Part shown: positions 1-64,000 of the stretch, piece after piece | Layout: every line of letters begins with the position of its first letter | Position numbering within the stretch: the first letter of the stretch is position 1 | Assembly: GCA_022009775.1 (NCBI GenBank) | Contig: CP091723.1 | Coordinates: 69,345-133,344 of the forward strand | Direction of reading: 5' to 3' | Source: Christensenella sp. | Lineage (GTDB): Bacteria > Bacillota > Clostridia > Christensenellales > CAG-917 | Length of the DNA: 64,000 bases | Program-made: the position numbers and the translations under genes | Notes under the pieces: model-generated | What the model was told of the DNA's origin: nothing | The model's database searches: none | The model's input: the letters and a program-made list of their open reading frames with translations, nothing else

Positions 1-336
1 GACTTCTTTCTCTTCCGTCTTCGTTTGGGCGGGAGCCGCTTTCGTTTCCTTTTCGGTTGCGACTTCGACTTTCGCTTCAACCTTTTCTACGGGCTTTGCG
101 ACTTCTTCCGACTTCACTTCTACGGTTTTAGTCTCTTCCGCTTTCTGCTCGGCTTTGAGTTTTTCTTCCTTTGCTTTTGCCACAAGTGCGTCGCGTTTTG
201 CTTTTATGGACGCCATAATGACGCTTGCTCTCGATTTTTCGCGAGAGATAGCGGTAGAAAGTTCCGCAATAGCGGATTTGTACTCACCGAGTTTTTTCAC
301 GGGATCAACTGTTGTTTCTTTTTTGATTTCGGGCAT
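1..336 (-). CDS. infB: translation initiation factor IF-2, N-terminal part (runs off window start)
   Basis: ATG at 336-334 preceded by a GAGGTG SD. The frame stays open to the window edge. The N-terminus is Lys/Glu/Ala-rich, and the gene follows nusA-ylxR-ylxQ as in the Firmicute nusA-infB operon. Confidence 0.75.
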   Translation of the reverse strand, partial: MPEIKKETTVDPVKKLGEYKSAIAELSTAISREKSRASVIMASIKAKRDALVAKAKEEKLKAEQKAEETKTVEVKSEEVAKPVEKVEAKVEVATEKETKAAPAQTKTEEKEV

Positions 337-338
337 AT

Positions 339-617
339 TCACCTCAATAAACTGATAATTGCGTTTGCCAAGCCGTCGTTTGACACTGCAACGGCGTTCA
401 CACCGTCGCGGTGCAATGCCTGGCAAAGACCGTCAACGACGAACACGGGACGGTCGGACAACTTCGCCAATATCCTTTCCTTATACTTATCGCTCGCTTC
501 GCTCGATACGAGAACGACTTTCGCCTGCTTTTTCTTTTCGCATATAATTTCTTCGCCGTAAAGCACGCAACCTGCGCGTTGTGCAAGTCCTATATACGAT
601 TTGATTTTGTCAGTCAT
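339..617 (-). CDS. ylxQ: L7Ae-family ribosome-associated protein YlxQ
   Basis: Internal Met (MTDKIKSYIGLAQRAGC...) of ORF 339..713 with a GGAGA SD. Family-like sequence and synteny between ylxR and infB. Confidence 0.75.
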   Translation of the reverse strand: MTDKIKSYIGLAQRAGCVLYGEEIICEKKKQAKVVLVSSEASDKYKERILAKLSDRPVFVVDGLCQALHRDGVNAVAVSNDGLANAIISLLR

Positions 618-858
618 CGATTTCTCCGTATATCTCGTCTCCGACGTTCTGTCTGAATGCGGAATTGAGCATTTTTTTCTTGATAAGTTTTGCTTTGCAC
701 TCGCCGCTTTCATGCACCCAAACGCCCCTGCCTTCCGCTTTTTTCGAGCGGTCGACGCAAACTTTTCCGTCCTTGTCCATAAAAAAACGTATCATTTCGG
801 ATTTGTCGGCGTGTTCGTGACACACAATGCACCTGCGAGTGTTTTTCGGATTTGACAT
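610..858 (-). CDS. ylxR: YlxR/RnpM (DUF448) RNA-binding protein
   Basis: ORF track 610..858. RRCIVC...GRGVWV motifs typical of DUF448. Lies immediately downstream of nusA. Confidence 0.8.
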   Translation of the reverse strand: MSNPKNTRRCIVCHEHADKSEMIRFFMDKDGKVCVDRSKKAEGRGVWVHESGECKAKLIKKKMLNSAFRQNVGDEIYGEIDD

Positions 859-859
859 A

Positions 860-1930
860 TTAGTCTTCCTTTTGCTCCTCTGCGTCTTGATTGAGCGTGG
901 AATAAGGTTTGACGTCTATCTTCCAGCCCGTAAGTTTTGCGGCAAGACGAGCGTTTTGTCCGCTTCTGCCGATTGCAAGAGAGAGTTTCTCGTCCGGGAC
1001 GATAACTTTTGCGTTCTTCTCTTCTTCGTTGATGGAGACCATAAGCACTTGTGCCGGGCTGAGTGCGCGTGCGATATATTCGATGGGGTCTTCACAATAT
1101 TCGATGACGTCGATTTTTTCGCCGCCGAGTTCCGCCACGACTGCGTTTACGCGGACGCCCTTGTTGCCGATGCAGCTACCCACTGCGTCAACGTTGGGAT
1201 CTTCGCTGCTGACTGCAAGTTTGGTTCTGAATCCCGCTTCGCGAACGATGCTGTTGATCTTCACAAGACCTGCCTTGATTTCGGGAACTTCCATTTCAAA
1301 GAGTCTGCGAACAAAACCCGCCGAACTTCTTGACACGATAACTTGTGCTCCATGCGCGCCGTCACGAATCTTCTTTACGTACACTTTAATCACGTCGTTG
1401 ACATTGTACGTCTCGGTGGGCACTTGGTCTTGTTGCATCATCACGCCTTCCATTTGCGTGCCGGTGATTTCGACATAGACGGTGTTGCCTTCCTTGCGGC
1501 GAACGATTGCGCTGAGAATTTCACCCGTGCGTTGGCTCATTTCGTCCAAAACGAGATTCTTCTTGTAGTCGTTGATGCGTTGCAAAATGACTTGTTTTGC
1601 GGTTTGAGCGGCGATACGAGAGAAATCCTTGGGCGTGATATCTTCGATTACGACGTCGCCGAGATTGTATTTCTTGTCGATGTCGCGAGCGTCTTCGAGA
1701 GAGATTTGCGATTCTTCGTCTTCCACTTCTTCAACGACGAGTTTGTGTGCGTACACTTTGTACGTCATCTTCTCTTCGTTAAGGCGAACGGAAATCTGGC
1801 TCGCAAAACCGTATTCTTTCTTGTAAGCGGACACGAGACCCGCTTCGATGGATTCAATCATCGATTCTTTGGGAATACGTTGTTCTCTTTCAAGGTCGTC
1901 AAGTGCCTGAAAGAACTCTTTGTTCATCAT
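860..1930 (-). CDS. nusA: transcription termination/antitermination factor NusA
   Basis: 356-aa ORF. N-terminal domain, S1 and KH motifs (...GNKGVRVNAVVAELGGEKIDV...). Confidence 0.95.
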   Translation of the reverse strand: MMNKEFFQALDDLEREQRIPKESMIESIEAGLVSAYKKEYGFASQISVRLNEEKMTYKVYAHKLVVEEVEDEESQISLEDARDIDKKYNLGDVVIEDITPKDFSRIAAQTAKQVILQRINDYKKNLVLDEMSQRTGEILSAIVRRKEGNTVYVEITGTQMEGVMMQQDQVPTETYNVNDVIKVYVKKIRDGAHGAQVIVSRSSAGFVRRLFEMEVPEIKAGLVKINSIVREAGFRTKLAVSSEDPNVDAVGSCIGNKGVRVNAVVAELGGEKIDVIEYCEDPIEYIARALSPAQVLMVSINEEEKNAKVIVPDEKLSLAIGRSGQNARLAAKLTGWKIDVKPYSTLNQDAEEQKED

Positions 1931-1942
1931 GGTAGTTTCCTC

Positions 1943-2422
1943 CTAAAACCTTACGTACGGTTGTACTTTGGTCAATAAATTTCTTTTGAGTGTTATATCC
2001 TTCGGCTTTTTGCCGTCCGTTCTGACAACCACGTTTTCGTTGTCAAAACTTATAAGCACGCCGTGGGTTTTGTTTTTCTGGGCGTCGATACATTCGATTT
2101 CTGTGTCAAGTGCCCTGCGATAGTCGTCGTCTGTCACGATTTTTCTGTCAAGTCCGGACGATGAAACGTTGAGCACGTAATCGTCCGCAAAATCGTCTTC
2201 GAGCGCGTCAAGCGACGCCGAAAACAAATTATGCACTTTTACGCAATCGTCAAGGCATATACCTTCCTTCTTCCACAAATATGCCTCAACGGTGAGTTTT
2301 CCGTATTGCTTGTAGAAGGACACGTCCACAAGCTCGATGCCGTCGCCTGCACTTTCGACGGCAGCCAACGCAAGATTCTTCACTTTTTCGGCAAGCTCTG
2401 CCGACACGAGTTCGTTTGCCAT
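1943..2422 (-). CDS. rimP: ribosome maturation factor RimP
   Basis: 159-aa ORF directly upstream of nusA, with RimP-like sequence (…VSSSGLDRKI…). Confidence 0.9.
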   Translation of the reverse strand: MANELVSAELAEKVKNLALAAVESAGDGIELVDVSFYKQYGKLTVEAYLWKKEGICLDDCVKVHNLFSASLDALEDDFADDYVLNVSSSGLDRKIVTDDDYRRALDTEIECIDAQKNKTHGVLISFDNENVVVRTDGKKPKDITLKRNLLTKVQPYVRF

Positions 2423-2442
2423 ACGCGCTCCTTTGCCTTATC

Positions 2443-2472
2443 TAAAACAAAGAGTGAGCCATCGCTCACTCT
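2443..2472 (-). terminator. intrinsic terminator between exonuclease gene and rimP
   Basis: Stem AGAGTGAGC/GCTCACTCT (2451-2459 x 2464-2472) with a T-rich tail on the minus strand. Confidence 0.45.
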
Positions 2473-2651
2473 AGTAAATCTTACTATCGTATTTATACCT
2501 TACCACATTTTTTCGCCGATTGCAAGCAAAATAGTAAATTATTTATAAACATATAGCTTATTTATAACTTATAAAGCCACATTTTCGGTTTCGGATGTCG
2601 ATTGTTGTCGATTTTCATCGGCAATCGACAACGCATAGCGGTAAGAAGTTG

Positions 2652-3210
2652 CTACATTCTTGACACAATCACTTTCAATGCGCCGAACGTGGCAAGCACA
2701 TCGCTCAAAGCGCGGTGCGCGTTGTCGTGCGTGATGTCAAAAGCTTTGGAGATTGTTTCCAGCTTGCAGTTTGGCAATTCGGTCAGATAGCGGCGCGCAA
2801 GAAGGAGCGTGTCGCAAAGCTCGTTGTCAAAGACGTAGCCCTGCTTTTCGGCTATGCGAGCGACAATCGGAAAATCAAAGCCGGCGATGTTGTGTCCGCA
2901 AAGTATACTTCCGTGCGCAAACTTGAAAAAGTCGGGCATCACGTTCTCTATGCTCGGCGCGTCAAGCACCATTGCGTTGTTGATGTGCGTGATCTCGGTG
3001 ATTCTTTCGGGTATGCTTGCGGTTGGCTTGACAAGCGTAGAAAAAAGTTTCCGTAGGCACTCCGTCCACCACTTTGAGTGCGGAAAGCTCGATGATTTCG
3101 GCAAGGTCCGTCTTCACATCGGTGGTTTCAAGGTCAAACACAACAAAGGTTTTGCCCTTGAAGTATGGCGAGATTTCTTCCACTTTTCCAATATCTAAAA
3201 GGCTCTTCAC
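2652..3210 (-). pseudogene. DEDDh 3'-5' exonuclease (PolC/DnaQ exonuclease-domain-like), frameshifted
   Basis: ORFs 2962..3210 and 2652..3104 together give FVVFDLETTD...HNIAGFDFPI...HRALSD motifs. The frames join if the A6 run at 3041-3046 is A5. Confidence 0.8.
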
Positions 3211-3217
3211 CGTATTG

Positions 3218-4240
3218 TCAACGTATTTTTGCGGGAAAATCGTCGTGTATTTTTTCGGGAACGGGCTTGACGGAAGTCAAATGTATACTGTCAAAATCGA
3301 TGTCCGCTTCAAACATGGCGTTAATCATAAAAGACCATGCTCCCGAAAACTGCGACCAACTCACCTTGCCCATACAAATCACTTGCGATTGGTCTTTCAG
3401 AGACGCGATTTTGTCGGCGGTTTCATCGTTCGAGCAAAAACATACGCCTTCAATTTTACCTGTCGTGTCGTCAAGCATGAACTTAACGAACGGCAACGTT
3501 TCGCTTCCCGTTTTCGGGTCGTCGGGCTTGTATTTCTTGTTTTTATAGGATTTTTTCTCTATTCCGAAGATTTTTCCGCACAAAACGATGTTGTCGCACG
3601 CCGACTTAACGTCGATTATGTAATTCGGCAGTTGTGTAATGCTCTCCATTTTTCCGCGCGAATAGACTTTCTCTCCAACTCTTGCATTGACAAGTCGCAC
3701 CGAACTGTCGTGATGAACGGTGGTGTCGATATGCAAATCTTCATCTTTAAGATTTTTCAAGTCAACGATTTCTTCTTCTGCAACTATGTCTATGTACTGA
3801 TTGAACGAGCAATCGAGAAAATCACGCAATTTATCCAACGTATCGCCTGCGATAAGCATTTTGTACGTCGGTGTATCGAAAGTAAACTTCACGTCTATGT
3901 CGTTGTCTCCGACTTCGATATTCAACGTATCGTCGTTGATGCGGCGAAAAATGAGTTGATTGTATCTGTTGAAAAATTCAAGAATCTTGTTCTTGACGAC
4001 GTTGTTGTCTGCGTATGTGCGGATATACTGCACGCTCACTTTGACACCCGAGAACATTTCTTCAACTATGCCTTGCACCTTCTTTTTACTCTCTTCGTCA
4101 AAATCTCTCACTTCAAACGCCGATATTATAAAGCGCACGACGAGTTCGCGCTTATCTTTATAATAAGTCGCGCTGTTGAGTTTCAACATTGGAAACTCGC
4201 CTTTGCTTTTCAACGTAAATTCTTCAAAAAATTTGGTCAT
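3218..4240 (-). CDS. PolC N-terminal/OB-fold-like protein (no PHP or polymerase domains)
   Basis: 340-aa ORF. The C-terminal third aligns by eye with the PolC OB region (I..L....I.L.GKIFGIE....F.L.D.TG.I....F). It occupies the syntenic polC position upstream of rimP. Confidence 0.5.
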   Translation of the reverse strand: MTKFFEEFTLKSKGEFPMLKLNSATYYKDKRELVVRFIISAFEVRDFDEESKKKVQGIVEEMFSGVKVSVQYIRTYADNNVVKNKILEFFNRYNQLIFRRINDDTLNIEVGDNDIDVKFTFDTPTYKMLIAGDTLDKLRDFLDCSFNQYIDIVAEEEIVDLKNLKDEDLHIDTTVHHDSSVRLVNARVGEKVYSRGKMESITQLPNYIIDVKSACDNIVLCGKIFGIEKKSYKNKKYKPDDPKTGSETLPFVKFMLDDTTGKIEGVCFCSNDETADKIASLKDQSQVICMGKVSWSQFSGAWSFMINAMFEADIDFDSIHLTSVKPVPEKIHDDFPAKIR

Positions 4241-4294
4241 ATCTTGCCTTTATTATTATATATCAAATGATATATAACGCATTTTATCCACTGT

Positions 4295-5362
4295 TTAGTC
4301 GCTTATTGCTTCGTTTAGCAATTTTTCAAACTCGACGAGCAAATCTTTGCTGTCAACTGTTTTGAATATCTTTCCGCCTTTCAAAATAACCGATTTTTCT
4401 TTTCCGCCGGCAATACCCAAATCGCTGTTTTCACCTTCGCCGATACCGTTCAGCGGACAACCGAGCACGGATATCGTCAGCGGTTTATTCACGCCGGCCG
4501 TGAGCATCTCAACTCTGTTTGCAAGCCCTTCAACGTCGATTTCAGTACGTGCGCAAGTGGGACAAGCCACCACTTCGACGGCGTTTTTGCGTATTCCGAG
4601 AGTTTGCAAAATCTTGCGGCCTGCAAGCACTTCTTCTTTGACGTCTGTCGAAAGCGAAACTCGTATGGTGTCCCCTATGCCTTCCTGCAAAAGCGTTCCT
4701 ATGCCTATTGCCGATTTAATAAGCCCGGTGCGCAACGTCCCTGCTTCCGTAACGCCGATATGAAGCGGATAATCACACTCTTTTGCAAGCATACGATTTG
4801 CTTCGACGTTCACGAGCGTATTCGAAGCCTTTATTGCAACGACTATATCTTTCATGCCCTGACTTTCAAAGACGTCGGCACATTCGAGCGCACTTTCGCA
4901 CAACGCGCGCGCCTCGTCCATACCTTTGAATTTGGGATCGAGCGAGCCGCCGTTTACGCCCACGCGCACAGGCACTCGCATATCGACAAGCCGTTTTGCA
5001 AGGTCTTTTATCTCTGAAAAATCACGCATATTGCCGGGATTCATACGAATTTTCTTCGCTCCGTTGTCAAGCGCGAGATGTGCGAGTTTATAACTGTAAT
5101 GTATATCTGCAATCAGCGGCAAACCGCATCTTTTCGAGATTTCTCCGAATGCGTACGCCGACGCTTCGTCGGGCACTGCCAGACGAATTAGGTCGCAACC
5201 GACCTTTCTCAAATCTTTGATTTGTTTGAGCGAGCCTTCGACGTCGACTGTCTTAGTGTTCAGCATCGACTGCACCGTTATGGGTGCGTCTCCGCCGATT
5301 GCCACGTCTCCAACGAAAACTTTGCGAGTGTTTCTTCTTTTCATAGTCGTATTTTGCGACAA
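4295..5362 (-). CDS. ispG: 4-hydroxy-3-methylbut-2-en-1-yl diphosphate synthase
   Basis: 355-aa ORF with GcpE-type sequence (ITVQSM..., C-terminal CPTCART / GCPLNG Fe-S motifs). Confidence 0.95.
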   Translation of the reverse strand: MSQNTTMKRRNTRKVFVGDVAIGGDAPITVQSMLNTKTVDVEGSLKQIKDLRKVGCDLIRLAVPDEASAYAFGEISKRCGLPLIADIHYSYKLAHLALDNGAKKIRMNPGNMRDFSEIKDLAKRLVDMRVPVRVGVNGGSLDPKFKGMDEARALCESALECADVFESQGMKDIVVAIKASNTLVNVEANRMLAKECDYPLHIGVTEAGTLRTGLIKSAIGIGTLLQEGIGDTIRVSLSTDVKEEVLAGRKILQTLGIRKNAVEVVACPTCARTEIDVEGLANRVEMLTAGVNKPLTISVLGCPLNGIGEGENSDLGIAGGKEKSVILKGGKIFKTVDSKDLLVEFEKLLNEAISD

Positions 5363-5495
5363 TGCGGCAAGTCTTTGTCGTCCGCAATTATCGTTTATAT
5401 TGTGATTGTCTATTGTTATTTGTATTTATATTGTTTGTTGTGATTATCAATTGATTATTGCAATTGTCGATTTGTTTTGTGGCATATTGCAAAAT

Positions 5496-6806
5496 CTATC
5501 GCTTGACCAAGTGGAAAACGTCAAGGAATACCGCAAGTACGATCAACAACACGAGTCCTACCGTGTGTATGATCGCTTCGATCTTTCTCGGGACAGGCTT
5601 TTTGAATATCCATTCAATCAGCGTAAACAACATTCTGCTTCCGTCAAGCGCCGGGAACGGCAATAGGTTCATAACCGCCAAGTTTGCGGAAATTATCGCA
5701 ACGACGTATAGGAAGGAATCGAAACCGAGCGCGGACACCTTTGCCATGGTGATGATTGTAGTTATTGTGCCGCCTGCTCCTTCGATGCCCATTTTGCCCG
5801 TGATCAATGCGCCGAGCGACGCCAAGATCTTGAACACGATGAAGAAACAGAAACTCCATGCTCTGCCGAAAGCAAGGAAAAACGGAAGTTTCGCTCTTGC
5901 AATCGTGCGAGTTATGCCGAAGCCGTAACTGTAAAAACCGTCGGCGTCTTCGGGATTTGCGCCTTTTTGCACTTTCATCGTGCTTTGCTCGCATATATTG
6001 CCGTTTTCGTCGTATCTGACAACGGTAAACAAAATCGCGTCGGCAGAATCGCAAGTCGCGAGATATTCTTCGTACGGAACGGGCGTTTCGAGTTTATCGC
6101 CGTTCACAGCGTAAATGAAATCACCGTTCTCAAACGGATTGTAATAAAACTTGCTTGCGTTTATTTTTATACGCTTTCCGTCTCTCAATACGTAAAACCG
6201 TGCATTGTCTCCGACGTTGCTGAACGCCTTGTCAAGATCTTCCGTCGTCATGAGATTGATTTGCTTTCCGTTGACGGACAAAATCGCGTCGCCTTCCATA
6301 AACACGTTTTCGTATGACGGAACGTCGTAAGTTCCGACAACGTAAGGAAGAGGCTGTCCGTATGCGGTGAAATAAATCGTAATGATCAAAATCGCACTCA
6401 AAAAGTTCATGAATGCGCCCGAAAACAGCACTATAAGGCGTTTCCACGGCTTTTGATTGTTGAAAGCGTCGGGATCTTTGACGATATTGCCGTTTGCGTC
6501 CTTTATCTGATTTCCGTCTTCGTCAAGGAGCGCACCGTCGGCGTCTTCACCGTGGAACGCACAAAATCCACCGATGGGAAACGGACGGATTGAAAACAAT
6601 TCTCCAGTCTTTTTGTTTTTCTTCTTGAAAATCTTCGGGCCGAAACCTATTGCGAATTCGTCGATTTTGAACCCGAGCAACTTGCCTGCCGTATAGTGAC
6701 CGAGTTCGTGAACGACTATCATCACCATAAGCGCAAGCAACGCAAGAAGAACGTAACCTATATAGGCGAAAACTTCGCCGACCGTTGCGGACAATATACT
6801 CAACAT
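5496..6806 (-). CDS. rseP: RIP metalloprotease RseP/RasP (site-2 protease, M50)
   Basis: HELGHY zinc motif, PDZ-like middle region, multi-TM. Synteny dxr-rseP. Confidence 0.9.
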   Translation of the reverse strand: MLSILSATVGEVFAYIGYVLLALLALMVMIVVHELGHYTAGKLLGFKIDEFAIGFGPKIFKKKNKKTGELFSIRPFPIGGFCAFHGEDADGALLDEDGNQIKDANGNIVKDPDAFNNQKPWKRLIVLFSGAFMNFLSAILIITIYFTAYGQPLPYVVGTYDVPSYENVFMEGDAILSVNGKQINLMTTEDLDKAFSNVGDNARFYVLRDGKRIKINASKFYYNPFENGDFIYAVNGDKLETPVPYEEYLATCDSADAILFTVVRYDENGNICEQSTMKVQKGANPEDADGFYSYGFGITRTIARAKLPFFLAFGRAWSFCFFIVFKILASLGALITGKMGIEGAGGTITTIITMAKVSALGFDSFLYVVAIISANLAVMNLLPFPALDGSRMLFTLIEWIFKKPVPRKIEAIIHTVGLVLLIVLAVFLDVFHLVKR

Positions 6807-7954
6807 CTTATACCTATCACAGAATAAGTGTATTTTCTGGCTTGCTCGTCTATGCCAAGAATATCTTCGAGCGCGACTTCACCCACTTTCTTGAACTTCG
6901 CATAAACTTTTGCAAGAGTGTTTGCAATATCGTTGTATTTGATTTTGCCTTTCAAGAACTCTTCTACGAGCACTTCGTCGCTTGCCGAAATCGCTATACA
7001 TGCTCCTTCGCCGGCATTTGCGGCGGCGATTGCGATTTTAAGGCACGGATATCTCTCAAAATCGGGTTCGGAAAACGTGAGCGAGCCGAGTTTTGCAAGC
7101 TCAAGCGGTTCAACCGAGAAAAGCGCGTGGTCGGGATAGAACAACGCCGTGTCGATCGAAAGGCGCATATCGGGAGTGGACAAAAGCGCCTTCATTCCGC
7201 CGTCGGTAAACTCTACGAGAGAATGTATCACGCTTTGACGGTGCATCACGACTTTTACGTCTTTTGCGCCGACTTCAAACAATCTCATCGCTTCGATGAC
7301 TTCAAGCCCTTTGTTGAAAAGCGTTGCGGAGTCGATAGTGACTTTCTTGCCCATACTCCACACGGGATGTTTCAAACAATCTTCCGCTTTGACTTTCGCA
7401 AGTGCGCTTGACGGTAAATCGCGAAGCGCGCCGCCGCTTGCCGTCAAAACGAGATTTTTCACGAACTTCTTGTTTTCGCCGCGCAAGCAAGTGAAAATCG
7501 CGGAATGTTCCGTATCGAGCGGAAGAATTTTTCCGCCGTATTTTTTTTCAAGCGCTTTAAGGTGTCTTCCTGCGCAAACGATGGTTTCTTTGTTAGCTAT
7601 TGCAAGCGTACCGCCACGTTTAAGCGTTGCGACAGCCGCCCAAAGTCCTGCAATGCCCGTCACCGCCAAAACGACGATATCCGACGGAATTGCCGCAAGT
7701 TCTTCGAGCGAAGTCAAACATTTCGACGTTTTTTCGTCTTCGAGAAAGTCAAAAAGCGAACTTTGCACTTCAACCGCACCGCTCGGAAAATAGTAATGCG
7801 TCGGATTGAATTTTTCAATCTGTTCTCTCAAAAGCGCTTCGTTGGTATAAGCGGAAAGCCCGACAACCTTAAAGGCGTCGGGATGTTGAGAAATAGTAGC
7901 AAGCACCTGTCTTCCGACAGAGCCTGTGCTGCCAAGTATCGTAACTGTTTTCAT
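6800..7954 (-). CDS. dxr: 1-deoxy-D-xylulose 5-phosphate reductoisomerase
   Basis: GSTGSVG NADPH motif. 384-aa full-length match to the Dxr family. Confidence 0.95.
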   Translation of the reverse strand: MKTVTILGSTGSVGRQVLATISQHPDAFKVVGLSAYTNEALLREQIEKFNPTHYYFPSGAVEVQSSLFDFLEDEKTSKCLTSLEELAAIPSDIVVLAVTGIAGLWAAVATLKRGGTLAIANKETIVCAGRHLKALEKKYGGKILPLDTEHSAIFTCLRGENKKFVKNLVLTASGGALRDLPSSALAKVKAEDCLKHPVWSMGKKVTIDSATLFNKGLEVIEAMRLFEVGAKDVKVVMHRQSVIHSLVEFTDGGMKALLSTPDMRLSIDTALFYPDHALFSVEPLELAKLGSLTFSEPDFERYPCLKIAIAAANAGEGACIAISASDEVLVEEFLKGKIKYNDIANTLAKVYAKFKKVGEVALEDILGIDEQARKYTYSVIGIRC

Positions 7955-8103
7955 CGTATCCTTATAGGCTTGCGCGCCGCATAGGCAGAGATTTCAAGTC
8001 TTTTGCAAGCCCATATATTCTTATGTTAAGCGGTCAACATTAAACTCGTATGAAACAAGAGTTTTTCAAAATGCCGCACGGGCAATGACCGCATATTTTC
8101 AAA

Positions 8104-9096
8104 TTAATATCCGTAGCAACACGAGAACGCTATGAGCAGAACGACGAGACAGTACATAACGCTGTCGATTCTGTCCATAAAACCGCCGTGCCCCGGGAAA
8201 ATCTTGCCGTAGTCCTTTATGCCGATTGCGCGCTTGATACGCGATGCCGCAAGGTCTCCAAGCTCGGATATAACTCCGCAAACAAGACCTATTGCAAGAT
8301 AGATGAGCGCGCTCTTCCACTCCCAACCTACAACCGTGTGCGGAATAAGGAAGGTATAATGCGCGCCTTCTATGAATGCGGGATAATAATTTGCGCACAT
8401 CTCGAACACAACCCAGAACAGCATTGACAACACCATGCCGCCAAACAAGCCGCCTATGCCGCCTGCCACCGTCTTTTTGGGGCTGATTTTCGGGCAAAGT
8501 TTCTTACCGCCGATCATAGAGCCGAACCAATACGCAAACGAGTCACTGCCGAGAACGGGCACGAGAATTGCGTACAAAATTGCAAAAAGTGCGCTGTATT
8601 TGTAGCTTATCACCCACGCAGATGCAAGGAACAGCATGGGATATACGAGAATAAACACGTTGGCAAACAAGTCTTTGACTTCGCATGCCTTGGGATCGTC
8701 AAGCGTAAGCTCGATGCCCGCCTCTTTTGCGTCGTCAACTTCTTTTTGCGTGTGTTTTGCGGGCTTGAACGTGAATATGGTGAGTGCCATCATGGAGCAT
8801 ACGAGCAACACGATCAGCAGACCTTGAACGCCTGCGCTTGTTTGCACGCTGCCTTGTCCGATGAAGTGTTGCATGAGATAGAACGTCGGATACGCCGCAA
8901 CCAACATCGTGACGACCGGTGCAACGAACATCTTGTATCCTGCGTCTTTGAAACACTTGAACATCTCGTACACCGAGCCTGCAAGGAAAAGCAAAATCAG
9001 CATATCGATGAATATCGGGCTGACGAAATAGCCTGCCAACATAAATCCCGCAACAATGACTAAAAGCACGATTGCAGTCAACGTTCTTTTTAGCAT
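8104..9096 (-). CDS. cdsA: phosphatidate cytidylyltransferase
   Basis: CTP-transferase signature ...SRIKRAIGIKDYGKIFPGHGGFMDRIDS. Start taken at the internal Met with a GGAG SD. Confidence 0.9.
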   Translation of the reverse strand: MLKRTLTAIVLLVIVAGFMLAGYFVSPIFIDMLILLFLAGSVYEMFKCFKDAGYKMFVAPVVTMLVAAYPTFYLMQHFIGQGSVQTSAGVQGLLIVLLVCSMMALTIFTFKPAKHTQKEVDDAKEAGIELTLDDPKACEVKDLFANVFILVYPMLFLASAWVISYKYSALFAILYAILVPVLGSDSFAYWFGSMIGGKKLCPKISPKKTVAGGIGGLFGGMVLSMLFWVVFEMCANYYPAFIEGAHYTFLIPHTVVGWEWKSALIYLAIGLVCGVISELGDLAASRIKRAIGIKDYGKIFPGHGGFMDRIDSVMYCLVVLLIAFSCCYGY

Positions 9097-9214
9097 AACG
9101 ACTCCGATTGTATATACAAAGTATATACAAAATTGTGATAGCACAGACAAAACGAATGGAATTTGTCTGCAAACCGTTTGCAAATTTTCTTATGCAAACG
9201 GGCAAAATCGGATT

Positions 9215-9868
9215 TTATTTTCCGAATTTTCTTTGACGTTTTTCAAACTCTTCGAGAATGAAATCAACGTCGCTCTCTTCCATATCCGGCCAAAGTTTTT
9301 CCAAAAACATAAGTTCCGCATAAGCGGACTCGTACAACATGAAATTTGAAAGGCGCATTTCACCGCCCGTTCTGACGACAAGGTCGAGCGGCGGCAAATT
9401 TGCGCTTGACAAATGCTTTTCAAACGTATCTTCCACAAATTCTCCGTGATCGTAGCAAATCTTCGCCGCATGGATAATATCAGCTCTGCCGCCGTAATTG
9501 AATGCGATGTTGAGCGCAATACCTTTGTTTTCACGCGTGTTTTCTTCGATTTGCTCGATAGAATCGGCAAGTTTGTCGTCAAGGGCTGCAATGTCGCCCA
9601 TATACGTAATACGCATATCTCCGTCGTACGTGAGATTGAATTTCTTCACAACGTCCGAGATTGCCTGCACTTCGTTTTCGGGGCGTTGCCAATTTTCCGT
9701 TGAAAAAGCGTAAACGGAAACAGCGTCCACACCGCATTCGCCGAGACATTTAAGGACTCTGTGCAAAGCAACGAGCCCGTACGCATAGCCTTCGGCGCGC
9801 GACATACCGTGAGCGGTTGCCCACCTGCCGTTTCCGTCCATAATAAAACCGATATGTTTAGGTTTCAT
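9215..9868 (-). CDS. uppS: undecaprenyl diphosphate synthase
   Basis: HIGFIMDGNGRWA motif. 217 aa. Confidence 0.95.
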   Translation of the reverse strand: MKPKHIGFIMDGNGRWATAHGMSRAEGYAYGLVALHRVLKCLGECGVDAVSVYAFSTENWQRPENEVQAISDVVKKFNLTYDGDMRITYMGDIAALDDKLADSIEQIEENTRENKGIALNIAFNYGGRADIIHAAKICYDHGEFVEDTFEKHLSSANLPPLDLVVRTGGEMRLSNFMLYESAYAELMFLEKLWPDMEESDVDFILEEFEKRQRKFGK

Positions 9869-10443
9869 CAGATAGAGAGAATCTCCTGTTCTTTTTCTTT
9901 GAAGAGTTTGTCAACTTCGTCGGTGTTCTTTGCAAGAGTCTTGTCTACCACTTCCGTGTAGTTCTTCAAATCGTCTTCGGTGATAACGGAAGATTTCTGA
10001 ATCTTCTTCAAATCGTCAATAGCGTCGCGACGCGCGTTGCGCATAACGATTTTCGCTTCTTCGACGAGATTCTTTGCTTCCTTTACGGTTGAGCGTCTGC
10101 GTTCTTCCGTGAGTTCGGGGAAAACGAGACGAATAACCTGACCGTCGTTGTTTGGCGTAAGACCGATGTTTGCGGCAAGAATAGCGCGTTCGATGTTTTT
10201 GAGTTGGGATTTATCCCATGCGGAAATCACGAGAAGACGTGCTTCGGGAACGGAAATGTTCGCCATATTATGTATGGGCGTGGGCGTTCCGTAATAATCG
10301 ACGACGATTTTGTCGAGAATGTGCGGATTTGCTCTGCCGGCGCGGATTGCGCGCAGCTCGCTAACGTAGTTTTGCAACGTTTTATCGATTTTTTCATTCA
10401 ACTCGTCGAAGATAAGATCGACTTCGTCAATACCGTATGACAT
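9868..10443 (-). CDS. frr: ribosome recycling factor
   Basis: 191-aa RRF sequence. Synteny pyrH-frr-uppS. Confidence 0.95.
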   Translation of the reverse strand: MSYGIDEVDLIFDELNEKIDKTLQNYVSELRAIRAGRANPHILDKIVVDYYGTPTPIHNMANISVPEARLLVISAWDKSQLKNIERAILAANIGLTPNNDGQVIRLVFPELTEERRRSTVKEAKNLVEEAKIVMRNARRDAIDDLKKIQKSSVITEDDLKNYTEVVDKTLAKNTDEVDKLFKEKEQEILSI

Positions 10444-10566
10444 AGTTTGTTCTCCTTTTATGGAAATGTAAATATATTATATCAAATATTATATCTTATT
10501 GCAAGAAGAAAAAATCGACCGAAGCGGCCGATTTTTCTCATATTTTCGCAATTTTTCAATCGAGAA

Positions 10567-11301
10567 TTATTTTACGATGCAAGTTCCGACGTTTTCGCCC
10601 ATAATCGCACGCTTGATGCTGTCCTTTTCCATGAGCGAGAACACGATGACCGGCACTTGATTGTCCATGCACATCGTGATTGCCGTCGTATCCATTGCTT
10701 TGAGACCTTTGGATATGACGTCCATATACGTAATGACTTCAAATTTCTTCGCATCGGGGTTTTTCTTGGGGTCGGAATCGTACACGCCGTCAACGTTCTT
10801 TGCAAGAAGAAGTGCGTCCGCGCCGATTTCGCACGCTCTGAGTGCCGCGCCCGTATCCGTCGAGAAATAAGGATTGCCCGTTCCGCAAGCGAAAATGACA
10901 ACTCTGCCTTTTTCGAAATGGCGAATTGCCTTGCGGAGAATGTACGGCTCTGCAACTTTGGTTATCGTGAGCGCGGTCTGCACTCTCACCGCAACGCCGA
11001 GTTGTTCAAGTTTGTCTTGAAGCGCGAGCGCGTTCATAACCGTTGCAAGCATACCCATGTGATCTGCCGTGGAACGATTCATCTTGTCGCCTGCCTGAAC
11101 ACCGCGCCAGAAGTTTCCGCCACCGATAACGACGCCGACGTCGATACCGAGATTTTTGACGTCGCGGATTTCCTTGCATACGTATTCGAGCTTTTCGGGG
11201 TCGATTCCCGTTCCGTTCGCACCGGCGAGTGCTTCGCCGGAAAGTTTTATGACGACGCGTTTATATTTTGCGCGCGGGTCGATTATTCTTTCTTCGTCCA
11301 T
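10567..11301 (-). CDS. pyrH: UMP kinase
   Basis: [12 protein letters not shown] motif. Start at Met with a GGAGA SD. Confidence 0.95.
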
Positions 11302-11430
11302 ATTTCTCCTTGCAAGATTTCGGTATTCTAACACGTTCAATCTTGATTTTTCACGATAGAATCGTAAAATATTCGTTATTTTGAAATTTCAAAAAAGGAA
11401 TGACAAGCATTCCTTTTTTCATAAGTTCGA

Positions 11431-12303
11431 TTATTTGTTGAGATGCGCTTGCGCCATAACTTCGCCGACGAAATCGTCTTCTCTCTTTTGGAGACCTTCG
11501 CCCATTGCGTAACGGGTGAAACGGATGATTTTCGCATCGCCGTTTTGTTTCAAGTATTGAGCAACGGTAAGGTCGCCGTTCTTGACGAAAACTTGTTCGG
11601 TGAGGCAAACTTCTTTGTAGAACTTGTTGATTCTTCCAACGAGCATCTTTTCGATGATTGCTTCGGGCTTGTTGCTGTCTTCGTTCATCGCTTGCGCTTT
11701 GAGAATCTCTCTTTCGTGATCGACTTCCGATTGCGGCACTTCGTCTCTAGTGACGTATTGTGCGTTTGCAGCAGCGATTTGAAGTGCTACGTCGTGGATA
11801 ACTTCTGCGCTCGTGCCGCTTGTTGCTTCGACCATAACGCCGATTTTGCCGCCCATGTGAATGTAGGTGTCAACGACGGTGTCGTTTGCCTCGTAAACGG
11901 TGAAACGACGGATGGAGAGTTTTTCACCCATCTTCATGACGTACTCGTTGGTCACGGGTTGCATTGCCGCAGTAACGTCTTCGACGGTTGCGCTCGTATT
12001 ATCAAGGATATAATCGGCAACTTGTGCGACGTACTCTTTGAATACCGGGCCGCCTGCGACAAAGTCGGATTCGCAGTTGACTTCCAAAAGAACGGATTTG
12101 CCGTTTTTGCTTGCTGCGAAAACGATGCCTTCTGCTGCGATACGCGCTTCTTTCTTAGCAGCGGTTGCCATACCTTTTTCTCTCAAAAAGTCGATTGCAG
12201 CTTCCATATCGCCGTCGGTTGCGACGAGTGCTTTTTTGCAGTCCATCATACCAACGCCGGTGCGTTGACGAAGTTCCATAACATCTTTGCTTGTGAATGC
12301 CAT
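11431..12303 (-). CDS. tsf: elongation factor Ts
   Basis: MELRQRTGVGMMDCKKAL UBA-like N-terminus. SD present. Confidence 0.95.
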   Translation of the reverse strand: MAFTSKDVMELRQRTGVGMMDCKKALVATDGDMEAAIDFLREKGMATAAKKEARIAAEGIVFAASKNGKSVLLEVNCESDFVAGGPVFKEYVAQVADYILDNTSATVEDVTAAMQPVTNEYVMKMGEKLSIRRFTVYEANDTVVDTYIHMGGKIGVMVEATSGTSAEVIHDVALQIAAANAQYVTRDEVPQSEVDHEREILKAQAMNEDSNKPEAIIEKMLVGRINKFYKEVCLTEQVFVKNGDLTVAQYLKQNGDAKIIRFTRYAMGEGLQKREDDFVGEVMAQAHLNK

Positions 12304-12369
12304 ATATTTTCTCCTATATAGTTTGTTTTGAAACCGCACGCAAAAAGTTGCGTGCGGAAATTTTGACGA

Positions 12370-13191
12370 TTATTCTTGTGCTTCTTTCTCTGCGATTGCT
12401 TTTTCAAGTGCTTCTTCGGGAGTGAGAGCCTTTTCTTCTTTCACTTCTTCGACGGGAGCAGCAACTTCTTCAGCCTTCACTTCTTCGGTTGCGGCTGCGT
12501 GGAAAGATTCGCCTTGTTTTGCTTCGATAACCGCGTCTGCGATGATAGATGCAAAGAGTTGGATTGCGCGGATAGCGTCGTCGTTGCCCGGGATAACGTA
12601 GTCAACGAGATCGGGATCGCAGTTGGTGTCAACTACTGCAACGATAGGAATGTTGAGTTTGCGTGCTTCGCGAACTGCGTTTTCTTCTTTCTTAAGGTCA
12701 ACCACGAACAAGCAACCCGGAAGAGTGCGCATGTTCTTGATACCGCCAAGGTTCTTTTCGAGATCGTCACGTTCTTTCTTGAGATGTGCGACTTCTTTCT
12801 TGGGGAGAAGCTCGAACTCACCGATGAGTTCCATTTGGTTGATTTTGTTGAGTCTGTCGATTCTTGTGCGGATGGTCTTGAAGTTGGTGAGCGTACCGCC
12901 GAGCCATCTTTGGTTGATGTAGAACATATCGCAACGTTCTGCTTCTTGCTTGATAGCGTCTTGCGCTTGTTTCTTCGTGCCGACGAAAAGAACGGACTTG
13001 CCTTCTTGAACGACGCTCTTGACGAATTGATACGCTGCTTCTACATGGTCAACGGAGATTTGAAGGTCGATGATGTGAATATCGTTTCTCGTTGCGTAGA
13101 TGTACTTGCTCATCTTCGGGTTCCAACGCTTTGTTTGGTGTCCGAAATGCACGCCTGCTTCGAGCAGGGCTTTCATTGTTGTTACGGCCAT
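12370..13191 (-). CDS. rpsB: 30S ribosomal protein S2
   Basis: [19 protein letters not shown] motif. GGAGG SD. Confidence 0.95.
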
Positions 13192-13494
13192 TTTTGTGGT
13201 CCTCCTAGAATTGTTTGTACCTTCCATGGTTTCAACGTGAAAATCTCCTTGCGGAACAATAATCACTCCGCCACGGTGTGTGGTCGATTTGGATTATATT
13301 ATATATAAAATAATTTTGCAAACAAAAATCAAAGAAAATCGCAAATTTTTCAGAAAATTTTCAAAAATTCCTATTTTTACACATTTTGGATACTATGCAA
13401 TTTGCGACAAACAAAATTTACATTGCCTATACTGCGCCAAAATCGCAAAAGAAAGCGCACGACATCGTGCGCTTTCAAAACTACGATTAATTTT

Positions 13495-13851
13495 TTAGTG
13501 GCAATCGTGATGGCAGCAAGAGCAATCGCTTCCGCAGTCGCAGTCTGCTTCTTCCATCTTTTCCACTTCCGCCATGAATTCGTCGAAAACTCTTTGCAAA
13601 AGATCTTCGTCTTCGATTGCGCAGAACACGTCGTTGCCGTCTTCGTTTTCCACGATTTCGTAGATAAGCACTTCGTCTTCTTCGATATCGTCGAGTTTTT
13701 CGACAGGCTTCATAACGACGAACCATCTCTTGTCAACGTCGAGCGTTGCGAGATGATAAAAATTTTCGTCCTTATCGGTCTCTTGATTGTACAACGTGAT
13801 AATATCGTCGTCTTCTGTTGTGTTGTTTTGGTCGTCAAAAAAATCAGCCAT
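13495..13851 (-). CDS. DUF1292-family protein with Cys/His-rich C-terminal tail
   Basis: Acidic DUF1292-like core (ITLYNQETDKDENFYHLATL...). Usual neighbour of ruvX. The tail is DCDCGSDCSCCHHDCH. Confidence 0.7.
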   Translation of the reverse strand: MADFFDDQNNTTEDDDIITLYNQETDKDENFYHLATLDVDKRWFVVMKPVEKLDDIEEDEVLIYEIVENEDGNDVFCAIEDEDLLQRVFDEFMAEVEKMEEADCDCGSDCSCCHHDCH

Positions 13852-14047
13852 TTTTATATTCTCCTTGGGCGTTGCCCGTTTGTTATCTTGATAGTAACAT
13901 ATTTTGCGCAATTTGCAACCATATTATTAAAATCGCAAGTAAAATTAAGACGATTTTATTTTATAGCAAATGATATAATATTATCGAATCATCGCAAAAT
14001 ATCTACTATTCAGTAGACTTTTTATGCAAAATATCTATATTTGACAG

Positions 14048-14484
14048 TCAGAACTTGAAAGACGAGTGAGAATCGAGATACGCCTGCAAAATTATGGTTG
14101 CGGCAACCTTGTCGATGACTTTTTGCGCTTTTCTCTTCTTACGTCGGCGTCTATAAGCATACGTTCGGCAGACACCGTCGTGAGCCTTTCGTCCTGATAA
14201 TACACGGGAATTCCGCTTGCTTTTTCAAGCATGTCGCCGAACTGTCTGGTAACTTCCGCTCTCGGTCCTTCCGTGCCGTCCATGTTCTTCGGCAAGCCGA
14301 GAACGAACGCGTCGGCGTCTTCTTTCTTTGCATATTCGCAAAAATACGCTATGTCGGCGTCCGTGTCGTTTTTCTTTCTGACGTAAGTTTCGCGCGGATT
14401 TGCGGTTATGCCCAAAAGGTCGCTGACGGCAACTCCTATGCGCACGTCTCCGACGTCAAGTGCGATTTTGTGTTTCTGCATCAT
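14048..14484 (-). pseudogene. ruvX: Holliday-junction resolvase-like nuclease RuvX/YqgF, C-terminal frameshift
   Basis: IALDVGDVRIGVAVSD motif. The expected C-terminus KVIDKVAATIILQAYLD is in the -1 frame and is restored if T5 at 14120-14124 is T6. Confidence 0.85.
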
Positions 14485-16232
14485 TTTATAAGTCCTTTAT
14501 AGTTTCTGTTCTTTCTTTTGTCGATTGCGTAAATGTTCGGCTTATTCTCGCCTATATATTCGTACCATTTTTCGCCTTTATCTTTAAGCACGAGAACGCC
14601 CGCGATACAAACCGCAACCGAGATAAGAGTTGCGACTGCCCAGAATATCGTTTTTACGAGAACTTCTCCCAGATTTTCGCATACAGCCGCAAGCACCATA
14701 CCGAGCGCAAACAACGCCATTGCCGGAATTAACGAGAGAAACGCGGTTATAATCTGATATACGTTTCCCCTGCTTGCCGTGCGCAATTCCGCCGTAGTTT
14801 CCCAGTGTTGATTGCCCTTTTTCATATCGAAAAGTATGCTTAGACTGCACACTCCCAAAACCATAAGCATGGTGTCTATGCCTGCAAACAGCGTCGATAC
14901 GATGTCTATCTTGTATAGCAATATCGCAATCAGCATCACGGGTATCATTATAACCGATGCCGAGCCGCATGCAAGCAAAAGTTTGGATTTTATGCTATCT
15001 TTCGGCTTTATAGGCAACGTTTTCGTGGCGAAAAAGGATTTTCCTTCTCTCGTATACGCCTGATTTGCAAGCATATTCGCGCCCGCAAGGAAAATCATTG
15101 AATACATGACAACGTATCCGATATTGAGCATTTCAGACATAAGCGCAGGCATTTCGCCTTCCGCTCCGCTCTCTTTGAACCCTGTGATGAAATAAGACAC
15201 GACGATGAAAATCGGAGCCATCAGCATGTTGGCAAACGAACTCATCGCAAGAGAACTGTTGCGGACAATCATCGTCAAATCGCGCTTTGCAAGCGAGATC
15301 ACGACGTTTTGTTGTTTGAAGTTTTCGGTTTTGTTGACGTCTTGCGCCGAGTTTTCGCCTTTCTTCGAGATTATTCTGCGATAAAACAGCCCTGCAAGCA
15401 ATATAGAAACCGCAATCATTGCAACGGTTATGCCGACGGATATCCCGAAATTCTTCCCGACGTCTATGCCCATTGCAAAGAAAACAAGAGTTTTGTCCAG
15501 ATAAACTACGGTTGCGAAAGTCGCCAAAACTCCGATCGTCCGATCGGTTACAATATCGTCGCCTTTCTGTCCGAAGCCTTTTGTGTTCATGAAGTAGACA
15601 AGCACCATATACGCGCACATTATAAGCACATACACAAGGACTGTTATTATGCTTTTCAGCGTAGGTTTGCCTTTTATGAAAGAGCCTATCCAGGTTATCG
15701 GCAACGAAAACAGCGTCACGATAAAAAGCGGAAGCACGGGCGCAACCGCCGTTACGATTATCGCAAGCGCGTACGCACCGTAAAACACCCTTCCGTTTGC
15801 GATATTGAAGCCGATAAGCATCGAATATAGAATCGGCAACAACATAAGAGCCGTCATCTTGAGAATTGTGACGTAAACAAGCGTGAATTTTGCAAAGAAC
15901 ACGTCGACGGACTTTATAGGCAAAGATTGCAAAAGCGGTGCGTCTTTTGCTCCGTACAACGTTGAAAACACCGCTCCGAGCGACAAAAACGTTGCGATGA
16001 ATTGCACGGCTATAACGGCAATACAAACGAGATATGCAAGCGCCAAATCGTCTTTTACCGTGCTTGCAACGTATCCTGCCATAGCCGCAACGATAAGTAC
16101 GATGGGGACGAAAGCAATCATCATTCCGACAGAACCGGACTTCACTCGCTTTTGTCCTTTTTCTCTTCTTAAATCGGCGGTAACGTCTTTATAAAGCGTT
16201 TTGAAAAGCAACAGTGATTTCGTCATATTCAC
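14481..16232 (-). CDS. multi-pass membrane protein, putative ABC-transporter permease
   Basis: 583 aa, more than 10 hydrophobic segments. Translationally coupled to the upstream ABC ATPase gene. Confidence 0.65.
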   Translation of the reverse strand: MNMTKSLLLFKTLYKDVTADLRREKGQKRVKSGSVGMMIAFVPIVLIVAAMAGYVASTVKDDLALAYLVCIAVIAVQFIATFLSLGAVFSTLYGAKDAPLLQSLPIKSVDVFFAKFTLVYVTILKMTALMLLPILYSMLIGFNIANGRVFYGAYALAIIVTAVAPVLPLFIVTLFSLPITWIGSFIKGKPTLKSIITVLVYVLIMCAYMVLVYFMNTKGFGQKGDDIVTDRTIGVLATFATVVYLDKTLVFFAMGIDVGKNFGISVGITVAMIAVSILLAGLFYRRIISKKGENSAQDVNKTENFKQQNVVISLAKRDLTMIVRNSSLAMSSFANMLMAPIFIVVSYFITGFKESGAEGEMPALMSEMLNIGYVVMYSMIFLAGANMLANQAYTREGKSFFATKTLPIKPKDSIKSKLLLACGSASVIMIPVMLIAILLYKIDIVSTLFAGIDTMLMVLGVCSLSILFDMKKGNQHWETTAELRTASRGNVYQIITAFLSLIPAMALFALGMVLAAVCENLGEVLVKTIFWAVATLISVAVCIAGVLVLKDKGEKWYEYIGENKPNIYAIDKRKNRNYKGLIK

Positions 16233-16987
16233 TCCGCTTTTTCGCCAAATGACGCCTGATTTTGCAAATCGTCGGTGAGTTTAAGGAACAATTCTTCAAG
16301 CGACTTGTCCTGATTGCGCTCTTTGAGTTCTTCGATTCCGCAACAGGTTATAAGTTTTCCGTCGTCGATAATTCCCACTCTGTCGCACACTTTTTCCACT
16401 ACTTCGAGAACGTGGGACGAGAAAAACACGCAGTTGCCTTTGTCGGCGTGTTCGCGCATGAGTTTTTGAGATTAAAAGCGGATCTGGGATCGAGCCCCGT
16501 CATAGGCTCGTCGAGGATCCACACTTTCGGCTCGTGAATGAGTGCTGAAATGACGTTGAGTTTTTGTTTCATTCCGTGAGAATATGTTGAAATTTGTTTT
16601 TTCACCGCGTCCGTGAGCGAAAAAAGCTCGGCATACTTGTCAAGCCTTTCCTTTCTTTCCGCCTGCGGAACGTCAAAAAACGTCGCAAATGAAATTTATG
16701 TATTCCACACCGGTCAAACCTTCGTACATAACGTGGTCGTCGCTTACGTATCCTATACGTTTTTTCGCTTCTATGGGGTTCTGCTTGATGTCGATTCCGT
16801 CAACAAGCACGTTGCCGTCCGCAAAATCCACTATGCCTGTTATGCACTTTATGGTTGTGGACTTTCCTGCGCCGTTCGGACCGATAAAACCGAAAATCTC
16901 GCCGTCGTTTACTTTAAGCGACAGATTGTCAACGGACGGTTTTGCGTTTGCGCCGTAAGTTTTTGTAAGGTTGTTTATTTCAAGCAT
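16229..16987 (-). pseudogene. ABC transporter ATP-binding protein, two frameshifts
   Basis: Walker A GPNGAGKST, signature YSHGMKQK and Walker B ILDEP are spread over three frames. The shifts are at A6 16683-16688 and T5 16463-16467. Confidence 0.85.
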
Positions 16988-17026
16988 AAAGTTTTCAATC
17001 TCCCGTGTTAATAACGTTTTCGCCGC

Positions 17027-17581
17027 TTATTTCAGGTGCAATTTGAGTTTCAGCCCTTCAAAAACGTCGGTGAGCATCTCGCTGACGCTTTGCTCGTCCC
17101 ACTGGATATATTTCGTTGCAATCATCGTAGCAAAACCGTGCACGAAAACCCACATCTCAGTCTGAATGAGCATTGCCGTTTGCTTGTTGCAACCGAGCGT
17201 TTTGACAAGAAGATCCGTCATCACTCGTTGCGTCGATCCTGCCATAGACATGACGGACGCGCCTTTTTCGTCCATAAAAAGCAATTTGAAATACTCGGGA
17301 TAATCCTTTGCAAAACCGATATACGCAAAACCTATCGCTTTGAAAGGCGGATATTTGTCGCTTTGCGCGTGTTCGTCGATATACTTCTCGAAAATTTTGA
17401 GTATTCGTTTGTTCACCGCGTCTTTCAAATCGTCCATAGTGGCGAAGTTGTAGAAAATCGGCTGAATGGAGCAATCGAGATGTTTTGCGATTGCACGTGC
17501 GTTGAGCGTCTCACCGTTCTTTATCATATCGATGGACACGTTCTCTATCATTTGTTTTGTCACGGTCACTTTTCTTGGCAT
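17027..17581 (-). CDS. TetR/AcrR family transcriptional regulator
   Basis: N-terminal HTH (…ARAIAKHLDCSIQPIFYNF…). Heads the ABC operon. Confidence 0.85.
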   Translation of the reverse strand: MPRKVTVTKQMIENVSIDMIKNGETLNARAIAKHLDCSIQPIFYNFATMDDLKDAVNKRILKIFEKYIDEHAQSDKYPPFKAIGFAYIGFAKDYPEYFKLLFMDEKGASVMSMAGSTQRVMTDLLVKTLGCNKQTAMLIQTEMWVFVHGFATMIATKYIQWDEQSVSEMLTDVFEGLKLKLHLK

Positions 17582-17700
17582 AATTCACCCGCTTTTTATT
17601 TTATATCAATTGATATTATATGCCGATTTCCACAATATGTCAAGACCGACTTTCAATTTTCGCCAAATTTCGATATATAAAATATATCGCTCGCAAAATA

Positions 17701-17736
17701 AAAAACGGATTGCAGTGTTTTTGAAGTCCGTTTTTG
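17701..17736 (-). terminator. putative intrinsic terminator after rarA
   Basis: AAACGGA/TCCGTTT stem followed by a T-run on the minus strand. Confidence 0.4.
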
Positions 17737-17751
17737 AAAAGAATCAAATTT

Positions 17752-19044
17752 TCACTTTCTCTTGTCTTGTCTTTCTTTTATCACCTTTTCAAAGCCGTTT
17801 TCGGTCGGCTCATAGAACTTGGCGTCCTTGATCTCGTCGGGCAAATACTGTTGTTTTACCCAACCGCCGTAATCGTGCGGATATTTGTAACCGCTCACTT
17901 TTTCTTCGTTACCCTTGTAATTCGGCTCTCTAAGATACAGCGGAACGGTTTCGTGTTTTATGGTCTTCACCGCATTATCCGCACCGCCGAGCGCTTCGAC
18001 GACTTTGTTCGATTTCGGCGCTTCGGAAACGTAAATTATGCCTTCGGCAAGCGGAATTCTGCCTTCCGGTAAACCGATACGCTCAAAAGCCTGCACGCAA
18101 GAAGTCGCCACCACGATTGCGTTGGGATCGGCCATACCAACGTCTTCGCAAGCGTGAATCATGATTCTTCGCCCTATAAGCATCGGGTCGCAACCTGCCT
18201 CGATGAGTCTTTCCGCCCAATACAACGCGGCATTACTGTCCGAGCCGCGCATACTCTTTATAAAAGCCGAAATCATGTCGTAATACATATCTTCGGTCAT
18301 GCTGAGTGCTTTTTGTTGTATGGATTGCTCCGCTTCTTCTTTGCCTACTTTGATAACTCCGTCTTCTCCGGCATGCGTAGTGAGTGCGGCAAGTTCCAGC
18401 GCGTTGAGTGCCGTTCGCATATCTCCGCCGCTTGCCCACGCAATATGGTGCAACGCTTCGTCGGACACGACAAGATTCATGTTTCCGAGTCCGCGTTCCT
18501 TGTCTTTCACCGCTCTTTCCAGACCTTTGAGAATATCCTGTTCAGTGAGCCTGGAGAAATTGAAAATGCGGCATCTCGACACGATTGCGCGCGTCATCGA
18601 AACGTAGGGATTTTCCGTCGTAGAGCCGATAAAGATGATGTATCCTTGCTCTATTGCCTGCAACACGCTGTCGCTTTGGGCCTTGTTCCAACGATGACAT
18701 TCGTCAAGAAGCAAATAGGTGCGTTTTCCGTACATACGCAACAAATCGCGTGCTTCGTCAATGACTTTCTTTGCGTCGGCAACGCCGCTCGTGACCGCGT
18801 TGAGTTTGACGAAATTTGCGTTGGTGTTTTCCGCAATGATGTTGGCAAGCGTGGTTTTTCCCGTGCCGGGCGGGCCGTAAAATATGCAACTTCCGAGTTT
18901 ATCTGCGGCAATCGCACGACGAAGAAGCGAGCCTTCGCCCACTATCCTGCCTTGCCCCAAGAACTCGTCGAGCGTGCGCGGACGCATACGCTCTGCAAGC
19001 GGTGCCATTTTTTCTACGTTGTTTTGAAGGTCGAACAAATCCAT
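17752..19044 (-). CDS. rarA: replication-associated recombination protein A (AAA ATPase)
   Basis: GPPGTGKTTLA Walker A and MgsA C-terminal domain sequence. Confidence 0.9.
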   Translation of the reverse strand: MDLFDLQNNVEKMAPLAERMRPRTLDEFLGQGRIVGEGSLLRRAIAADKLGSCIFYGPPGTGKTTLANIIAENTNANFVKLNAVTSGVADAKKVIDEARDLLRMYGKRTYLLLDECHRWNKAQSDSVLQAIEQGYIIFIGSTTENPYVSMTRAIVSRCRIFNFSRLTEQDILKGLERAVKDKERGLGNMNLVVSDEALHHIAWASGGDMRTALNALELAALTTHAGEDGVIKVGKEEAEQSIQQKALSMTEDMYYDMISAFIKSMRGSDSNAALYWAERLIEAGCDPMLIGRRIMIHACEDVGMADPNAIVVATSCVQAFERIGLPEGRIPLAEGIIYVSEAPKSNKVVEALGGADNAVKTIKHETVPLYLREPNYKGNEEKVSGYKYPHDYGGWVKQQYLPDEIKDAKFYEPTENGFEKVIKERQDKRK

Positions 19045-19109
19045 ATCTCGATTATATCAATCGGGTGCGCGTTTGTAAAGAAATAGAAAGAAATCTCATA
19101 CAATATATC

Positions 19110-19787
19110 GTGAAAAACGCAACGAGAAAAAGAAAAACCGCCCACCCCAAACTATTCAGAGTTATCATCGCGATATCGCTGATGATTGCGGTTTTCATTT
19201 TCTGCACCGTATACTTCCGCTCAAACATCGTGCCCACAGTCATGGACAGTTCGGTTGCGCAAATGCGCGCCATCACCACAAACGCCGTCAATCTCGCCGC
19301 AACCACCGTACTTTCGGCCGGACTTACGTATGACCAACTTTTTGAAATCGTCAAGGACAACGACGGAAAAGTGACGATGATAAAGGCAAATTCTCCGGAA
19401 ATCAACAAAATAGCGCGGCAAATCGCAAACCTGGCGCAAGCAAATCTCGACTCGCTCGGCACGCAGGAGATTCAAATCTCCGCCGGTACGTTCACGGGGC
19501 TTGCGCTCCTTATGGGATTCGGACCGGACGTAACAATAAAAATATCGCCGATCGGCACTGCTAACTGCGATTTCGTGTCATATTTTCAGTCGGCAGGCAT
19601 CAATCAGACATTGCACAAAATCTACATCGACGTGTATGCGGACGTAAGCATAGTCACACCTATCGACCAACCCACCATAAGCGTAAAAGCCGAAGTGCTT
19701 GTGTGCGAAAATCTCATCGTTGGAACAGTCCCCGACACTTTCTTGAACGTGAAAACCAACTCTGAGATGTTCAACCTGAGCGCATAA
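19110..19787 (+). CDS. yunB: sporulation protein YunB-like
   Basis: N-terminal TM followed by a YunB-like domain. Start assumed at the in-frame GTG 19110, because the longer ORF overlaps rarA. Confidence 0.55.
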   Translation: MKNATRKRKTAHPKLFRVIIAISLMIAVFIFCTVYFRSNIVPTVMDSSVAQMRAITTNAVNLAATTVLSAGLTYDQLFEIVKDNDGKVTMIKANSPEINKIARQIANLAQANLDSLGTQEIQISAGTFTGLALLMGFGPDVTIKISPIGTANCDFVSYFQSAGINQTLHKIYIDVYADVSIVTPIDQPTISVKAEVLVCENLIVGTVPDTFLNVKTNSEMFNLSA

Positions 19788-19956
19788 CGGCAAAAAATCC
19801 GCAAAAGCACAAACAACACCGATATACCAAACGATTGAGCGATTGTATAAGTCAATGTTTTGGAGAGATTATATCGAATAAGAATTGCTCGGTGGAAATC
19901 GCATTTTAAAGAATGATTGATATTGATTAAACCGTGCATCTAAATTTTTTTTGCCG

Positions 19957-20328
19957 TCACATCTTTTTTGAACGAGAGCGAGATATAAGTCCGAAGACAA
20001 AGCCGCACACGATCACGGTGGTCAGTCCTGCCGAAACCGCGCTCATTCCGCCCGTTATCGCGCCGAGAAATCCGTCCTTTTTCACGCCTTCCAGCGCGCC
20101 TTTTGCCAAATTCGAGCCGAATCCGATTATGGGTATAGTTATGCCCGAACCCGCAAACTCTTTTATCGGCTCGAACGCACCGCAAATTTCAAGCACAACG
20201 CCCACGAGCATATACGTCACGAGTATGCGCGCCGACGACATTCTCGTTTTGTTGATGAGAAACTGCCCTATCATACACACGAGTCCGCCCACTGCAAACG
20301 TTTTGAGATAATCCAAAAAAACTTCCAT
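19957..20328 (-). CDS. spoVAE: stage V sporulation protein AE (SpoVAEB-type)
   Basis: 123-aa membrane protein with a family-like sequence, downstream of spoVAD. Confidence 0.8.
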   Translation of the reverse strand: MEVFLDYLKTFAVGGLVCMIGQFLINKTRMSSARILVTYMLVGVVLEICGAFEPIKEFAGSGITIPIIGFGSNLAKGALEGVKKDGFLGAITGGMSAVSAGLTTVIVCGFVFGLISRSRSKKM

Positions 20329-20365
20329 TTTTCACCACATCTCCATTATTTAGCGGAGTTTTGCA

Positions 20366-21562
20366 TCAAAATTGTTCACTTTCGAGCATGAAAGCGTGCG
20401 CTATGCCGGGAATAGTTTCCTTTTGCAGCGGCGTATTTTTATTGAGAAGCGCACCCGTCGGCACGACAAGCACTCTTTTCAATTCTCCGCGTTGCATGCG
20501 CTTGAGAATATATCCGTTAAAAACGGTATTCACGCACCCTGCGCCCGATCCGCCCTGAAAGGTCTTTTGTTCGGGCGTGAAAAAACTTGCTCCGCAATCC
20601 ATATAATGATACGGAAGCGTGATTCCTTCCTTTTTCAGCAAGTATTCCAGCGTTTCTTTGCCGAATCTGCCCAAATCGCCCGTGAATATACCGTCGTAAT
20701 ACTCGGGATCTCGCCCAGTATCCTTTAAGTGCGTCAATATCGTGTCGCAGGCGGCGGGAGCCATTGCACCGCCCATGTTTCCTTCGTCGTCTATCCCCAA
20801 ATCCACGACTCTGCCCATAGTTCCGCCCGTAACTCGCACGAAATGCGAGTTTTCGTTCAGATAGTCGTTGTTGTACCGCCCAAAGTTTTCTTCGATTATA
20901 TTCGAGCGTTCCTTATCAATGATTTTTTTCTGCTTTTCAATAGATTTTTTGTATTTTTCAAGCATCTTATCGTCGATATTCATTCCTTCATCGATTGCGA
21001 TTACGTCTTCTTCGTACACTCTGGAATTCTTTTTGTTTGGCAATTCACTGCTCAAAATAGTGCATCCCGCCCCCGTAACCGTCCACTGTGCCGTCGGCAT
21101 ACGCTGATTGCCGAGTTCGAGCGGAAAACGATATTGCCGCTCTGCCGTCGCAAAATGACTGGACGTCGAACACGCCACGGTATCCGCAAAACCGCCCGCA
21201 ATCATCATAGAGCCTACAATCATACTCTCGCTGAACGTCGAACACGCATTGTAAAGCCCCAAAAACGCACACGGAAAATTGCGCGCGGCGAGACTTGTTG
21301 CGGACAACTCGTTGAGCAAATCGCCGCCGACAAGCGCGTTGACGTCTTCTCTTTTCAGTCCCGCTTTGCAGATTGCGCCGCTTATTGCGTCTCTTTGCAT
21401 CTTGCTTTCGCACTTCTCAAATGACTTTTCGCACCATAAATCGTTTTTAAGGACTATATCGAAGCACCCCGAAAAATTGCCGTCGTCTTCTTTCGGTCCT
21501 ACGATTGTAAATCCGCTCTTGATATATACGTTTTTGTCGAATTTTATCGTTCTCATATTCAA
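20366..21562 (-). CDS. spoVAD: stage V sporulation protein AD, with ~70-aa insertion
   Basis: Thiolase-like SpoVAD sequence (…NMGGAMAPAA…). A Lys/Glu-rich insert is encoded at about 20840-21046. Confidence 0.85.
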   Translation of the reverse strand: MNMRTIKFDKNVYIKSGFTIVGPKEDDGNFSGCFDIVLKNDLWCEKSFEKCESKMQRDAISGAICKAGLKREDVNALVGGDLLNELSATSLAARNFPCAFLGLYNACSTFSESMIVGSMMIAGGFADTVACSTSSHFATAERQYRFPLELGNQRMPTAQWTVTGAGCTILSSELPNKKNSRVYEEDVIAIDEGMNIDDKMLEKYKKSIEKQKKIIDKERSNIIEENFGRYNNDYLNENSHFVRVTGGTMGRVVDLGIDDEGNMGGAMAPAACDTILTHLKDTGRDPEYYDGIFTGDLGRFGKETLEYLLKKEGITLPYHYMDCGASFFTPEQKTFQGGSGAGCVNTVFNGYILKRMQRGELKRVLVVPTGALLNKNTPLQKETIPGIAHAFMLESEQF

Positions 21563-21603
21563 ATCTCACATAAAAATCTGCACGATAAATGCAATTTCGT
21601 TGT

Positions 21604-22048
21604 TCAAAGGCTTATAAAATATCCGACGAGCCCCACGAGAAAACTTGCAACCACACCGAACACGATAATCGGTCCTGCGATAACGAACATCTTTGCGCAT
21701 ACGCCGAAAAACACGCCTTCTCGATTGTATTCCATTGCCGGAGACACCACCGAGTTTGCAAATCCCGTTATCGGAATTATCGATCCGCCACCTGCAAATC
21801 TGCCGATTTTGTCGTACAATCCGAGCGCGGTGAGCAAACTGCCGAGAAAAATCATCGTGCAACTCTCGTATATAGCAACGGTTTTTTCGTCTATTCTTGG
21901 AATCACCGCTCTGTACATATCCCCGAATCCTTCGCCTATACAGCAAATTATGCCGCCCACAACAAACGCCCAAAACAGTGTCCGAAACATCGGTGACTTT
22001 GGCGAATTTTTTCTTGACGAATTGTTGATATTCTTTGCGATCTATCAT
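21604..22048 (-). pseudogene. spoVAC: stage V sporulation protein AC, frameshifted near N-terminus
   Basis: MIDRKEYQQFVKK... joins ...PKSPMFRTLFWAFVVGGIICCIGE if T6 at 22007-22012 is T5. Confidence 0.85.
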
Positions 22049-22363
22049 GTTTTTTCAATTTTCCTTTTTCATTGATTTTTGTTGTTTTGACGGCTTTTCA
22101 ATGCAAAATATGCGGTTTTTCGTTTTATATCAAGTGCTATAAAAGGTTTTTAGGCATATTTTACTCACTTTTTGCCACGACCGTTTTATTTTGGTTTTTC
22201 TCAACGACAGGATTGTCGACGGCATTTTCAACAACGTCTGCGATTTTGTCACGCACGCCTTCTTGGTTGTCGTTCCTTTTGAAATACACTTCTTTTTCGT
22301 TTTGATTTTTCACAAAAAGCCCGTCCATACGTCCCTATCATTGACAAACCTTCAAAAACTTAA

Positions 22364-22392
22364 ACAAAAAGCCGTGCATCCCTTGCACGGCA
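22364..22392 (-). terminator. intrinsic terminator after sigF
   Basis: 8-bp GC-rich stem GCCGTGCA/TGCACGGC plus a T-run on the minus strand. Confidence 0.6.
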
Positions 22393-22465
22393 CAACGAAG
22401 TTAAATAGATAATCGGTTACTGTCCGCAGTTAGTTGCAAATTCGATTATATTGCTTTTGTGTAGT

Positions 22466-23182
22466 TTACTCTTCAACTAGTTTTTCTTTGAGCTTTTGAA
22501 GAACTTTGCACTCGATGCGGCTCACCTGCACTTGTGATACTCCGAGCTCGGCTGCGATTTCGCTTTGAGTTTTGTCTCTGAAATAGCGAAGAATTATCAC
22601 TTTTTTCTCTCTTTCCGGCAAGTCTTCTATGAAATCTTTGAGCATGATTTTGTCAAGGTCTTCATCGGGCGAGCGATCTCCCACGATTTTATCTTCCAGC
22701 GTAACGTCGTCGTCTCCGACAGTTGACGACAATGACAAAAGATAGTGTCCCGTGTCCATTGCAAACACGACTTGCTCCGCTTCAACACCGAAATTTTGCG
22801 CTATTTCGTCCACAGTAGGCTCTTTTTCGCCGCTTTTCAGTTTCTCGTCGATGAACACGTTGATTTTTTGCGCCAGAGTTTTTGCCCAACGCGACACTTT
22901 GACCGCCCCGTCGTCACGCAAAAATCTTTTGATTTCTCCGCTTATCATAGGAACGGCGTAGGTGGAAAACCTGACTCCGTACGTTTCGTCGAAGTTTTGT
23001 ATCGCTTTTATAAATCCGATTGCTCCAAGTTGCATCAAATCGTCGTATTCACCCCGGCCCTTAAAACGTTTTACTACCGATTTGACAAGCGGAATGTTTT
23101 CTTTTACAAGTTCTTCTTTAGCACCGTCGTCCCCGCTTTGCGCTCGTTTTATCAGCGCAATCGTGGTGTCGTGGTCTAACAT
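22466..23182 (-). CDS. sigF: sporulation sigma factor SigF
   Basis: Sigma-70 regions 2-4. Overlaps the spoIIAB stop (ATGTTAG). Operon order spoIIAA-AB-sigF. Confidence 0.9.
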
Positions 23183-23606
23183 TTGCTCATCACCTTTTTC
23201 ATACGCACGACAGTGCCTTTACCCGGCGTAGATTCAACGTTCATCTCGTCCATAAACGTTTCGATTATGGTAAATCCCATTCCGCTTCGCTCGTCTTCGG
23301 GTGAAGTCGTAAAAACGGCTCGACGGCTTGTTTTACGTCTGCAATTCCTTTGCCGAAATCTCTGACGGCAATCTCGATCGAACGTTCTTTTTCGTCGACT
23401 TTACACTCTATTTCGACAATTCCGCTTCCGTCCTTGTACGCATGCACGACACAGTTCGTCACCGCTTCGCTGACGGCTGTTTTTATGTCGTTTATCTCTT
23501 CGAGCGTCGGCGATATTTCCACCGCAAACGACGCAACAACGTTTCTTGCAAACGCTTCGTTGTGGCTTTTTGCCGCCAATCTCATATCAAAACTGTTCAT
23601 ATTCAC
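23176..23606 (-). pseudogene. spoIIAB: anti-sigma F factor / serine kinase SpoIIAB, frameshifted
   Basis: HATPase N-box (EAVTNCVVHAY) lies in ORF 23265..23606. The conserved [16 protein letters not shown]...GKGTVV is in another frame and is restored if A5 at 23311-23315 is A6. Confidence 0.9.
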
Positions 23607-23609
23607 TCC

Positions 23610-23927
23610 TTATTCCACGACGGGTATTATGCGGTACACTCCGCTCGTTTGAAAAACTTTGTCCACTTGTCTGGGTACGTTGCAAAGAAGAAGTTCCGCA
23701 CCGAGTGCTTTAAGTTTTTTGTATCTGCCGAACACGAATCCAAGCCCCGTGCTGTCAACGAAAGTCACTCCCGACATATCGAGCGTAAGCGAACGTATAC
23801 GCGCGCTCGTATCGATAATTTTGTCTACGTCCGCACGAAGCGTTTTCACACTGCATTCGTCAATATCTCCCGTGATTTTAAGCACGATATTTCCGTCTCG
23901 TTGTAGGTTTTCTCTTTTCATATCCAT
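23610..23927 (-). CDS. spoIIAA: anti-anti-sigma factor SpoIIAA (STAS)
   Basis: STAS domain with the phosphorylatable DSTGLG motif. First gene of the spoIIA operon. Confidence 0.85.
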   Translation of the reverse strand: MDMKRENLQRDGNIVLKITGDIDECSVKTLRADVDKIIDTSARIRSLTLDMSGVTFVDSTGLGFVFGRYKKLKALGAELLLCNVPRQVDKVFQTSGVYRIIPVVE

Positions 23928-23962
23928 AGGATAAATGCAATCCGAGCGTGCAAAACGGCGGA

Positions 23963-24003
23963 TTTTGACAAATGAAAGCATTTGCAAAACAATTTTGTCA
24001 AAA
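23963..24003. promoter_or_regulatory. 9-bp perfect inverted repeat TTTTGACAA / TTGTCAAAA upstream of spoIIAA (0A-box-like half sites)
   Basis: 23963-23971 and 23995-24003. TGTCAAA resembles the Spo0A box TGTCGAA. Confidence 0.3.
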
Positions 24004-24030
24004 ATTTATAAAATTATCTTCAAAAAACCG

Positions 24031-24059
24031 TTGACATCGTCGAAGATTTATTGTATATT
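24031..24059 (+). promoter_or_regulatory. sigma-A-type promoter of tRNA operon
   Basis: TTGACA (24031-24036), 17-nt spacer, TATATT (24054-24059). Lies about 35 nt before tRNA-Pro. Confidence 0.6.
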
Positions 24060-24093
24060 GTGAAAGTCGCAAATGAACGACGCGAAAATCTTT

Positions 24094-24171
24094 CGGGGTG
24101 TAGCGCAGTTTGGCTAGCGCGTCTGATTTGGGTTCAGAAGGTCGGGAGTTCGAATCTCTTCACCCCGACCA
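24094..24171 (+). tRNA. tRNA-Pro (UGG)
   Basis: Cloverleaf with acceptor CGGGGTG/CACCCCG, anticodon loop TTTGGGT and an encoded CCA. Confidence 0.9.
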
Positions 24172-24200
24172 ACCAAAGAAAACTTCACCGATATTGATTC

Positions 24201-24277
24201 GGGCCTTTAGCTCAGTTGGTTAGAGCAGTCGGCTCATAACCGATCGGTCCGCGGTTCGAGTCCGTGAAGGCCCACCA
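24201..24277 (+). tRNA. tRNA with CAU anticodon, Ile2 (lysidine)-like (may be annotated Met)
   Basis: Anticodon loop CTCATAA. The body is GGGCCTTTAGCTCAGTTGGTTAGAGC, typical of Ile-type tRNAs. Encoded CCA. Confidence 0.85.
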
Positions 24278-24287
24278 AAAATATTTT

Positions 24288-24364
24288 GGCCCGGTAGTAC
24301 AGTTGGTTAGTACGCCAGCCTGTCACGCTGGAGGTCAGGGGTTCGAGCCCCCTCCGGGTCGCCA
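24288..24364 (+). tRNA. tRNA-Asp (GUC)
   Basis: Anticodon stem CCAGC/GCTGG, loop CTGTCAC, encoded CCA. Confidence 0.9.
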
Positions 24365-24497
24365 TCGAGTATGTGGCAGTGACAACCGTCACTGCCATAT
24401 ATTTCAAAAAAGCGGACTTTATGTCCGCACCAATCAAAAATCACTTCGTCTTGCCTATAATGACGATATGATATACAGGGTTCTTCCCTTACAATAT

Positions 24498-24573
24498 GCC
24501 TCGGTAGCTCAGGTGGTAGAGCAAGGGACTGAAAATCCCTGTGTCGGTGGTTCGAGTCCGCCCCGAGGCACCA
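24498..24573 (+). tRNA. tRNA-Phe (GAA)
   Basis: Anticodon stem AGGGA/TCCCT, loop CTGAAAA, encoded CCA. Confidence 0.9.
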
Positions 24574-24585
24574 ACAACTGAATAC

Positions 24586-24661
24586 GCTGGTGTAGCTCAA
24601 TAGGCAGAGCAACTGATTTGTAATCAGTAGGTTGTTGGTTCGATTCCGATCACCAGCTCCA
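24586..24661 (+). tRNA. tRNA-Thr (UGU)
   Basis: Anticodon stem ACTGA/TCAGT, loop TTTGTAA, encoded CCA. Confidence 0.9.
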
Positions 24662-24663
24662 AT

Positions 24664-24748
<85 letters not shown>

Positions 24749-24750
24749 CG

Positions 24751-24782
24751 AAAATCCGTGCTGTTTGGCACGGATTTTCTTT
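24751..24782 (+). terminator. intrinsic (bidirectional-looking) terminator after tRNA operon
   Basis: AAAATCCGTGC / GCACGGATTTT stem with a 6-nt loop and a T-run. Confidence 0.75.
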
Positions 24783-24876
24783 ACAAGACAATCCTTTGCC
24801 TTTCAGCAGTATTTTCGTGGTTCTACCGCGCAGAAAATCTTTGCTATCAGTTCATACACGGACAAAAACTCCTGCC

Positions 24877-24945
24877 ACAATTCCGCAGATTGTCTGCTTG
24901 CTATCCAAGCGGAGACGCTCTTTTTCGTGTTCCAAGGGTGTGGAT
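24877..24945 (+). repeat. direct repeat copy 1 (69 nt)
   Basis: ACAATTCCGCAGATTGTCTGCTTGCTATCCAAGCGGAGA...TTCGTGTTCCAAGGGTGTGGAT. Near-identical to 25166-25235. Confidence 0.85.
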
Positions 24946-25165
24946 TAAGGCTGTTTTTTTGAGAAAACAGCCGCACGCTGCTTTGCGTGCCGAACCACCT
25001 TTTCGGTGCTGACTGCAAGCAAAGAAAGGTGCAAGCGCTTGCATTTGCAGATTTCGTGTGCAGCGGACATAGACGGCGGTGGCACGCACCGCGTGCAATT
25101 TTGCAAAGCAAACGATTGTGCAAACAATCAAACCGCCGTCGTAGACGATTGTCTTCTCTGCTCTG
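24946..25165. other. hairpin-dense non-coding spacer between the two direct repeats
   Basis: Stems: GGCTGTTTT/AAAACAGCC (24949-24972), GCACGC/GCGTGC (twice), CTGCAA/TTGCAG (25011-25050), GACGGCGGT/ACCGCCGTC (25073-25081 x 25133-25141), GATTGT-GCAA-ACAATC. Confidence 0.5.
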
Positions 25166-25235
25166 ACAATTCCGCAGATTGTCTGCTTGCTATCCAAGCG
25201 GAGATGTGCTTTTTTCGTGTTCCAAGGTTGTGGAT
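25166..25235 (+). repeat. direct repeat copy 2 (70 nt)
   Basis: Same sequence as 24877-24945 except for the central GAGACGCTC to GAGATGTGC segment. Confidence 0.85.
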
Positions 25236-25540
25236 ATTGAAAAAGAAACCTCGTTTTTGTATCAAGAAACTCTAGAAGCCTTGATACATCTTAATCGATG
25301 GGCAAGATTTTCTTTTTTTATGTCGTTAAGTTTCTATCTTTGGTCATTGTAACAGTTCTATGCGACATGCTTGATTTGCCGATTATTTGATAGTTTAAAT
25401 CTTGTTAAGCTACTTAAGAAAACGGCAACAATAGAAAAATATCCGCAATAGACGGATATTTTTGTCGTTTTACAAATATTTTAAGTTTTATATATAAGGT
25501 TTAATTTGCAATTTACTGCGTTAGATTGCCGATTATATGC

Positions 25541-26157
25541 TCATATTTCACTTTCGACTTGTTTTGTCGGGCGCTTCATAAAATAGTGATTCACTCCGTG
25601 AAAATCGACGGTTTCAAGCAATATAAAACCGAGTTTTTGATATATCGCAACGTTGGTTTCGTCGTGCGTTTCAAGACAAATCGGCATATCGCCGCAAATC
25701 TCGTCAAGCATGGCGCGCAACAGTCCGCGTCCCCTGCTCGCTTTTTGCAACACCGATGTTCTTGATATAACAATCGGTCTCGGGATTGTAGAATGGCTCG
25801 GACACTTGCTCGGCAAACGAAACGTATTCCATAGCGATCTTGGCTTCTTTGCGGCTGACCGCTTTGAAAAACGGTATGGCAAAAAACGGATTGACAAACA
25901 GCGACGCCAAACTTCTTTCCTTGCCCTTGTCGTCGGGGGCGAATGATCGAGCATATTGCCGTGAAATCTTCGTTGGCATAGGTGTATCTCTTACCAAGCG
26001 ACACTTCCACCTTGAAAAGATAGTAAATCTTCTTTTTCAAGTCCCCTTCCGTGCCCAAAAGCGTAGAATAAAGCGGATAGTCTTCAAACATTTCCGCAAA
26101 AACTGCACAAGCTCTGTTGATATCGTTGTTCTTGATAAGTTTCATTTGATTGCTCAT
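25541..26157 (-). pseudogene. GNAT-family N-acetyltransferase, two frameshifts
   Basis: Three overlapping ORFs (25591..26157, 25704..25997, 25541..25954) join into one GNAT-like protein (…RGRGLLRAMLDEI…YQKLGF…). One shift is at G5 25935-25939 and one is near 25750-25775. Confidence 0.65.
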
Positions 26158-26221
26158 GCGATGATGGTATCATACTATTATAAAAAAATCAATCTTTTGT
26201 TGAGCTCGACACATATAAACA

Positions 26222-26250
26222 TTGACATTTTGCGCATAGATTGCTAAAAT
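26222..26250 (+). promoter_or_regulatory. sigma-A-type promoter of recombinase gene
   Basis: TTGACA, 17 nt, TAAAAT. Confidence 0.55.
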
Positions 26251-26288
26251 ATTTTCGAAAAATATTTTATAAAGGAAAATTTTTCACT

Positions 26289-27374
26289 ATGGCAAACTAT
26301 TTCAACGAACGCGAAAAAATTATGACTAAACGTCTTTACGCAATGCGCGAGCAACTCCCCGCTTTCTGCGAGGACTTTTTTGTGGGTATCGAGCCACAAA
26401 CAAGCATACTGTCAAGGCTAAATTATGCCTACGACCTGAACATTTTCTTCGACTATTTACTCAAAAACGTACGTACGTTCAAAGACTACACCGACGTGCA
26501 CGAATTCGTTTGCGAAGACTTGAACAAGATCACGCTCGGCAATCTCGAAGCATATATGGAATACCTTTCTTATTTCGAGTTCGGCGGAAAAGAACACACC
26601 AACGGCGAAAAAGGCAAATCGAGAAAGATATCCACCGTTCGCACGTTTTTCAAGTACTATTTCAACCATGACCGCATACCGAGCAACGTTTCTGCAAAAC
26701 TTACCATGCCCAAACAGCACGATAAAGATATTATTCGTCTTGAAAAACGAGAAGTCGAACGCATACTCGACGTTGCCGAAACAGGCGAAGGAATGAGCGA
26801 CCGACAAAAGAAATTTCAACGCAACACACGCTCGCGCGATTTTGCGCTCGTATCGCTGTTGCTGGGAACGGGTATCCGTGTCAGCGAATGCGTGGGACTC
26901 AACGTGAACGACATAGATTTTGAAACGAATGCCTTCACCATCACACGAAAAGGCGGAAATCAAGCTATATTGTATTTCGGAGACGAAGTTGCAAGTGCTC
27001 TGAAAAATTATATCGATCACGAGCGCAAGAACCTTATCGAGCGCAACGAAAAAGTTAAAGGCGTTGAAAAAGACGCCGTTTTCCTTTCCTTGCAGGTTAA
27101 AAGACTTTCCGTGCGTGCGGTTGAAAACATAATCAAAAAATACGCACAAACCGCCGCTCCGCTCAAAAAGATTTCTCCGCACAAACTACGTAGCACGTTC
27201 GGCACGAATCTTTACAGAGCGACGGGCGACATATATCTCGTTGCGGACGTTTTGGGACACAGAGACGTAAACACCACCAAAAAGCACTACGCCGCAATCG
27301 AAGAAGACCACAGAAAACTCGCGGCGCAAGTCGTTAAACTTCGCCCCGGTAGAACTCCGAGCGACCAAGAATGA
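26289..27374 (+). CDS. tyrosine recombinase/integrase (XerC/XerD family)
   Basis: C-terminal catalytic motifs ...HKLRSTFGT...LGHRDVNTTKKHYAA. N-terminal SAM-like core-binding domain. Confidence 0.85.
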   Translation: MANYFNEREKIMTKRLYAMREQLPAFCEDFFVGIEPQTSILSRLNYAYDLNIFFDYLLKNVRTFKDYTDVHEFVCEDLNKITLGNLEAYMEYLSYFEFGGKEHTNGEKGKSRKISTVRTFFKYYFNHDRIPSNVSAKLTMPKQHDKDIIRLEKREVERILDVAETGEGMSDRQKKFQRNTRSRDFALVSLLLGTGIRVSECVGLNVNDIDFETNAFTITRKGGNQAILYFGDEVASALKNYIDHERKNLIERNEKVKGVEKDAVFLSLQVKRLSVRAVENIIKKYAQTAAPLKKISPHKLRSTFGTNLYRATGDIYLVADVLGHRDVNTTKKHYAAIEEDHRKLAAQVVKLRPGRTPSDQE

Positions 27375-27459
27375 GCAAACCGCAATCTTGCAAAATCCGC
27401 CAAATCGAAAAAATGCGGCAAATTCTTGCAATAATTTGCATATAAACTATTATCTAATA

Positions 27460-27488
27460 TTGACTATTTTATAATAGTTTGCTAAAAT
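27460..27488 (+). promoter_or_regulatory. sigma-A-type promoter of PadR-like gene
   Basis: TTGACT, 17 nt, TAAAAT. Confidence 0.5.
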
Positions 27489-27516
27489 TGATTATATCAA
27501 TTTGCGGAGACGATTT

Positions 27517-29532
27517 ATGGATATATCTTCCGTCAACAGTGACCTTATTCGCGGCAACGTCACCACCATCATTCTCGGATGCTTGTGGGACACCGACAAA
27601 TACGGTTACGAAATTCTCAAAGAGATTGAAGACAAAAGCAACTCTCACTACGTTTTGAAACAAGCCACTCTTTACAATCAACTCAAAAGGTTGGAAAAGC
27701 AAGGGCTGGTTTCGTCATACGACGGAGACCCTGACGACACGGGTGGTGGCAAGCGCAGATACTATTCTCTCACAAAAGAAGGTCGCGCTTTCCTGAAAAA
27801 AGAAAAAGGCGAATACGAATACTCGCGCACCATTCTCGACAAACTTGTTTCAAACGACGAGTACGACTTCACCAACCCCATACCCTTTGACGCAAGCGAA
27901 CTTCGCCCCTACTCGAAGAGTGCGGAAGAAAAACCCAAAGTCGTGTACAAAGACAAAATCGTCGAGAAAAAAGTGTTCTTTGACCGCTACGGCAACGAAG
28001 TGAGCGCGCAAGATGCCGAACAACTGAGACTTCAGGCCGAACAGGAAGACGAACACGCACGCCTTAAAGACGAGCACGCACGCCTTAAAGACGAGCAACT
28101 AAAACAGCATGAAGAGCAATTAAGGCAATCGGAAGACGACATCCGCAGAAAGAACGAACTTTTGAAACAATCCGAAGAAGACGCCGCTCGCAACGCCGAA
28201 AAACTCCGCCAAAGCGAAGAAGAAGCGTTGAAAAAGGACGAACGTCTACGTCAAACCGAAGAACAGTTGAGAAAGAGCGAAGAAGACAGACAATTCGTCA
28301 AGAGTATGCTTCGCCAAATGGAAGAAGAGAAACTCCGCGCCGAAGAAGAAAAACGTATTGCCGACGAACGTGAACGCGAACGCCTTGCCGAAGAAGAACG
28401 TCTTCGTGCAGAAGAAGCGGAAAAGAAACGTCAGATGCAGGCAAAACCCGCTATGACCATCGAAGAGATGTTTGCAAAACTTGACGCCGAGAGCGAATAC
28501 AACCGTAATAGCGGCGAAACGCAAGTCTACTACGCACCCGAAAACGCCGAACCTATTGAACATACGTACGTCAACGCATACTCTTCACACCCCGTCGAAC
28601 AATCACATTCGCAATCGACGCTAAAAGACATATTCAAGCAACTTGACGAACGCGAGGCTCAAATCGACGCTCAAAACAAGCAAGATGAGCCTGAGCATGA
28701 GCCTGTGCGTGAAGAATACGCCCCCGCCGCTCCGCAAAACGTTGAGCAAGTACAGCCAGTTCAGACAGCACAACCTGTTCAAAATCAAAATACATACGCG
28801 GCGCGCGAGTATATGCCTGCCGAGATAGAAGGCGCAAATCAAAACTACTCTGCTCCTGCCGACAAAGGTCAGTTTGTCACTTCGGCGGTGGTAAATCGTC
28901 AAGAAGGCGGCTTTAAATACGAAAAAGACGACGTAAATTATCGCGAATTCTTCGTATCTCTTTCCGATAACAATCAAAAAGAGCAAGAAGAAGTCAAACC
29001 GCAACAAGTCGATTTTTCGGACAGCGACATCAAGACGAGATTGTATGCCAAAGGCTTCAAAATCCGCCCATACGACCGCGGAAATACAAGCGAATACTAC
29101 ACTTTCAACTTCATACAGTCCAATCGCATCAACCGTGACACGTTCCTTATCATTCTTGCGTTTTTCGTTGCAGAAGTTGCAATTATGTGGGCATCGCTCG
29201 GCACAAAAATAAGTTATACGTACTTCCTGCCCATTCTGTTGGTCGGAAGCGCACTTTGCCTTGTTCCCACCGTCGTGTATCTCACAAATCCGACGCGAAG
29301 AAAGAGAGCGAATTTCAACTTTAAGTTGTCATTGCTCAATCGCGGAATGTTGTTCATAGAACTCACCGTCGTGTGTATACTCATCGGTTTCTTCGGACTC
29401 GGCGCAAACGTCAACGATATTGACCTTATTCTAGAATCGATTGTGCTCCCGATGGTGCTTCTGACCAACCTGCCTCTCAGTTCACTCATCTACTGGTTGC
29501 TGTATAGGACGAGGAAATATCATACAGCTTGA
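27517..29532 (+). CDS. PadR-type wHTH fused to long charged coiled-coil, Gln/Pro-rich linker and C-terminal 4-TM anchor
   Basis: N-terminus ...YGYEILKEI...LYNQLKRLEKQGLV...RRYYSLTKEG matches PadR. About 170 aa of E/K/R/Q heptad-like repeats. Four hydrophobic helices at the C-terminus. GGAGA SD. Confidence 0.75.
   Translation: MDISSVNSDLIRGNVTTIILGCLWDTDKYGYEILKEIEDKSNSHYVLKQATLYNQLKRLEKQGLVSSYDGDPDDTGGGKRRYYSLTKEGRAFLKKEKGEYEYSRTILDKLVSNDEYDFTNPIPFDASELRPYSKSAEEKPKVVYKDKIVEKKVFFDRYGNEVSAQDAEQLRLQAEQEDEHARLKDEHARLKDEQLKQHEEQLRQSEDDIRRKNELLKQSEEDAARNAEKLRQSEEEALKKDERLRQTEEQLRKSEEDRQFVKSMLRQMEEEKLRAEEEKRIADERERERLAEEERLRAEEAEKKRQMQAKPAMTIEEMFAKLDAESEYNRNSGETQVYYAPENAEPIEHTYVNAYSSHPVEQSHSQSTLKDIFKQLDEREAQIDAQNKQDEPEHEPVREEYAPAAPQNVEQVQPVQTAQPVQNQNTYAAREYMPAEIEGANQNYSAPADKGQFVTSAVVNRQEGGFKYEKDDVNYREFFVSLSDNNQKEQEEVKPQQVDFSDSDIKTRLYAKGFKIRPYDRGNTSEYYTFNFIQSNRINRDTFLIILAFFVAEVAIMWASLGTKISYTYFLPILLVGSALCLVPTVVYLTNPTRRKRANFNFKLSLLNRGMLFIELTVVCILIGFFGLGANVNDIDLILESIVLPMVLLTNLPLSSLIYWLLYRTRKYHTA
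28048..28089 (+). repeat. in-frame tandem 21-nt repeat (DEHARLK x2) inside PadR-like gene
   Basis: GACGAACACGCACGCCTTAAA / GACGAGCACGCACGCCTTAAA. Confidence 0.8.
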
Positions 29533-29599
29533 GCAAAAATCGGCGCATGTTTACGGACACCGCACAGTTTGTGCGGTGCCCCTTTATATGCTAGATTTT

Positions 29600-29995
29600 T
29601 GCTCTTCTAACCGCGCCGAGAATTTGCGTACACTAAAATAATTGAACGTTTAAAACCCTAAATGCAACATTACCCCTTCCCTTCGGGCTTTCCCCTACTT
29701 CTCGAATATAGTACTTTCTCTTTTTAAGTACACATCGCTCGAAGAGGTGAAGGCGGCACTCGCATAGATAGGTATCGTCCCCTTATTATGCCACCACGCT
29801 TTGTGCGCCGGCTCCGCAACAACACGGCGCAGTCGCTCGTACAACCGTCAAGCTCGGCGCTTATCTCGGCGTTCGCCTTGCGAACGCTCACTTCGAATAT
29901 ACACATTCCGCGTATAAGTACCCATGAATGAGTGAACGTCAAAGACCGCTCCACAAACTCGCGGTTGGTGGCTTATATACACTTCTAACCGCATT
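29600..29995 (-). ncRNA. copy A of conserved structured non-coding element (unknown class)
   Basis: Shares long blocks with 35365-35820 and inverted 52261-52585, with compensatory changes in at least 2 helices. No conserved ORF. Strand inferred from G-U pairs in the other copies. Confidence 0.5.
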
Positions 29996-30003
29996 GATTA
30001 TAT

Positions 30004-30033
30004 AAAAAAGAACGGCGGATGCCGTTCTTTTTG
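30004..30033. terminator. bidirectional intrinsic terminator
   Basis: GAACGGC-GGAT-GCCGTTC flanked by an A-run and a T-run. Follows the hypA-like gene on the minus strand. Confidence 0.7.
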
Positions 30034-30051
30034 TGTTGATATGACGAGTGA

Positions 30052-30476
30052 TTATTCGCCTTTGCTTTGAGTTGAGTCCGTGCTGTCCGTTATTGCGGAT
30101 TGGGCGGATTCTTCTTCAACGATTTCGTCTTCGGGGACAAGAATTTCTTTGATCAAAAACTCTCTGCCCGACAACAAATCCTTGTCGAAAGAGTTGCATT
30201 TGGGGCAATATCCTTCATAGGCGATGACGTTGAACACTTCGCCGCAGTTGCGACATTTTGCCATACCCGGCACGATGTCGAGTTTCAACTTCGTGTGTTT
30301 TTGAAATAAGGCTTTTTGTCGATAGCGGCAGGCCAACATTCGTCAAGGTAAACGGGGATAACGCCGCACAATTCACCGACCTGCAAAACTATGGTGTCAA
30401 CGGCGGGGAGATTTTGCTCCACCGCCACTTGTTCCACCACTTTTACGACTTCAAAAACTATACCGAGTTCGTGCAT
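30052..30476 (-). pseudogene. hypA: HypA/HybF-like zinc-ribbon metallochaperone with acidic tail, frameshifted
   Basis: MHELGIV N-terminus (ORF 30285..30476) and CRNCG...CPKC zinc ribbon (ORF 30052..30339). The frames join if T5 at 30314-30318 is T6. Confidence 0.7.
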
Positions 30477-30479
30477 AAA

Positions 30480-33146
30480 TCAGTCCTTATCATTGGAAAG
30501 CGGCTTGGTGATGATTCTGCCAACGCGCTTAATTGCGTGTTTCGCCATTTCGAGCGGCAATTTTTCATACACTTTTGCCACAACGGTCTTGTCGTTTCTG
30601 ACAAGCTTGATTGCGTCAAACTTACACTTGGTGGTGCATTGACCGCAACCGACGCACATGTAGGTGTCCACTTTTGCCGCGCCGCAACCGAGACAACGAG
30701 CGGTTTCCGCTTTCATTTGCTCTTCGGTGAACGTTGCTCTTGTATCCTTGAACGTGCCGTCGTTTTCTTTGATGTGCAAAGGACGTTGACGTTTGACTGT
30801 GTCATAGCCGCCGAGTTCGAGATTGCTCTTGTCGAGTTCGACATAGACTCTTCTGTCTCTGCCGTACTTTTGAGTTTGTCCCGGCCACACTGCTCTATGC
30901 AACGAAATTGCACCTTCCTTGCCGCCTGCGATGGCGTTGATTGCAAACTTCGGTCCTGTCACGCAGTCGCCGCCTGCAACGATGTTCTTGTCGCCTGTGA
31001 CAAAGAATTCGTCAACCGCAACGGTGTTGTTTCTGTTGAGTTTTACGTTGGTGCCGTCAAGCAAGTTGCCCCACTCGATTCTTTGACCGATTGAGACGAG
31101 AACGTAGTCGGCAGGAACGACGATTGTGTCGTTTTCATCGTATTTGGGTGCGAATTTGCCTTCTTCGTTGAACACGGAGACGCATTTCTTGAATTCGACA
31201 CCGACAACTTTGCCGTCTTCCACAACGATACGTTTTGGTCCGAAACCGTTGTTGATGACGATGTTTTCGCTTTCTGCCTCTTCGATTTCTTCATTGAGAG
31301 CAGGCATTTCCGCTCTTTGTTCGAGCGAATACATATTGACGGTTGCCGCGCCTGTTCTGACAGCGGTTCTTGCCACGTCGATTGCGACGTTGCCGCCACC
31401 GATGACAACCACGTTGCCGTGGAGTTTCTCGCCTTTTTCGAGAGCAACGTCTTTGAGGAAGTCGACGCCGAGGATAACGCCTTTTGCGTCTTCGCCTTCA
31501 ATGCCGAGCTTTCTGCCTGCGCTTGCGCCGATTGCAAGATAGAATCCGTCAAAGCCTTCTTTCTTCAACTCGTCGATGGTCTTGTCTTTACCGACTTCGA
31601 CGCCGGTGACAAATTTGACGCCAAGCTCGCGCAAGATGTCGATTTCCGCTTCCACAACATCCTTTTCAAGTCTGAACGCAGGGATACCGAGCGTCATCAT
31701 GCCGCCGAGTTTGTTTTCTTTTTCAAAGACGGTGACGTTGTAGCCGTCAACTGCAAGATAGTATGCGCAAGAAAGTCCCGCAGGGCCTGAGCCGATGACA
31801 GCGATATTCTTCATAGAATAGTCGTGTTTCTTGGTGGGGATAAATCTTTCGCTGCTGTTCTTATCTTTGTCGGCGATGAATTTCTTGATTTCGTCGATTG
31901 CAACGCCCTTGTCGATTTGACCGCGCGTGCAAGCATCTTCGCACTTGTGCGGGCAGATACGGCCGCAGATTGCCGGGAACGGGTTTTCCTTCTTGATCAA
32001 TTCCAAAGCATCTTTGTATCTTCCCAAAGACGCAAGTCTGATGTAGCCTTGAACGGCGATGTGAGCAGGACATGCGGTCTTGCACGGCGCAGTGCCGGTT
32101 TCAAGAGTGTCTTGTCTGTTTTCACGGTAGTCCACGTTCCATTTGTCCTTGCCCCAAACGGTATTGCGGACTGTGTCGTATTTCTTGGTCTCGATAGGCG
32201 TCTTGGTGCAGAGCTTTTGACCGAGTTTGACAGCGTTGGTCGGGCAGTTTTCGACGCATTGACCGCAAGCGACGCAGTTTTCTTGATTGATTTCCGCGTG
32301 GTAGTTGCTTCTTTCAGCGTCCGGGCATTTGAACATCGTGGAGATACGAATTGCAAAGCACGAGCATGCGCAGCAGTTGCAAATTGCGGCGGATTCGCCC
32401 GGACCTTCGAGGTTGGGCATTTGGTGCATAAGACCGTTCTCTTCCGCTTTCTTGAAGATGGCTTCCGCCTCTTCTCTGGTGATTTGTCTTGCTTTGCCGG
32501 TCTTGATGAAGTATTCCGCGCCGGAACCCATTTGGACGCACATATCGTCTTCAAGGTGTCCGCAACCTTCGCCAATCAATCTTCTTGAACGGCGGCAGGA
32601 GCACGGAGACACGGAGAACGTGTCGTATTTGTCGAGATAATATGAGATTTTCTCATAAGGAACAGCTTGCGTATCGCTTGCGATTGCGGATTCGATGGGG
32701 ATAACTCTCATCATGCTTGCGCCGTAGGGCAACATCGTGCCCATAGACTCCATAAGTCCGCGTGTGTAAGCCTCAAACGCTTTTGCGATTTCGGGGTGCG
32801 CTTTGACGTTTTCGGTGCAACCGACCATCATTTCCAACGTACCGGGGGCAAAAATCTGCATGAAATACAGAGTTTGACCGTTCTCGGTGTAGATCTTCAA
32901 CACGCCGAGATGTCCCAGTCTGTCAAGAATCTTCTTGGTTTCGTCAAGCGATTTTCCGCACTTGTTTGCGACGTATTCGAGAGTTCTCGGTTTTCTTAGA
33001 CCAAGACTTGCGGCAACGTCTGCCTCTTCGTCAGTCAAGCAATTGAGCGCGTAGTACTCAGGGGATTCTTCAGTGATCTTACTCATCATACCGGCAATGC
33101 CACCCATAACTTTGACCAGATGAAGAATGCTTTTTCTCATAGCCAT
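30480..33146 (-). CDS. large Fe-S flavoprotein oxidoreductase (multiple 4Fe-4S motifs + GltD-like NAD(P)/FAD domain)
   Basis: 888 aa. CxxCxxCxxxCP ferredoxin motifs, IGSGPAGLSCAYYL and VIGGGNVAIDVAR dinucleotide folds. Confidence 0.8.
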   Translation of the reverse strand: MAMRKSILHLVKVMGGIAGMMSKITEESPEYYALNCLTDEEADVAASLGLRKPRTLEYVANKCGKSLDETKKILDRLGHLGVLKIYTENGQTLYFMQIFAPGTLEMMVGCTENVKAHPEIAKAFEAYTRGLMESMGTMLPYGASMMRVIPIESAIASDTQAVPYEKISYYLDKYDTFSVSPCSCRRSRRLIGEGCGHLEDDMCVQMGSGAEYFIKTGKARQITREEAEAIFKKAEENGLMHQMPNLEGPGESAAICNCCACSCFAIRISTMFKCPDAERSNYHAEINQENCVACGQCVENCPTNAVKLGQKLCTKTPIETKKYDTVRNTVWGKDKWNVDYRENRQDTLETGTAPCKTACPAHIAVQGYIRLASLGRYKDALELIKKENPFPAICGRICPHKCEDACTRGQIDKGVAIDEIKKFIADKDKNSSERFIPTKKHDYSMKNIAVIGSGPAGLSCAYYLAVDGYNVTVFEKENKLGGMMTLGIPAFRLEKDVVEAEIDILRELGVKFVTGVEVGKDKTIDELKKEGFDGFYLAIGASAGRKLGIEGEDAKGVILGVDFLKDVALEKGEKLHGNVVVIGGGNVAIDVARTAVRTGAATVNMYSLEQRAEMPALNEEIEEAESENIVINNGFGPKRIVVEDGKVVGVEFKKCVSVFNEEGKFAPKYDENDTIVVPADYVLVSIGQRIEWGNLLDGTNVKLNRNNTVAVDEFFVTGDKNIVAGGDCVTGPKFAINAIAGGKEGAISLHRAVWPGQTQKYGRDRRVYVELDKSNLELGGYDTVKRQRPLHIKENDGTFKDTRATFTEEQMKAETARCLGCGAAKVDTYMCVGCGQCTTKCKFDAIKLVRNDKTVVAKVYEKLPLEMAKHAIKRVGRIITKPLSNDKD

Positions 33147-33288
33147 AAAATTACCTCTTTTGAATTGTTTTTATTTTTTTGTTGATACCGATTTGTTACC
33201 GAGATACACCCTCTCGGTGCATACGAACCGCTCGTATGTGTATGCACGCATTGCGCAAATAATTATGTTCGCGCGCATGGGGTTATTC

Positions 33289-33822
33289 TCAAAGCAAGGC
33301 TTTGTATTTGTCGGGGATTGCGTTGTCGATTTGAAGAGCAAGCTCTTGCCTCGATATTCGCTTATCGCTGAACAACCAATCTTTGACGGCGTACACGCAG
33401 CCGTAGATGATCAGTTTTGCCGTATATATCTCTTCCTGGCTAAGACAACATCCACGCTTTTCTATGCACTTTTCATTCATGCGGTTGAAAGAATACTCAA
33501 AAACATACTGCTCGTATGAGTTTTCCCCAAGATACAAGAACGCATGCTTGACTCTGTTTATATCCTTTTCAAGAAATGCAAGAATGCTCAAAAACAATTC
33601 GTTCCAACTCTTGCAGGCGTTGCGCGTGAATATGTCGTCAAGCACTCTCTTGTAGTTGTAGTTCATCACGTCGTACTTGTCGAAAAAGTGACGATAGAAA
33701 GTGGATTTGGAAATTCCTGCCGTCTCAACGATCATATTGACCGTGATCTTGTCAAGTTGATATTTCCTTGACAAGACGTTGAAACTATCGGTTATGTGCT
33801 GTTTGGTTATATCCTTCGACAT
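33289..33822 (-). CDS. TetR family transcriptional regulator
   Basis: HTH ...ITVNMIVETAGISKSTFYRHF... Confidence 0.8.
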   Translation of the reverse strand: MSKDITKQHITDSFNVLSRKYQLDKITVNMIVETAGISKSTFYRHFFDKYDVMNYNYKRVLDDIFTRNACKSWNELFLSILAFLEKDINRVKHAFLYLGENSYEQYVFEYSFNRMNEKCIEKRGCCLSQEEIYTAKLIIYGCVYAVKDWLFSDKRISRQELALQIDNAIPDKYKALL

Positions 33823-34064
33823 TTCTTCACCGCGGCAAACAAGCAATAGTCGCTACGTTTGCAAATTTATCATTTTCATGATAATACCATATTGGTAAAG
33901 TTTTATCAATAAATATGGTACCTTTTGCCTTATTTGTCCCATTATGAAACTTTATACGCATTATGTCCCGTGACTGCTATTTACAAATATAAGTGGAATA
34001 TGTATCATTTTATTATAAAATTTTATCGATTGAAAAATCGACAAAGAAAAAACAGGAGTAAATT

Positions 34065-35069
34065 ATGGACAGCGAAAAGAAAGCATCCCGAGTCGAAAGG
34101 CTCAAAAAATGTTCGCCCCCGGCCCTGAAGCGATGAACTACAAAGTCACTCCGGGTCTCGACACCATTCTCAAATGGTTCATGTTTACGGTCACGATTCT
34201 TGGAGTTTCCGTCTTGACGTCAAAATTCCAAGCCTACGCAAACATCCCCTTCAACATCGTTCTTGGCATTATCGTGTTGATTGCAATGAAACCCGTCTTC
34301 TTCGAGACGTTGAAACTCACAACGTTGCTAGTTGGCAGAACGATCGTTTTGTTTGCATGTTTCGGACTTCTCCCCGGTCAAATCTTCGTGGTCGTCGTCT
34401 TGGGACTTTACATCATCAACGTTTTGGAAGCAACCATGACCGACTTCTTCAAGAACAAGCAATACTTCAACGGTGTTTCCGGTCTCTTCATCGCAATCGG
34501 CGCAGCGGCACTCTTCATCGGCTCAACTTGGGGCACAACTGCAACTGCAAACTCTCCGATCTACTACATCGACGGTTTCTCCAACCTCGGCAAGACCATC
34601 GAGTTCAATTCAAGCTACATTTTGGAACAAGTCAACCAATTCCGCGGCACTGTCACAAGCACGACATCCGTCGGTCTTGGCATCACCATCGCAACCATGA
34701 TTGCTTACACCATCTGGAACTGGCTCTTCGTCACCGGTGAATTCTCCTCTTCCGTTGCACTTATGCACGTCGGTTTCTTGCTCGCTCCGATCCTCGGCGT
34801 CTTCGTCGGTCCGCTCGTCGGTATGGGCAGATTCGGCATGGCTCCCCGACCCGGGTCTCTGGCTCTTGTTCAGAGCAAGCACCCTCACCTTCGGTGGAAT
34901 CATGCAAATCGGTGGCAAGAACTGGTTTGAACAAAACTTCTACTTCGAGAAGTTTGACAAAGCAGTCAACTACATCAAAAACAGCAAACCCATCCAAATC
35001 GTTTGCATGCTCATCTGCTGCTCTTTGATGACGTTCGCAGTTGTCGCAGGTTTTGTCCCCGCAAAATAA
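34065..35069 (+). pseudogene. multi-pass membrane protein of unknown function, probably two frameshifts
   Basis: AGGAG SD plus ATG at 34065. The frame changes at A6 34104-34109 and C4 34844-34847. ORFs 34109..34930 and 34701..35069 are both hydrophobic. Confidence 0.5.
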
Positions 35070-35240
35070 TAACGACTCGATTTGAAAAATCCAAAAGAGA
35101 CGCCGACGCGTCTCTTTTGTTTTTGCCGTGATTGTTCACACCCGATAGCAACAATTTGCCTTCCTTTGCTTGCGAATAATATCGTCAAATCGTTGACTAT
35201 TTCAAATTGAGTTGGTATAATAGACAAGCATTAAATATTT

Positions 35241-35315
35241 AGGGGAGTGGCTCAATGGTAGAGCAACGGTCTCCAAAACCGTCGGTTGCGTGTTCGAGTC
35301 GCGTCTCCCCTGCCA
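35241..35315 (+). tRNA. tRNA-Trp (CCA)
   Basis: AGGGGAGTGGCTCAATGGTAGAGC, anticodon loop CTCCAAA, encoded CCA. Confidence 0.9.
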
Positions 35316-35316
35316 A

Positions 35317-35346
35317 GAAAAAGCACCTTTTAGGTGCTTTTTTTCT
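35317..35346. terminator. bidirectional intrinsic terminator after tRNA-Trp
   Basis: GCACC-TTTTA-GGTGC extended by A/T pairs, with T-runs on both strands. Confidence 0.7.
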
Positions 35347-35364
35347 TGCAGTTTTTCTTTTTCT

Positions 35365-35820
35365 GCTTCTAAACAGTACACACTTTAAACTTTAATACAA
35401 CGTTACCCATTCCCTTCGGGCTTTGTCCGACTGCGGCGTTTGCAAAGCATCCGCCTTGTTCGCTTTGGCTACAATTCGTCCACTGGACGACTTGTTTTAC
35501 GCGTCGCGCCCTACTTCTCGAACATAGTGCTTTCTCTTTTTAGCCACACATCGCTCGGAGAGGGGAAGTCGGCACTCGCACAGATAAGTATCGTTCCCTT
35601 ATTATGCCACTTCGCCTGCGTGGCGGCTTGGCAACACAGTGCCACGCATTCTCGTACAACCATCTTGCTCGGCGCTTATCTCGGCGTTCGCCTTGCGAAC
35701 GCTAACTCCGAATAAGCATAGTCCGTTTATAAGAACACTTCGAATAGGCTTTCGTTTCGGGCGCAACCCAAAAACTTTGTCATCATGAGAGTATCGAAGG
35801 ATCTCGTGGAAACGAAACGC
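35365..35820 (-). ncRNA. copy B of conserved structured non-coding element (with ~84-nt extra domain)
   Basis: Collinear with copy A. Insertion at 35425-35508. Distal stem 35748-35758 x 35809-35820. Confidence 0.5.
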
Positions 35821-35939
35821 AAAACTTTTTCTGCGCCGTGCCATATATATTCATTGTTTATTATTGATTCCGATTAATTCTTTTTTCTCAATCTCACATT
35901 TATATTGCAAATCGTGGCTTTTTTGTGTACAATGAAATC

Positions 35940-36422
35940 ATGAAAAAGAAAGTTGACATATACACTGACGGAGCATGCTCGGGCAATCCCGGTATCGGCG
36001 GCTGGGGCGTTGTTATGCTCTACAAAGGACATAAAAAAGAAGAAAGCGGTGCTGAATCGTCTACGACGAACAACCGTATGGAACTCACCGCCATCATACA
36101 AGGACTGAAAATGCTCAAAGAGCCGTGCATCGTCACAGTGTACAGCGACAGCGCATATTCCGTCGAGCCGTTTCTCAAAGGTTGGATAAACGGCTGGGTT
36201 ATGAAAGGTTGGCGCACGGCAAGCAAAGACGAAGTGAAAAACGTCGATTTGTGGAAGGAACTTCTCTCCCTTATGCAAATCCACGAAGTGTCCTACGTGA
36301 AAGTCAAAGGTCATGCCGACAACGAACTTAACAACAGATGCGATTATCTTGCCAGAACCGCAATCAAGAAACTTCAAAAATCGATACCGGCAAGTATTCC
36401 GCCGATTCCCGACGGAATTTGA
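35940..36422 (+). CDS. rnhA: ribonuclease HI
   Basis: IYTDGACSGNPG...TNNRMEL...SDS...GHADNELNNRCD DEDD catalytic motifs. Confidence 0.9.
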   Translation: MKKKVDIYTDGACSGNPGIGGWGVVMLYKGHKKEESGAESSTTNNRMELTAIIQGLKMLKEPCIVTVYSDSAYSVEPFLKGWINGWVMKGWRTASKDEVKNVDLWKELLSLMQIHEVSYVKVKGHADNELNNRCDYLARTAIKKLQKSIPASIPPIPDGI

Positions 36423-36528
36423 ATTAAGTGCGTTAGATTACGGAAAAGTCTATATCTAAAATCAAAATCAAATTTATATAAAGAAAAAAATACCGTTACG
36501 TACGAGATAAAAAAAAGGAGAAGCGAAT

Positions 36529-37030
36529 ATGAAAAAATTCAACAAAAAACCTCTCTTGTTCCTTGTTCCCGTCGGAATTCTTGAAATCATACTTTTGGTG
36601 TTGGAGTGCCTGCCAAACGGCATTGAAATGAAATTTAAATGGCCGATTGATGAGAATTCAACTATTTTTGCATCTAAAACGGAGTATTTTTTCTTATTTC
36701 AGCGCAATGCCCTACGGCTACGGCAATGTTGCGCCACTCTTTATCGGCATATTGACAATCGCAATAATTTTGCTGTGGCTCGTCAATCTTTTTGTGCTAA
36801 AACGCGGATTGAACGTAGCAATTTTCACCCTTACGATGATCAAATTTGTGCTAGTTTGCGTGGAATTTATCTTTTCACAAACATGGGTAAACTGGACAGT
36901 GTTTGCAATCGCAACCGTGTGCGCGATATACGAGATTGTAAAAACCATTGTCAACAAAGAGTTCTCAAAAAAATACGGAAAAGACGAATATGTGCAAGGA
37001 GACTCCCCTGCCGAATCAGTCAGCGAGTAA
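36529..37030 (+). pseudogene. small 4-TM membrane protein, frameshifted
   Basis: AAGGAG SD. ORFs 36529.. and 36647..37030 join if T6 at 36687-36692 is T5. Confidence 0.5.
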
Positions 37031-37143
37031 TAAAACACTGCAACTAGATATCAAACAACATAAACAAAAGAAAATAATCGCAAAACAACAATTGCAACAA
37101 CTAGCGTTAATAAGCGCAACAAAACAATAACAACCAAACCAAC

Positions 37144-37176
37144 AAAAAACCACCGATTGCTCGGTGGTTTTTGTTT
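37144..37176. terminator. bidirectional intrinsic terminator
   Basis: ACCACCGA-TTGC-TCGGTGGT with A- and T-runs. Follows the ispH-S1 gene on the minus strand. Confidence 0.7.
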
Positions 37177-37188
37177 ATAAAGTAAGGA

Positions 37189-39528
37189 TTATTCAGCAGG
37201 TTCTTCAACTTTCTTCTTGCGAGTGGTTTTCTTTGCGGGTTCTTCCGCTTCGTCTGCAAGATTGAGATTGAGATTCTTGAACAAATCACCGAGAGTTGCG
37301 CTGGAAGAACCGGACACCCATTCTTTGGGTTCGTTGGACGCTTCCTTCTTCGCACCGCGGCGTTCGCGTTTGTTTTCGCCGTCTGCAACTTTTTGTTCAA
37401 ACTTCTTGACTCTGGAAGATCTCTTTGCAGCCTTTTCTTCATCGGTTGCTTCTTCGTTTGCTTCGGTTGCTTGAGTTTCTTCGGGTGCAGGAAGCAATTC
37501 CTTGATGGAAAGAGTGATGCGGTTGTCATCGAAACCGATGATCTTCGCTTCGACTTCTTGACCGACGGTCAATGCTTCGTTTGCATCCTTGATCCAGTTG
37601 TGAGAAATTTGAGATACGTGAACGAGTCCGTCAACGCCATCGTCGATGGAGACGAATGCACCGTACGGGAAGATTCTTTCGACTTTGCCCTTGATGACCG
37701 TGCCGACGGGGAACTTCTCCGCAGCGACTTCATAAGGTTTCTTTTGGAGTTGCTTGTAACCGAGAGAGATTTTGCCGGTTTCTCTGTCCATTTTGAGAAC
37801 TACGAAGTCATAGCTTTCACCGATGGTGAGAACGGTGCTGGGATCGGTGATCTTGTTCCAAGAAAGTTCGGAGATGTGCGCAAGGCAATCAAATCCGCGA
37901 ACGTTTACGAATGCGCCGAATTGCGTGAATCTCTTCACTTTGCCGGTGACGATGTCGTGAACATGGATGTTGTTCCAGAACAAATCTTCTTTTTCTTTCT
38001 TTTCTCTTTCGAGAATGATGCGTTGAGACGCAAAGAGATATCTTGATTTCTTTTGGGGTTTATCTTCGTTTTGGGTCGCTTCTTCGCCTTCAACGGTTGT
38101 TGCTTCTTTTTCCTTCGGGGGCATAAGTGTCAAGCGGAGAGTTTTGCCTTTGTAATCTTCGAGATTGCTGACGTAGCCCATTCTGATTTGGCTTGCGGGC
38201 ACGAAGATTGTGTATTGACCGAGTCTGCCGCGGAGACCGCCCTTGACGACTTCCGTCATAGTCAAAGAGAATTCGCCTTGAGCAAGAGCCTTTTCTGCTT
38301 CTGCTTCTTCTTGACGGATTGCGTCAACGTCTTTCTTGGAAAGGGAGACGTACTCTTTGTTGACAGCCAAGATGGTTGCTTGAATTTCGTCGCCTTCTTT
38401 GAAATCGGCAGGATTGTAATTGCCGTCCAAAGTTGCTTCGCTCTTGTCAATAAAACCGTCTTTCTTGCCGCCGATTGCAACGTAAATACCGTTGTCGCCT
38501 GCGCTGATGACTTTGCCTTTGATGCGTTTGCCGACTTTGTAGTTGGTGTAACCCACGGAGTTTGCAGATTTCATAAGGTCTGCCATAGTGGTAGGTTCTT
38601 TTTCTTCAGCGTTTGTTTGCTCTTGAAGCGTTGCCTCGTTTTTCACTTCAGTTTCGACTGTTTCCACAGCGTTCTTTTGAGTTTCACTCATAAGTTGTGT
38701 TACCTCCTGTATCAACCACGGCGGAGTTGACGCTCCTGCGACAATTGATACACTTTGAATATCCTTGAAAAATTTTGTTTGATTCAGTGCGTCGCTCACG
38801 CTCTCGACAAAATACGTATCGGGATTGACTTGTTTTGCCACTTCGTACAAACGTCTCGTGTTTGCGCTCGTGTGGCTGCCCAAAACCAAAACCGCTCCGC
38901 CCTTTGCCGCAAGAGCACGCGCTTCGTCCTGTTTCACTTTTGTAGTATAACAAATAGTATTGAAAATGCCAACTAAATTACCGTGTTTTTTTTCAAAATT
39001 CTTTGCATTTTCTTCTATTTTTTCAAATTTTTCGGGCAAAATGGTCGTTTGAAACAAAATCGACGTATTTTCGTCTCCGATTTTCAGGTCTTCATCGTCT
39101 CTGACCACTCTGACTGTGTCCCCCGCATACGACGCAACGCCTATGACTTCGTCGTGATTTTTATCGCCCACGATGATTATATCGTCGCCTGCGATTCGTC
39201 TTTCGTCCGCAATTTTCTGATTGCGCTTGACGACTGGACATGTCGCGTCGAAAAGAATCACTCCGCGCTCTTGAAGACTATCCTGCAACTCTTTTGTTAT
39301 ACCGTGCGCGCGAATGAGAACGACATCGCCTTTTTTGAGTTGCGATTCGTCTTTTACGTCAACACAAATCGCGCCCTTATCTTGTAGATATTGCGTGACG
39401 AGTTCGTTGTGCACGAGTTCTCCGAGCGTATAAATTTTTCCGTATTTTTCAACGAGTTCCAACGCTTTGTCAAACGCGCTTTTCACTCCCTTACAAAATC
39501 CGGCGTGTTTTGCAACGACAACTTTCAT
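37189..39528 (-). CDS. ispH: bifunctional IspH (HMBPP reductase) / ribosomal protein S1-like (4 S1 domains)
   Basis: N-terminal LytB sequence (GFCKGV...) followed by repeated S1 OB motifs and a Lys/Glu tail. A fusion known from Clostridia. Confidence 0.9.
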   Translation of the reverse strand: MKVVVAKHAGFCKGVKSAFDKALELVEKYGKIYTLGELVHNELVTQYLQDKGAICVDVKDESQLKKGDVVLIRAHGITKELQDSLQERGVILFDATCPVVKRNQKIADERRIAGDDIIIVGDKNHDEVIGVASYAGDTVRVVRDDEDLKIGDENTSILFQTTILPEKFEKIEENAKNFEKKHGNLVGIFNTICYTTKVKQDEARALAAKGGAVLVLGSHTSANTRRLYEVAKQVNPDTYFVESVSDALNQTKFFKDIQSVSIVAGASTPPWLIQEVTQLMSETQKNAVETVETEVKNEATLQEQTNAEEKEPTTMADLMKSANSVGYTNYKVGKRIKGKVISAGDNGIYVAIGGKKDGFIDKSEATLDGNYNPADFKEGDEIQATILAVNKEYVSLSKKDVDAIRQEEAEAEKALAQGEFSLTMTEVVKGGLRGRLGQYTIFVPASQIRMGYVSNLEDYKGKTLRLTLMPPKEKEATTVEGEEATQNEDKPQKKSRYLFASQRIILEREKKEKEDLFWNNIHVHDIVTGKVKRFTQFGAFVNVRGFDCLAHISELSWNKITDPSTVLTIGESYDFVVLKMDRETGKISLGYKQLQKKPYEVAAEKFPVGTVIKGKVERIFPYGAFVSIDDGVDGLVHVSQISHNWIKDANEALTVGQEVEAKIIGFDDNRITLSIKELLPAPEETQATEANEEATDEEKAAKRSSRVKKFEQKVADGENKRERRGAKKEASNEPKEWVSGSSSATLGDLFKNLNLNLADEAEEPAKKTTRKKKVEEPAE

Positions 39529-39602
39529 TTTATCTCTCTATTGCTCCGAAAGAGCGTATTTTTAATATCGCGCCGTTGCTGTACGGCGCGAATTTCGGTT
39601 GT

Positions 39603-41042
39603 TTATTTATCTTTCTTTGCGGCTTTTTTTAGTTTCTTGCCGTATCTCGTGTTGTTCTCGACGTATTCGTTGCAAAGACGGCGAGTCTCGTCCATCTTTT
39701 CGCGGATAAGTTCGGTTGCCTTGTGGTTTTCTTCGGGCGTTTTTGCACCATAGAACTCTTCGAGCGTGAACGGCTCTCCGACGTACAACCAGTTTTTGCG
39801 GAACGCCTTTGGCGAACGATAGTAAATCATCGGGACGACGGGAACTTTGGTTTTTATTGCAAATCTTGCCGTGCCCGTCTTAAACTCCGCCATATCTTGC
39901 GTGCCTTCTTTGTTGCGCGTACCTTCGGGGAAAATGAGCAACTGTTTATCCGATTTGAGCACTCTCATCACCTGTTTGACGGATTCTATATCCGCTTCTC
40001 CGCGGCGAACGGGAATCGCACCCATTTTGTGCAAAAACCACCCCGCAATCGGATTTTGGAACAATTCGTATTTTGCAAGTGCATGCGCTTCTTTTTTGAA
40101 AAGTACGAAATACGGAATCATTGAATCCATCTTCGAGTAGTGATTGCACGTGAAAAGTGCGCCTTTGACTTTCTTTGCGTTTTCCGCGCCGACAACTTTC
40201 GTTGGCCATACGAGCATTTGAATCGGGCGCAAAATCACTCTCAAAAATCTGTATATCACAAAACTTTTTTCGGGCTTGTAATACTTCTTGATTCTTTCGA
40301 GAGTCTTTTGCGGCATATCGCAACTATGAATAATCGTGCTATGCTCTTTTTCGGTGTTCTGATGGGTTGAATCGTCTTTTTTCGTCTTGATATGCACAAC
40401 TTCTTTTACGTGCGCCACAACGTCGTCTATGCTCATGGACGTGGTGTCCACAAAGTCAGCGTCTTCCGCTTGTTTGAGCGGAGCGACGGCTCTGTGCGAA
40501 TCGTTGTAGTCACGCTTGATTATATCTTGCAAAAGCGTGTCGAAATCCACTTCTTCGCCCTTTGCCTTGAGTTCGTCAAATCTTCTTCTCGCTCTCTCTT
40601 CGGGAGTTGCGGTAAGGAAGAATTTGCAGTTTGCGTCAGGCAAGACGAAAGTGCCTATATCTCTGCCGTCAAGCACAACGTCGTGCTTTTTTGCGAAATC
40701 GCGTTGCAAATCCACCATTTTGTATCTCACGCACGGCAATGCGGAGATATCGCTTGCGGCTTTTGACATATAATGTTCGCGAAGATACGGAGTCGTATTC
40801 ACACCGTTGACAATGATTTGTTGCGCGCCGTCCTTATACTCGATGTTCATTTGAAGATTTTCGAGCATTTTGGCAACATTTTCTTCGTCTTTGACGTCAA
40901 TGCCTTGGCTTATGGCATAATATGCCGTAGCTCTGTACATCGCGCCAGTGTCAAGATAGATGATGCCGAGATCTTTTGCAACGGCTTTTGCTATCGTGCT
41001 TTTGCCTGCGCCGGCAGGTCCGTCGATTGCTATATTTATCAT
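39603..41042 (-). CDS. cmk: cytidylate kinase fused in-frame to 1-acyl-sn-glycerol-3-phosphate acyltransferase domain
   Basis: IDGPAGAGKST P-loop (aa 1 to ~222). NHYSKMD and FPEGTR acyltransferase motifs after Met243 (codon at 40316-40314). Confidence 0.8.
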   Translation of the reverse strand: MINIAIDGPAGAGKSTIAKAVAKDLGIIYLDTGAMYRATAYYAISQGIDVKDEENVAKMLENLQMNIEYKDGAQQIIVNGVNTTPYLREHYMSKAASDISALPCVRYKMVDLQRDFAKKHDVVLDGRDIGTFVLPDANCKFFLTATPEERARRRFDELKAKGEEVDFDTLLQDIIKRDYNDSHRAVAPLKQAEDADFVDTTSMSIDDVVAHVKEVVHIKTKKDDSTHQNTEKEHSTIIHSCDMPQKTLERIKKYYKPEKSFVIYRFLRVILRPIQMLVWPTKVVGAENAKKVKGALFTCNHYSKMDSMIPYFVLFKKEAHALAKYELFQNPIAGWFLHKMGAIPVRRGEADIESVKQVMRVLKSDKQLLIFPEGTRNKEGTQDMAEFKTGTARFAIKTKVPVVPMIYYRSPKAFRKNWLYVGEPFTLEEFYGAKTPEENHKATELIREKMDETRRLCNEYVENNTRYGKKLKKAAKKDK

Positions 41043-41171
41043 ATTCCCTCCGAAAAACGAGAAAATTTTCTTTCTTTTGTCGTGCGGTCAAAACATCGAT
41101 TCTGATATTTATTCAATATTTTCGTTATTCTAACCGCTTGTTTTTGTATTTTCAAGCAAGTTTTGATTGCT

Positions 41172-42392
41172 TTATGCCATTTTTTTGACGATATCGCGCG
41201 CAGCGCACACACCCGTTGCAAACGCAAGTTGCAGATTGAATCCGCCCGTGAGCGCGTCTATATCGAGAGTTTCGCCCACAAAATACAATCCGTCAACCGT
41301 TTTGCACTCACAAGTGGGTTTCAACCCCTTTACGTCCACTCCCCCTGCCGTAACGATTGCTTCGGTGAACGGAGCAAGTCCGGCAACGTCAAAAGTGAGA
41401 TTTTTGAGCGTATACACGAGTTTTTCACGCTCTTGTTTTGTGATTGAATTGACCTTTTTGCTTTCCTGTATCCCTGCGCGTTTGATGACGTACGAGTTGA
41501 GCCTTTCGGGCAAAAGCGCACGAGTAACGTTCTTTATATCCTGGTTTTTGCGATCGTCGAAATCACGCAATATACGCTTGTCGAGCGTGTCGGCGTCAAG
41601 CGCAGGTTTTAGGTCGAGAGAAAGCGTAACTTTGCTTTTTCTGTTGATATACGACGAAGTCATAAGTGCAATCGGTCCTGACACTCCCCTTTGCGTGAAG
41701 AGCATTTCTCCGAACTCGCTCGATATCTCCTTGCCGTTCTCGTCGTACGCCGTGAGCGTCACGTTTTTAAGGGATATTCCCTGCAACGACGATACGTTTT
41801 GCGCAAGGATAATCGGCACGAGCGCCTGCCTTGGCTCCACAATATTCAGTCCGAAGTTTTTCGCGAATTTATATCCGTCGCCCGTCGAGCCTGTGGATTG
41901 ATAGCTATATCCGCCCGTTGCAACGATGACTTTGTCGCAAATCTCGTCTTTCATGTCGGTTTTCACGACAAATCCGCCGTCAGTCTTGTCTATGGACAGC
42001 ACTTGCGTGTTCAGTTTCACTTGCACGCCGCATCTTTTCATCTCGATTTCAAGCGTCTTTATCACGTCGCTTGACTTTTGTGAAAACGGAAAAACCCTGT
42101 TGCCACGCTCGACGACGAGTTCCAGCCCCGCGTTTTCAAAAAACTCCATCGTATCCTGCGGCGTAAAGCCGTATATTGCGGATTTCAAGAACTTTTCGCC
42201 GTGCACCACGTTGTCGAACATCTCTTGAATCTCGCAATCGTTGGTCACGTTGCAGCGGCCTTTGCCGGTTATGAATATTTTTTTGCCGAGTTTCTCGTTT
42301 TTTTCAAGCAAAACGACGTCGATTCCGCCTTTTGCAAGAACGATTGCCGACATCATTCCCGCCGCGCCGCCACCGATAACGCAAACTCTCAT
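41172..42392 (-). CDS. HI0933/YhiN-family NAD(P)/FAD-dependent flavoprotein
   Basis: VIGGGAAGMM...ITGKGRCNVTN motif. 406 aa. Confidence 0.85.
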   Translation of the reverse strand: MRVCVIGGGAAGMMSAIVLAKGGIDVVLLEKNEKLGKKIFITGKGRCNVTNDCEIQEMFDNVVHGEKFLKSAIYGFTPQDTMEFFENAGLELVVERGNRVFPFSQKSSDVIKTLEIEMKRCGVQVKLNTQVLSIDKTDGGFVVKTDMKDEICDKVIVATGGYSYQSTGSTGDGYKFAKNFGLNIVEPRQALVPIILAQNVSSLQGISLKNVTLTAYDENGKEISSEFGEMLFTQRGVSGPIALMTSSYINRKSKVTLSLDLKPALDADTLDKRILRDFDDRKNQDIKNVTRALLPERLNSYVIKRAGIQESKKVNSITKQEREKLVYTLKNLTFDVAGLAPFTEAIVTAGGVDVKGLKPTCECKTVDGLYFVGETLDIDALTGGFNLQLAFATGVCAARDIVKKMA

Positions 42393-43150
42393 AGCGCAAA
42401 CTCCGCGTCTTTTAGACGCGCCATTGCTTCTTTGTCCGTTGCAAGCATTTGAACGGGAGTTATCGTTATGTATCCGCGGTCGAGCTGATAGCAGTCTCCG
42501 CCGGCGATTTCGTCTTCGTGCTTATATGCGTGACCGTCAACGTAATATTTTTCAACGCCGTTTTCGTCAACCTGCGAGAAATATTTTTCGTCGTACGGCT
42601 GATAGGCAACGGGTGCGATTTTGACGCCTTTTATATTCTCGGGTTTCGTGTCGGGAATATTCACGTTTATCGTCACGTTTTCAGTTGCAAACGACAAGAG
42701 TTTTTCAAGATTTCTCGCAATGAAATCCGCCGCAAACTCATACTCGTCCGTATGATGCGTGCGAAGCGAAACCGCAATAGACGGCACACGCTGGAAAGTG
42801 CCTTCCTGCGCCGCGCCGAACGTTCCCGAAAATATAATATCGCTGCCTGCGTTGAGCGTGGTGTTTATGCCGGACACAACTGCGTCGATTTTCATGTCTT
42901 TGAGCAGATATTTTATGCCGAAAAGCACGCAATCTGCGGGCGATCCGCTCACCGACCACGTTTTTATGCCGTCAAGCTCGTCTTCGTATTTGTACGTTAT
43001 GCCGCTGAAAAAACTCACTGAATGCGACGTACCGGAACGCTCCCCCATAGGCGCAACAACGAAAATTTCGTTGTCCTTTGCAAGTCTTGCCGCAAGTTTT
43101 TTTATTCCGACGGCACTGAAACCGTCGTCGTTTGCAATAAGTATATTCAT
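42389..43150 (-). CDS. surE: 5'/3'-nucleotidase SurE
   Basis: MNILIANDDG N-terminus. Family length. Confidence 0.9.
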   Translation of the reverse strand: MNILIANDDGFSAVGIKKLAARLAKDNEIFVVAPMGERSGTSHSVSFFSGITYKYEDELDGIKTWSVSGSPADCVLFGIKYLLKDMKIDAVVSGINTTLNAGSDIIFSGTFGAAQEGTFQRVPSIAVSLRTHHTDEYEFAADFIARNLEKLLSFATENVTINVNIPDTKPENIKGVKIAPVAYQPYDEKYFSQVDENGVEKYYVDGHAYKHEDEIAGGDCYQLDRGYITITPVQMLATDKEAMARLKDAEFAL

Positions 43151-43204
43151 TTCTTCACCTGATAAAATTCACGATTTTTGCGACGAACCGCGTTATGCTC
43201 GAAT

Positions 43205-44134
43205 TTATTGCGGCACTCTGTCGCACAGACTTTGCAAATACGCAATTTCCATATCGTTGAGCGGTCTGTACGCTCCGCGAGCAAGTCCGCCGAGTCTCAA
43301 TTCTCCTATGGCAACGCGCTTTAAGAACACGACTTTCTTTTCGACTGCATCGAACATCTTCCTGATTTCACGGTTTTTGCCTTCAAAAATTATCACTTCG
43401 AGACGAGTAAACACGTTCTGCATCTCGTCGTCCGCATAGTCGATTGCTTCCCTTGCCTGCGTGTCTTTGGGATCTATCGTCGCTTTTTTCGAGCCCGAAA
43501 CTTTTTCGATTCCCGTGACTTTGACTTTGCTTCTTCCGTATTTCACGCCGTCGACCGTCACGCCTTTTCTGAGTGCGGCAAGATCGCTTTCTTCAATCGT
43601 TCCTTCGATTTTCACGACGTAAGTCTTAGGAATTTCGCTGGACGGATGAGTGAGTTTGTAGGTCAAATTTCCGTCGTTTGTGAGCAAAAGCAAGCCTTCG
43701 CTGTCATAATCCAGTCTTCCGACGGGATAAAGTCGCTTGTCTTTGTAGTCCGCACCGATAAAATCGGTGATGATTTTTCTCGGTTTCGTGTGCTCTTTCT
43801 TTTCTTCCACGATGCCCTTTGCCGCAAGTTTTTCGGCGCGATTTGCGATTTCTTCAAGTTCCTTATCAGTCTTCTTTCTACCGCTCTTGTTGTCTTTCTC
43901 TTCATTGAGAGTGGTCACGCATCCTTTCGGTTTGTAAAACAAAAGATAGTCGTAGTGAGTCACTCTCACCACTTTTTTGCCGTCAACGTAAACGACGTCG
44001 CTGTTTTCGTCAACGTCAACGCCGACTTCTCTGACCACTTTTTTATTCACCGTGACTCTGCCTTCTTTGACAAGTTCGTCAGCTTTTCTGCGAGAGCATA
44101 CTCCGCATTCTGCAAGGTATTTGTTGATACGCAT
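43205..44134 (-). CDS. rluB: pseudouridine synthase (RluB/RsuA family) with charged insertions
   Basis: S4 domain MRINKYLAECGVCSRRKAD and catalytic GRLDYDSEGLLLLTNDG. GGAG SD. Confidence 0.85.
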   Translation of the reverse strand: MRINKYLAECGVCSRRKADELVKEGRVTVNKKVVREVGVDVDENSDVVYVDGKKVVRVTHYDYLLFYKPKGCVTTLNEEKDNKSGRKKTDKELEEIANRAEKLAAKGIVEEKKEHTKPRKIITDFIGADYKDKRLYPVGRLDYDSEGLLLLTNDGNLTYKLTHPSSEIPKTYVVKIEGTIEESDLAALRKGVTVDGVKYGRSKVKVTGIEKVSGSKKATIDPKDTQAREAIDYADDEMQNVFTRLEVIIFEGKNREIRKMFDAVEKKVVFLKRVAIGELRLGGLARGAYRPLNDMEIAYLQSLCDRVPQ

Positions 44135-44282
44135 ATTTTCGCTCCTAACGCGCGCAAAGGTGGCGTGCGTAAATTTTCTATAAAAAATTATACATAAATT
44201 TTCGCTCACGCGCAAGCGAATTGTGCAACCGATACCGCTAAAATGAAAATTTGCAACTCAATTACAACGAAAAAGCAAAAAA

Positions 44283-44305
44283 AGAAAAGGCGCGAGAGCC
44301 TTTTC
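44283..44305 (-). terminator. putative terminator after rluB
   Basis: AAGGC/GCCTT stem plus a T-run on the minus strand. Confidence 0.35.
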
Positions 44306-44365
44306 AAAATCATTTTCAAATCGTCAAACTAAAACAATCGTTGAATATTTACCGAAAAACCGAAA

Positions 44366-45421
44366 TCAAAACATAATCAATTTTTCGCTTCCGTCCTTTC
44401 TCATAGGATATCGCATATGTGACCAATCGTAGTTTTCAAGAGCATTCAAAGGACAATTCACAAAGTTTTTACCGTTTGAAACGATCGCTTCTTCAATAGG
44501 TATCATCGCATAGTTGTCAAATGCAAAATCAAGCATTCTAACCGTGTCGTTCCACATATCAGAGTGATTGAAAACGACGCTTATAAGTTGCATTCCGTCT
44601 CTTTTTGCACCGCCTACGAAACATCTGCCGTCCCTTTTCGTGTAACCAGTCTTCACACCGTTTGCACCATCGTAAGTTTTGAGCAATTTGTTCTTATTTG
44701 CAATATATCTCGCTTCACCGTCAACGGTGATTTTTGCCTGTTTTGTGTTTGCTATCCTGCAAAAGTCCGCGTTTTCGTAAGCGTTTGCGGTTATAAGAGC
44801 CATATCGTAGGCGGTCGTATAATGCGTTTTGTCGTCAAGTCCGTGCGGATTTGAAAAATGAGAGTCAACCGCTCCGACGCTTTTCGCCTTTTGATTCATA
44901 AGCGCAGCAAAGTTTCCAACGCTTCCACCCGTTTCGATAGCAAGAGCAACAGCAGCGTCGTTTCCGCTTCTGAGCATCAACCCCAAAAGCAAATCGCCAA
45001 CGGTGATTTCTTGCCCTGCTTTCAAATATATCGACGAGCCTTCTACGCCTTCTGCTTCCTTAGGAACTTTTACGACTTTATCGAGCGGCAAACGTTCGAT
45101 AACGACGATTGCAGTCAATATCTTCGTCGTGCTTGCAGGGTAGCACTTATCGTGCATATTCTCGTCGTATAAAACACGACGGGAACTTTGCTCGATGCAC
45201 ACTGCGCCGCGCCCTTGTTTTTGAAGAACAAACGACTCGTCATTTTTATCGAATATCGTCTGTTTTGCCGCATTTTCCAAGTCTGTATTATCGTTATTAA
45301 CGATTTTTAGAATACTTTTATCGTTTGAAAGCGTATATATACCACTAATTCCGCCAAAAACGACTAATGCGAAAACTATCAAAATCGCAATGCACAATAA
45401 AGATTTTCTAATGATTTTCAC
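44366..45421 (-). CDS. dacB: D-alanyl-D-alanine carboxypeptidase (S11, DacB-like)
   Basis: N-terminal TM, STTK active-site motif, SGN motif. Confidence 0.8.
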   Translation of the reverse strand: MKIIRKSLLCIAILIVFALVVFGGISGIYTLSNDKSILKIVNNDNTDLENAAKQTIFDKNDESFVLQKQGRGAVCIEQSSRRVLYDENMHDKCYPASTTKILTAIVVIERLPLDKVVKVPKEAEGVEGSSIYLKAGQEITVGDLLLGLMLRSGNDAAVALAIETGGSVGNFAALMNQKAKSVGAVDSHFSNPHGLDDKTHYTTAYDMALITANAYENADFCRIANTKQAKITVDGEARYIANKNKLLKTYDGANGVKTGYTKRDGRCFVGGAKRDGMQLISVVFNHSDMWNDTVRMLDFAFDNYAMIPIEEAIVSNGKNFVNCPLNALENYDWSHMRYPMRKDGSEKLIMF

Positions 45422-45436
45422 AACTTCACCGCCTTT

Positions 45437-45779
45437 TTAGTCGTCTTTCTTCATAACTCCGATGACGCTTCTCGCAAGGTCGAGCCACTTGTTTTCGCCT
45501 TCACCGTCAACTCGCACAAACTTCTTTTGCGCACCGCAAACGAGAAAACCTATCGGCGTTACGGATATTCCGCCACCACTTATACCCGTCGGATATTTTG
45601 CGTTTTTGTGTCTTTTCGACGTCGCTTTTCCCGCCTACGAATCCGACGCTTATTTTGCTCACCGGCAATATCAGCGTTCCGTCTCCGTTCACTATGGGCT
45701 TCCCCACAATGTCTTCGTTCGACAACGATTTCTTCAGACTTTCAACGGTCAAATTTATTATTTCTTGTAAATCTTGCAT
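45437..45779 (-). pseudogene. ytfJ: sporulation protein YtfJ/GerW, frameshifted
   Basis: N-terminal part is ORF 45507..45779. The conserved GISGGGISVTPIGFLV... continues in another frame. The shift is in T4/T5 runs at 45596-45607. Confidence 0.8.
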
Positions 45780-45930
45780 ACTTCACCTATGTAAATGCTA
45801 AAAAATCGAGATGGCAAACGCTCAAAAAAAACTTGCGATGCAATCATTCATAAAAACACTTCAATACAAAAACGCACTTTCTATTTCGTTTGTTTTCTAA
45901 TATTCCGCACTCAGCAACATCACGTTTCTC

Positions 45931-46398
45931 TCACTTGCTCTTTATATACACCGTCAATACCTGAACGAGATTTATCGAAAACTTACTTTTCAATTCACAA
46001 TCGAATTTTCCGTCCTTAGAGCAATTTGCGAAGTATTTACATTCGATACCGAACATTTCGCACAACGCAATCGCTATTGCTTTGTTTTTTTCATCAAAAT
46101 CACCGCATAAAGCCGCCAGCGTTGTCACAAAAGCGATTTTTTCCTTTCTCATTGCATTTATCGCTTCCATTGCGTTCGGTTTTTTATCTAAGGTTTTTAG
46201 CGTCTTTCCGTTCACCGTCACAATCGGATTTTCATCCGTTTTAATTCTTATTCTCACGGCATTTATACCAAAGAACCTAATTATAACGAACAGTCCGCGT
46301 TCACCGAGCGAAAAATGCGCCCGAACACCGACTTTTATCGGCGCAAGCACGGCGAGTATAACCATCTCAACGCCTATCAACGCAATCACGTATGCCAT
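45931..46398 (-). CDS. YtfI-like (DUF2953) sporulation-associated protein
   Basis: Position upstream of ytfJ, N-terminal TM. Only weak family recognition. Confidence 0.4.
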   Translation of the reverse strand: MAYVIALIGVEMVILAVLAPIKVGVRAHFSLGERGLFVIIRFFGINAVRIRIKTDENPIVTVNGKTLKTLDKKPNAMEAINAMRKEKIAFVTTLAALCGDFDEKNKAIAIALCEMFGIECKYFANCSKDGKFDCELKSKFSINLVQVLTVYIKSK

Positions 46399-46573
46399 AT
46401 ACCTAATTTGTGCATTTTTCAAAATAATATTTACAAGCAAAAAACAGCTCTATTTTCGCAAAAAAACCGTTCTATTTAAATTACGCGACAAACAACAATC
46501 GTGTAGTCTCGCAAACACAACGATTCAAAATGCATAAACTTATTTATTTTCAAATTCAAACGCATAAAAAAAA

Positions 46574-46600
46574 TCACCGCAATCGCAGTGATTTTTGGAT
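46574..46600 (-). terminator. intrinsic terminator after scpB
   Basis: ATCACCGC/GCAGTGAT imperfect stem flanked by A/T runs. Confidence 0.5.
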
Positions 46601-46623
46601 TTTTTTCTATATTTGACGACATT

Positions 46624-47316
46624 TCAGTCAAAAACTTCAAAGTTTTCACCTTCAAGAAATTCGGGAATCTCTTCTTCGTCTTCTTGCTTGTCTGCTGCCG
46701 CTTGTCCCACGAGTGTTTCGTTCTCGAGTTCGTCTTCGTCCATAATCGTACGGTTGTGGAACAGCGTTTCCTGAGACGGCGTGTTGAGAATCATGAGATT
46801 TTCAAGCACTTCGTCGTAGTCGGGCAAATCTTCGATGTCGGATATCTGAAATTTCTTCAAAAACTCGTCCGTAGTGCCGTAAAGCAAAGGTCTGCCGACG
46901 GTATCCTTTCTTCCGACCGCTTCGATAAGACCTGCTTTCAAAAGCCCCGTAAGCGCATATTCCGCACTTGACTTATTGCCGCGCATCTGGTCGATTTCGA
47001 CACGCGTTATAGGCTGTTTATACGCAACGGTAGCCAAAACTTCGAGCAAATTTTTCGTGAGTTCTTTTTCTCTTAACGGCGTCAGCACGTCCGCAACGGT
47101 TTCGCCGTACTTCGGATTGGACATAAACTGCAATTTGCCGTTGAATTCGGCAAGCACGATACCCGAGTTTTCCGAGTATCTTTTCTGCAAAGATTTCACG
47201 ATAGAATTGAGTTTTTGCGTGGTAAGTTCAGGCACTTTTTCGCAAATGTCGCTCTTTTGTATGGGCGAGCCGCTTGCGAATATAATGGCTTCCACAACGT
47301 TTTCAATATTTTCCAT
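46624..47316 (-). CDS. scpB: segregation and condensation protein B
   Basis: VEAIIFASGSPI motif. GGAGG SD. Overlaps the scpA end. Confidence 0.9.
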   Translation of the reverse strand: MENIENVVEAIIFASGSPIQKSDICEKVPELTTQKLNSIVKSLQKRYSENSGIVLAEFNGKLQFMSNPKYGETVADVLTPLREKELTKNLLEVLATVAYKQPITRVEIDQMRGNKSSAEYALTGLLKAGLIEAVGRKDTVGRPLLYGTTDEFLKKFQISDIEDLPDYDEVLENLMILNTPSQETLFHNRTIMDEDELENETLVGQAAADKQEDEEEIPEFLEGENFEVFD

Positions 47317-48268
47317 CGTCACCCTCCTCAAATTCTATCGCTTCGTCGGTACCTTCAACCGCATAAAGCGTGATTTCACCGAAAACCACGTCTTGCTCCG
47401 CTCTCAATCTTCCGTATTTTAGCAATTCGAGCATGGCAAGGAACGTCGTGACGATGTCGCTCTTGTCATAATCGGGTTCAAACAAGTCGGTAAACTTCAT
47501 TTGCTTGCGCACGCCTATCATTAGACGGATATTTTCCATCTGTTCGTGAACGGAAAATCTGTCCTTGACGACTTTTTTAGGAATAATTTCCTGCGCATGT
47601 ATTGCGGCGTTGGCAAGAACGTGCGCAAAAGCGTCAACGAGTTTCGGAAGCGAGAAATTGACAAGTGCAACGCGGTAGTCCTTTTCCGAAAACACGGGCG
47701 CGCGATAAAAACGATTTATTGTTTCGAGTTCTCGCAATTTGTCGCTCTTTTCGGCAATCAAAGCGTACTCTTTTATCTTGTTGATAAGAAGTTGACGTTC
47801 AAATTCGGGATCGTCTTCGTCAATCTCTTCGTCATCCTTGGGAAGAGTGCGAATTGATTTCAGATACACGAGTTCTGCCGCCATCGTGATAAACTCGCCC
47901 GCATAATCGAAGTCTAGTTCTTCTTTCGGCGTGTTTTTGATGATTTCGACATACTGGCTCGTAACTTCAGAAATAAATATATCTTCGATGCGGATTTTCG
48001 CGTCTTTTATGAGTTGATAAAGCATCGGAATAGGCCCGTCGAAATCACTAAGGTGATATACGATTTCAGGTTTTGCAATGACAAAATCGCCGTCGATCGC
48101 TTCGGGATCAACGACTTCGGCACTCAATTTTTCCTGTCCGTCAACGGCTACGTTCGCTCCTTTCTCAACGCCCGATTGCGCAGAGTTCTCCGCGCTTGCG
48201 GCTTCGATAGCGGCACTGTCGTTTTCCGTTTCGGCAGTTATTTCGTTTTCGATAATTTCGTCAGTCAT
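47303..48268 (-). CDS. scpA: segregation and condensation protein A (with ~75-aa acidic N-terminal extension)
   Basis: FDGPIPMLYQLIKDAKIRIEDIFISEVTSQY kleisin N-domain. C-terminal winged helix. Confidence 0.85.
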   Translation of the reverse strand: MTDEIIENEITAETENDSAAIEAASAENSAQSGVEKGANVAVDGQEKLSAEVVDPEAIDGDFVIAKPEIVYHLSDFDGPIPMLYQLIKDAKIRIEDIFISEVTSQYVEIIKNTPKEELDFDYAGEFITMAAELVYLKSIRTLPKDDEEIDEDDPEFERQLLINKIKEYALIAEKSDKLRELETINRFYRAPVFSEKDYRVALVNFSLPKLVDAFAHVLANAAIHAQEIIPKKVVKDRFSVHEQMENIRLMIGVRKQMKFTDLFEPDYDKSDIVTTFLAMLELLKYGRLRAEQDVVFGEITLYAVEGTDEAIEFEEGDDGKY

Positions 48269-48329
48269 ATATAACCTTAATAAACGTATAGATATTAACA
48301 CGCGCACGCAAAAAAGTCAATAAAAATGA

Positions 48330-48356
48330 AAAGTCGGCAATTCTGCCGACTTTTCT
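48330..48356 (-). terminator. intrinsic terminator after DD-carboxypeptidase gene
   Basis: AAGTCGGCA/TGCCGACTT stem plus a T-run on the minus strand. Confidence 0.6.
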
Positions 48357-48426
48357 TAGTATTTCACGCCCTATGCAAAACGGTTTCCGTTGTTTCGTAC
48401 AACTTCGGGCAATTTGTCGATAATTA

Positions 48427-49629
48427 TTACTTCATCGTTGACCAATTTCTCGCAATGTCGAGTATTGCGTCGAAAAGGTTTCTCGATTGCACGTCTTCAA
48501 GAGATACGACGTTTACGCTGTCGATTTCAACGCCGTCTTTGAGAAGTCTTGCGACACCGACTTTGTCGCCTGCTTTGAGCGGTGCTTTGGCATCGGATAT
48601 TTCATATCTTACGTCGTATTTCGACTTGTCGTCAAGACCGACGAATTTCGTCAAATCTCTTTCTGCGGCAATGCTTACGCTAGATTGTTTTCCGCCCGTT
48701 ACGTTCGCTTCGAAATCGAGTTTTTCACCGCCTTTCAACATAACTTTGTTTGAGAAGTTTGCAAAAGCGTAATCGAACGACGCACTGATTGCGGCGTTAC
48801 GCACCTTAGAACTGTCCGCGCCGATTATGACCGAAATCACGCGCATATCGTTTCGTTTTGCCGTTGCGCAAAGGCAGAATTTCGCTTCGCTCGTAAAGCC
48901 CGTCTTTCCGCCGTCGCAGCCCTGATAAAACTTGACCAGTTTGTTGGTGTTGGTTATCGTAGTCGCTCTGCCGTCGGGATGCTTGTAGTCTTCGAGCCAG
49001 ACTTTCGAATAATCGAAATATTTGGGATGTTTGACGAGTTGAGAAAACATAATCGACACGTCTTTCGCACTCGAAAAACTTTCCGCCGCAGGAAGCCCCG
49101 TGCAATTTTTGAAAACGGTGTTTTCCATGCCGAGTTCGACTGCCCTTTCGTTCATTCTTGCAACGAACGCTTCAACGCTTCCCGAAATATGTTCGGCAAG
49201 CGCAACACAAGAGTCGTTTGCAGAAGCAACGATGACGGTTTTCAGCAAATCACCGACTTTGTGCGTGGTGTTTGCGTCCAAAAACACTTGCGAACCACCC
49301 ATACTTGCAGCCCTTTCACTCACGACTACGTCGTCGTCAAGGCTGATTTTGCCACTGTCGACGCTCTCAAAAGTCAAAAGCGAAGTCATAATTTTCACCA
49401 TACTCGCAATCGGAAGCCTTTCGTTTTCGTTTCTCGAATACAAAACCGTACCGGTTGCATAGTCCACCATGTATGCCGACTTGCCCACCGACTTGAAATC
49501 GGTTGCCGCATCACATACTTGCCTGTCGTTATGCACGCACGCAAATACGAACGCAAAAGCACATATCAGCACAAGCGCAAATATTGCGATATTCTGAATT
49601 TGAAATTTGAATTTTGTTTTCATATTCAC
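48427..49629 (-). CDS. D-alanyl-D-alanine carboxypeptidase (PBP5/DacF-like)
   Basis: Signal/TM, SMVK active site, SAN and KTGFT motifs, C-terminal PBP5 domain. Confidence 0.85.
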   Translation of the reverse strand: MNMKTKFKFQIQNIAIFALVLICAFAFVFACVHNDRQVCDAATDFKSVGKSAYMVDYATGTVLYSRNENERLPIASMVKIMTSLLTFESVDSGKISLDDDVVVSERAASMGGSQVFLDANTTHKVGDLLKTVIVASANDSCVALAEHISGSVEAFVARMNERAVELGMENTVFKNCTGLPAAESFSSAKDVSIMFSQLVKHPKYFDYSKVWLEDYKHPDGRATTITNTNKLVKFYQGCDGGKTGFTSEAKFCLCATAKRNDMRVISVIIGADSSKVRNAAISASFDYAFANFSNKVMLKGGEKLDFEANVTGGKQSSVSIAAERDLTKFVGLDDKSKYDVRYEISDAKAPLKAGDKVGVARLLKDGVEIDSVNVVSLEDVQSRNLFDAILDIARNWSTMK

Positions 49630-49717
49630 TCCGTTTTTCTTTAGCGTGCATTTATAAACGAAAAATATACGCCAAGCGCGTTTTGCAATGAAATTCCGAG
49701 AAAAAAACTCGATATTT

Positions 49718-50323
49718 TCAGTAAACAGAGACTATTATGACCCCGAAAATCGAACCGATTATCACAAACAAAACAAAAGAAATCGCTACGTTTATGGCAA
49801 ATATTTTAAGCGCGGTCAAAAACGACGGTTTTATTCCGCCACAGCACGAGCAATCGGGCATAAGCGACGACACCGAACAAACGATTAAGCAAACAAGCGT
49901 AATCAAGAAAAAAGGAAGATATATCACAAGAAGATTGATAAGTCCGAGTGTTTCGTATCTTGCAATCAATGCGCAAGAATATTCTCCGCACACAAAGCCA
50001 AGCGTTAAAAACGGCAAAAATATCAAAAATACGGTCTTGTTGTTCGTGCCTGCTATCAACACCACGAAATATCCGCCTAAAAGTGCCGTAAGAGTGATAA
50101 AAAACACCTTGAACGCGCCGAATTCCATATCCGCTCTCGCAACTCTTTCAAAATCGCCGTCGACAGAACGAACGCAGGCGACTACACCCGCAATAACGCC
50201 AACGATAAATGCCACGAGCGTACAAATAATCACCTTTTTGTTTTTTGAAAAATACGTTCTTAGCCAAGATATGACAGATTGCGTACGCATAGAACTCGCC
50301 ATACGAAAACATACGCCGATCAA
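49718..50323 (-). CDS. spoIIM: stage II sporulation protein M-like membrane protein
   Basis: About 200 aa, 5-6 TM, DUF95-like layout. Moderate recognition only. Confidence 0.5.
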   Translation of the reverse strand: MIGVCFRMASSMRTQSVISWLRTYFSKNKKVIICTLVAFIVGVIAGVVACVRSVDGDFERVARADMEFGAFKVFFITLTALLGGYFVVLIAGTNNKTVFLIFLPFLTLGFVCGEYSCALIARYETLGLINLLVIYLPFFLITLVCLIVCSVSSLMPDCSCCGGIKPSFLTALKIFAINVAISFVLFVIIGSIFGVIIVSVY

Positions 50324-50422
50324 ACGACATATATGACAAAATCAAGCAAAAATACAAATCAAACCGCCCTTTCCGTCAATTTGTCGCAAGTGGCGTCGTA
50401 TATAATGAAAGCCGTGAAAGAA

Positions 50423-50749
50423 ATGGAAACGAAAATCAAAAAATACCTTCTCGGTCTCGGATTTCAACCAAACCTGAAAGGATACAGACTACTCGCAAAA
50501 CTAATAGGATACGCGTTTGACGGCAAAGACGTATTGCCGCTGAAATACGCCGGTTATGCATGGCTTGCAAACGACTTCGGAGTTGATTCGGCAAGCGTCG
50601 AAAAGGACATTCAAAACGCAATATCCGCCGCTTGGCTTCGAGGAGACGTTGACACACTATATCGGGAATTCGGAGAAACCCTTGACGAAAACAAAGGTAA
50701 ACCGACAAACAAACAATTTGTTTTAACCGCACTTGAACGAATAAAATAG
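50423..50749 (+). CDS. stand-alone Spo0A C-terminal (DNA-binding) domain protein, no receiver domain
   Basis: LGFQPNLKGY..., SASVEKDIQNAISAAWLRGD and KGKPTNKQFVLTALE align with Spo0A IGVPAHIKGY / [20 protein letters not shown] / KPTNSEFIAMVAD. The start could be 50405 or 50423. Confidence 0.75.
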   Translation: METKIKKYLLGLGFQPNLKGYRLLAKLIGYAFDGKDVLPLKYAGYAWLANDFGVDSASVEKDIQNAISAAWLRGDVDTLYREFGETLDENKGKPTNKQFVLTALERIK

Positions 50750-50893
50750 GCGGTTAGAATAACGTTTTTTAGAATTATTATTAAAATGTCAAAGTTTTAC
50801 GCATATGTATATTTTGTAAAACCAACAAATCGGCGGTGCAAACGCACCGCCTTATATATACGCATTGCATCGAAACGCAATGCGGTTGTAGCG

Positions 50894-52087
50894 TCAAGCC
50901 GCAACATCGTTTACGTCGTCAATCACAAATCCGCTTTGCGTCGAAAGAGAGTTTGCATAATCGTACATAAAGCGCGAATGCACCGCATATCCCCTTGTCG
51001 GATCTTGCACGAACACGTGAGTTACCGCACCGATAAGAACACCGTTCTGCACGATAGGACTTCCGCTCATTCCCTGAACGATACCGCCCGTCTTTTCTAG
51101 AAGTTCTTTGTCTCTGACGCTGATAACCATTCCTTTTTCGCTTGCCTCGCTTTGAGATACTACTTTCACAATGTCAATATCATAAAATTTCGGTGTTGTA
51201 CCGTCTATTGTGGTCAAAACCTGTGCTTGTCCGACATTTGCTTCGCCTTTCAGCGCAATTCTGTACAAATCTCCGTCATATTCCGCATCGTATTTGCCGT
51301 ATAAACCTATATCGGTGTTTGACCGAATTTCTCCTATGCTTTTCGAGAGTCTGTTGACTTCTGCAACCAAACCGCCCGCCTTGCCTCGTTCGCCTTTGAT
51401 GACGCCTGTAACTTCCGCATTGAAAATGTCACCTTGGTCGAGACTGTATGACAAATTGCTGTCACCGTCCTGAATATGATGTCCCAAAGCCGCAAAATTG
51501 CCGTCCTTGGTGACAAACGTCAACGTTCCCACACCGCCAACGTCTTCTTTTAGCAACAATCCCAACTTATATTCTCCGTCCGTCTTTGATTTTACACCCT
51601 GTACGAGCAAGTTTTTTACACCGTCGTTTCTTTCGACGGTCAAAACGAACTTTCCGTTTTTAGAGTTTTTGAGAATGTTTTTAAGTTTATATATACTGTC
51701 AACGCTCTCGCCGTTTACTTTGGTCACAACGTCGCCTTTTTGTATATCCACGTCTTGACACGGTGAAAGTTCACCCGATTTTGTCGAAACCAAACTCTTT
51801 TCAACGACTATCAGACCGCCTGCGCCTATGCTTATGCCGATAGGTCTTCCGCCTATTTTTACGTACGCTTTATCGCCGGTGGCGCAAATTTTCAAATTCT
51901 CCGCAAAATCACGATTCACATCATTTTGCGATAGAATTAACGGCTTTGTATTCTCGTTTTTCTCGATATTTAGAATTGTTATATTGTTAATTAAAGCACA
52001 AAACGCACACAACATCATTATCGCGATTATCGCACGCAAAATCGTTTTTTGCACTTTGCAAAATCTTTCTTTGTCTTTCGTCTGCAT
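50894..52087 (-). CDS. spoIVB: SpoIVB signalling serine peptidase (S55)
   Basis: N-terminal TM, PDZ (GDVVTKVNGESV), catalytic GMSGSPIVQNG. The start is uncertain and has no clear SD. Confidence 0.85.
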   Translation of the reverse strand: MQTKDKERFCKVQKTILRAIIAIMMLCAFCALINNITILNIEKNENTKPLILSQNDVNRDFAENLKICATGDKAYVKIGGRPIGISIGAGGLIVVEKSLVSTKSGELSPCQDVDIQKGDVVTKVNGESVDSIYKLKNILKNSKNGKFVLTVERNDGVKNLLVQGVKSKTDGEYKLGLLLKEDVGGVGTLTFVTKDGNFAALGHHIQDGDSNLSYSLDQGDIFNAEVTGVIKGERGKAGGLVAEVNRLSKSIGEIRSNTDIGLYGKYDAEYDGDLYRIALKGEANVGQAQVLTTIDGTTPKFYDIDIVKVVSQSEASEKGMVISVRDKELLEKTGGIVQGMSGSPIVQNGVLIGAVTHVFVQDPTRGYAVHSRFMYDYANSLSTQSGFVIDDVNDVAA

Positions 52088-52260
52088 ACTTTTATCTTGT
52101 TCCAAAGAAAAACTTTTTCGCTTGTAAATTTTTGTAAAAAAACCACCCTGACACAAAATAATTAATAAAGAATAATTAACAATGAATAATTGCGACACGG
52201 GCACAAAAAGAATTATCGTTTCGCTTCCGCGAGATTGGCACGTTCTCGCTCGCAATGACA

Positions 52261-52585
52261 TAGTTTTTTTGGTTGCGCCCGAAACTAAAGTTTATTCAGG
52301 GCGTACTTATAGGCATTATGCGTTTATACAAAGCGTGGAGCCGCAAGGCGGCGACCGCATCGAATGCCGAGCTTGACGAAAAGTACAAGCGACTGTGCCA
52401 TGTTGTTGCGAAGCAGGCACACAAAGCGCAGTGGCATAATGAGTGAACAGTGCTTATTATGCGAGTGCTGAGTGTTGCCCCCTGCTGCGCAGTCGCCGTG
52501 GGTTCCCTTGTAAGGGGGAACGGCGATGGGGAAACAGATGACGAAGGGGGAAGTCGCATTAATGACACATATCGAAAACTCATGT
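52261..52585 (+). ncRNA. copy C of conserved structured non-coding element (inverted relative to A/B)
   Basis: The 5' motif TTTTGGTTGCGCCCGAAAC is shared with B. The core blocks GCCGAGCTTGAC, GTGGCATAAT and TGCGAGTGC are shared with A/B. G-U pairs and a GUAA loop occur only on the plus strand. Confidence 0.5.
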
Positions 52586-52587
52586 AA

Positions 52588-52708
52588 AAACGCACTAAAT
52601 AGATAAAGAACAAGGAAGAGCCACCAAACACAGATGGGAGCGTACTTTGTCGTACGTGACCGTATGTGTTGGTGGCTCTGACGCAGTTATTTGCTATTTA
52701 GTGCGTTT
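52588..52708. repeat. nested long inverted repeat (two 15-bp stems)
   Basis: AAACGCACTAAATAG (52588-52602) pairs with CTATTTAGTGCGTTT (52694-52708). The inner stem is GAGCCACCAAACACA / TGTGTTGGTGGCTC (about 52617-52680). The outer arm overlaps the stop codon of the 52698..54104 gene. Confidence 0.7.
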
Positions 52709-54104
52709 GAAGGATGTTGCGAGCCATATACACACCCATCACCGACGCCATCATAAGTCCGCGAGTCCAGCCGCTGCTGTCGCCGAGGCAATGGAGACCT
52801 TTGATTGATGTGTTGAGATGCTCGTCCATCTTGATTTTGTTGCTGTAGAATTTGAGTTCTGGGCTGTAAAGCAAGGTTTCGTAACCTGCAAATCCGGGGA
52901 CGACCTTGTCGACTGCCTGAATGAAGTTGATGATGTTGAGCATCGCTCTATACGGCATTGCGGCAGTTATATCGCCTGCAACGGCGTCTTTGAGAGTGGG
53001 ACGGACGTTTGAGAAGCCGAGTTCTCTTTGCCACGTACGCTTACCGCTCAAAATATCGCCGTAGCGTTGAACCATGATTTTGCCTGCGCCGAGCATATTG
53101 GTGAGTTCACCGACCTTTTGCGCGTACTCGATGGGCTGTTTGAAAGGTTCGGTGAACGAATGGGAGCAAAGAATTGCAAGATTCGTGTTGTCGCTCTTCT
53201 TTTCCTTGTAACTGTGTCCGTTGACGACCGCAAGGTCGTTGTCATAGTTTTCCTGCGACACGAAACCGCCGGGGTTTTGGCAGAAAATACGCACTTTGTT
53301 CTTGAACGGATCGGGATAGCCGACAAGTTTTGACTCATAAAGCACATCGTTGACTTCTTCCATAATCTCGTTGCGAACTTCGACACGAACGCCTATGTCT
53401 ACGACACCCGGTGCATGTGCGATATTGTGTTCCGCGCACATTTTTTCAAGCCAGTCCGCACCGCGTCTGCCCGTTGCGATGATGGTTTTGTCCGCGTAAA
53501 TCTCTTCCTGATTTTGTCCCTTGCTGTCTTCGATATACACGCCCTTGCAGGTGTCGCCGTCAAGAATGATGTTGTCGCATTGTCTGCCAAAGATAAGATC
53601 GACTCCGTTGTTTCTCAAATAATTCTCGATTGCAAGGTACAAATCATGCGCCTTTTCGGTGCCGAGATGGCGAATGGGGCAATCGACGAGTTTTAGACCT
53701 GCCTGAATCGCTTTGCGGCGGATATCCTTCACTTTATCTTCGTTGCCGAGACCTTCGATGTGTTCGTCCGCGCCGAATTCGAGATAAATGCCGTCCGTGT
53801 AATTAATGAGCGATTGAGCAAGTTCAGATCCGATGAGTTGCGGAAGTTCTCCGCCCACTTCGTACGAAAGCGACAATTTGCCGTCAGAAAACGCGCCTGC
53901 GCCCGAAAAACCCGTTGTGATATGGCAATACGGCTTGCAGTTGCGGCATTCTCCGCCAAAAGTCTTGGGACATACACGTTTTTCGACGGGTTGTCCTTTT
54001 TCGATGATGCACATTTTCTTTTTGCTTCCGTTGCGCAAAAGTTCAATTGCCGTAAAAATGCCCGCAGGGCCTGCTCCAACAATACAAATGTCGTATTTTT
54101 TCAT
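52698..54104 (-). CDS. FAD-dependent oxidoreductase (COG2509-like)
   Basis: IVGAGPAGIFTA dinucleotide fold. 468 aa. Confidence 0.8.
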   Translation of the reverse strand: MKKYDICIVGAGPAGIFTAIELLRNGSKKKMCIIEKGQPVEKRVCPKTFGGECRNCKPYCHITTGFSGAGAFSDGKLSLSYEVGGELPQLIGSELAQSLINYTDGIYLEFGADEHIEGLGNEDKVKDIRRKAIQAGLKLVDCPIRHLGTEKAHDLYLAIENYLRNNGVDLIFGRQCDNIILDGDTCKGVYIEDSKGQNQEEIYADKTIIATGRRGADWLEKMCAEHNIAHAPGVVDIGVRVEVRNEIMEEVNDVLYESKLVGYPDPFKNKVRIFCQNPGGFVSQENYDNDLAVVNGHSYKEKKSDNTNLAILCSHSFTEPFKQPIEYAQKVGELTNMLGAGKIMVQRYGDILSGKRTWQRELGFSNVRPTLKDAVAGDITAAMPYRAMLNIINFIQAVDKVVPGFAGYETLLYSPELKFYSNKIKMDEHLNTSIKGLHCLGDSSGWTRGLMMASVMGVYMARNILQTH

Positions 54105-54342
54105 ATTCTACCTTACTTTTCGGCTGTACGCCGACGTTATTGTCTTCTTATTTTTACAGTTGTCGTTTTGAGCGTAATTATTCGCGCGAATATTTGCACG
54201 CCCGCGACCTAGGCGATTATAAAGCCAAAACTCGTTTATGTCAACTTATTACGAATAAATAAAAAATTGTTTTTTCGCGCTTGTCGAATATTGTCAATTT
54301 TTGCCGCCGTACGCCATAAACTATAAAACGTGGAGAAATCGT

Positions 54343-55042
54343 ATGGCACTTGAAAGTTTGCTCGCACTGCTGAAAAATCTCGTTATATTCTCGTCTTACG
54401 TCTCCGAGAAAAGTTCCTTTCCGAAACCGCTCTCGAAAGAAAAAGAAAAGGAATATCTCGACAAATGCGCACTCGGTGACGAAGAAGCCAAAGAGATACT
54501 CGTAAAACACAATCTGCGACTTGTTGCACATATCGCAAAGAAATACTCGAACTACGGAGACAACGACGAGTTGATTTCGATAGGCTCTATCGGACTTATA
54601 AAAGCCATTGAGAGTTTCAATCATGAAAAAGGCACTGCCCTTGCAACTTACGCTTCGCGGTGCATAGAAAACGAAATACTCATGACTATGCGAACGAGCA
54701 AAAAACACCGCTCCAACGTCTCACTCCAACGAGCCTATCGGCGTGGATAAGGACGGAAACGAACTTGTGATAATGGATATGCTCTGCGACGACCACTCGG
54801 TCATCGAAGACGTTGAAAACAACATAATGATGGAAAAATTGCTCAATATAACGCGTTCGGTTCTTACGGACAGAGAATTTGAAATCGTGCGCTATCGCTA
54901 CGGATTGGGCGGCTACCCTGCGCTCACCCAGCGCGAAGTGGCAAAAAAATTCGATATATCTCGCTCATACGTTTCGAGAATAGAGAAAAAAGCCTTGGAA
55001 AAAATCAAGCAATCGGTAAACAAAGAAGACCTGCTAGGATAA
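54343..55042 (+). pseudogene. sigK: sporulation sigma factor SigK (pro-sigma K), single-base frameshift
   Basis: GGAGA SD. Pro-sequence MALESLLALLKNLVIFSSYVSEKSSFPKPL. Regions 2-4 are split between ORFs 54301..54750 and 54743..55042. There is an extra base near 54726-54730. Confidence 0.9.
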
Positions 55043-55113
55043 AAAACAATAGAACGCAAAATGTTAAAACGACTGATATAATGCAGCGTTTGACTATATC
55101 GTCGCATTGCGAA

Positions 55114-55145
55114 AGAAAAATCCGCATAAGTGCGGATTTTTCGTT
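55114..55145. terminator. bidirectional intrinsic terminator (sigK / mgtE)
   Basis: AAAAATCCGCA-TAAG-TGCGGATTTTT. Confidence 0.75.
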
Positions 55146-55202
55146 TCTTTTAAAATATCTTTTTTATTGCGGTTTTCGCATCTTTATTTTGCCATAATCG
55201 CT

Positions 55203-56873
55203 TTATGCAAGTATTGACACCGAAAGCAAGCAGAATATCATAAGCGAGAGCGCGTCTACTATAGTCGTGATGAACGGAGACGCCACAACTGCAGGATCGA
55301 GCTTCACCGCTTTTGCGATAATAGGCAGCGAACAACCTATGAATTTTGCAATCACGACGGTGATAAACATGCTCATTGACACGACGGCGCAACGCACGAG
55401 CGTGTAGTCTGCGTATCCGAAAAGCAAGTTGTCGATGAGTTGCAACTTGGCAAAACACGCAATCGCAAGACAAAGCGCAAGAAGAATCGCGGCTCGCATC
55501 TCCTTCCAAAGCACTTTGAAAATGTCTTTGGTCTTCACTTCGTTGAGCGCAAGAGCGCGGATTACCGTGACCGACGCTTGCGAACCTGCGTTGCCGCCCG
55601 TATCCATAAGCATAGGCACACACGCTATAAGCACGGTGCTGATTGCGTTGAGTCTTGCTTCGAATTTGTTGATGATAAGCCCCGTAAACGTTGCGCTGAC
55701 CATAAGAATCAAAAGCCACGGTATGCGGTTTTTGAAAATCGTCCACACGCTCGTTTTGAGATATGGCTTGTCGGACGGGCGCGTTGCGGCGATCTTGGAG
55801 ATGTCTTCCGTCGTTTCGTCAACCATGACGTCGATTGCGTCGTCAATGGTGACTATGCCAACAAGTCTCATTTCGTCGTCAACGACGGGCAACGCAAGGA
55901 AACCGTATTCGCGAAGTCTGCGTGCGGTGTCTTCTCTGTCGTCAAGCGTGTGAGCGTAAATGACGTTTTCGTGCATTATATCCCCGATTTGCGCATTTGC
56001 GTCGGCAAGGAGCAATTCTCTCACCGTCGTAACGCCGATAAGGTGCTTGGTTTCGTCGGTGACGTAGCAGGTGTACACCGTTTCTTTATCGATTGCGCAC
56101 GCGCGTATGCGCTCGAAGGCTTGTTTGACGGTCATCGTTTTAGACAGCGAAACGAGTTCCACCGTCATTATGCTTCCGGTGCTGTTTTGCGGATATTTGA
56201 GAAGTTCGTTGATGTAGTTTCTCGTCTCGGCATCGCTTTGCGCAAGGAGTCTTTTTACGACGGAAGCCGGCATCTCTTCGATAAGGTCGACTGCATCGTC
56301 TATGAAAATCTCGTCGATGACGGATTTCAATTCTTTATCAGACAGATTGCGTATGAGTTCCTGCTGAACGTCGCTTGCGAGTTCCACGAAAACTTCCGCT
56401 GCCGCGTCTTTTGTCAATAGTCTGAAGGTAAGCACGCGTTCCTGCTCGTCTAGTTCTTCAAAAACCGCCGCAATGTCTATTGCGTTGATGTTTGAAAGAA
56501 GTTCTTTAAGGCTTTTATAGCGTTTCTTTTCAAGCAGATTTTTGATTTCATCCACTTCCACGACCTTGCTCGCCACGGGCGCGGGCAAATTGTCGATGAT
56601 GCCTATCGTGTCGTCAACCGAGATTTCGTCCATGACGGACTGCAATTTCTTTTGATTGAGTCTTGTTACGACGAGATTTTGCGTGTCCTTGTCAAATTCG
56701 GGCAAAAATTCGCCCAACTTTTCATCGTCGAAAAGAGAAAGAACCTGCACGAGATCTTCTTCGTCGAATTGCGAAAAAAGCGTAGCCGCTTCGTTTACGT
56801 CCATATCGGACGCAATACGAACTATCTCGGCGTAATCGCGAGATAGAAGCAAAGATTTGATTTTGTTTTCCAT
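55203..56873 (-). CDS. mgtE: magnesium transporter MgtE
   Basis: MgtE N-domain, tandem CBS, C-terminal 5-TM with the DTGGNAGSQ motif. Confidence 0.9.
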   Translation of the reverse strand: MENKIKSLLLSRDYAEIVRIASDMDVNEAATLFSQFDEEDLVQVLSLFDDEKLGEFLPEFDKDTQNLVVTRLNQKKLQSVMDEISVDDTIGIIDNLPAPVASKVVEVDEIKNLLEKKRYKSLKELLSNINAIDIAAVFEELDEQERVLTFRLLTKDAAAEVFVELASDVQQELIRNLSDKELKSVIDEIFIDDAVDLIEEMPASVVKRLLAQSDAETRNYINELLKYPQNSTGSIMTVELVSLSKTMTVKQAFERIRACAIDKETVYTCYVTDETKHLIGVTTVRELLLADANAQIGDIMHENVIYAHTLDDREDTARRLREYGFLALPVVDDEMRLVGIVTIDDAIDVMVDETTEDISKIAATRPSDKPYLKTSVWTIFKNRIPWLLILMVSATFTGLIINKFEARLNAISTVLIACVPMLMDTGGNAGSQASVTVIRALALNEVKTKDIFKVLWKEMRAAILLALCLAIACFAKLQLIDNLLFGYADYTLVRCAVVSMSMFITVVIAKFIGCSLPIIAKAVKLDPAVVASPFITTIVDALSLMIFCLLSVSILA

Positions 56874-57013
56874 GACGAATTTAAGTCAAAGACGAACGAA
56901 AAATCGAGAAAAGTCAAAAAGCGGCACAAGCCGATTTGCAACTTCGCCCGACGCTGTCGTTCTCACTTGGGTGATATTCCATGACTTGTACCTCCTTGAT
57001 TTAATGCTCCTTG

Positions 57014-57042
57014 ATTATGGTATTTTGAAGAACGTTTGTCAA
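57014..57042 (-). promoter_or_regulatory. sigma-A-type promoter upstream of mgtE leader
   Basis: On the minus strand: TTGACA (57042-57037), 17 nt, CATAAT (57019-57014). Confidence 0.5.
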
Positions 57043-57282
57043 CCGATTTTACAATTTGGATATTATATTTAATTTTCAGCGAAAAGTGCCATTGACGCAT
57101 AAGAAAAACGACCGAAAATTCGGCCGTTTCGTCTTTTGTGTTTCAAATTGTTATCTTTTGTGTTTAAATCTGTCTTTAGTGCATTTACGCTTCGTCGTTT
57201 ATACGCTCGAACGTCTTTTGTATTTTTTAAATTTATCTTTCGTATATCGCCGTTTTCGTCTTTTGCGATGAAGAAATAAAAC

Positions 57283-57765
57283 TTATTTGTCTTCCTTTTT
57301 TGTCATCCCTTCTTTGAGTTTGACGAGACTTTCGATTTCGTCAAGCAAAGTGTTGATGTCTTTGAACTGACGGTGCACCGACGCGTATCTGACGTACGCC
57401 ACTTCGTCGATGTTTTTGAGACCTTCCATAACCATATCGCCGAGCGCGGTTGAGGAAATCTCCTGATCGAGCGAATTGAGCACCTTGCGCTGAATGTCTC
57501 CGACAAGTCTGTCGATAGACGACATGGAAATAGGACGTTTCTCGCACGCTTTCATTATGCCGATTTTGATTTTGTTAAGATCAAACGCCTGACGGGATCC
57601 GTCCTTTTTGACGACCATAATCGGCGTGCTTTCAACGGTTTCGTAAGTCGTGAAACGCTTTCCGCAAACGACGCATTCTCTGCGACGACGAATTGACGTG
57701 CCGTCTTCGTTCTGTCTCGAATCCACAACCTTACTGTCCATACTACCGCAATATATACATTTCAT
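57283..57765 (-). CDS. nrdR: transcriptional repressor NrdR
   Basis: MKCIYCG...CVVCGKRFTTYE zinc ribbon plus ATP-cone. Confidence 0.9.
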   Translation of the reverse strand: MKCIYCGSMDSKVVDSRQNEDGTSIRRRRECVVCGKRFTTYETVESTPIMVVKKDGSRQAFDLNKIKIGIMKACEKRPISMSSIDRLVGDIQRKVLNSLDQEISSTALGDMVMEGLKNIDEVAYVRYASVHRQFKDINTLLDEIESLVKLKEGMTKKEDK

Positions 57766-57928
57766 ACCCCTGTACCTCGACAATTTATGGCAGTATTATA
57801 CAATATATTGCACGTTTTGTAAACGTTTTATTTGAAAAAATACAATATTTAGTGTGCAAAACGCCACTTGAAGCACAATCCGGGAAAACTTTGCGCATAT
57901 TTTGCAAAGTCGTGAATATAGTCGTATT

Positions 57929-58237
57929 ATGAACGCAAGACAGTATTCTTTCATCGAATTGTCAAAAAAAACCGTCGTCAACGTCGCTGACGGAAAGGAA
58001 CTCGGCAATGCATGCGATTTGATTTTCAACGGTTGCGGAACGATAGGCGGTATCGTCGTGCCGGGAAAGAAGAGTTTCTTGAAAAGCCTGACGAGTTCCG
58101 ACAGTATATATATCCCCTGGAACAGAATCATAAAAATCGGACAAGACGCAATACTCGTAGAGATAGTTTCGGGCGGCGTGTTATCCCTAAAAGCCGAAGA
58201 ATCGCAAAACGACGAGCCGTATTCACCCGGGCAATGA
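57929..58237 (+). CDS. ylmC: YlmC/YmxH-family (PRC-barrel) sporulation protein
   Basis: SELSKKTVVNVADGKELG...IPWNRIIKIGQDAILV pattern. Confidence 0.75.
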   Translation: MNARQYSFIELSKKTVVNVADGKELGNACDLIFNGCGTIGGIVVPGKKSFLKSLTSSDSIYIPWNRIIKIGQDAILVEIVSGGVLSLKAEESQNDEPYSPGQ

Positions 58238-58356
58238 TACGAAAAAAATGCACCGTCTGGCGCACTACGTTTGAAAAAATATGTATAACACCTTGCAGAG
58301 CAAGGTGATTATTTTATATCAAATGATATAATAATATATTTCTGGTCTTCGGTTTT

Positions 58357-59127
58357 TTACACCATGCACTCTCTGATTTTTTCGAGAGCGGATTTTTCAA
58401 GGCGAGAAACTTGCGCTTGCGATATTCCGACGATTTTGCTTATTTCCACCTGCGTTTTGCCGTCGAAATATCTGAGTTTCACTACTTGAAGTTCTCTCTC
58501 GGGAACGTGTTTCAACGCTTCGTACAACGCGATTTTCTCCGTCCAGTTTTCGGAATTTTCCTTTTTGTCTGCAAGTTGGTCTATAAGTTCTACGCTCTCT
58601 TCTCCGTCGCTGAAAACAGGCTCGTAAAAAGAAACGGGTTCGCTCACCGCATCGAGCGCGCACGCCACTTCGCCGAGCGGAACGTCTATTTCGCTTGCAA
58701 TCTCAATCATACTCGGGTCGTTTGCGTTAAGTTTTGAGAGTTCTTCTCTTGCTTTCAACGCGCGATAAGCAACATCACGCATGCTTCTTGACACTTTTAT
58801 CGTCGTCCTGTCTCGGATTGCACGTCTCATCTCTCCGATTATCATCGGCACGGCGTACGTCGAAAACCTGACGCCGAGATTTACGTCGAAATTTTGAAGT
58901 GACTTCAAAAGCCCAACCATTCCGACCTGAAACAAATCGTCGGCACTCTCTTGCGATTTTGAAAATCTTCCTACACACGACAGAACGAGACGCATGTTGG
59001 CTCTAAGAAACAAATCCTTTGCGCTTTCGTCTCCGTCTTTGATTTTCAATATGAGTTCATCGCACTCTTTCGAGTTTATCTTCGGTAGCGTTGCGGTGTC
59101 GAGACCGCATATTTCAACTTTGCCCAT
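58357..59127 (-). CDS. sigG: sporulation sigma factor SigG
   Basis: Sigma-70 regions 2-4. Follows sigE. GGAGA SD at the internal Met. Confidence 0.9.
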   Translation of the reverse strand: MGKVEICGLDTATLPKINSKECDELILKIKDGDESAKDLFLRANMRLVLSCVGRFSKSQESADDLFQVGMVGLLKSLQNFDVNLGVRFSTYAVPMIIGEMRRAIRDRTTIKVSRSMRDVAYRALKAREELSKLNANDPSMIEIASEIDVPLGEVACALDAVSEPVSFYEPVFSDGEESVELIDQLADKKENSENWTEKIALYEALKHVPERELQVVKLRYFDGKTQVEISKIVGISQAQVSRLEKSALEKIRECMV

Positions 59128-59245
59128 ACAACTTCTCCTTTTCGCGAAAATTGCGAGAGTATGTACAGGCAATATTTAATTATAAATATTGAGTTTTCGA
59201 TTTTATATTTTATATCATTTGATATAAAAAGAGATTTACAGGTTT

Positions 59246-59959
59246 TCATCCGAATTTGAGCATATCTCGTTTCAGGTTTTCGACAATCTTCTTTTCAAGT
59301 CTCGAAATATAAGATTGCGATATTCCCATCATGTCGGCAATTTCCTTTTGCGTCATCTCTTCCTTGCCGTAAAGCCCGAAACGCAGTTCGAGAATCTGTC
59401 TTTCTCTTTCCGGGAGTTTGTCAAACGTATCTTTGAGAATTTTTCTCTCGTCCGACGCTTCGACTTTGTCGTACACGGCATCGGGGTCTGTTCCCAAAAC
59501 GTCGCTTAGAAGAAGCGTATTCCCTTCAAAATCCACGTTGAGCGGCTCGTCAAGAGACACTTCCGAGCGGGTTTTGCCCGTTTTTCTCAAATGCATGAGT
59601 ATTTCGTTTTCAATGCAACGAGAAGCGAACGTGGCAAGCTTTATGTTCTTGTCCGGGTTGTAACTTCCGACCGCCTTGATAAGTCCTATCGTGCCGATTG
59701 ACACCAAATCGTCCATATCTACACCGGTGTTGTCGAAACGCTTTGCTATGTACACGACAAGCCGCAAATTGTGCTCGATGAGTTGAAGCCGCGCTTCTTC
59801 GTCGCCTGCAAGAAACTTCTTAACCGTTGCGGTTTCTTCTTCGGGAGTGAACGGTGACGGCAGACTTCCCGTCTGGGATATGTAGTCGACTTCGCTCTGA
59901 GATTTGATTCCGAGCAACACGAGCAAACGCTCAAACAGTTCTCTCAATTTTCCTTTCAT
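59246..59959 (-). CDS. sigE: sporulation sigma factor SigE (pro-sigma E)
   Basis: N-terminal pro-sequence followed by ...IEHNLRLVVYIAKRF...ASRCIENEILMHLR. Lies downstream of spoIIGA. Confidence 0.9.
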   Translation of the reverse strand: MKGKLRELFERLLVLLGIKSQSEVDYISQTGSLPSPFTPEEETATVKKFLAGDEEARLQLIEHNLRLVVYIAKRFDNTGVDMDDLVSIGTIGLIKAVGSYNPDKNIKLATFASRCIENEILMHLRKTGKTRSEVSLDEPLNVDFEGNTLLLSDVLGTDPDAVYDKVEASDERKILKDTFDKLPERERQILELRFGLYGKEEMTQKEIADMMGISQSYISRLEKKIVENLKRDMLKFG

Positions 59960-60041
59960 ATATAATCTCCAAAATTTTCCTTTTTATGTATCGACCGTAA
60001 ATTTTTGATGAATGGCGGTCGGATTTTGTCAAAACATCGGT

Positions 60042-60905
60042 TTAGAACATCGAATTTTGCAAAATTAAGTCGCAATTTTCAAACTCTTTTCTCGACAGCG
60101 CGCCCATGCACGACATCTTCTTTCCGTCAACTTCGAAGTTGCTTAAAAGAGTTATCGGCATATCGCACTCGCCGCTCACGGTCGTGACGTGCAAAAAGCC
60201 TTCTATGTCTGTTTTGCCAAGTTCTTTTTCCGCTTTTGCCGACAAAATGACCACTGGAAGACCGCTCACACCGTCAACAAGCGTGTTGCCGCTGTCGCAC
60301 AAGCCCGTAAGCGCGATTTTGCGCCCGTCAACGCTTATATTCGCAATCGTGAGCGTGGAAGCGTCCGACGAGCGTTTTTTGCGCAATACACGCGCGCATA
60401 TAAGCGTTATTGCGATTGCGCACGCAACAAGTCCGAACGCCGCATAAGATTTCACGTCAACTCCGCACAAATATGACAGTCCGAACGTAATTCCGCCGAC
60501 GGCGTAAGTCGCAATCACGAATACGACAAGAGATTTGACGTATTCCTTAACACCGAGTATCTTCAAGTTTAGATTTGCACTACGCCCTTTTGCCGAAAAC
60601 GAGTTGTCCACATCGTTTTCACACTTCACTTCGTTTATATTCTTTCGGAAATTTGTGCATTTTTTCTTTGATAGCGAGTAAGTATCGAAAATCGCCGTCA
60701 TAATCGGAGCAAGACAAACCTTTATCGCAATTTGTATTCCTTGCGAAGCAATCGGATAAAACGTGGCGATAGCCGCACCTATAATCACTGCAACTAGCGT
60801 GCGGATTTTACAGACTTTCCGTCGTCTCAAAATCTGAGTCGCAACTATCAACAAAAAATCTATTGCGAGATTGTTGAAAATGACAAGTTCCACGTATACA
60901 CTCAT
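60042..60905 (-). CDS. spoIIGA: sigma-E processing peptidase SpoIIGA
   Basis: 5 TM plus a C-terminal aspartic protease-like domain (GLCDSGNTLVD). The start is 60905 or 60941. Confidence 0.8.
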   Translation of the reverse strand: MSVYVELVIFNNLAIDFLLIVATQILRRRKVCKIRTLVAVIIGAAIATFYPIASQGIQIAIKVCLAPIMTAIFDTYSLSKKKCTNFRKNINEVKCENDVDNSFSAKGRSANLNLKILGVKEYVKSLVVFVIATYAVGGITFGLSYLCGVDVKSYAAFGLVACAIAITLICARVLRKKRSSDASTLTIANISVDGRKIALTGLCDSGNTLVDGVSGLPVVILSAKAEKELGKTDIEGFLHVTTVSGECDMPITLLSNFEVDGKKMSCMGALSRKEFENCDLILQNSMF

Positions 60906-60974
60906 ATCATGCCCTTTTACGGAAATGATAACACCGCACACTCGAAAAAATTTTCTTTTTTGTCGCTCTAAACG

Positions 60975-61008
60975 TAAAAAAATCCCCGCGAAATTGCGGG
61001 GATTTTTG
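60975..61008 (-). terminator. intrinsic terminator after ftsZ
   Basis: AATCCCCGC-GAAATT-GCGGGGATT with a T-run on the minus strand. Confidence 0.7.
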
Positions 61009-61095
61009 AATCTTACATTGTCGTTATTTCGTTCTCACTTAAACGATTAAAAAGAATTTCAACCGTTTAGATAACCGAAAACTTCAATTTTTCAA

Positions 61096-62535
61096 TCAGT
61101 CTCTATCCTTTTTGAGTCTTCTCAAAAAAGCGGGAACTTGTCTTGACGGCACTTCAACTCTGGAAGATTGAACGCTTTCTTGTTGCACGGGTTGAGCAAT
61201 CGGTTGAACGGGTTGAACCGGCTGAACCGGTGCGGGTTGCACGACGGGTTGTGCAGATTCGACCGGTGCTTGTCTCATTTGATTGAAAATGGGACGATTT
61301 GCAAAGATGTCTTCTTTGTAAACTGGTGCTTCGGCGGGTTCTTCGACTTCTTCAACGCTTGCAGCCGCTTGTTCTTGTGCCGCTTGCGCAAACGTGGAAG
61401 ACAAGGAGCGTGCCGGTTGCGGAGCACTGCTTCTTGCAGGAACTTCGTTTCTGTCCACAAATCCGGTTGCGATGATTGTGATTTCGATGTCTTTCTTGTC
61501 GGGCACGAACGCCGTGCCGAGAATGATGTTTGCGCTCGGGTCAACGACTTGTTTGACGATGTCGCACGCTTCGGTGACTTCGCCGAGAAGCATATCTTCA
61601 CCGCCTGTGATGTTGACGATTATGCCGGTTGCGCCTTCGATGTCTGTTTCGAGAAGCGGACTGAACACTGCGCCACGCACTGCTTCGATAACTCTCTTTT
61701 CACCTTTGCCGTAGCCGATACCCATGTGAGCGAGACCTTTGTTGGAAAGAATGGTGCGAACGTCCGCAAAGTCAAGGTTGATAAGTTCGGGGTTTGCGAT
61801 GACGTCGCTCACGCCTTGTACACCCTGACGGAGAACGTCGTCGGCAATTTCAAACGCGCGCTTGAAGGAAATGTTCTTGTCAAGAACTTCGATGAGTTTC
61901 TGGTTGGGGATAACGAGAAGCGTATCAACGAAGTTTTTGAGATTCTTGATGCCTTCTTCCGCGTTCTTCATGCGTTGTGCGCCTTCGAAGTTGAACGGTT
62001 TCGTGACGACTGCAACGGTGAGAATGCCCATAGATTTTGCGATTTCCGCAATGACCGGAGCAGCCCCCGTACCCGTTCCGCCACCCATACCTGCGGTGAT
62101 GAAAAGAAGGTCGATGTCTTTGAGAGCCGCTTTGATGCGTTCGCGAGATTCTTCGGCTGCCTTTCTGCCGACTTCGGGGTCTGAACCTGCGCCGAGACCG
62201 CCGGTCATGTTTGCACCGAGTTGAATCTTGCAATGCGGTGCGACGAGAGACATATTGAGCGCTTGCATATCCGTGTTCATGACGACAAAACTTGCGCTCT
62301 TGACGCCTGCGCGAATCATGTTGTTGACGGCGTTGTTTCCGCCACCGCCCACGCCTACGACGACGATGTTTGCCTTGCCCGGTTTCTTTTGGGAAACGGG
62401 TTGATATTCTTCGTGCTCTTCTTCAACCGCGGGGACTTCTTCTTCCGCTACGGTTTCTTCTTCCTGCACCTGTTCGTCGACTTCGTTTTGAGACTCGTCA
62501 CTCGGAGTCCAGCCGAATTTTTCAAAATCTATCAT
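61096..62535 (-). CDS. ftsZ: cell division GTPase FtsZ (with N-terminal acidic extension and Gln/Pro-rich linker)
   Basis: GVGGGGNNAV and GGTGTGAAPV tubulin motifs. C-terminal peptide VPAFLRR. Confidence 0.95.
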   Translation of the reverse strand: MIDFEKFGWTPSDESQNEVDEQVQEEETVAEEEVPAVEEEHEEYQPVSQKKPGKANIVVVGVGGGGNNAVNNMIRAGVKSASFVVMNTDMQALNMSLVAPHCKIQLGANMTGGLGAGSDPEVGRKAAEESRERIKAALKDIDLLFITAGMGGGTGTGAAPVIAEIAKSMGILTVAVVTKPFNFEGAQRMKNAEEGIKNLKNFVDTLLVIPNQKLIEVLDKNISFKRAFEIADDVLRQGVQGVSDVIANPELINLDFADVRTILSNKGLAHMGIGYGKGEKRVIEAVRGAVFSPLLETDIEGATGIIVNITGGEDMLLGEVTEACDIVKQVVDPSANIILGTAFVPDKKDIEITIIATGFVDRNEVPARSSAPQPARSLSSTFAQAAQEQAAASVEEVEEPAEAPVYKEDIFANRPIFNQMRQAPVESAQPVVQPAPVQPVQPVQPIAQPVQQESVQSSRVEVPSRQVPAFLRRLKKDRD

Positions 62536-63701
62536 TTTTTACCTCCGTTGAATAGCTTTTTTATAAACGCTCCGAAATCGAATCTCGAGAGATTGTCCGC
62601 CATAACCAGCAAAGATGCTTTGGAGCAGTCTTCGGGTTTTGCAAATCCCGGGAGTTTCGGAGTGATGATTTCAATGTTTTTGCCGAGTTGTTCGCTCAGA
62701 TATTTGGTTGCGCCGCGCATAGTCGCGATGCCTTCGCCCGTGATGTAGACGGGCATATACGACGGAGCGTCGTCTTCGATGTCTTTGAAAATGCCCGCAA
62801 GCACTTCAACGAACACGTCAAGTCTGCTCTTTGCGATTTCGCATGCGTCTAATGCATGTACAACGTTTTCACCGTCGCTGACGAGCACTGCTTCGTCGCT
62901 GTAATTGAGATTGAGATCCACAAGGCGTTTTGCTTCTTCCGCCATATCGAACGGCACTTCGAGCGCTTCGAAAATGTCCGCACAGATATGCGCGCCGCCC
63001 ATGGAGAAGGATTTCATATCCAAAATGCCTTCGCCTTTCGCTATGCAAACCGAAGACGAGAGATAGCCTGCGTCGATGAGCATATAAACGTTGTCGCGTT
63101 GTTCTTTTTCAAGAAGAGCCATGCACTCTGCCCAACAAGTCGCAACGTACTTCACGTCGGTGAATCCTAGCGAACTTGCGACTGCGTCAAACATATCGAC
63201 GAAAGACTTTTCACAAAGCATATACGACACGCAAGCGTCGACTTTCTGCGCTTCCATATCGCGCACGTCGTTGTAGATTTTGTCTTCGTCGTCAAGCGAA
63301 TAATATATCGCACTCGTGTTGATGGTCAGATATTTGTTTGAATCGAAATCGTCGCCCTTTTTGAGAAGATACGCAATATCGTCGTCGATGACTCTGCGCC
63401 TTCTGTCAAGGCGGATACTCACTTCTTTCGTGACGACCGCAACGAACTCCGCCGGCACTCCGATAAACAGTTTCTTCGTGCGGGAATCCGATTCCTTCAT
63501 TGACTCTATAAGCACGGATTTTGCAAGTTCGACGGTTTCTTTTTCGTCAAACCATTCTCCGTTTTCATACCCTTGATGTTGCTTTTCCGCCATTGCCTTA
63601 ATGCCGAAAACGCTCTGCGCCCTTTTCGCTCCCACGATAGCGGTCACGAGACGAGAGTTTACGTCAAGCACGGCAATGTCCTTGGTGAACAGCGACCCCA
63701 T
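62532..63701 (-). CDS. ftsA: cell division protein FtsA-like (actin fold)
   Basis: 389 aa directly upstream of and overlapping ftsZ. Actin-like phosphate motifs (DVNSR..., IDAGY...). Confidence 0.8.
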   Translation of the reverse strand: MGSLFTKDIAVLDVNSRLVTAIVGAKRAQSVFGIKAMAEKQHQGYENGEWFDEKETVELAKSVLIESMKESDSRTKKLFIGVPAEFVAVVTKEVSIRLDRRRRVIDDDIAYLLKKGDDFDSNKYLTINTSAIYYSLDDEDKIYNDVRDMEAQKVDACVSYMLCEKSFVDMFDAVASSLGFTDVKYVATCWAECMALLEKEQRDNVYMLIDAGYLSSSVCIAKGEGILDMKSFSMGGAHICADIFEALEVPFDMAEEAKRLVDLNLNYSDEAVLVSDGENVVHALDACEIAKSRLDVFVEVLAGIFKDIEDDAPSYMPVYITGEGIATMRGATKYLSEQLGKNIEIITPKLPGFAKPEDCSKASLLVMADNLSRFDFGAFIKKLFNGGKK

Positions 63702-63854
63702 TTCTTTCTCTCCGAAAAAACGCGCACTCGCGCGTATTATTTATAATATTATTATATAGAAAAATAAAAGCCTGTCAATGCTTTTTCAGCGAAAAATTTG
63801 CAAAAACTACGATTTTTTGTAACAAAGCGGATTTTAACGTCGAAAAAAGGCACA

Positions 63855-64000
63855 TTATCGCACCGTTTTGCGTATGACGTTGCCGCCGAGCGAGCAAAAC
63901 ATATCTTCGACACTCTCGTATCCGCGGTCTATAAACTCCGTGCCGTACACCCTGCTTTTTCCGTTTATTCCGAGCGCGGCAAGAATAAGCCCCGCCCCGC
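63855..64000 (-). CDS. murA: UDP-N-acetylglucosamine 1-carboxyvinyltransferase, C-terminal end (runs off window)
   Basis: The minus-frame translation GAGLILAALGINGKSRVYGTEFIDRGYESVEDMFCSLGGNVIRK* matches the MurA C-terminus (…IDRGYE…LGA.I.R). Confidence 0.7.
   Translation of the reverse strand, partial: GAGLILAALGINGKSRVYGTEFIDRGYESVEDMFCSLGGNVIRKTVR

Follow-up and report, generated by a model that had tools for sequence, protein, structure and literature searches.

Three intergenic segments of a Christensenella sp. contig belong to a dispersed and tandem family of candidate structured RNA elements in uncultured gut Clostridia

Three intergenic segments (copies A, B and C) in a 64,000-nt stretch of Christensenella sp. 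contig CP091723.1, hereafter the window, were found to be members of a multi-copy sequence family, here termed family 1. The family is real, was not previously described and is of more interest as a family than as three copies. Selection maintains its fold on a single strand (the complement of A and B). Among the matches listed, it is multi-copy, dispersed as well as tandem, and restricted to a narrow clade of uncultured human-gut Clostridia. Strains, as well as paralogous copies, differ by the gain, loss or swapping of modules and of entire units. The explanation we prefer, to which we give about an even chance, is that A, B and C represent an undescribed family of accessory, cassette-like structured non-coding RNA elements.

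Re-reading of the sequence confirmed the coordinates, conserved blocks and hairpins that a sequence-only reading had given for the three segments, as well as their orientations (A and B alike, C inverted). The segments share a unit of about 340 nt, of which about 330 nt align when A and B are read on their complement and C on the plus strand; these strands are taken as the sense throughout. Identity was 82% over 232 nt between A and B and 73% over 176 nt between A and the inverted C, and three blocks are common to all three copies (Table 1). A small hairpin that reads GTTCGC-AAG-GCGAAC in A and B is represented by GCCGC-AAG-GCGGC in C, and helix P3 is compensated from TGCGCCG/CGGCGCA in A to TGCGTGGC/GCCACGCA in B and TGTGCC/GGCACA in C. 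A covariance model of the core (R1), whose training set included all three copies, scored them at 98.9 to 122.5 bits compared to 9.9 bits for the best other site in the 64-kb window.

Table 1. Positions of family-1 copies and associated features in the window (numbered from its first nucleotide).
Feature	Position	Strand	Basis or remark
Copy A, whole element	29600-29995	-	nhmmer unit 29621-29943, model positions 8-345, 239 bits
Copy A, bracketing terminators	30005-30032; 29545-29591		terminator hairpin of hypA; terminator hairpin of the convergent PadR-like gene
Copy A, core	29749-29866	-	modelled four-way junction; R1 122.5 bits (training copy), pair counts
Copy A, P1	29852-29858 with 29756-29763	-	GCC(GA)GC with GC(GA)G-U-GC
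Copy A, P3	29804-29831	-
Copy A, P4	spanning 29762-29792	-	GGCAUA.../...UAUGC
Copy A, small 5' hairpin	29871-29885	-	GUUCGC-AAG-GCGAAC; covaries with GCCGC-AAG-GCGGC of C
Copy A, 5' box	29902-29921	-	GUACUUAUACGCGGAAUGUG, unpaired; nearly invariant across copies
Copy A, upstream hairpin P0	29944-29967	-	ACCGC...GCGGU; most copies preceded by an equivalent hairpin of other sequence
Copy A, 11-nt direct repeat	29982-29992; second copy 29604-29614	-	GCGGUUAGAAG; read from the sequence
Copy B, whole unit	~35346-35880	-	nhmmer unit 35433-35757; AT-rich leader ~35758-35880
Copy B, 3' end	~35319-35345		bidirectional terminator AAAAAGCACCTTTTAGGTGCTTTTTTT, common to B and tRNA-Trp
Copy B, core	35565-35681	-	R1 98.9 bits (training copy); P3 UGCGUGGC/GCCACGCA at 35617-35648
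Copy B, small hairpin	35686-35700	-
Copy B, optional 3'-domain insert	35425-35508	-	84-95-nt class; family-1 insert comparison
Copy C, whole segment	~52148-52620	+
Copy C, promoter-like region and leader	52148-52281	+	CTGACA-17-AATAAT 52148-52176; TTAATA-17-AATAAT 52162-52190
Copy C, unit	52282-52590	+	core 52358-52475 (R1 121.6 bits, training copy), small hairpin 52340-52352, P3 52394-52421
Family-2 repeat, directly 3' of C	52588-52708	+	long imperfect hairpin; 40-nt arms, 75% complementary
Block GTGGCATAAT	29785-29794 (A); 35601-35610 (B); 52431-52440 (C)		common to all three copies
Block T(A/G)TGCGAGTGC	29756-29766 (A); 35572-35582 (B); 52458-52468 (C)		common to all three copies
Block GCCGAGC	29852-29858 (A); 35667-35673 (B); 52366-52372 (C)		common to all three copies

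The surroundings of the three copies suggest that each forms a small transcription unit of its own. Copies B and C are antisense to both of their neighbours, copy A lies between the terminator hairpins of two convergent genes, and no co-oriented downstream gene was found for any of the three in the window. A TATAAT motif is located directly past the hypA-side (upstream) terminator at copy A. When scanned for promoters, the region of copy C returned five promoter-like sites, all weak, compared to 1.0 expected, and no site passed in A or B. The leader of C is common to B and to the loci L014, L037 and L071. The family-2 hairpin that follows C may serve as a 3' boundary or terminator for both C and the convergent FAD-protein gene; on the same strand, family 2 is found within 400 nt downstream of 30 of 116 family-1 3' ends. 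The direct repeat GCGGUUAGAAG that surrounds A is not a clear target-site duplication, as it resembles a purine-rich linker motif that recurs at the ends of other units. Hairpin P0 recurs as a module with changed stems in two further loci (L021 and L058), and the 3'-domain insert of copy B, which occupies the same position in copies of other genomes, is present neither in A nor in strain L116.

Among copies at large, the unit is about 340 nt in length and reaches about 650 nt with optional domains. It opens with a hairpin of copy-specific sequence and an A-rich linker, followed by a nearly invariant unpaired box (G-Y-A-CUUAUA-N-ACGG-W-AUGUGC) for which a noisy brute-force search of long-range and pseudoknot pairings returned no partner. 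The small hairpin (GAGCCGC-AAG-GCGGC) and the 118-nt core come next, then one of at least three alternative 3' domains and a purine-rich tail of the form UUUAGAG - variable loop - ACUCUUGUAGAGGAAGAA. A four-way junction is the best model for the core. In this model the core is closed by P1, an invariant helix with tandem G·A (GCC-GA-GC with GC-GA-G(U)GC), and carries a P2a hairpin, a longer arm of P2b and P3, and P4 (GGCAUA...UAUGC), with the last two pairs of P1 and the base of P4 contesting the same invariant GC. Optional inserts were found at defined places in this arrangement. An insert of about 160 nt, detected in at least nine genomes at 72-99% identity, falls in the P2a loop in 13 of 13 matches, all inside family-1 copies; a second of 84-95 nt belongs to one 3'-domain hairpin, with eight of eight matches in or beside the family-1 3' domain; and a 51-nt hairpin following GCGAGUGCYG is likewise found elsewhere. 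Confinement of inserts to hairpin loops is as expected for a folded RNA.

The compensatory changes that had been noticed between A, B and C, and read as preserving helices, were borne out across the family. In an alignment of 101 distinct core sequences, standard pairs accounted for 93.1% of 2121 cells compared to 18-54% when the partners were slid by one to three columns. The covariation score was 0.180 compared to 0.103 in shuffles (none of 500 scored as high), although much of this covariation comes from a few helix versions common to many copies, such that the independent events are fewer than the cells by reason of common ancestry. Five of the six P3 pairs changed on both sides, and P3 was found in at least eight versions that are each fully complementary when copies are folded individually (UGCGCC/GGCGCA, UGUGCC/GGCACA, GCGUGGC/GCCACGC, GCGGACGA/UCGUCCGC, GCCGACGA/UCGUCGGC, GCAAACGA/UCGUUUGC, GCCAACGA/UCGUUGGC and GCAAGUGC/GCACUUGC). 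Several of these versions occur as a single copy in one genome each, which argues for compensation in place rather than descent from a few master copies. The outer helix also covaries (CCGUCC/GGACGG, GCG/CGC or GU/AC), as does the small hairpin, in which one column pair is GC in 52 copies, TA in seven and AT in two and another is CG in 46 and TA in 13.

The strand proposed in the sequence-only reading, the complement of A and B, was likewise upheld. G·U cells outnumbered A·C cells (104 vs 26), and the sense strand gave the more stable fold in every comparison; it follows that the relevant strand is the one complementary to A and B and, at C, the plus strand. Folding energies of single core sequences were unremarkable (z = -0.7, 0.0 and -2.5), and RNAalifold returned only 12 pairs from a plain MAFFT alignment of 61 full copies, because this alignment mixes helix versions and 3'-domain types. 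The structure was based instead on averaged pair probabilities, folding of each copy and a named structure imposed on the core.

The distribution of family 1 was examined by use of the pattern GTGGCATAAT-N16-23-TGCGAGTGC, with which one genome per species was scanned. This retrieved at least 106 stretches, and a profile search (nhmmer type) of these stretches together with the window detected at least 159 family-1 copies or fragments. A search of related Clostridia had been suggested by the sequence-only reading, and this profile search indeed found many further copies, with about 17 species-level genomes among the matches listed, all of them metagenome-assembled genomes (MAGs) of uncultured gut Clostridia labelled CAG:238, UMGS1043, UMGS1366, UBA7588, UBA7571, HGM11462 and HGM11452, together with Hadza MAGs and a few deposited under odd labels. 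A few pattern loci in unrelated phyla (e.g., Pseudomonadales, Verrucomicrobiaceae and Acidobacteriota) had no profile match and were set aside as chance matches. In metagenomes, the same pattern was true in 110 of the 120 loci listed, which hold at least 181 copies, and the named samples were from human gut. The total is thus at least about 340 copies or fragments in species genomes and human-gut metagenomes, so that the three segments are real and homologous as had been claimed but are not a family of three. Copy number is very uneven between related species among the matches listed and reaches at least 30 in one genome (CAKQGN01) and at least 22 in another (CAAFLX01). Head-to-tail units without spacer are frequent, 5' partial pieces lie 100-250 nt upstream of full units, 3' partial pieces follow immediately after full units, and many copies are found at contig ends. 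The sequence-only reading had pictured a stand-alone RNA in the size range of the large ornate bacterial RNAs. Family 1 does not resemble ROOL or GOLLD in being a low-copy RNA gene; it is a repeat built of modules, both scattered and in tandem, that runs to dozens of units per genome in relatives.

No curated family was found to account for the 340-nt unit. At gathering thresholds, cmscan of the whole window against Rfam 15 detected tRNAs only. With permissive filters and E≤10 or E≤1, no family model matched A, B, C or a relative's copy with optional domains, and the models for ROOL, GOLLD, OLE, raiA and HEARO gave no match to A, B or C even at E≤10, in agreement with the original impression that no named family applies. 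When 25 loci of relatives were compared to Rfam at gathering, only tRNA, tmRNA and Gut-1 were matched. The Gut-1 model (RF01706; 77 positions, 50-bit threshold) had no match in the window. In relatives it matched at 50.1-53.8 bits, and in eight of eight cases the match was located 25-105 nt upstream of a full family-1 unit on the same strand, several of the matches being preceded by a 5' fragment of a family-1 unit. What the sequence-only reading could not see is that the composite element of relatives includes this known orphan motif. The Gut-1 arrays consist of hairpins with covarying stems spaced by GUGAUAUU, and two or more GUGAUAU motifs preceded 16 of 135 units and followed none, against a background of 0.04 per 200 nt. 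Gut-1 is an optional neighbouring module that is distinct from the 340-nt unit. The Gut-1 RNA motif was described in 2010 from human-gut sequences alone, with neither organism nor function assigned (Weinberg et al. 2010, PMC2864571). The family-1 core strings are absent from the supplementary alignment of Gut-1, and our literature search found no account of the element or of later Gut-1 work beyond that study.

Strains differ in their complement of family-1 units. At the C locus, contigs that encode an identical FAD protein were compared: one carries the C of the window, another carries C with the 160-nt domain and an extra family-2 hairpin, and a third carries no element, with family-2 hairpins instead. 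At the B locus, contigs with an identical RNase H include some with B, with B plus the 160-nt domain, or with a variant of B, and in seven strains whose spacers were read B is replaced by one or two copies of a third unit of 130 nt. In four of these seven strains, tRNA-Trp is oriented as in the window and the 130-nt unit is flanked by a comparable AT-rich leader on one side and by the terminator known from B on the other; in three, tRNA-Trp is inverted, and two of the seven have a duplicated tRNA 3' end. Proximity to tRNA-Trp at B, which had been taken as a possible family feature, is thus that of a recombination hot spot and not a family trait. No strain variation was found at the A locus, where the only long contigs carry the A of the window and others break inside A. 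Individual copies are dispensable, since strains without them exist. The strain differences are block replacements with shared flanks.

These properties bring in the main rival explanation, one that is compatible with an RNA family and that we hold possible but unlikely: that family 1 is a non-autonomous mobile element (MITE-like, an IS200/IS605-type palindrome-associated element or PATE, or a SINE-like retroelement) whose single-stranded DNA or RNA fold is kept for mobilisation by an enzyme encoded elsewhere in the genome and not for a host function. Selfish repeats, more typically than RNA genes, come with dozens of paralogues, tandem arrays, truncated copies and contig breaks at the element, and the high and uneven copy number, the spacerless arrays with their partial units, the copies at contig ends and the presence or absence of copies between strains all speak for mobility. 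Likewise, copies in two different species (L009 and L101) are oppositely oriented relative to the same neighbouring gene, and a one-strand fold with G·U would suit single-stranded DNA as well. Against mobilisation, no terminal inverted repeats flank a unit in the surroundings of A, B and C, where every inverted repeat of at least 12 nt belongs to a terminator or to the family-2 hairpin, apart from one chance pair. Clean pairs of filled and empty sites with a target duplication were also lacking at the B and C loci, other repeat blocks occupying the element-free sites. Among the copies listed, identity to the closest copy of the same genome peaks at 93% (median 88%), and identity to the closest copy of another species has a median of 87%; this absence of near-identical copies gives no sign of a recent burst, although MAG assemblies may hide identical copies. 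Clustering of 342 adjacent ORFs (at least 150 aa, within 600 nt of the copies listed) gave 195 clusters, the largest of 11, with no recurrent transposase-like neighbour; several of the largest clusters are presumably housekeeping proteins (EF-G, GyrB), as judged by their N-termini. Family 1 had no match in phage, plasmid and viral collections, and the compensatory changes seen in diverged single copies indicate that selection acts once a copy has been inserted.

The second rival, which we consider decidedly unlikely, counts family 1 among the cis-acting extragenic repeats such as REP/BIME, BOX or bcr. Each copy would then serve its own locus, being co-transcribed with the upstream gene and acting on it at the RNA level as a 3' stabiliser, terminator or insulator. 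The arrangement of neighbouring genes lends itself to such a role. Among the matches listed, 62 arrays had both flanks, and the upstream gene was co-directional in 47 of these, at a median distance of 141 nt from the array. Where the two flanking genes are co-directional, the element runs along them in 28 arrays and against them in 10; a further 19 arrays lie between convergent genes and five between divergent genes. The mosaic of modules and the variable number of small hairpin units are also as in BOX and BIME. By contrast, within the window B and C are antisense to their neighbours and A stands behind a strong terminator of the upstream gene. With its invariant loops and optional 160-nt domains, a junction of this size (about 120 nt) is far beyond known stabiliser hairpins, and the flanking genes are unchanged in strains that lack the copy. 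Long ORFs were overlapped by 12 of 115 arrays. The downstream gene was co-oriented in 33 of the 62 arrays of relatives, with diverse neighbours, and neither in the window nor in relatives did the element hold a fixed site upstream of a co-oriented gene class; together with the appearance of A, B and C as separate units, this sustains the earlier judgement that a leader or riboswitch role is unlikely. Tandem arrays such as those of type III toxin-antitoxin systems (ToxI-like) were present, and the recurrent downstream ORF of such systems was absent.

We see only a slim chance that family 1 supplies, in trans, the guide or scaffold RNA for a nuclease or recombinase encoded by a transposon, on the models of stand-alone ωRNA, HEARO-like RNA or bridge RNA. 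Stand-alone ωRNA copies exist for the IscB and IsrB systems, and a structured RNA that is present in many copies, measures about 300 nt and has a conserved scaffold would fit this pattern. However, neither HEARO nor any other Rfam family matched, no recurrent large or transposase-like ORF (tnpA, tnpB, iscB or isrB type) adjoins about 225 arrays, and no hypervariable guide-like segment was apparent, as even the most variable loop retains a consensus. Finally, we give next to no credence to A, B and C being small protein genes or pseudogenes alike through a shared peptide: although the gene track places ORFs at 29724-29954 and 35602-35844, one strain has a 153-aa gene call inside the element, and the longest stop-free stretch (93 aa) somewhat exceeds that in shuffles (72 aa), at most 11 of 62 copies have any one frame open, A, B and C do not agree in frame, core lengths range from 114 to 122 nt with the main classes 1-2 nt apart (118 and 119 nt are both common), and the substitutions pair across helices without periodicity. 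A coding origin was rejected on the ground that no frame is conserved across copies, and the earlier description of the segments as non-coding is thereby retained.

Returning to the preferred reading of family 1 as accessory structured RNA elements, the modelled anatomy suggests that the family probably acts as RNA, in the manner of a protein-binding scaffold. Each unit would be transcribed, within the window from its own weak promoter-like leader to a neighbouring terminator and elsewhere often through transcription that continues out of the upstream gene. A protein could dock on the conserved core and its invariant loops to form an RNP scaffold or sponge, a role suggested by anatomy only, and the peripheral domains would be dispensable. 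Spread and homogenisation of the family may proceed via duplication and homologous recombination and not by a transposase encoded nearby. A bolder proposal, tentative and in our estimation improbable, is that the element is the large unseen partner of Gut-1, the two forming a new class of accessory RNP RNA, or else a bacterial SINE-like repeat with a protein-recognised core that has colonised one lineage of human-gut Clostridia.

To our knowledge, few large bacterial RNAs with complex folds backed by covariation are still undescribed. Family 1 is a new candidate for such an RNA, with a junction core, alternative 3' domains, conserved optional domains and no curated family. It joins the anatomy of a functional RNA to the genomics of a repeat, namely dozens of diverged copies, arrays and turnover between strains, and so speaks to the question of how structured RNAs can become numerous where no mobilising enzyme is obvious. 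Through family 1, Gut-1 also acquires a genomic context and host organisms after standing as an orphan since 2010. In practical terms, the element disrupts short-read assemblies of these gut species and draws spurious gene calls.

Compared to known systems, family 1 resembles the HEARO RNA, the ωRNA of IscB and other structured RNAs borne by mobile elements in being structured, about 300 nt long and present in many copies, the number of which differs widely among related genomes. It differs from these in that no nuclease or transposase ORF adjoins any of about 225 arrays and no HEARO model matches. Its likeness to Gut-1 lies in the family-1 small hairpin followed by GAGAAUAU, which resembles one unit of a Gut-1 array; by contrast, the Gut-1 model covers the small hairpin array only and not the 340-nt unit, and such an array is found upstream of only about 12% of family-1 copies. 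With OLE, ROOL, GOLLD and raiA, family 1 has in common a length of several hundred nt, multi-helix folds backed by covariation and optional peripheral domains. These RNAs are usually present in one or a few copies per genome, whereas family 1 reaches at least 30 copies, forms tandem arrays, varies between strains and matches none of their models. Pneumococcal BOX, E. coli REP/BIME and Bacillus cereus bcr elements are simple hairpins or stem-loops of 35-300 nt. Like these, family 1 is extragenic, multi-copy, variable in module number and predicted to fold as RNA, is often found 3' of and co-oriented with genes, and has a mobilising enzyme that is absent or unassigned. It departs from the simple hairpin of tens to about 300 nt in the length of its unit (about 340 nt) and in its multi-helix core, for which a four-way junction is the best model and which combines invariant loops and a tandem G·A helix with alternative 3' domains and conserved optional domains.

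Within the species, the tRNA-Trp locus, which in the window adjoins copy B of the ~340-nt structured RNA element (family 1; copies A, B and C), is a hot spot of rearrangement. When this locus was compared among strains, tRNA-Trp was found to be inverted in three of them, and in two strains the 3' end of the tRNA gene and its terminator were duplicated around an insert of ~170 nt. In one strain (L126) the 334-aa gene was adjoined by different genes, including one that was RadA-like. Copy B itself was replaced in other strains by a family 3 unit, which in L118, L121, L122 and L123 lies between an AT-rich leader resembling that of copy B and the terminator that copy B has. This third type of repeat unit is ~130 nt in length and reads ...GGCGGCAACGGCAUUGCUUGC...CUAACCGCGCCGAAAAUC; one of its ends is similar to the 3' end of copy A. 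The leaders of copies B and C were both found to include CGUUUCGCUUCCGCGAGAUUGGCACG...CGCUCGCAAUGACA, which is complementary to a palindromic repeat of the GTCATTGCGAGCG type; this repeat was also detected in relatives as separate modules.

The hypA-like gene beside copy A is split into two frames in the window (30476..30285 and 30339..30052) and was intact in strains L125 and L129, where it encodes a 140-aa HypA. A frameshift or an error in sequencing accounts for the split. A PadR-domain protein has a long coiled-coil region that is charged and repetitive, and the length of the protein was found to differ by strain (671 aa in the window and 664 aa in L125).

Also abundant is a second repeat, family 2, which takes the form of a long hairpin (~125 nt) with imperfect pairing. 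Its conserved internal loops are GAUAAAGAACAAGGAAG / CUGACGCAGUUAUUUG and its apical stem is GCGUAC...GUACGUGA. Profile searching detected 132 matches across 64 loci (both strands counted), and no match to family 2 was found in Rfam. Other short dispersed repeats were also present in the window, and the pair of highest identity lies just downstream of a six-tRNA cluster (24094-24748).

Genes and repeat elements by position (L-numbers are loci from other genomes or strains)
Feature	Position	Strand	Remark
Tyrosine recombinase gene (Phage_integrase family)	window 26241-27374	+	directly upstream of PadR-domain gene
PadR-domain protein gene	window 27517-29532	+	
hypA-like gene	window 30054-30476	-	adjoins copy A
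tRNA-Trp and terminator	window 35241-35345		compared loci L117, L119, L120, L121, L122, L126
Leader motif	window 35780-35840 (B), 52200-52262 (C); L017 4560-4650; L081 1000-1030		
Family 2	window 52588-52708; L027 2205-2400; L081 1590-1700; L109 5410-5770		
Family 3	L123 3764-3990; also L118, L121, L122		in other strains, at the B locus
Family 3, short matches	window 24825-24851; 29597-29623; 52157-52175		
Repeat pair	window 24877-24945 and 25166-25235		93% identity over 70 nt
Repeat pair	window 22932-22999 and 58829-58896		81% identity over 68 nt
Repeat pair, inverted	window 54508-54748 and 59773-59531		68% identity over 249 nt
Gut-1	L027 1488-1568; L059 1-77; L078 3402-3483; L054 5255-5336; L038 1897-1977; L007 5604-5684; L053 4662-4743; L093 7521-7602		

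Matches to Gut-1 (RF01706), a small hairpin array, were found in relatives with the family 1 element as their fixed genomic partner, Gut-1 being located directly upstream. The matches also assign this orphan Rfam motif to source organisms, namely uncultured Clostridia of the gut represented by MAGs.

Follow-up and report, generated by a model that had tools for sequence, protein, structure and literature searches.

A probable member of a new mosaic interspersed repeat family between the tRNA-Trp and rnhA genes of an uncultured gut Clostridia genome

BIME/REP (PU) elements of Escherichia coli and other enterobacteria are multi-copy, strictly intergenic sequences that encode no protein, and they are put together from a few modules (palindromic hairpins and non-palindromic linkers) in variable combinations, often at the 3' ends of genes. 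ERIC/IRU sequences of enterobacteria and Vibrio are intergenic repeats of ~127 nt, of which longer forms arise through inserts of ~70 nt at fixed internal sites. Among the Firmicutes, BOX (boxA-boxB(n)-boxC), RUP and SPRITE of Streptococcus pneumoniae are modular and intergenic; elements of the BOX type have a variable number of internal modules, dozens to ~100 copies per genome and predicted stable hairpins, and they are mobilised in trans or by a mechanism that is not established. The features named for BIME/REP, and the modular and intergenic nature of BOX, RUP and SPRITE, are found again in the family described here. This family also resembles class C group II introns in the frequency of joins directly after a hairpin and a T run, and the transposon-encoded HEARO/omega RNAs (IscB/TnpB) and IS110 bridge RNAs, which likewise measure a few hundred nucleotides, have many copies per genome and are sometimes present as stand-alone copies.

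Here we report on a sequence, copy B, located in the spacer between the tRNA-Trp and rnhA genes in the window (the whole stretch of 64,000 nucleotides that was analysed). Copy B is probably one insertion of a new mosaic interspersed repeat family, which is BIME/ERIC/BOX-like. As in mosaic interspersed repeats in the broad sense, the copies in each genome are dispersed, intergenic and without coding capacity, and the limited set of modules in varied combinations, with optional internal modules at fixed sites, is the make-up of a mosaic repeat. The repeat family has not been described before, yet it is of a known kind of element. A literature text search on Christensenellales intergenic repeats found no paper and, as far as this search shows, ours is the first description of a large modular repeat family in these widespread uncultured human-gut Clostridia.

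Copy B and the other copies in the window

Copy B occupies about 35360-35890 on the + strand, and the stretch shown (35365-35820) has 456 bases. The element within the latter limits, which the earlier note had proposed, was real, but homology with copy C and with locus L022 places the 3' end at about 35890. When 35341-35900 was compared with the window by blastn, copy A was detected at 29649-29921 (+ strand, 80-82% identity, E 2e-60) and copy C at 52471-52149 (- strand, 68% identity, E 1e-19), and an nhmmer search with the core profile found only the three cores of A, B and C in the window. In a three-way alignment copy B was collinear with the other two, as had been proposed with regard to copy A. 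Copy A (29643-29963, + strand) lies between convergent genes and has neither the insert nor the tail of copy B. Copy C (52149-52707, - strand) has its core at 52292-52468, the 'b' allele of the 5' arm, a tail of the same type as that of B, and a terminator-like module at its 5' end (52586-52707; both on the - strand).

On the left of copy B is the tRNA-Trp gene (35241-35315), followed by a terminator in which an A run, a hairpin and a T run are arranged symmetrically; both were confirmed (together 35241-35346, + strand; ARAGORN and Rfam). On the right are the rnhA promoter (TTGCAA-N17-TACAAT; 35905-35933, + strand), which is conserved in relatives without the element, and the rnhA gene for RNase HI (35940-36422, + strand, ATG at 35940; Pfam RNase_H, E 5e-41). 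This gene had been taken as divergent, and is in fact on the same strand as tRNA-Trp and copy B. The insertion looks neutral at this locus, with an intact tRNA-Trp terminator on one side and an intact, conserved rnhA promoter on the other. A search of the whole window against Rfam 15 at gathering thresholds gave seven tRNAs and nothing else; in 35200-36000, searched at E<=10, only tRNA-Trp was above threshold, and the other hits were far below their thresholds and mostly on the tRNA terminator.

Copy B is a composite lineage-specific insertion, which consists of a leader, an insert, an arm, a core and two tail modules. The 5' leader (35365-35424, + strand) is homologous to 29649-29691 of copy A (84% identity by blastn) and contains a TTAAT..ACCC..CCCTTCGGGCTTT mini-hairpin followed by a T run; similar leaders are found 60-66 nt 5' of the cores in six other loci (L035, L044, L078, L059, L096 and L087). 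The optional module of 84 nt (35425-35508, + strand) begins directly after the GGGCTTT of the leader, exactly where an insertion had been placed, and is missing in copy A in the alignment. These borders follow from the comparison of copy B, where GGGCTTT is followed by GTCCGACTG...CGCGTCGCG and then by CCCTACTTCTCG, with copy A, where GGGCTTT is followed by CCCCTACTTCTCG. The small hairpin reported inside the insert was found as TCGTCC-ACT-GGACGA at 35476-35490. The next part is the 5' arm of the unit in its 'c' allele (CTACTTCTCG...GAGAGGGGAAGTCG; 35509-35570, + strand), which copy B has in common with copy A; its identity to the arms of L044, L035, A and L096 is 87-94%, and in each of these it adjoins the core.

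The conserved family core of copy B (35571-35748, + strand; nhmmer E 4e-38, with 117 blastn hits in 93 loci) includes the invariant blocks GGCACTCGCA, ATTATGCCAC, CTCGTAC, AAGCTCGGC, TATAAG and GAATA, and three local hairpins, P2 (35578-35583 x 35602-35607), P3 (35617-35624 x 35641-35648) and P4 (35683-35690 x 35694-35701). The 3' tail module A (35745-35830, + strand) contains GTTTCGGGCGCAACCCAAAAAC, an inner hairpin (35784-35790 x 35802-35808) and a long-range stem. This distal stem, which had been described before, was verified as a perfect helix of 9 bp (35750-35758 x 35809-35817); over 35748-35820 the pairing reaches 11 bp if one bulged C is allowed. The motif GTTTCGGGCGCAACC(C)AAAAA, said to be enclosed by the stem, overlaps its 5' arm instead; its occurrence in B (35754-35774) and in C (- strand, about 52286-52266) was confirmed, but in the orientation of the element its location in C is at the 3' end and not at the start. 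The 3' tail module B (35831-35890, + strand) is homologous to 52149-52188 of copy C and to parts of L011 and L022; it has a TGCGCCG complementary to CGGGCGCA of tail module A, and an A+T-rich block (ATTCATTGTTTATTATTGATT...).

Extent, modules and turnover of the family

The family was searched for with the exact core pattern GCACTCGCA-N17-23-ATTATGCCACNNCGC, which matched at least 100 stretches, from about 18 MAGs and with up to about 18 loci per genome among the matches listed. The hosts, among the matches listed, are all uncultured gut Clostridia from one genus-level group, with NCBI labels that include Firmicutes bacterium CAG:238, CAG:475 and 'Christensenella sp.' UBA7571/UBA6880. Note that the NCBI names of several host bins are plainly inconsistent. 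The same pattern had 0 matches in the viral collection. A core profile of 185 positions, used with nhmmer over 0.7 Mb of fetched loci, gave 146 core hits. More than 15 of the listed core stretches are at contig ends. Many contigs stop within a copy, and short-read assemblies of the host genomes are in this way fragmented by the family.

Alignments of ~80 copies gave a basic unit of ~320 nt, which starts with TTCTTCCTCTACAAGAG...TAAAT-N7-CCCC at the 5' side and ends with GAATAAGTG(TTCGTT), also given as ...TATAAGTACGCnnnGAATAAGTG(TTCGTT), at the 3' side. The unpaired core blocks GGCACTCGCATAGATA, ATTATGCCAC, CTCGTAC, CGTCAAGCTCGGC, TATAAG and GAATAAG are near-invariant across the copies. A protein-coding unit was rejected after six-frame translation of A, B and C, because every frame of A contains stops and the alleles differ by indels that disrupt the frame.

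The family is modular. Discrete alleles, combined differently from copy to copy, are seen for the 5' arm (three alleles, a, b and c, with 'c' in B and A), for the P2 loop, for P3 and P4, and for the 3' tails. Five to six loci contain the 84-nt insert (L079, L021, L049, L054 and L015, at 77-90% identity), always 62-112 nt 5' of the core, in constant orientation and at the same internal site, and modules of 51 and 153 nt come and go at fixed points. Tail module A was found in 11 loci, usually 2-7 nt 3' of the core, and stands alone in L114, L074, L022, L043 and L006. The consensus of tail module B, CGCAATTATTAATTATTCATTATTAATT, recurs in many loci irrespective of the presence of the core; L114, L117 and L109 have the tail and an A+T-rich block but no core, and a hairpin-array module is alone in L059, where L100 holds the full element. 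Other 3' partners of the unit are few in kind: TATCCGC... with a hairpin behind it, CGGGTGTGGGTGTCCCACCC ahead of arrays of short palindromes spaced by ATATCAC, and a GTCATTSCGAG...GSAATC hairpin. Head-to-tail tandem units are present in L077 and L088, with a common junction of GAATAAGTG and then AAGATTCTTCC, and a full unit is often preceded directly by a truncated leader that breaks off after ...G(C/T)TTT.

We compared the tRNA-Trp/rnhA spacer across ~25 congeneric genomes, and found sequence like that of copy B only in the closest relatives. In L102 and L118, only ~15-25 nt separate the T run of the tRNA terminator from the conserved rnhA promoter, a spacer so short that it represents the site without the element. 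In other species the spacer contains different small repeats, and it is a hot spot for such repeats. The earlier note had named, as evidence that would speak against its proposal, that the insert and the stem be fragments of a mobile element; this is largely the case, in that insert and tail each occur as a repeat module in its own right and copy B is missing from the orthologous spacer in sister species.

Similar changes were found at other loci. The presence or absence of the core differs among 11 orthologous spacers. Copy C and its orthologue, from a genome that is 94.5% identical over 7 kb of flank, are set apart by the clean gain or loss of three whole recurrent modules, with lengths of 117, 51 and 153 nt; the first of these indels (117 nt) is flanked by a direct repeat of ~30 nt. 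Of 79 copies, 34 are closest to another copy from their own genome, the mean identity of copies is 0.825 within genomes vs 0.775 between them, and orthologous copies are not mutual nearest relatives. The break-points of similarity between near-identical paralogues differ from pair to pair. The indels, the presence/absence differences, the likeness within genomes and the variable break-points together indicate turnover and shuffling of the copies by recombination; copy number, modular make-up and turnover of the family are shown by the data, and recombination is the inferred mechanism of the shuffling. The family creates strain-level structural variation in spacers. Recent gene conversion was considered as the source of the extra modules of L011 and found no support, as the closest paralogue, L022 of the same genome, is only 84.5% identical (comparison of the 153-nt module of L011). 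Comparisons with empty sites at three loci met with spacers that were too diverged between species or occupied by other modules.

A target duplication was considered from the 10-nt direct repeat CTTTTTCTGC (35357 and 35825), which turned out to be part of the tail-module consensus. A scan of 35340-35900 for terminal inverted repeats gave internal stems only, and the ends of the unit (5' TTCTTCCTCTACAAGAG and 3' GAATAAGTGTTCGTT) are not complementary, which does not agree with a MITE.

Hairpins, folded strand and orientation to genes

The unit consists of invariant unpaired blocks parted by at least three local hairpins, the stems of which are interchangeable alleles. In 77 sequences, pairing in P2, P3 and P4 was kept in 98.6% of the cells and five of the 17 pairs changed on both sides; none of 500 shuffles reached the observed values, and slid controls came nowhere close. 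The stem of P2 never varies. P3 has at least four unrelated self-complementary stems (TGCGTGGC/GCCACGCA, GCGGACGA/TCGTCCGC, GCCAACGA/TCGTTGGC, and TGCGCC/GGCGCA with or without an outer CCGTCC/GGACGG), and the stems of P4 are compensatory (GCCGC/GCGGC, ATCGC/GCGAT, GTCGC/GCGAC, ACCGC/GCGGT and CGTTCGC/GCGAACG). Much of the mutual information comes from two linked alleles of P3, and the covariation in P3 therefore represents few independent events. A search of all column pairs, on either strand, found no covarying long-range or closing helix. A helix between the 5' and 3' ends (GGCGTGTAC x GTACGCC) was rejected because its 5' side varies without compensation, and a 4-bp UGCC/GGCG pairing predicted by RNAalifold was not adopted because of its conflict with P2.

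The robust stems contain seven G-U and eight A-C mismatches, and this lack of asymmetry leaves undecided which strand is folded, and likewise whether RNA or DNA is folded. A strand call from an excess of G-U was rejected, as the excess stems from invariant pairs at the stem ends. The MFE z-scores of copy B were unremarkable (-1.94 for the + strand and -1.31 for the - strand). On the other hand, the unpaired blocks are near-invariant across species while the stems are replaced wholesale, which suggests that the conserved blocks are constrained, either as RNA or as protein-binding sites, as opposed to pure selfish drift.

The 3' end of the element faces the 3' end of a gene in 46 of 63 cases, and where the flanking genes are co-directional, antisense placement of the element prevails (29 cases vs 10, p = 0.003), where ORFs of at least 150 aa served as gene proxies and orthologous loci inflate the counts somewhat. 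This bias points to a strand-specific function or a strand-specific mechanism; copies B and C are of the minority orientation class. Clustering of ORFs of at least 120 aa from 100 loci of 8 kb gave no recurrent neighbour protein, since those clusters that did recur were made up of spurious ORFs read through the repeat itself or of housekeeping paralogues (ABC ATPases, for example). Around ~105 copies there was no recurring transposase or recombinase. A gene for an Xer-like tyrosine recombinase (26241-27374) is located 2.4 kb from copy A; apart from its synteny in L017, it has no link to the copies.

Consensus scans, which covered sigma-70-type promoter signals only, found no sigma-70 promoter or intrinsic terminator within A, B, C or the L077 tandem pair, and when sigma-54-like and junction promoters (TTGAAT-N18-TACAAG) were looked for by hand, the matches were weak or had the wrong spacing. 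The "modular RNA architecture" that had been proposed for copy B is right as to modularity, with more than 100 copies that have a conserved core and optional modules at fixed sites, and unproven as to RNA, given the results for Rfam, sigma-70-type signals, long-range covariation and MFE z-scores. The family can wrongly pass for a structured RNA gene.

Possible explanations and relation to known systems

If copy B belongs to a mosaic repeat family, the modules would be shuffled among the dispersed copies via recombination at short shared junction motifs, and the routes may include gene conversion, unequal exchange between direct repeats and template switching at hairpins. New copies would then arise via a trans-acting or host function that is not encoded beside the copies. 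Any effect on the cell is probably local, for example through hairpins in the untranslated ends of neighbouring transcripts or through protein-binding blocks, and probably does not come from a stand-alone RNA gene.

An alternative that we consider rather unlikely, though it has to be taken seriously, is that the unit is a multi-copy structured non-coding RNA, which might form a family of sRNA genes or act in cis within untranslated regions; the invariant blocks would then be its functional core, and the hairpins and the insert would be dispensable peripheral domains. What speaks for this explanation is the pattern of invariant blocks and replaceable hairpins, together with the orientation bias. 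The blocks are unpaired and lie between hairpins whose stems are unrelated yet complementary (at least four in P3, compensatory ones in P4), the optional domains are at fixed sites, the AAAT-N7-CCCC spacing, which does not change at the 5' end, might act as a non-canonical start signal, and conservation of the family extends over species between which the remaining spacer DNA is unalignable. Against it, the copies tested have no sigma-70-type promoter or terminator consensus and no covarying long-range helix, the z-scores (-1.9 and -1.3) are weak, the equal rarity of G-U and A-C in the robust stems favours neither strand, and the covariation of P3 lies mostly in two linked alleles. In addition, the frequent presence/absence differences between orthologous loci and the three module indels at 5% divergence are unusual for a functional RNA gene, and template-switch correction can also yield compensatory palindromes with no selection on RNA. 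A further explanation, less probable still, makes the unit a non-autonomous derivative of a mobile element that depends for its movement on a site-specific enzyme supplied in trans, such as an IS110-type recombinase, a single-strand transposase of the IS200/IS605 or RAYT type, or an Xer-like tyrosine recombinase. Such an enzyme would recognise the hairpins or the junction ...AAGTG|TT(C/T)(G/T)(G)TT and integrate the unit beside sites with a hairpin and a T run. Units and inserts are indeed joined repeatedly right after a small hairpin and a T run (gene terminators, the CCC..GGGCTTT(T) of the leader itself, and CACGTGTTT). The constant junction in the head-to-tail tandem pairs, the lack of terminal inverted repeats, as in IS110 and IS200/IS605, the biased orientation and the Xer-like gene in the window (26241-27374) are also consistent with such movement. 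However, no transposase or recombinase recurs beside the ~105 copies, the Xer-like gene is merely syntenic at its distance of 2.4 kb from A, the variable break-points of paralogues indicate no fixed ends, neither HEARO nor any other Rfam family matched, and the 10-nt direct repeat CTTTTTCTGC belongs to the tail module.

A more novel possibility, which we regard as unlikely, is that the ~320-nt unit belongs to a new class of multi-copy functional nucleic-acid elements. As a structured RNA, it might have the invariant blocks as its active core; as a guide-like or recognition module used in trans, it might serve a putative recombinase aimed at hairpin-plus-T-run sites. In either case the hairpins and inserts would be exchangeable scaffolding, and expression or recognition could be strand-specific, as the orientation bias hints. 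Finally, the position of copy B directly 3' of tRNA-Trp would fit an attL/attR scar of a tRNA-integrating element, and in sister species (L107, L113, L117, L125 and L109) the same spacer has one or two units of ~190 nt that end in a duplicate of the tRNA-Trp 3' end and terminator. These units differ in sequence from copy B, and copy B has no duplicate of the tRNA 3' end, including at its right end. Adjacency to tRNA genes, which had been suggested as a trait to look for in homologous loci, was found for only one of 143 cores (within 600 nt of any tRNA). The adjacency of copy B is incidental, and a tRNA-integration scar is essentially excluded.

Placed in the mosaic repeat family that we favour for copy B, the unit would be ordinary if it were only a BIME-like repeat. 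The combination of invariant unpaired blocks with freely replaceable hairpins, and the orientation bias, are unlike those of plain selfish repeats, and for these reasons the family is a reasonable candidate for a function at the transcript level or in protein binding. It is also a candidate for a new way in which small elements spread beside terminators.

The known systems differ from the family in several respects. Unlike class C group II introns, copy B gave no match to RF00029 or D1-D4 at E<=10, no domain V/VI-like hairpin was seen by eye, and no reverse-transcriptase ORF was found; the ends of the unit do not fit the 5' GUGYG and 3' AY boundaries, and its orientation to the terminated gene is not sense, as that of class C introns would be. 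Unlike the guide RNAs, the family has no match to RF02033 or other Rfam families and no IscB, TnpB or IS110-type gene beside its copies, and a small recurring set of modules is present in place of a sharp 3' end with a variable guide.

Among the interspersed repeats, BIME/REP have no sequence relationship to the family, and REP are 35-40 nt long compared with ~320 nt of the unit, in which long invariant non-palindromic blocks dominate and the stems vary between copies. The GTAG/GTGG head and the alternating orientation of BIME/REP are absent, and no RAYT gene was present in the fetched loci. BOX has no sequence similarity to the family and has modules of 45-59 nt each, and BOX and RUP have terminal inverted repeats or ends like those of insertion sequences, of which none were found here. 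ERIC is a single imperfect palindrome from a different phylum, whereas our unit is not palindromic overall; the inserts of ERIC nevertheless parallel the optional modules of 84, 51 and 153 nt in this family.

Apparent internal duplication and whole-module changes in the repeat unit

Repeats within its own sequence suggest that the ~320-nt non-coding repeat unit grew as parts of it were duplicated. The 3' part of its conserved core (35712-35749 in copy B) is, in every copy, an imperfect triple direct repeat in the order (G/T)AATAAG(C/T)(A/G)C, TATAAGTACGC and GAATAAGTG, and the 'a' allele of the 5' arm, which occurs in copies other than the three in the window, repeats both the start of the unit (CTCTACAAGA) and the loop of the local hairpin P2 (ATAGGGGCAATTCTCT). 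Copy C (52250-52740) differs from its orthologue in a genome of 94.5% identity (L011, 1-800; L-numbers denote loci fetched from related genomes) by three whole-module indels, and the 3' TATAAG/GAATAAG segment forms a local patch of much higher divergence between the two.

Terminator-like modules and palindrome arrays

A terminator-like module lies at 52586-52707 on the minus strand and is found at many other loci (for example, L053, L065, L094, L064 and L021); it is placed immediately 3' of the stop codons of unrelated genes. Its head, GCGAATAACTG(C/T)GTCA, is conserved and its long hairpin has arms whose sequences vary from copy to copy; the loop CACGTAC-N-GTACGCT and the T-rich tail TTGTTCTTCATCT are conserved and common to many copies. 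Arrays of short palindromes were found at L059 (3330-3440) and 3' of the cores in L023, L032, L033, L062, L066, L080 and L086. Each array consists of three to five perfect palindromes of 14-17 nt, all unlike one another, and repeats every ~22 nt, with the invariant heptamer ATATCAC as the spacer between palindromes; the spacer in a related array is GATATCA(T/C). The arrays occur in both orientations, with or without a core.

The spacer between tRNA-Trp and rnhA

In sister species, the spacer between tRNA-Trp and rnhA, which holds copy B in the window, contains a different unit of ~190 nt in one or two tandem copies (L107, 2700-2880; L113, 2575-2955; also L117, L125 and L109). The end of this unit duplicates the last ~20 nt of tRNA-Trp together with the terminator, ~55 nt altogether. 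This resembles either a duplicated att site left by a very small integrative element or a tandem duplication. About half of the congeneric genomes (L103, L104, L108, L110-L112, L115, L116, L120, L122 and L123) have the entire tRNA-Trp cassette, from its promoter through the gene to the symmetric terminator (35185-35357 in the window), in the opposite orientation with respect to rnhA.

At the other side of the spacer (35905-35942), the conserved rnhA promoter TTGCAA-N17-TACAAT ends 6 nt 5' of the ATG, and no Shine-Dalgarno sequence precedes this ATG. The gene appears to be leaderless, and every congeneric locus inspected shows this layout.

The repeat family is common to a set of MAGs (L009, L013, L014, L017, L029, L045, L049 and others) that are clearly members of a single clade; where their rnhA locus was among the ones retrieved, the encoded RnhA is 85-96% identical to that of the window. 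Their NCBI names are diverse (Phascolarctobacterium succinatutens, Bacteroides sp., Anaeroplasmataceae, Butyrivibrio crossotus); the discordantly named MAGs are probably mislabelled bins.

A tRNA cluster and an Xer-like recombinase

A further repeat module (24823-24900), the reverse complement of ...CACCAAGCAGACAATCTTGCGAAACTGCGGCAGGAGTTTTTGTCC..., lies ~75 nt downstream of a six-tRNA cluster and is also present in 13 fetched loci. A 377-aa Xer-like tyrosine recombinase (26241-27374; Phage_integrase, E = 7e-35) is flanked by the tRNA cluster on one side and by a 676-aa PadR-domain protein on the other, and L017 is syntenic. The top NCBIfam matches of this recombinase are XerS, XerC and XerD, each scoring under its cut-off.

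Follow-up and report, generated by a model that had tools for sequence, protein, structure and literature searches.

BOX elements of Streptococcus pneumoniae are high-copy intergenic sequences that occur in variable combinations of the modules boxA, boxB and boxC, form hairpins, and possess neither an open reading frame (ORF) nor an identified transposase, with a unit of about 150-200 nt. The repeat family described here resembles them in being high in copy number, intergenic, modular, strongly hairpin-forming and without an ORF or an identified transposase in a small Firmicute genome, whereas its unit is longer (300-550 nt), forms eight or more hairpins, has a 3' module of one of three kinds and a polar AT-rich block on its 5' side, and shows no sequence relation to BOX; Rfam and other searches gave nothing. 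It also shares features with BIME/REP and ERIC (IRU) sequences, which are likewise mosaic, intergenic, enriched 3' of genes and marked by structures with paired changes, ERIC carrying optional internal insertions at fixed sites as well. In contrast, REP and ERIC units are simple imperfect palindromes, while the present element is polar and multi-domain, and REP spreads in association with RAYT (Y1) transposases, of which this genome has none and whose presence across the genus does not correlate with the repeat. With MITEs such as Correia/NEMIS and RUP, the family has in common that its members are short, non-coding, multicopy and polymorphic for insertion between close relatives, but it lacks their terminal inverted repeats, and no cognate insertion sequence was found in the genome. 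IS200/IS605-derived palindrome elements and the guide RNAs of TnpB and IscB (omega RNA, HEARO) are polar, hairpin-rich and free of inverted repeats too, and RNA-like scaffolds of this sort can be multicopy; for the present elements, in contrast, no TnpA, TnpB or HNH-type partner was found and there was no Rfam match to HEARO or IS605-orfB, and their 3' part is one of three fixed modules rather than a locus-specific guide.

Three copies of the element, termed A, B and C, are located in the window, that is, the whole stretch of 64,000 nucleotides of Christensenella sp. contig CP091723.1 that was analysed. They represent three of about 55 elements in the source genome of 1.65 Mb, which belongs to an uncultured human-gut member of the Clostridia. 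The repeat family is undescribed, unusually large and elaborately folded: a literature search found no paper on the repeat, the covariance models of Rfam 15 at their gathering thresholds detected only tRNAs in the window, and permissive thresholds (E up to 10) over A, B and C yielded nothing relevant. The features of copy C and its two companions are as follows, the plus strand of C and the minus strand of A and B being termed the sense strand.

52160-52194, plus strand: AT-rich block of C, composed of AATTAATAAT/GAATAAT units ending in AATAATTGCG; possible weak promoter or shared junction module.
52195-52267, plus strand: 5' module of C, CACGGGC...GACATAGTTTTTTTGG, common to B and about ten other copies by alignment and missing from the orthologous site of the sister MAG G019.
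52268-52475, plus strand: core of C, about 200 nt with four conserved hairpins (nhmmer match 52278-52470; covariance model R1 match 52273-52475, 192.8 bits).
52394-52422, plus strand: best supported core hairpin of C, TGTGCC / GGCACA, found elsewhere as TGCGCC/GGCGCA, GCGTGGC/GCCACGC and GCAAGTGC/GCACTTGC.
52434-52462, plus strand: hairpin 1 of C, GCATAATGAG / CTTATTATGC, with one G-T pair.
52476-52585, plus strand: 3' module X of C, comprising the hairpin CTGC-TGC-GCAG (52482-52492), a long hairpin (52493-52526) with a GUAA loop, and an A/G-rich tail ending in GTCGCATTAATG.
52588-52708, no strand assigned: unit of another repeat family, palindromic, with its arms at 52588-52627 and 52669-52708; it abuts the 3' end of C and is not part of it.
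35347-35892, minus strand: copy B, an insertion relative to the genome G010, with AT-rich block, 5' module, core (35570-35761) and module Y containing an 85-nt insert (about 35427-35511).
29654-29985, minus strand: copy A, core (29754-29935) and module Y ending at 29654.

When the source genome was queried with C and with B, 43 and 65 matches were obtained, respectively, and an iterated nhmmer profile built on the common core of about 200 nt gave 78 matches, which were grouped into the 55 elements. A full unit measures about 300-550 nt and is polar, its order being an optional AT-rich block, a 5' module in one of several alternatives, the core with its four hairpins, and a 3' module. The last of these exists in three recurrent alternatives of similar length, X (25 copies in the source genome, C included), Y (13, including A and B) and Z (19); the distance from core position 11 to the tail is 272-292 nt across units of all three classes, and modules X and Y terminate in GTTGCATT. 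The preliminary description had noticed that C diverges completely from A and B downstream of about 52465, and the alignment of C with the minus-strand copies indeed stops after about 52470; its reading of this part as a variable 3' domain was wrong, since the 3' part of C is the commonest of the three recurrent modules and not a domain of its own.

Two further segments are optional, each with its own fixed place. An insert of 85 nt lies inside the 3' module in seven copies, B among them, and occurs in both X and Y, while in twelve copies the loop of one core hairpin is replaced by an expansion of about 145 nt closed by 10-nt inverted ends, CACACACAAG and CTTGTGTGTG. This expansion (for example at G000:C1:223155-223496, locus L214) resembles a nested small element or an optional domain, and one copy of it is a 73-nt deleted form. 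Truncated, tandem and chimaeric copies are frequent in the family. The AT-rich block, made of the same units and ending in AATAATTG, was found upstream in the sense orientation in 20 of the 55 copies and in the antisense orientation in two, with AATAATTG directly preceding the 5' module as a recurrent left junction of the repeat. Blocks with this ending were seen in the window at 52160-52194 and 35840-35875, and at 32 places in the genome. The block of C is also present in G019, where the element itself is missing, which leaves two candidate roles for the block, as a weak promoter or as a shared module for junctions or recombination.

All 55 elements are intergenic. Convergent intergenic regions hold 19 copies versus 9.6 expected, an approximately twofold excess (chi-square p = 0.0036), and in tandem regions 14 copies are co-oriented with the flanking genes and 13 anti-oriented, which indicates that orientation is free. 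The flanking genes are ordinary or housekeeping ones, encoding a PadR-domain protein, an oxidoreductase, a tRNA, an RNase H, a SpoIVB peptidase and a FAD protein, and their nature points to a spore-forming lineage of Clostridia. At 27502-29532 of the window, an ORF of 676 residues matches Pfam solely through an N-terminal PadR DNA-binding domain (residues 24-99), the other approximately 570 residues being without a match.

The orthologous sites of related genomes revealed a rapid turnover. G019 is contiguous across the region that corresponds to the site of C, with a flanking protein 99% identical, yet it lacks C (52195-52585) and carries about 126 nt of another repeat, a palindromic one, in its place. 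Three other species have no more than about 110 nt in all between the genes at this site, compared with 436 nt here. G010 lacks B (35347-35892), and its tRNA terminator and RNase H promoter are just 35 nt apart. At the site of another copy, the sister MAG G001 holds the palindromic repeat, with a junction lying within sequence common to both families. These comparisons demonstrate gain, loss and exchange of copies at intergenic sites within the time that separates sister species. Modules, too, have been reshuffled between copies.

A covariance-model census detected the repeat in 30 of the 44 genomes of the source genus (g1), in all 12 of genus g29 and in 6 of the 15 of genus g26, and in none of the 13 other genera of the same family; a blastn search of one genome from each of 16 further families in the order, and a search of viral and phage contigs, gave no match. 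Exact-pattern matches in public genomes were all derived from human-gut MAGs, with labels including Firmicutes bacterium CAG:238, CAG:475, "Christensenella sp." UBA bins and UMGS bins. In the sister MAGs (G001, G019 and others), many contigs start or stop within repeat copies, so that the repeat often causes assembly breaks.

The hairpins noted in the preliminary description were confirmed in the window. Hairpin 1 of C pairs 52434-52443 with 52453-52462 in ten pairs around a 9-nt loop, its single G-T pair being G52441-T52455, and the plus-strand C-A mismatch in the corresponding hairpin of B (35578-35588 with 35598-35607) becomes T-G on the minus strand. Hairpin 2 of C consists of GTTCCCTT (52502-52509), GTAA, and GGGGGAAC (52514-52521), with two T-G pairs beside the loop; one correction was made here, as two of these bases, A52520 and C52521, are more probably part of an outer stem that joins TCGCCGT (52493-52499) to ACGGCGA (52520-52526) and covaries among copies as TCACCGT/ACGGTGA, TCGCCGT/ACGGCGA and TTGCCGT/ACGGCAA. 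The inner stem so corrected has six pairs, and its two U-G pairs and the loop are unchanged. The small stem of module X covaries as well (CCGC/GCGG with CTGC/GCAG). In hairpin 1 the proximal GCATA/TATGC is nearly invariant and the distal part displays both G-U and A-C across the family.

Support for pairing was also provided by copies outside the seed. In 39 held-out copies from other species, 89.3% of the consensus pair cells were standard, versus 80.6% in shuffled controls (reached in 0 of 500) and 16-52% when the partner was slid. For the TGCGCC/GGCGCA core hairpin, both sides had changed in six of six pairs in the other-species copies, with 99.5% paired, and its variants are each self-complementary. 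The signal was retained in 32 far more diverged copies of genus g29, with 80.3% paired versus 72.8% in shuffles (0 of 500) and compensatory changes in five of the six pairs of the same helix. The local hairpins are real, preserved through compensating mutations over three genera and maintained by selection. The claim is confined to local hairpins and does not extend to a global fold, since the long-range pairings proposed by RNAalifold differ among classes X, Y and Z. Copy C as a whole folds better than 99 of 100 shuffles (z = -2.6). Mutual information on the core alignment was dropped as a structure finder, its signal being dominated by linkage between module variants; columns 92 and 198, for instance, covary only because one core variant travels with module X.

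The strand on which such structures might act is a separate matter. The preliminary description had assigned the RNA sense to the plus strand of C and the minus strand of A and B on the basis of G-U pairs and a GNRA loop, and although softer evidence leans the same way, the evidence that it cited proved not to be decisive. Across 186 copies of hairpin 1, the position of the G-T pair of C is G-T in 77 and A-T in 72, but in the neighbouring pair A-C (115 copies) outnumbers A-T (68), and A-C on the sense strand would be G-U on the other; the T-G position of B is T-G in one copy and C-A in five. The GNRA tetraloop is not conserved across the homologous copies of hairpin 2, being present (GCAA, GUAA, GAAA) in 20 of the 46 that could be parsed, with UUAA, UCAA and CUAA making up most of the others. 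The strand of a repeat is thus not safely called from isolated G-U pairs and a lone GNRA loop in one copy, and here the family-wide counts cancel them.

A strand-neutral count over the hairpins gave 366 G-U versus 321 A-C. Covariance models constructed in both orientations from the same 21 copies, R1 on the sense strand (28 pairs) and R2 on the antisense strand (13 pairs), scored alike: they differed on average by -1.3 bits for 27 held-out copies from the same genus and by -1.0 bits for 31 copies from another genus. Folding of C alone gave -114.3 kcal/mol on the plus strand and -97.6 kcal/mol on the minus strand, a gap that is attributable to composition; a strand call by single-sequence folding was rejected, with z-scores of -2.6 (plus) and -2.9 (minus). 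The majority variant of the expansion module has A-C in its long hairpin on the proposed sense strand, and the small hairpin of module Y reads C(UUCG)G on the opposite strand. On the other side, the weakly promoter-like AT-rich block favours the sense orientation (20 copies versus 2), the RNAalifold consensus contains 28 pairs on the sense strand versus 13 on the opposite one, the sense strand resembles structural RNAs in composition (31% G, 27% A, 22% C and 20.5% U, its unpaired positions being rich in A), the folding energy of the 3' module was lower on the sense strand in all twelve copies tested, and among pairs that are Watson-Crick in the seed G-U exceeds A-C by 77 to 52, mostly through two fixed positions. 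If the element is transcribed, the purine-rich strand, plus in C and minus in A and B, is therefore somewhat the likelier RNA strand, a tentative assignment.

Overall, copy C probably belongs to an interspersed repeat like BOX, BIME and ERIC, one that is modular, non-coding and present in many copies, rather than being a single RNA gene with a variable domain. Both properties that define the mosaic-repeat class operationally (BOX/BIME kind) were found, namely many modular intergenic copies and conserved hairpins without coding capacity. Under such a reading, copies would spread via a trans-acting activity or via recombination at shared junction modules, and pairing would be required by this spread, or else by the element in an RNA or single-stranded state; transcription, if it occurs, would start just after the AT-rich block on the purine-rich strand. 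Counting against this reading, no mobilising enzyme was found in the source genome. The element is also larger and more elaborately folded than BOX, REP or ERIC units, as well as polar and similar to structural RNA in composition, and its polarity, size, folding and RNA-like composition would also fit a true family of RNA genes.

A promoter-bearing family of structured RNA genes is the main rival, supported by how deeply the structure is conserved, by the polarity and by a composition like that of RNA. It would consist of independently transcribed small-RNA genes in many copies, with the AT-rich block as promoter, the sense strand as RNA and a trans-acting function in which the 3' modules serve as specificity domains. 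The polar block (20 sense versus 2 antisense copies, ending in AATAATTG before the 5' module) accords with this proposal, as do the promoter-like matches in C (TTAATA-17-AATAAT, 9/12, and CTGACA-17-AATAAT, 10/12), the compensatory changes across three genera, the similar unit lengths (272-292 nt) that the three 3' modules yield, and the better folding of the 3' module on the sense strand in 12 of 12 copies. However, a crude sigma-70 rule was passed by only 7 of 19 blocks, no promoter-like site was found on the sense strand of A and B, the block is absent from 35 of the 55 copies, and no terminator lies 3' of the unit. Conserved RNA genes would not be expected to include truncated and chimaeric copies or to come and go so quickly between sister species, the family is absent from 14 of the 44 genomes of the genus, and the two model orientations score alike, all of which makes such a gene family unlikely, though still the alternative deserving most weight. 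A bolder form, in which the repeat is a self-propagating gene for a structured RNA of about 350-450 nt, with its own AT-rich promoter, the purine-rich strand as product, and exchangeable 3' modules and expansions as functional domains, is improbable. If true, it would imply, for example, a guide-like or catalytic RNA working with an unrecognised host protein in genomes without a known transposase or reverse transcriptase.

It is slightly less probable still that the copies are domesticated cis-acting elements, whose hairpins would act in neighbouring transcripts or in DNA as 3'-end stabilisers, insulators or protein-binding sites, as has been proposed for REP/BIME. The twofold enrichment in convergent regions, 3' of genes, accords with this but is equally expected from tolerance of insertion there; stable hairpins on both strands (z = -2.6 and -2.9) and the lack of an orientation preference would suit a structure functional both ways, but the presence or absence of copies at orthologous sites opposes a locus-specific role, and 300-550 nt far exceeds what a stabiliser hairpin needs.

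A non-autonomous derivative of the IS200/IS605 type, moved as single-stranded DNA, would account for the polarity, the hairpins, the recurrent left junction after AATAATTG and the want of inverted repeats and target duplications. An inverted-repeat scan of the B and C insertions found only internal hairpins and none at the ends, and no target duplication is visible at the empty sites of B (G010) and C (G019), of which only one is clean, the G019 site holding another repeat. With respect to replication, the sense strand is leading in 34 copies versus 21, a mild bias that would favour this origin but is estimated not to be significant. Against this origin, the source genome (1.65 Mb, 90% complete) gave no match to a Y1 transposase (PF01797) or TnpB, nor to a reverse transcriptase, IS110 DEDD, rve or DDE_Tnp_1; Y1 transposase genes in the genus do not track the repeat, as they were found in 5 of the 30 genomes that carry it and in 5 of the 14 that lack it; and the AT-rich block of B lies within the insertion and was not a pre-existing target. 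Such a derivation is accordingly very doubtful.

A family of small protein-coding genes, of which the peptide-like 57-codon frame at 52273-52446 in C would be an example, has a negligible probability and coding capacity was rejected, because, despite open frames that run for 44-80 codons on the sense strand of A, B and C, the longest frames vary in strand and phase from copy to copy with no ORF common in strand or frame among them, one-base indels are frequent in the core, the alignment places an in-frame TAA in the commonest core variant, and stem changes are compensatory rather than codon-periodic.

Whichever way the mosaic repeat spreads, it is estimated to account for about 1.7% of these small genomes of gut Clostridia (about 55 copies of about 500 nt). 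It can serve as a strain marker and as a caution for automated gene calling, in which spurious ORFs of 90-190 codons are predicted on its copies. With hairpins kept over three genera and no known mobilising enzyme, the family is also a reasonable place to seek a new mobilisation mechanism or a new multicopy class of RNA.

The palindromic repeat that abuts C is itself multicopy. Its members of about 120 nt have arms of the type GCGCTAAATAGCGAATAACTGCGTCA around a central GTAC...GTAC core, and about 30 matches were found in the genome by a loose regular expression, both strands counted. It often adjoins the main repeat and, as noted above, lies at the site orthologous to C in G019 and at that of another copy in G001.

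Two other repeated structures were observed beside tRNA genes. At 24094-24745 and 24877-25214, the window contains a cluster of six tRNA genes followed by a 49-nt direct repeat in two copies (94% identical, 289 nt apart) that ends in a T run. In the genome G013 (locus L103, G013:C1, about 2640-3070), a unit of about 190 nt is repeated 3' of the orthologous tRNA; each unit begins with the last 25 nt or so of the tRNA and its terminator, a start that is present three times, and the array looks like the product of repeated integration or duplication at the 3' end of the tRNA.
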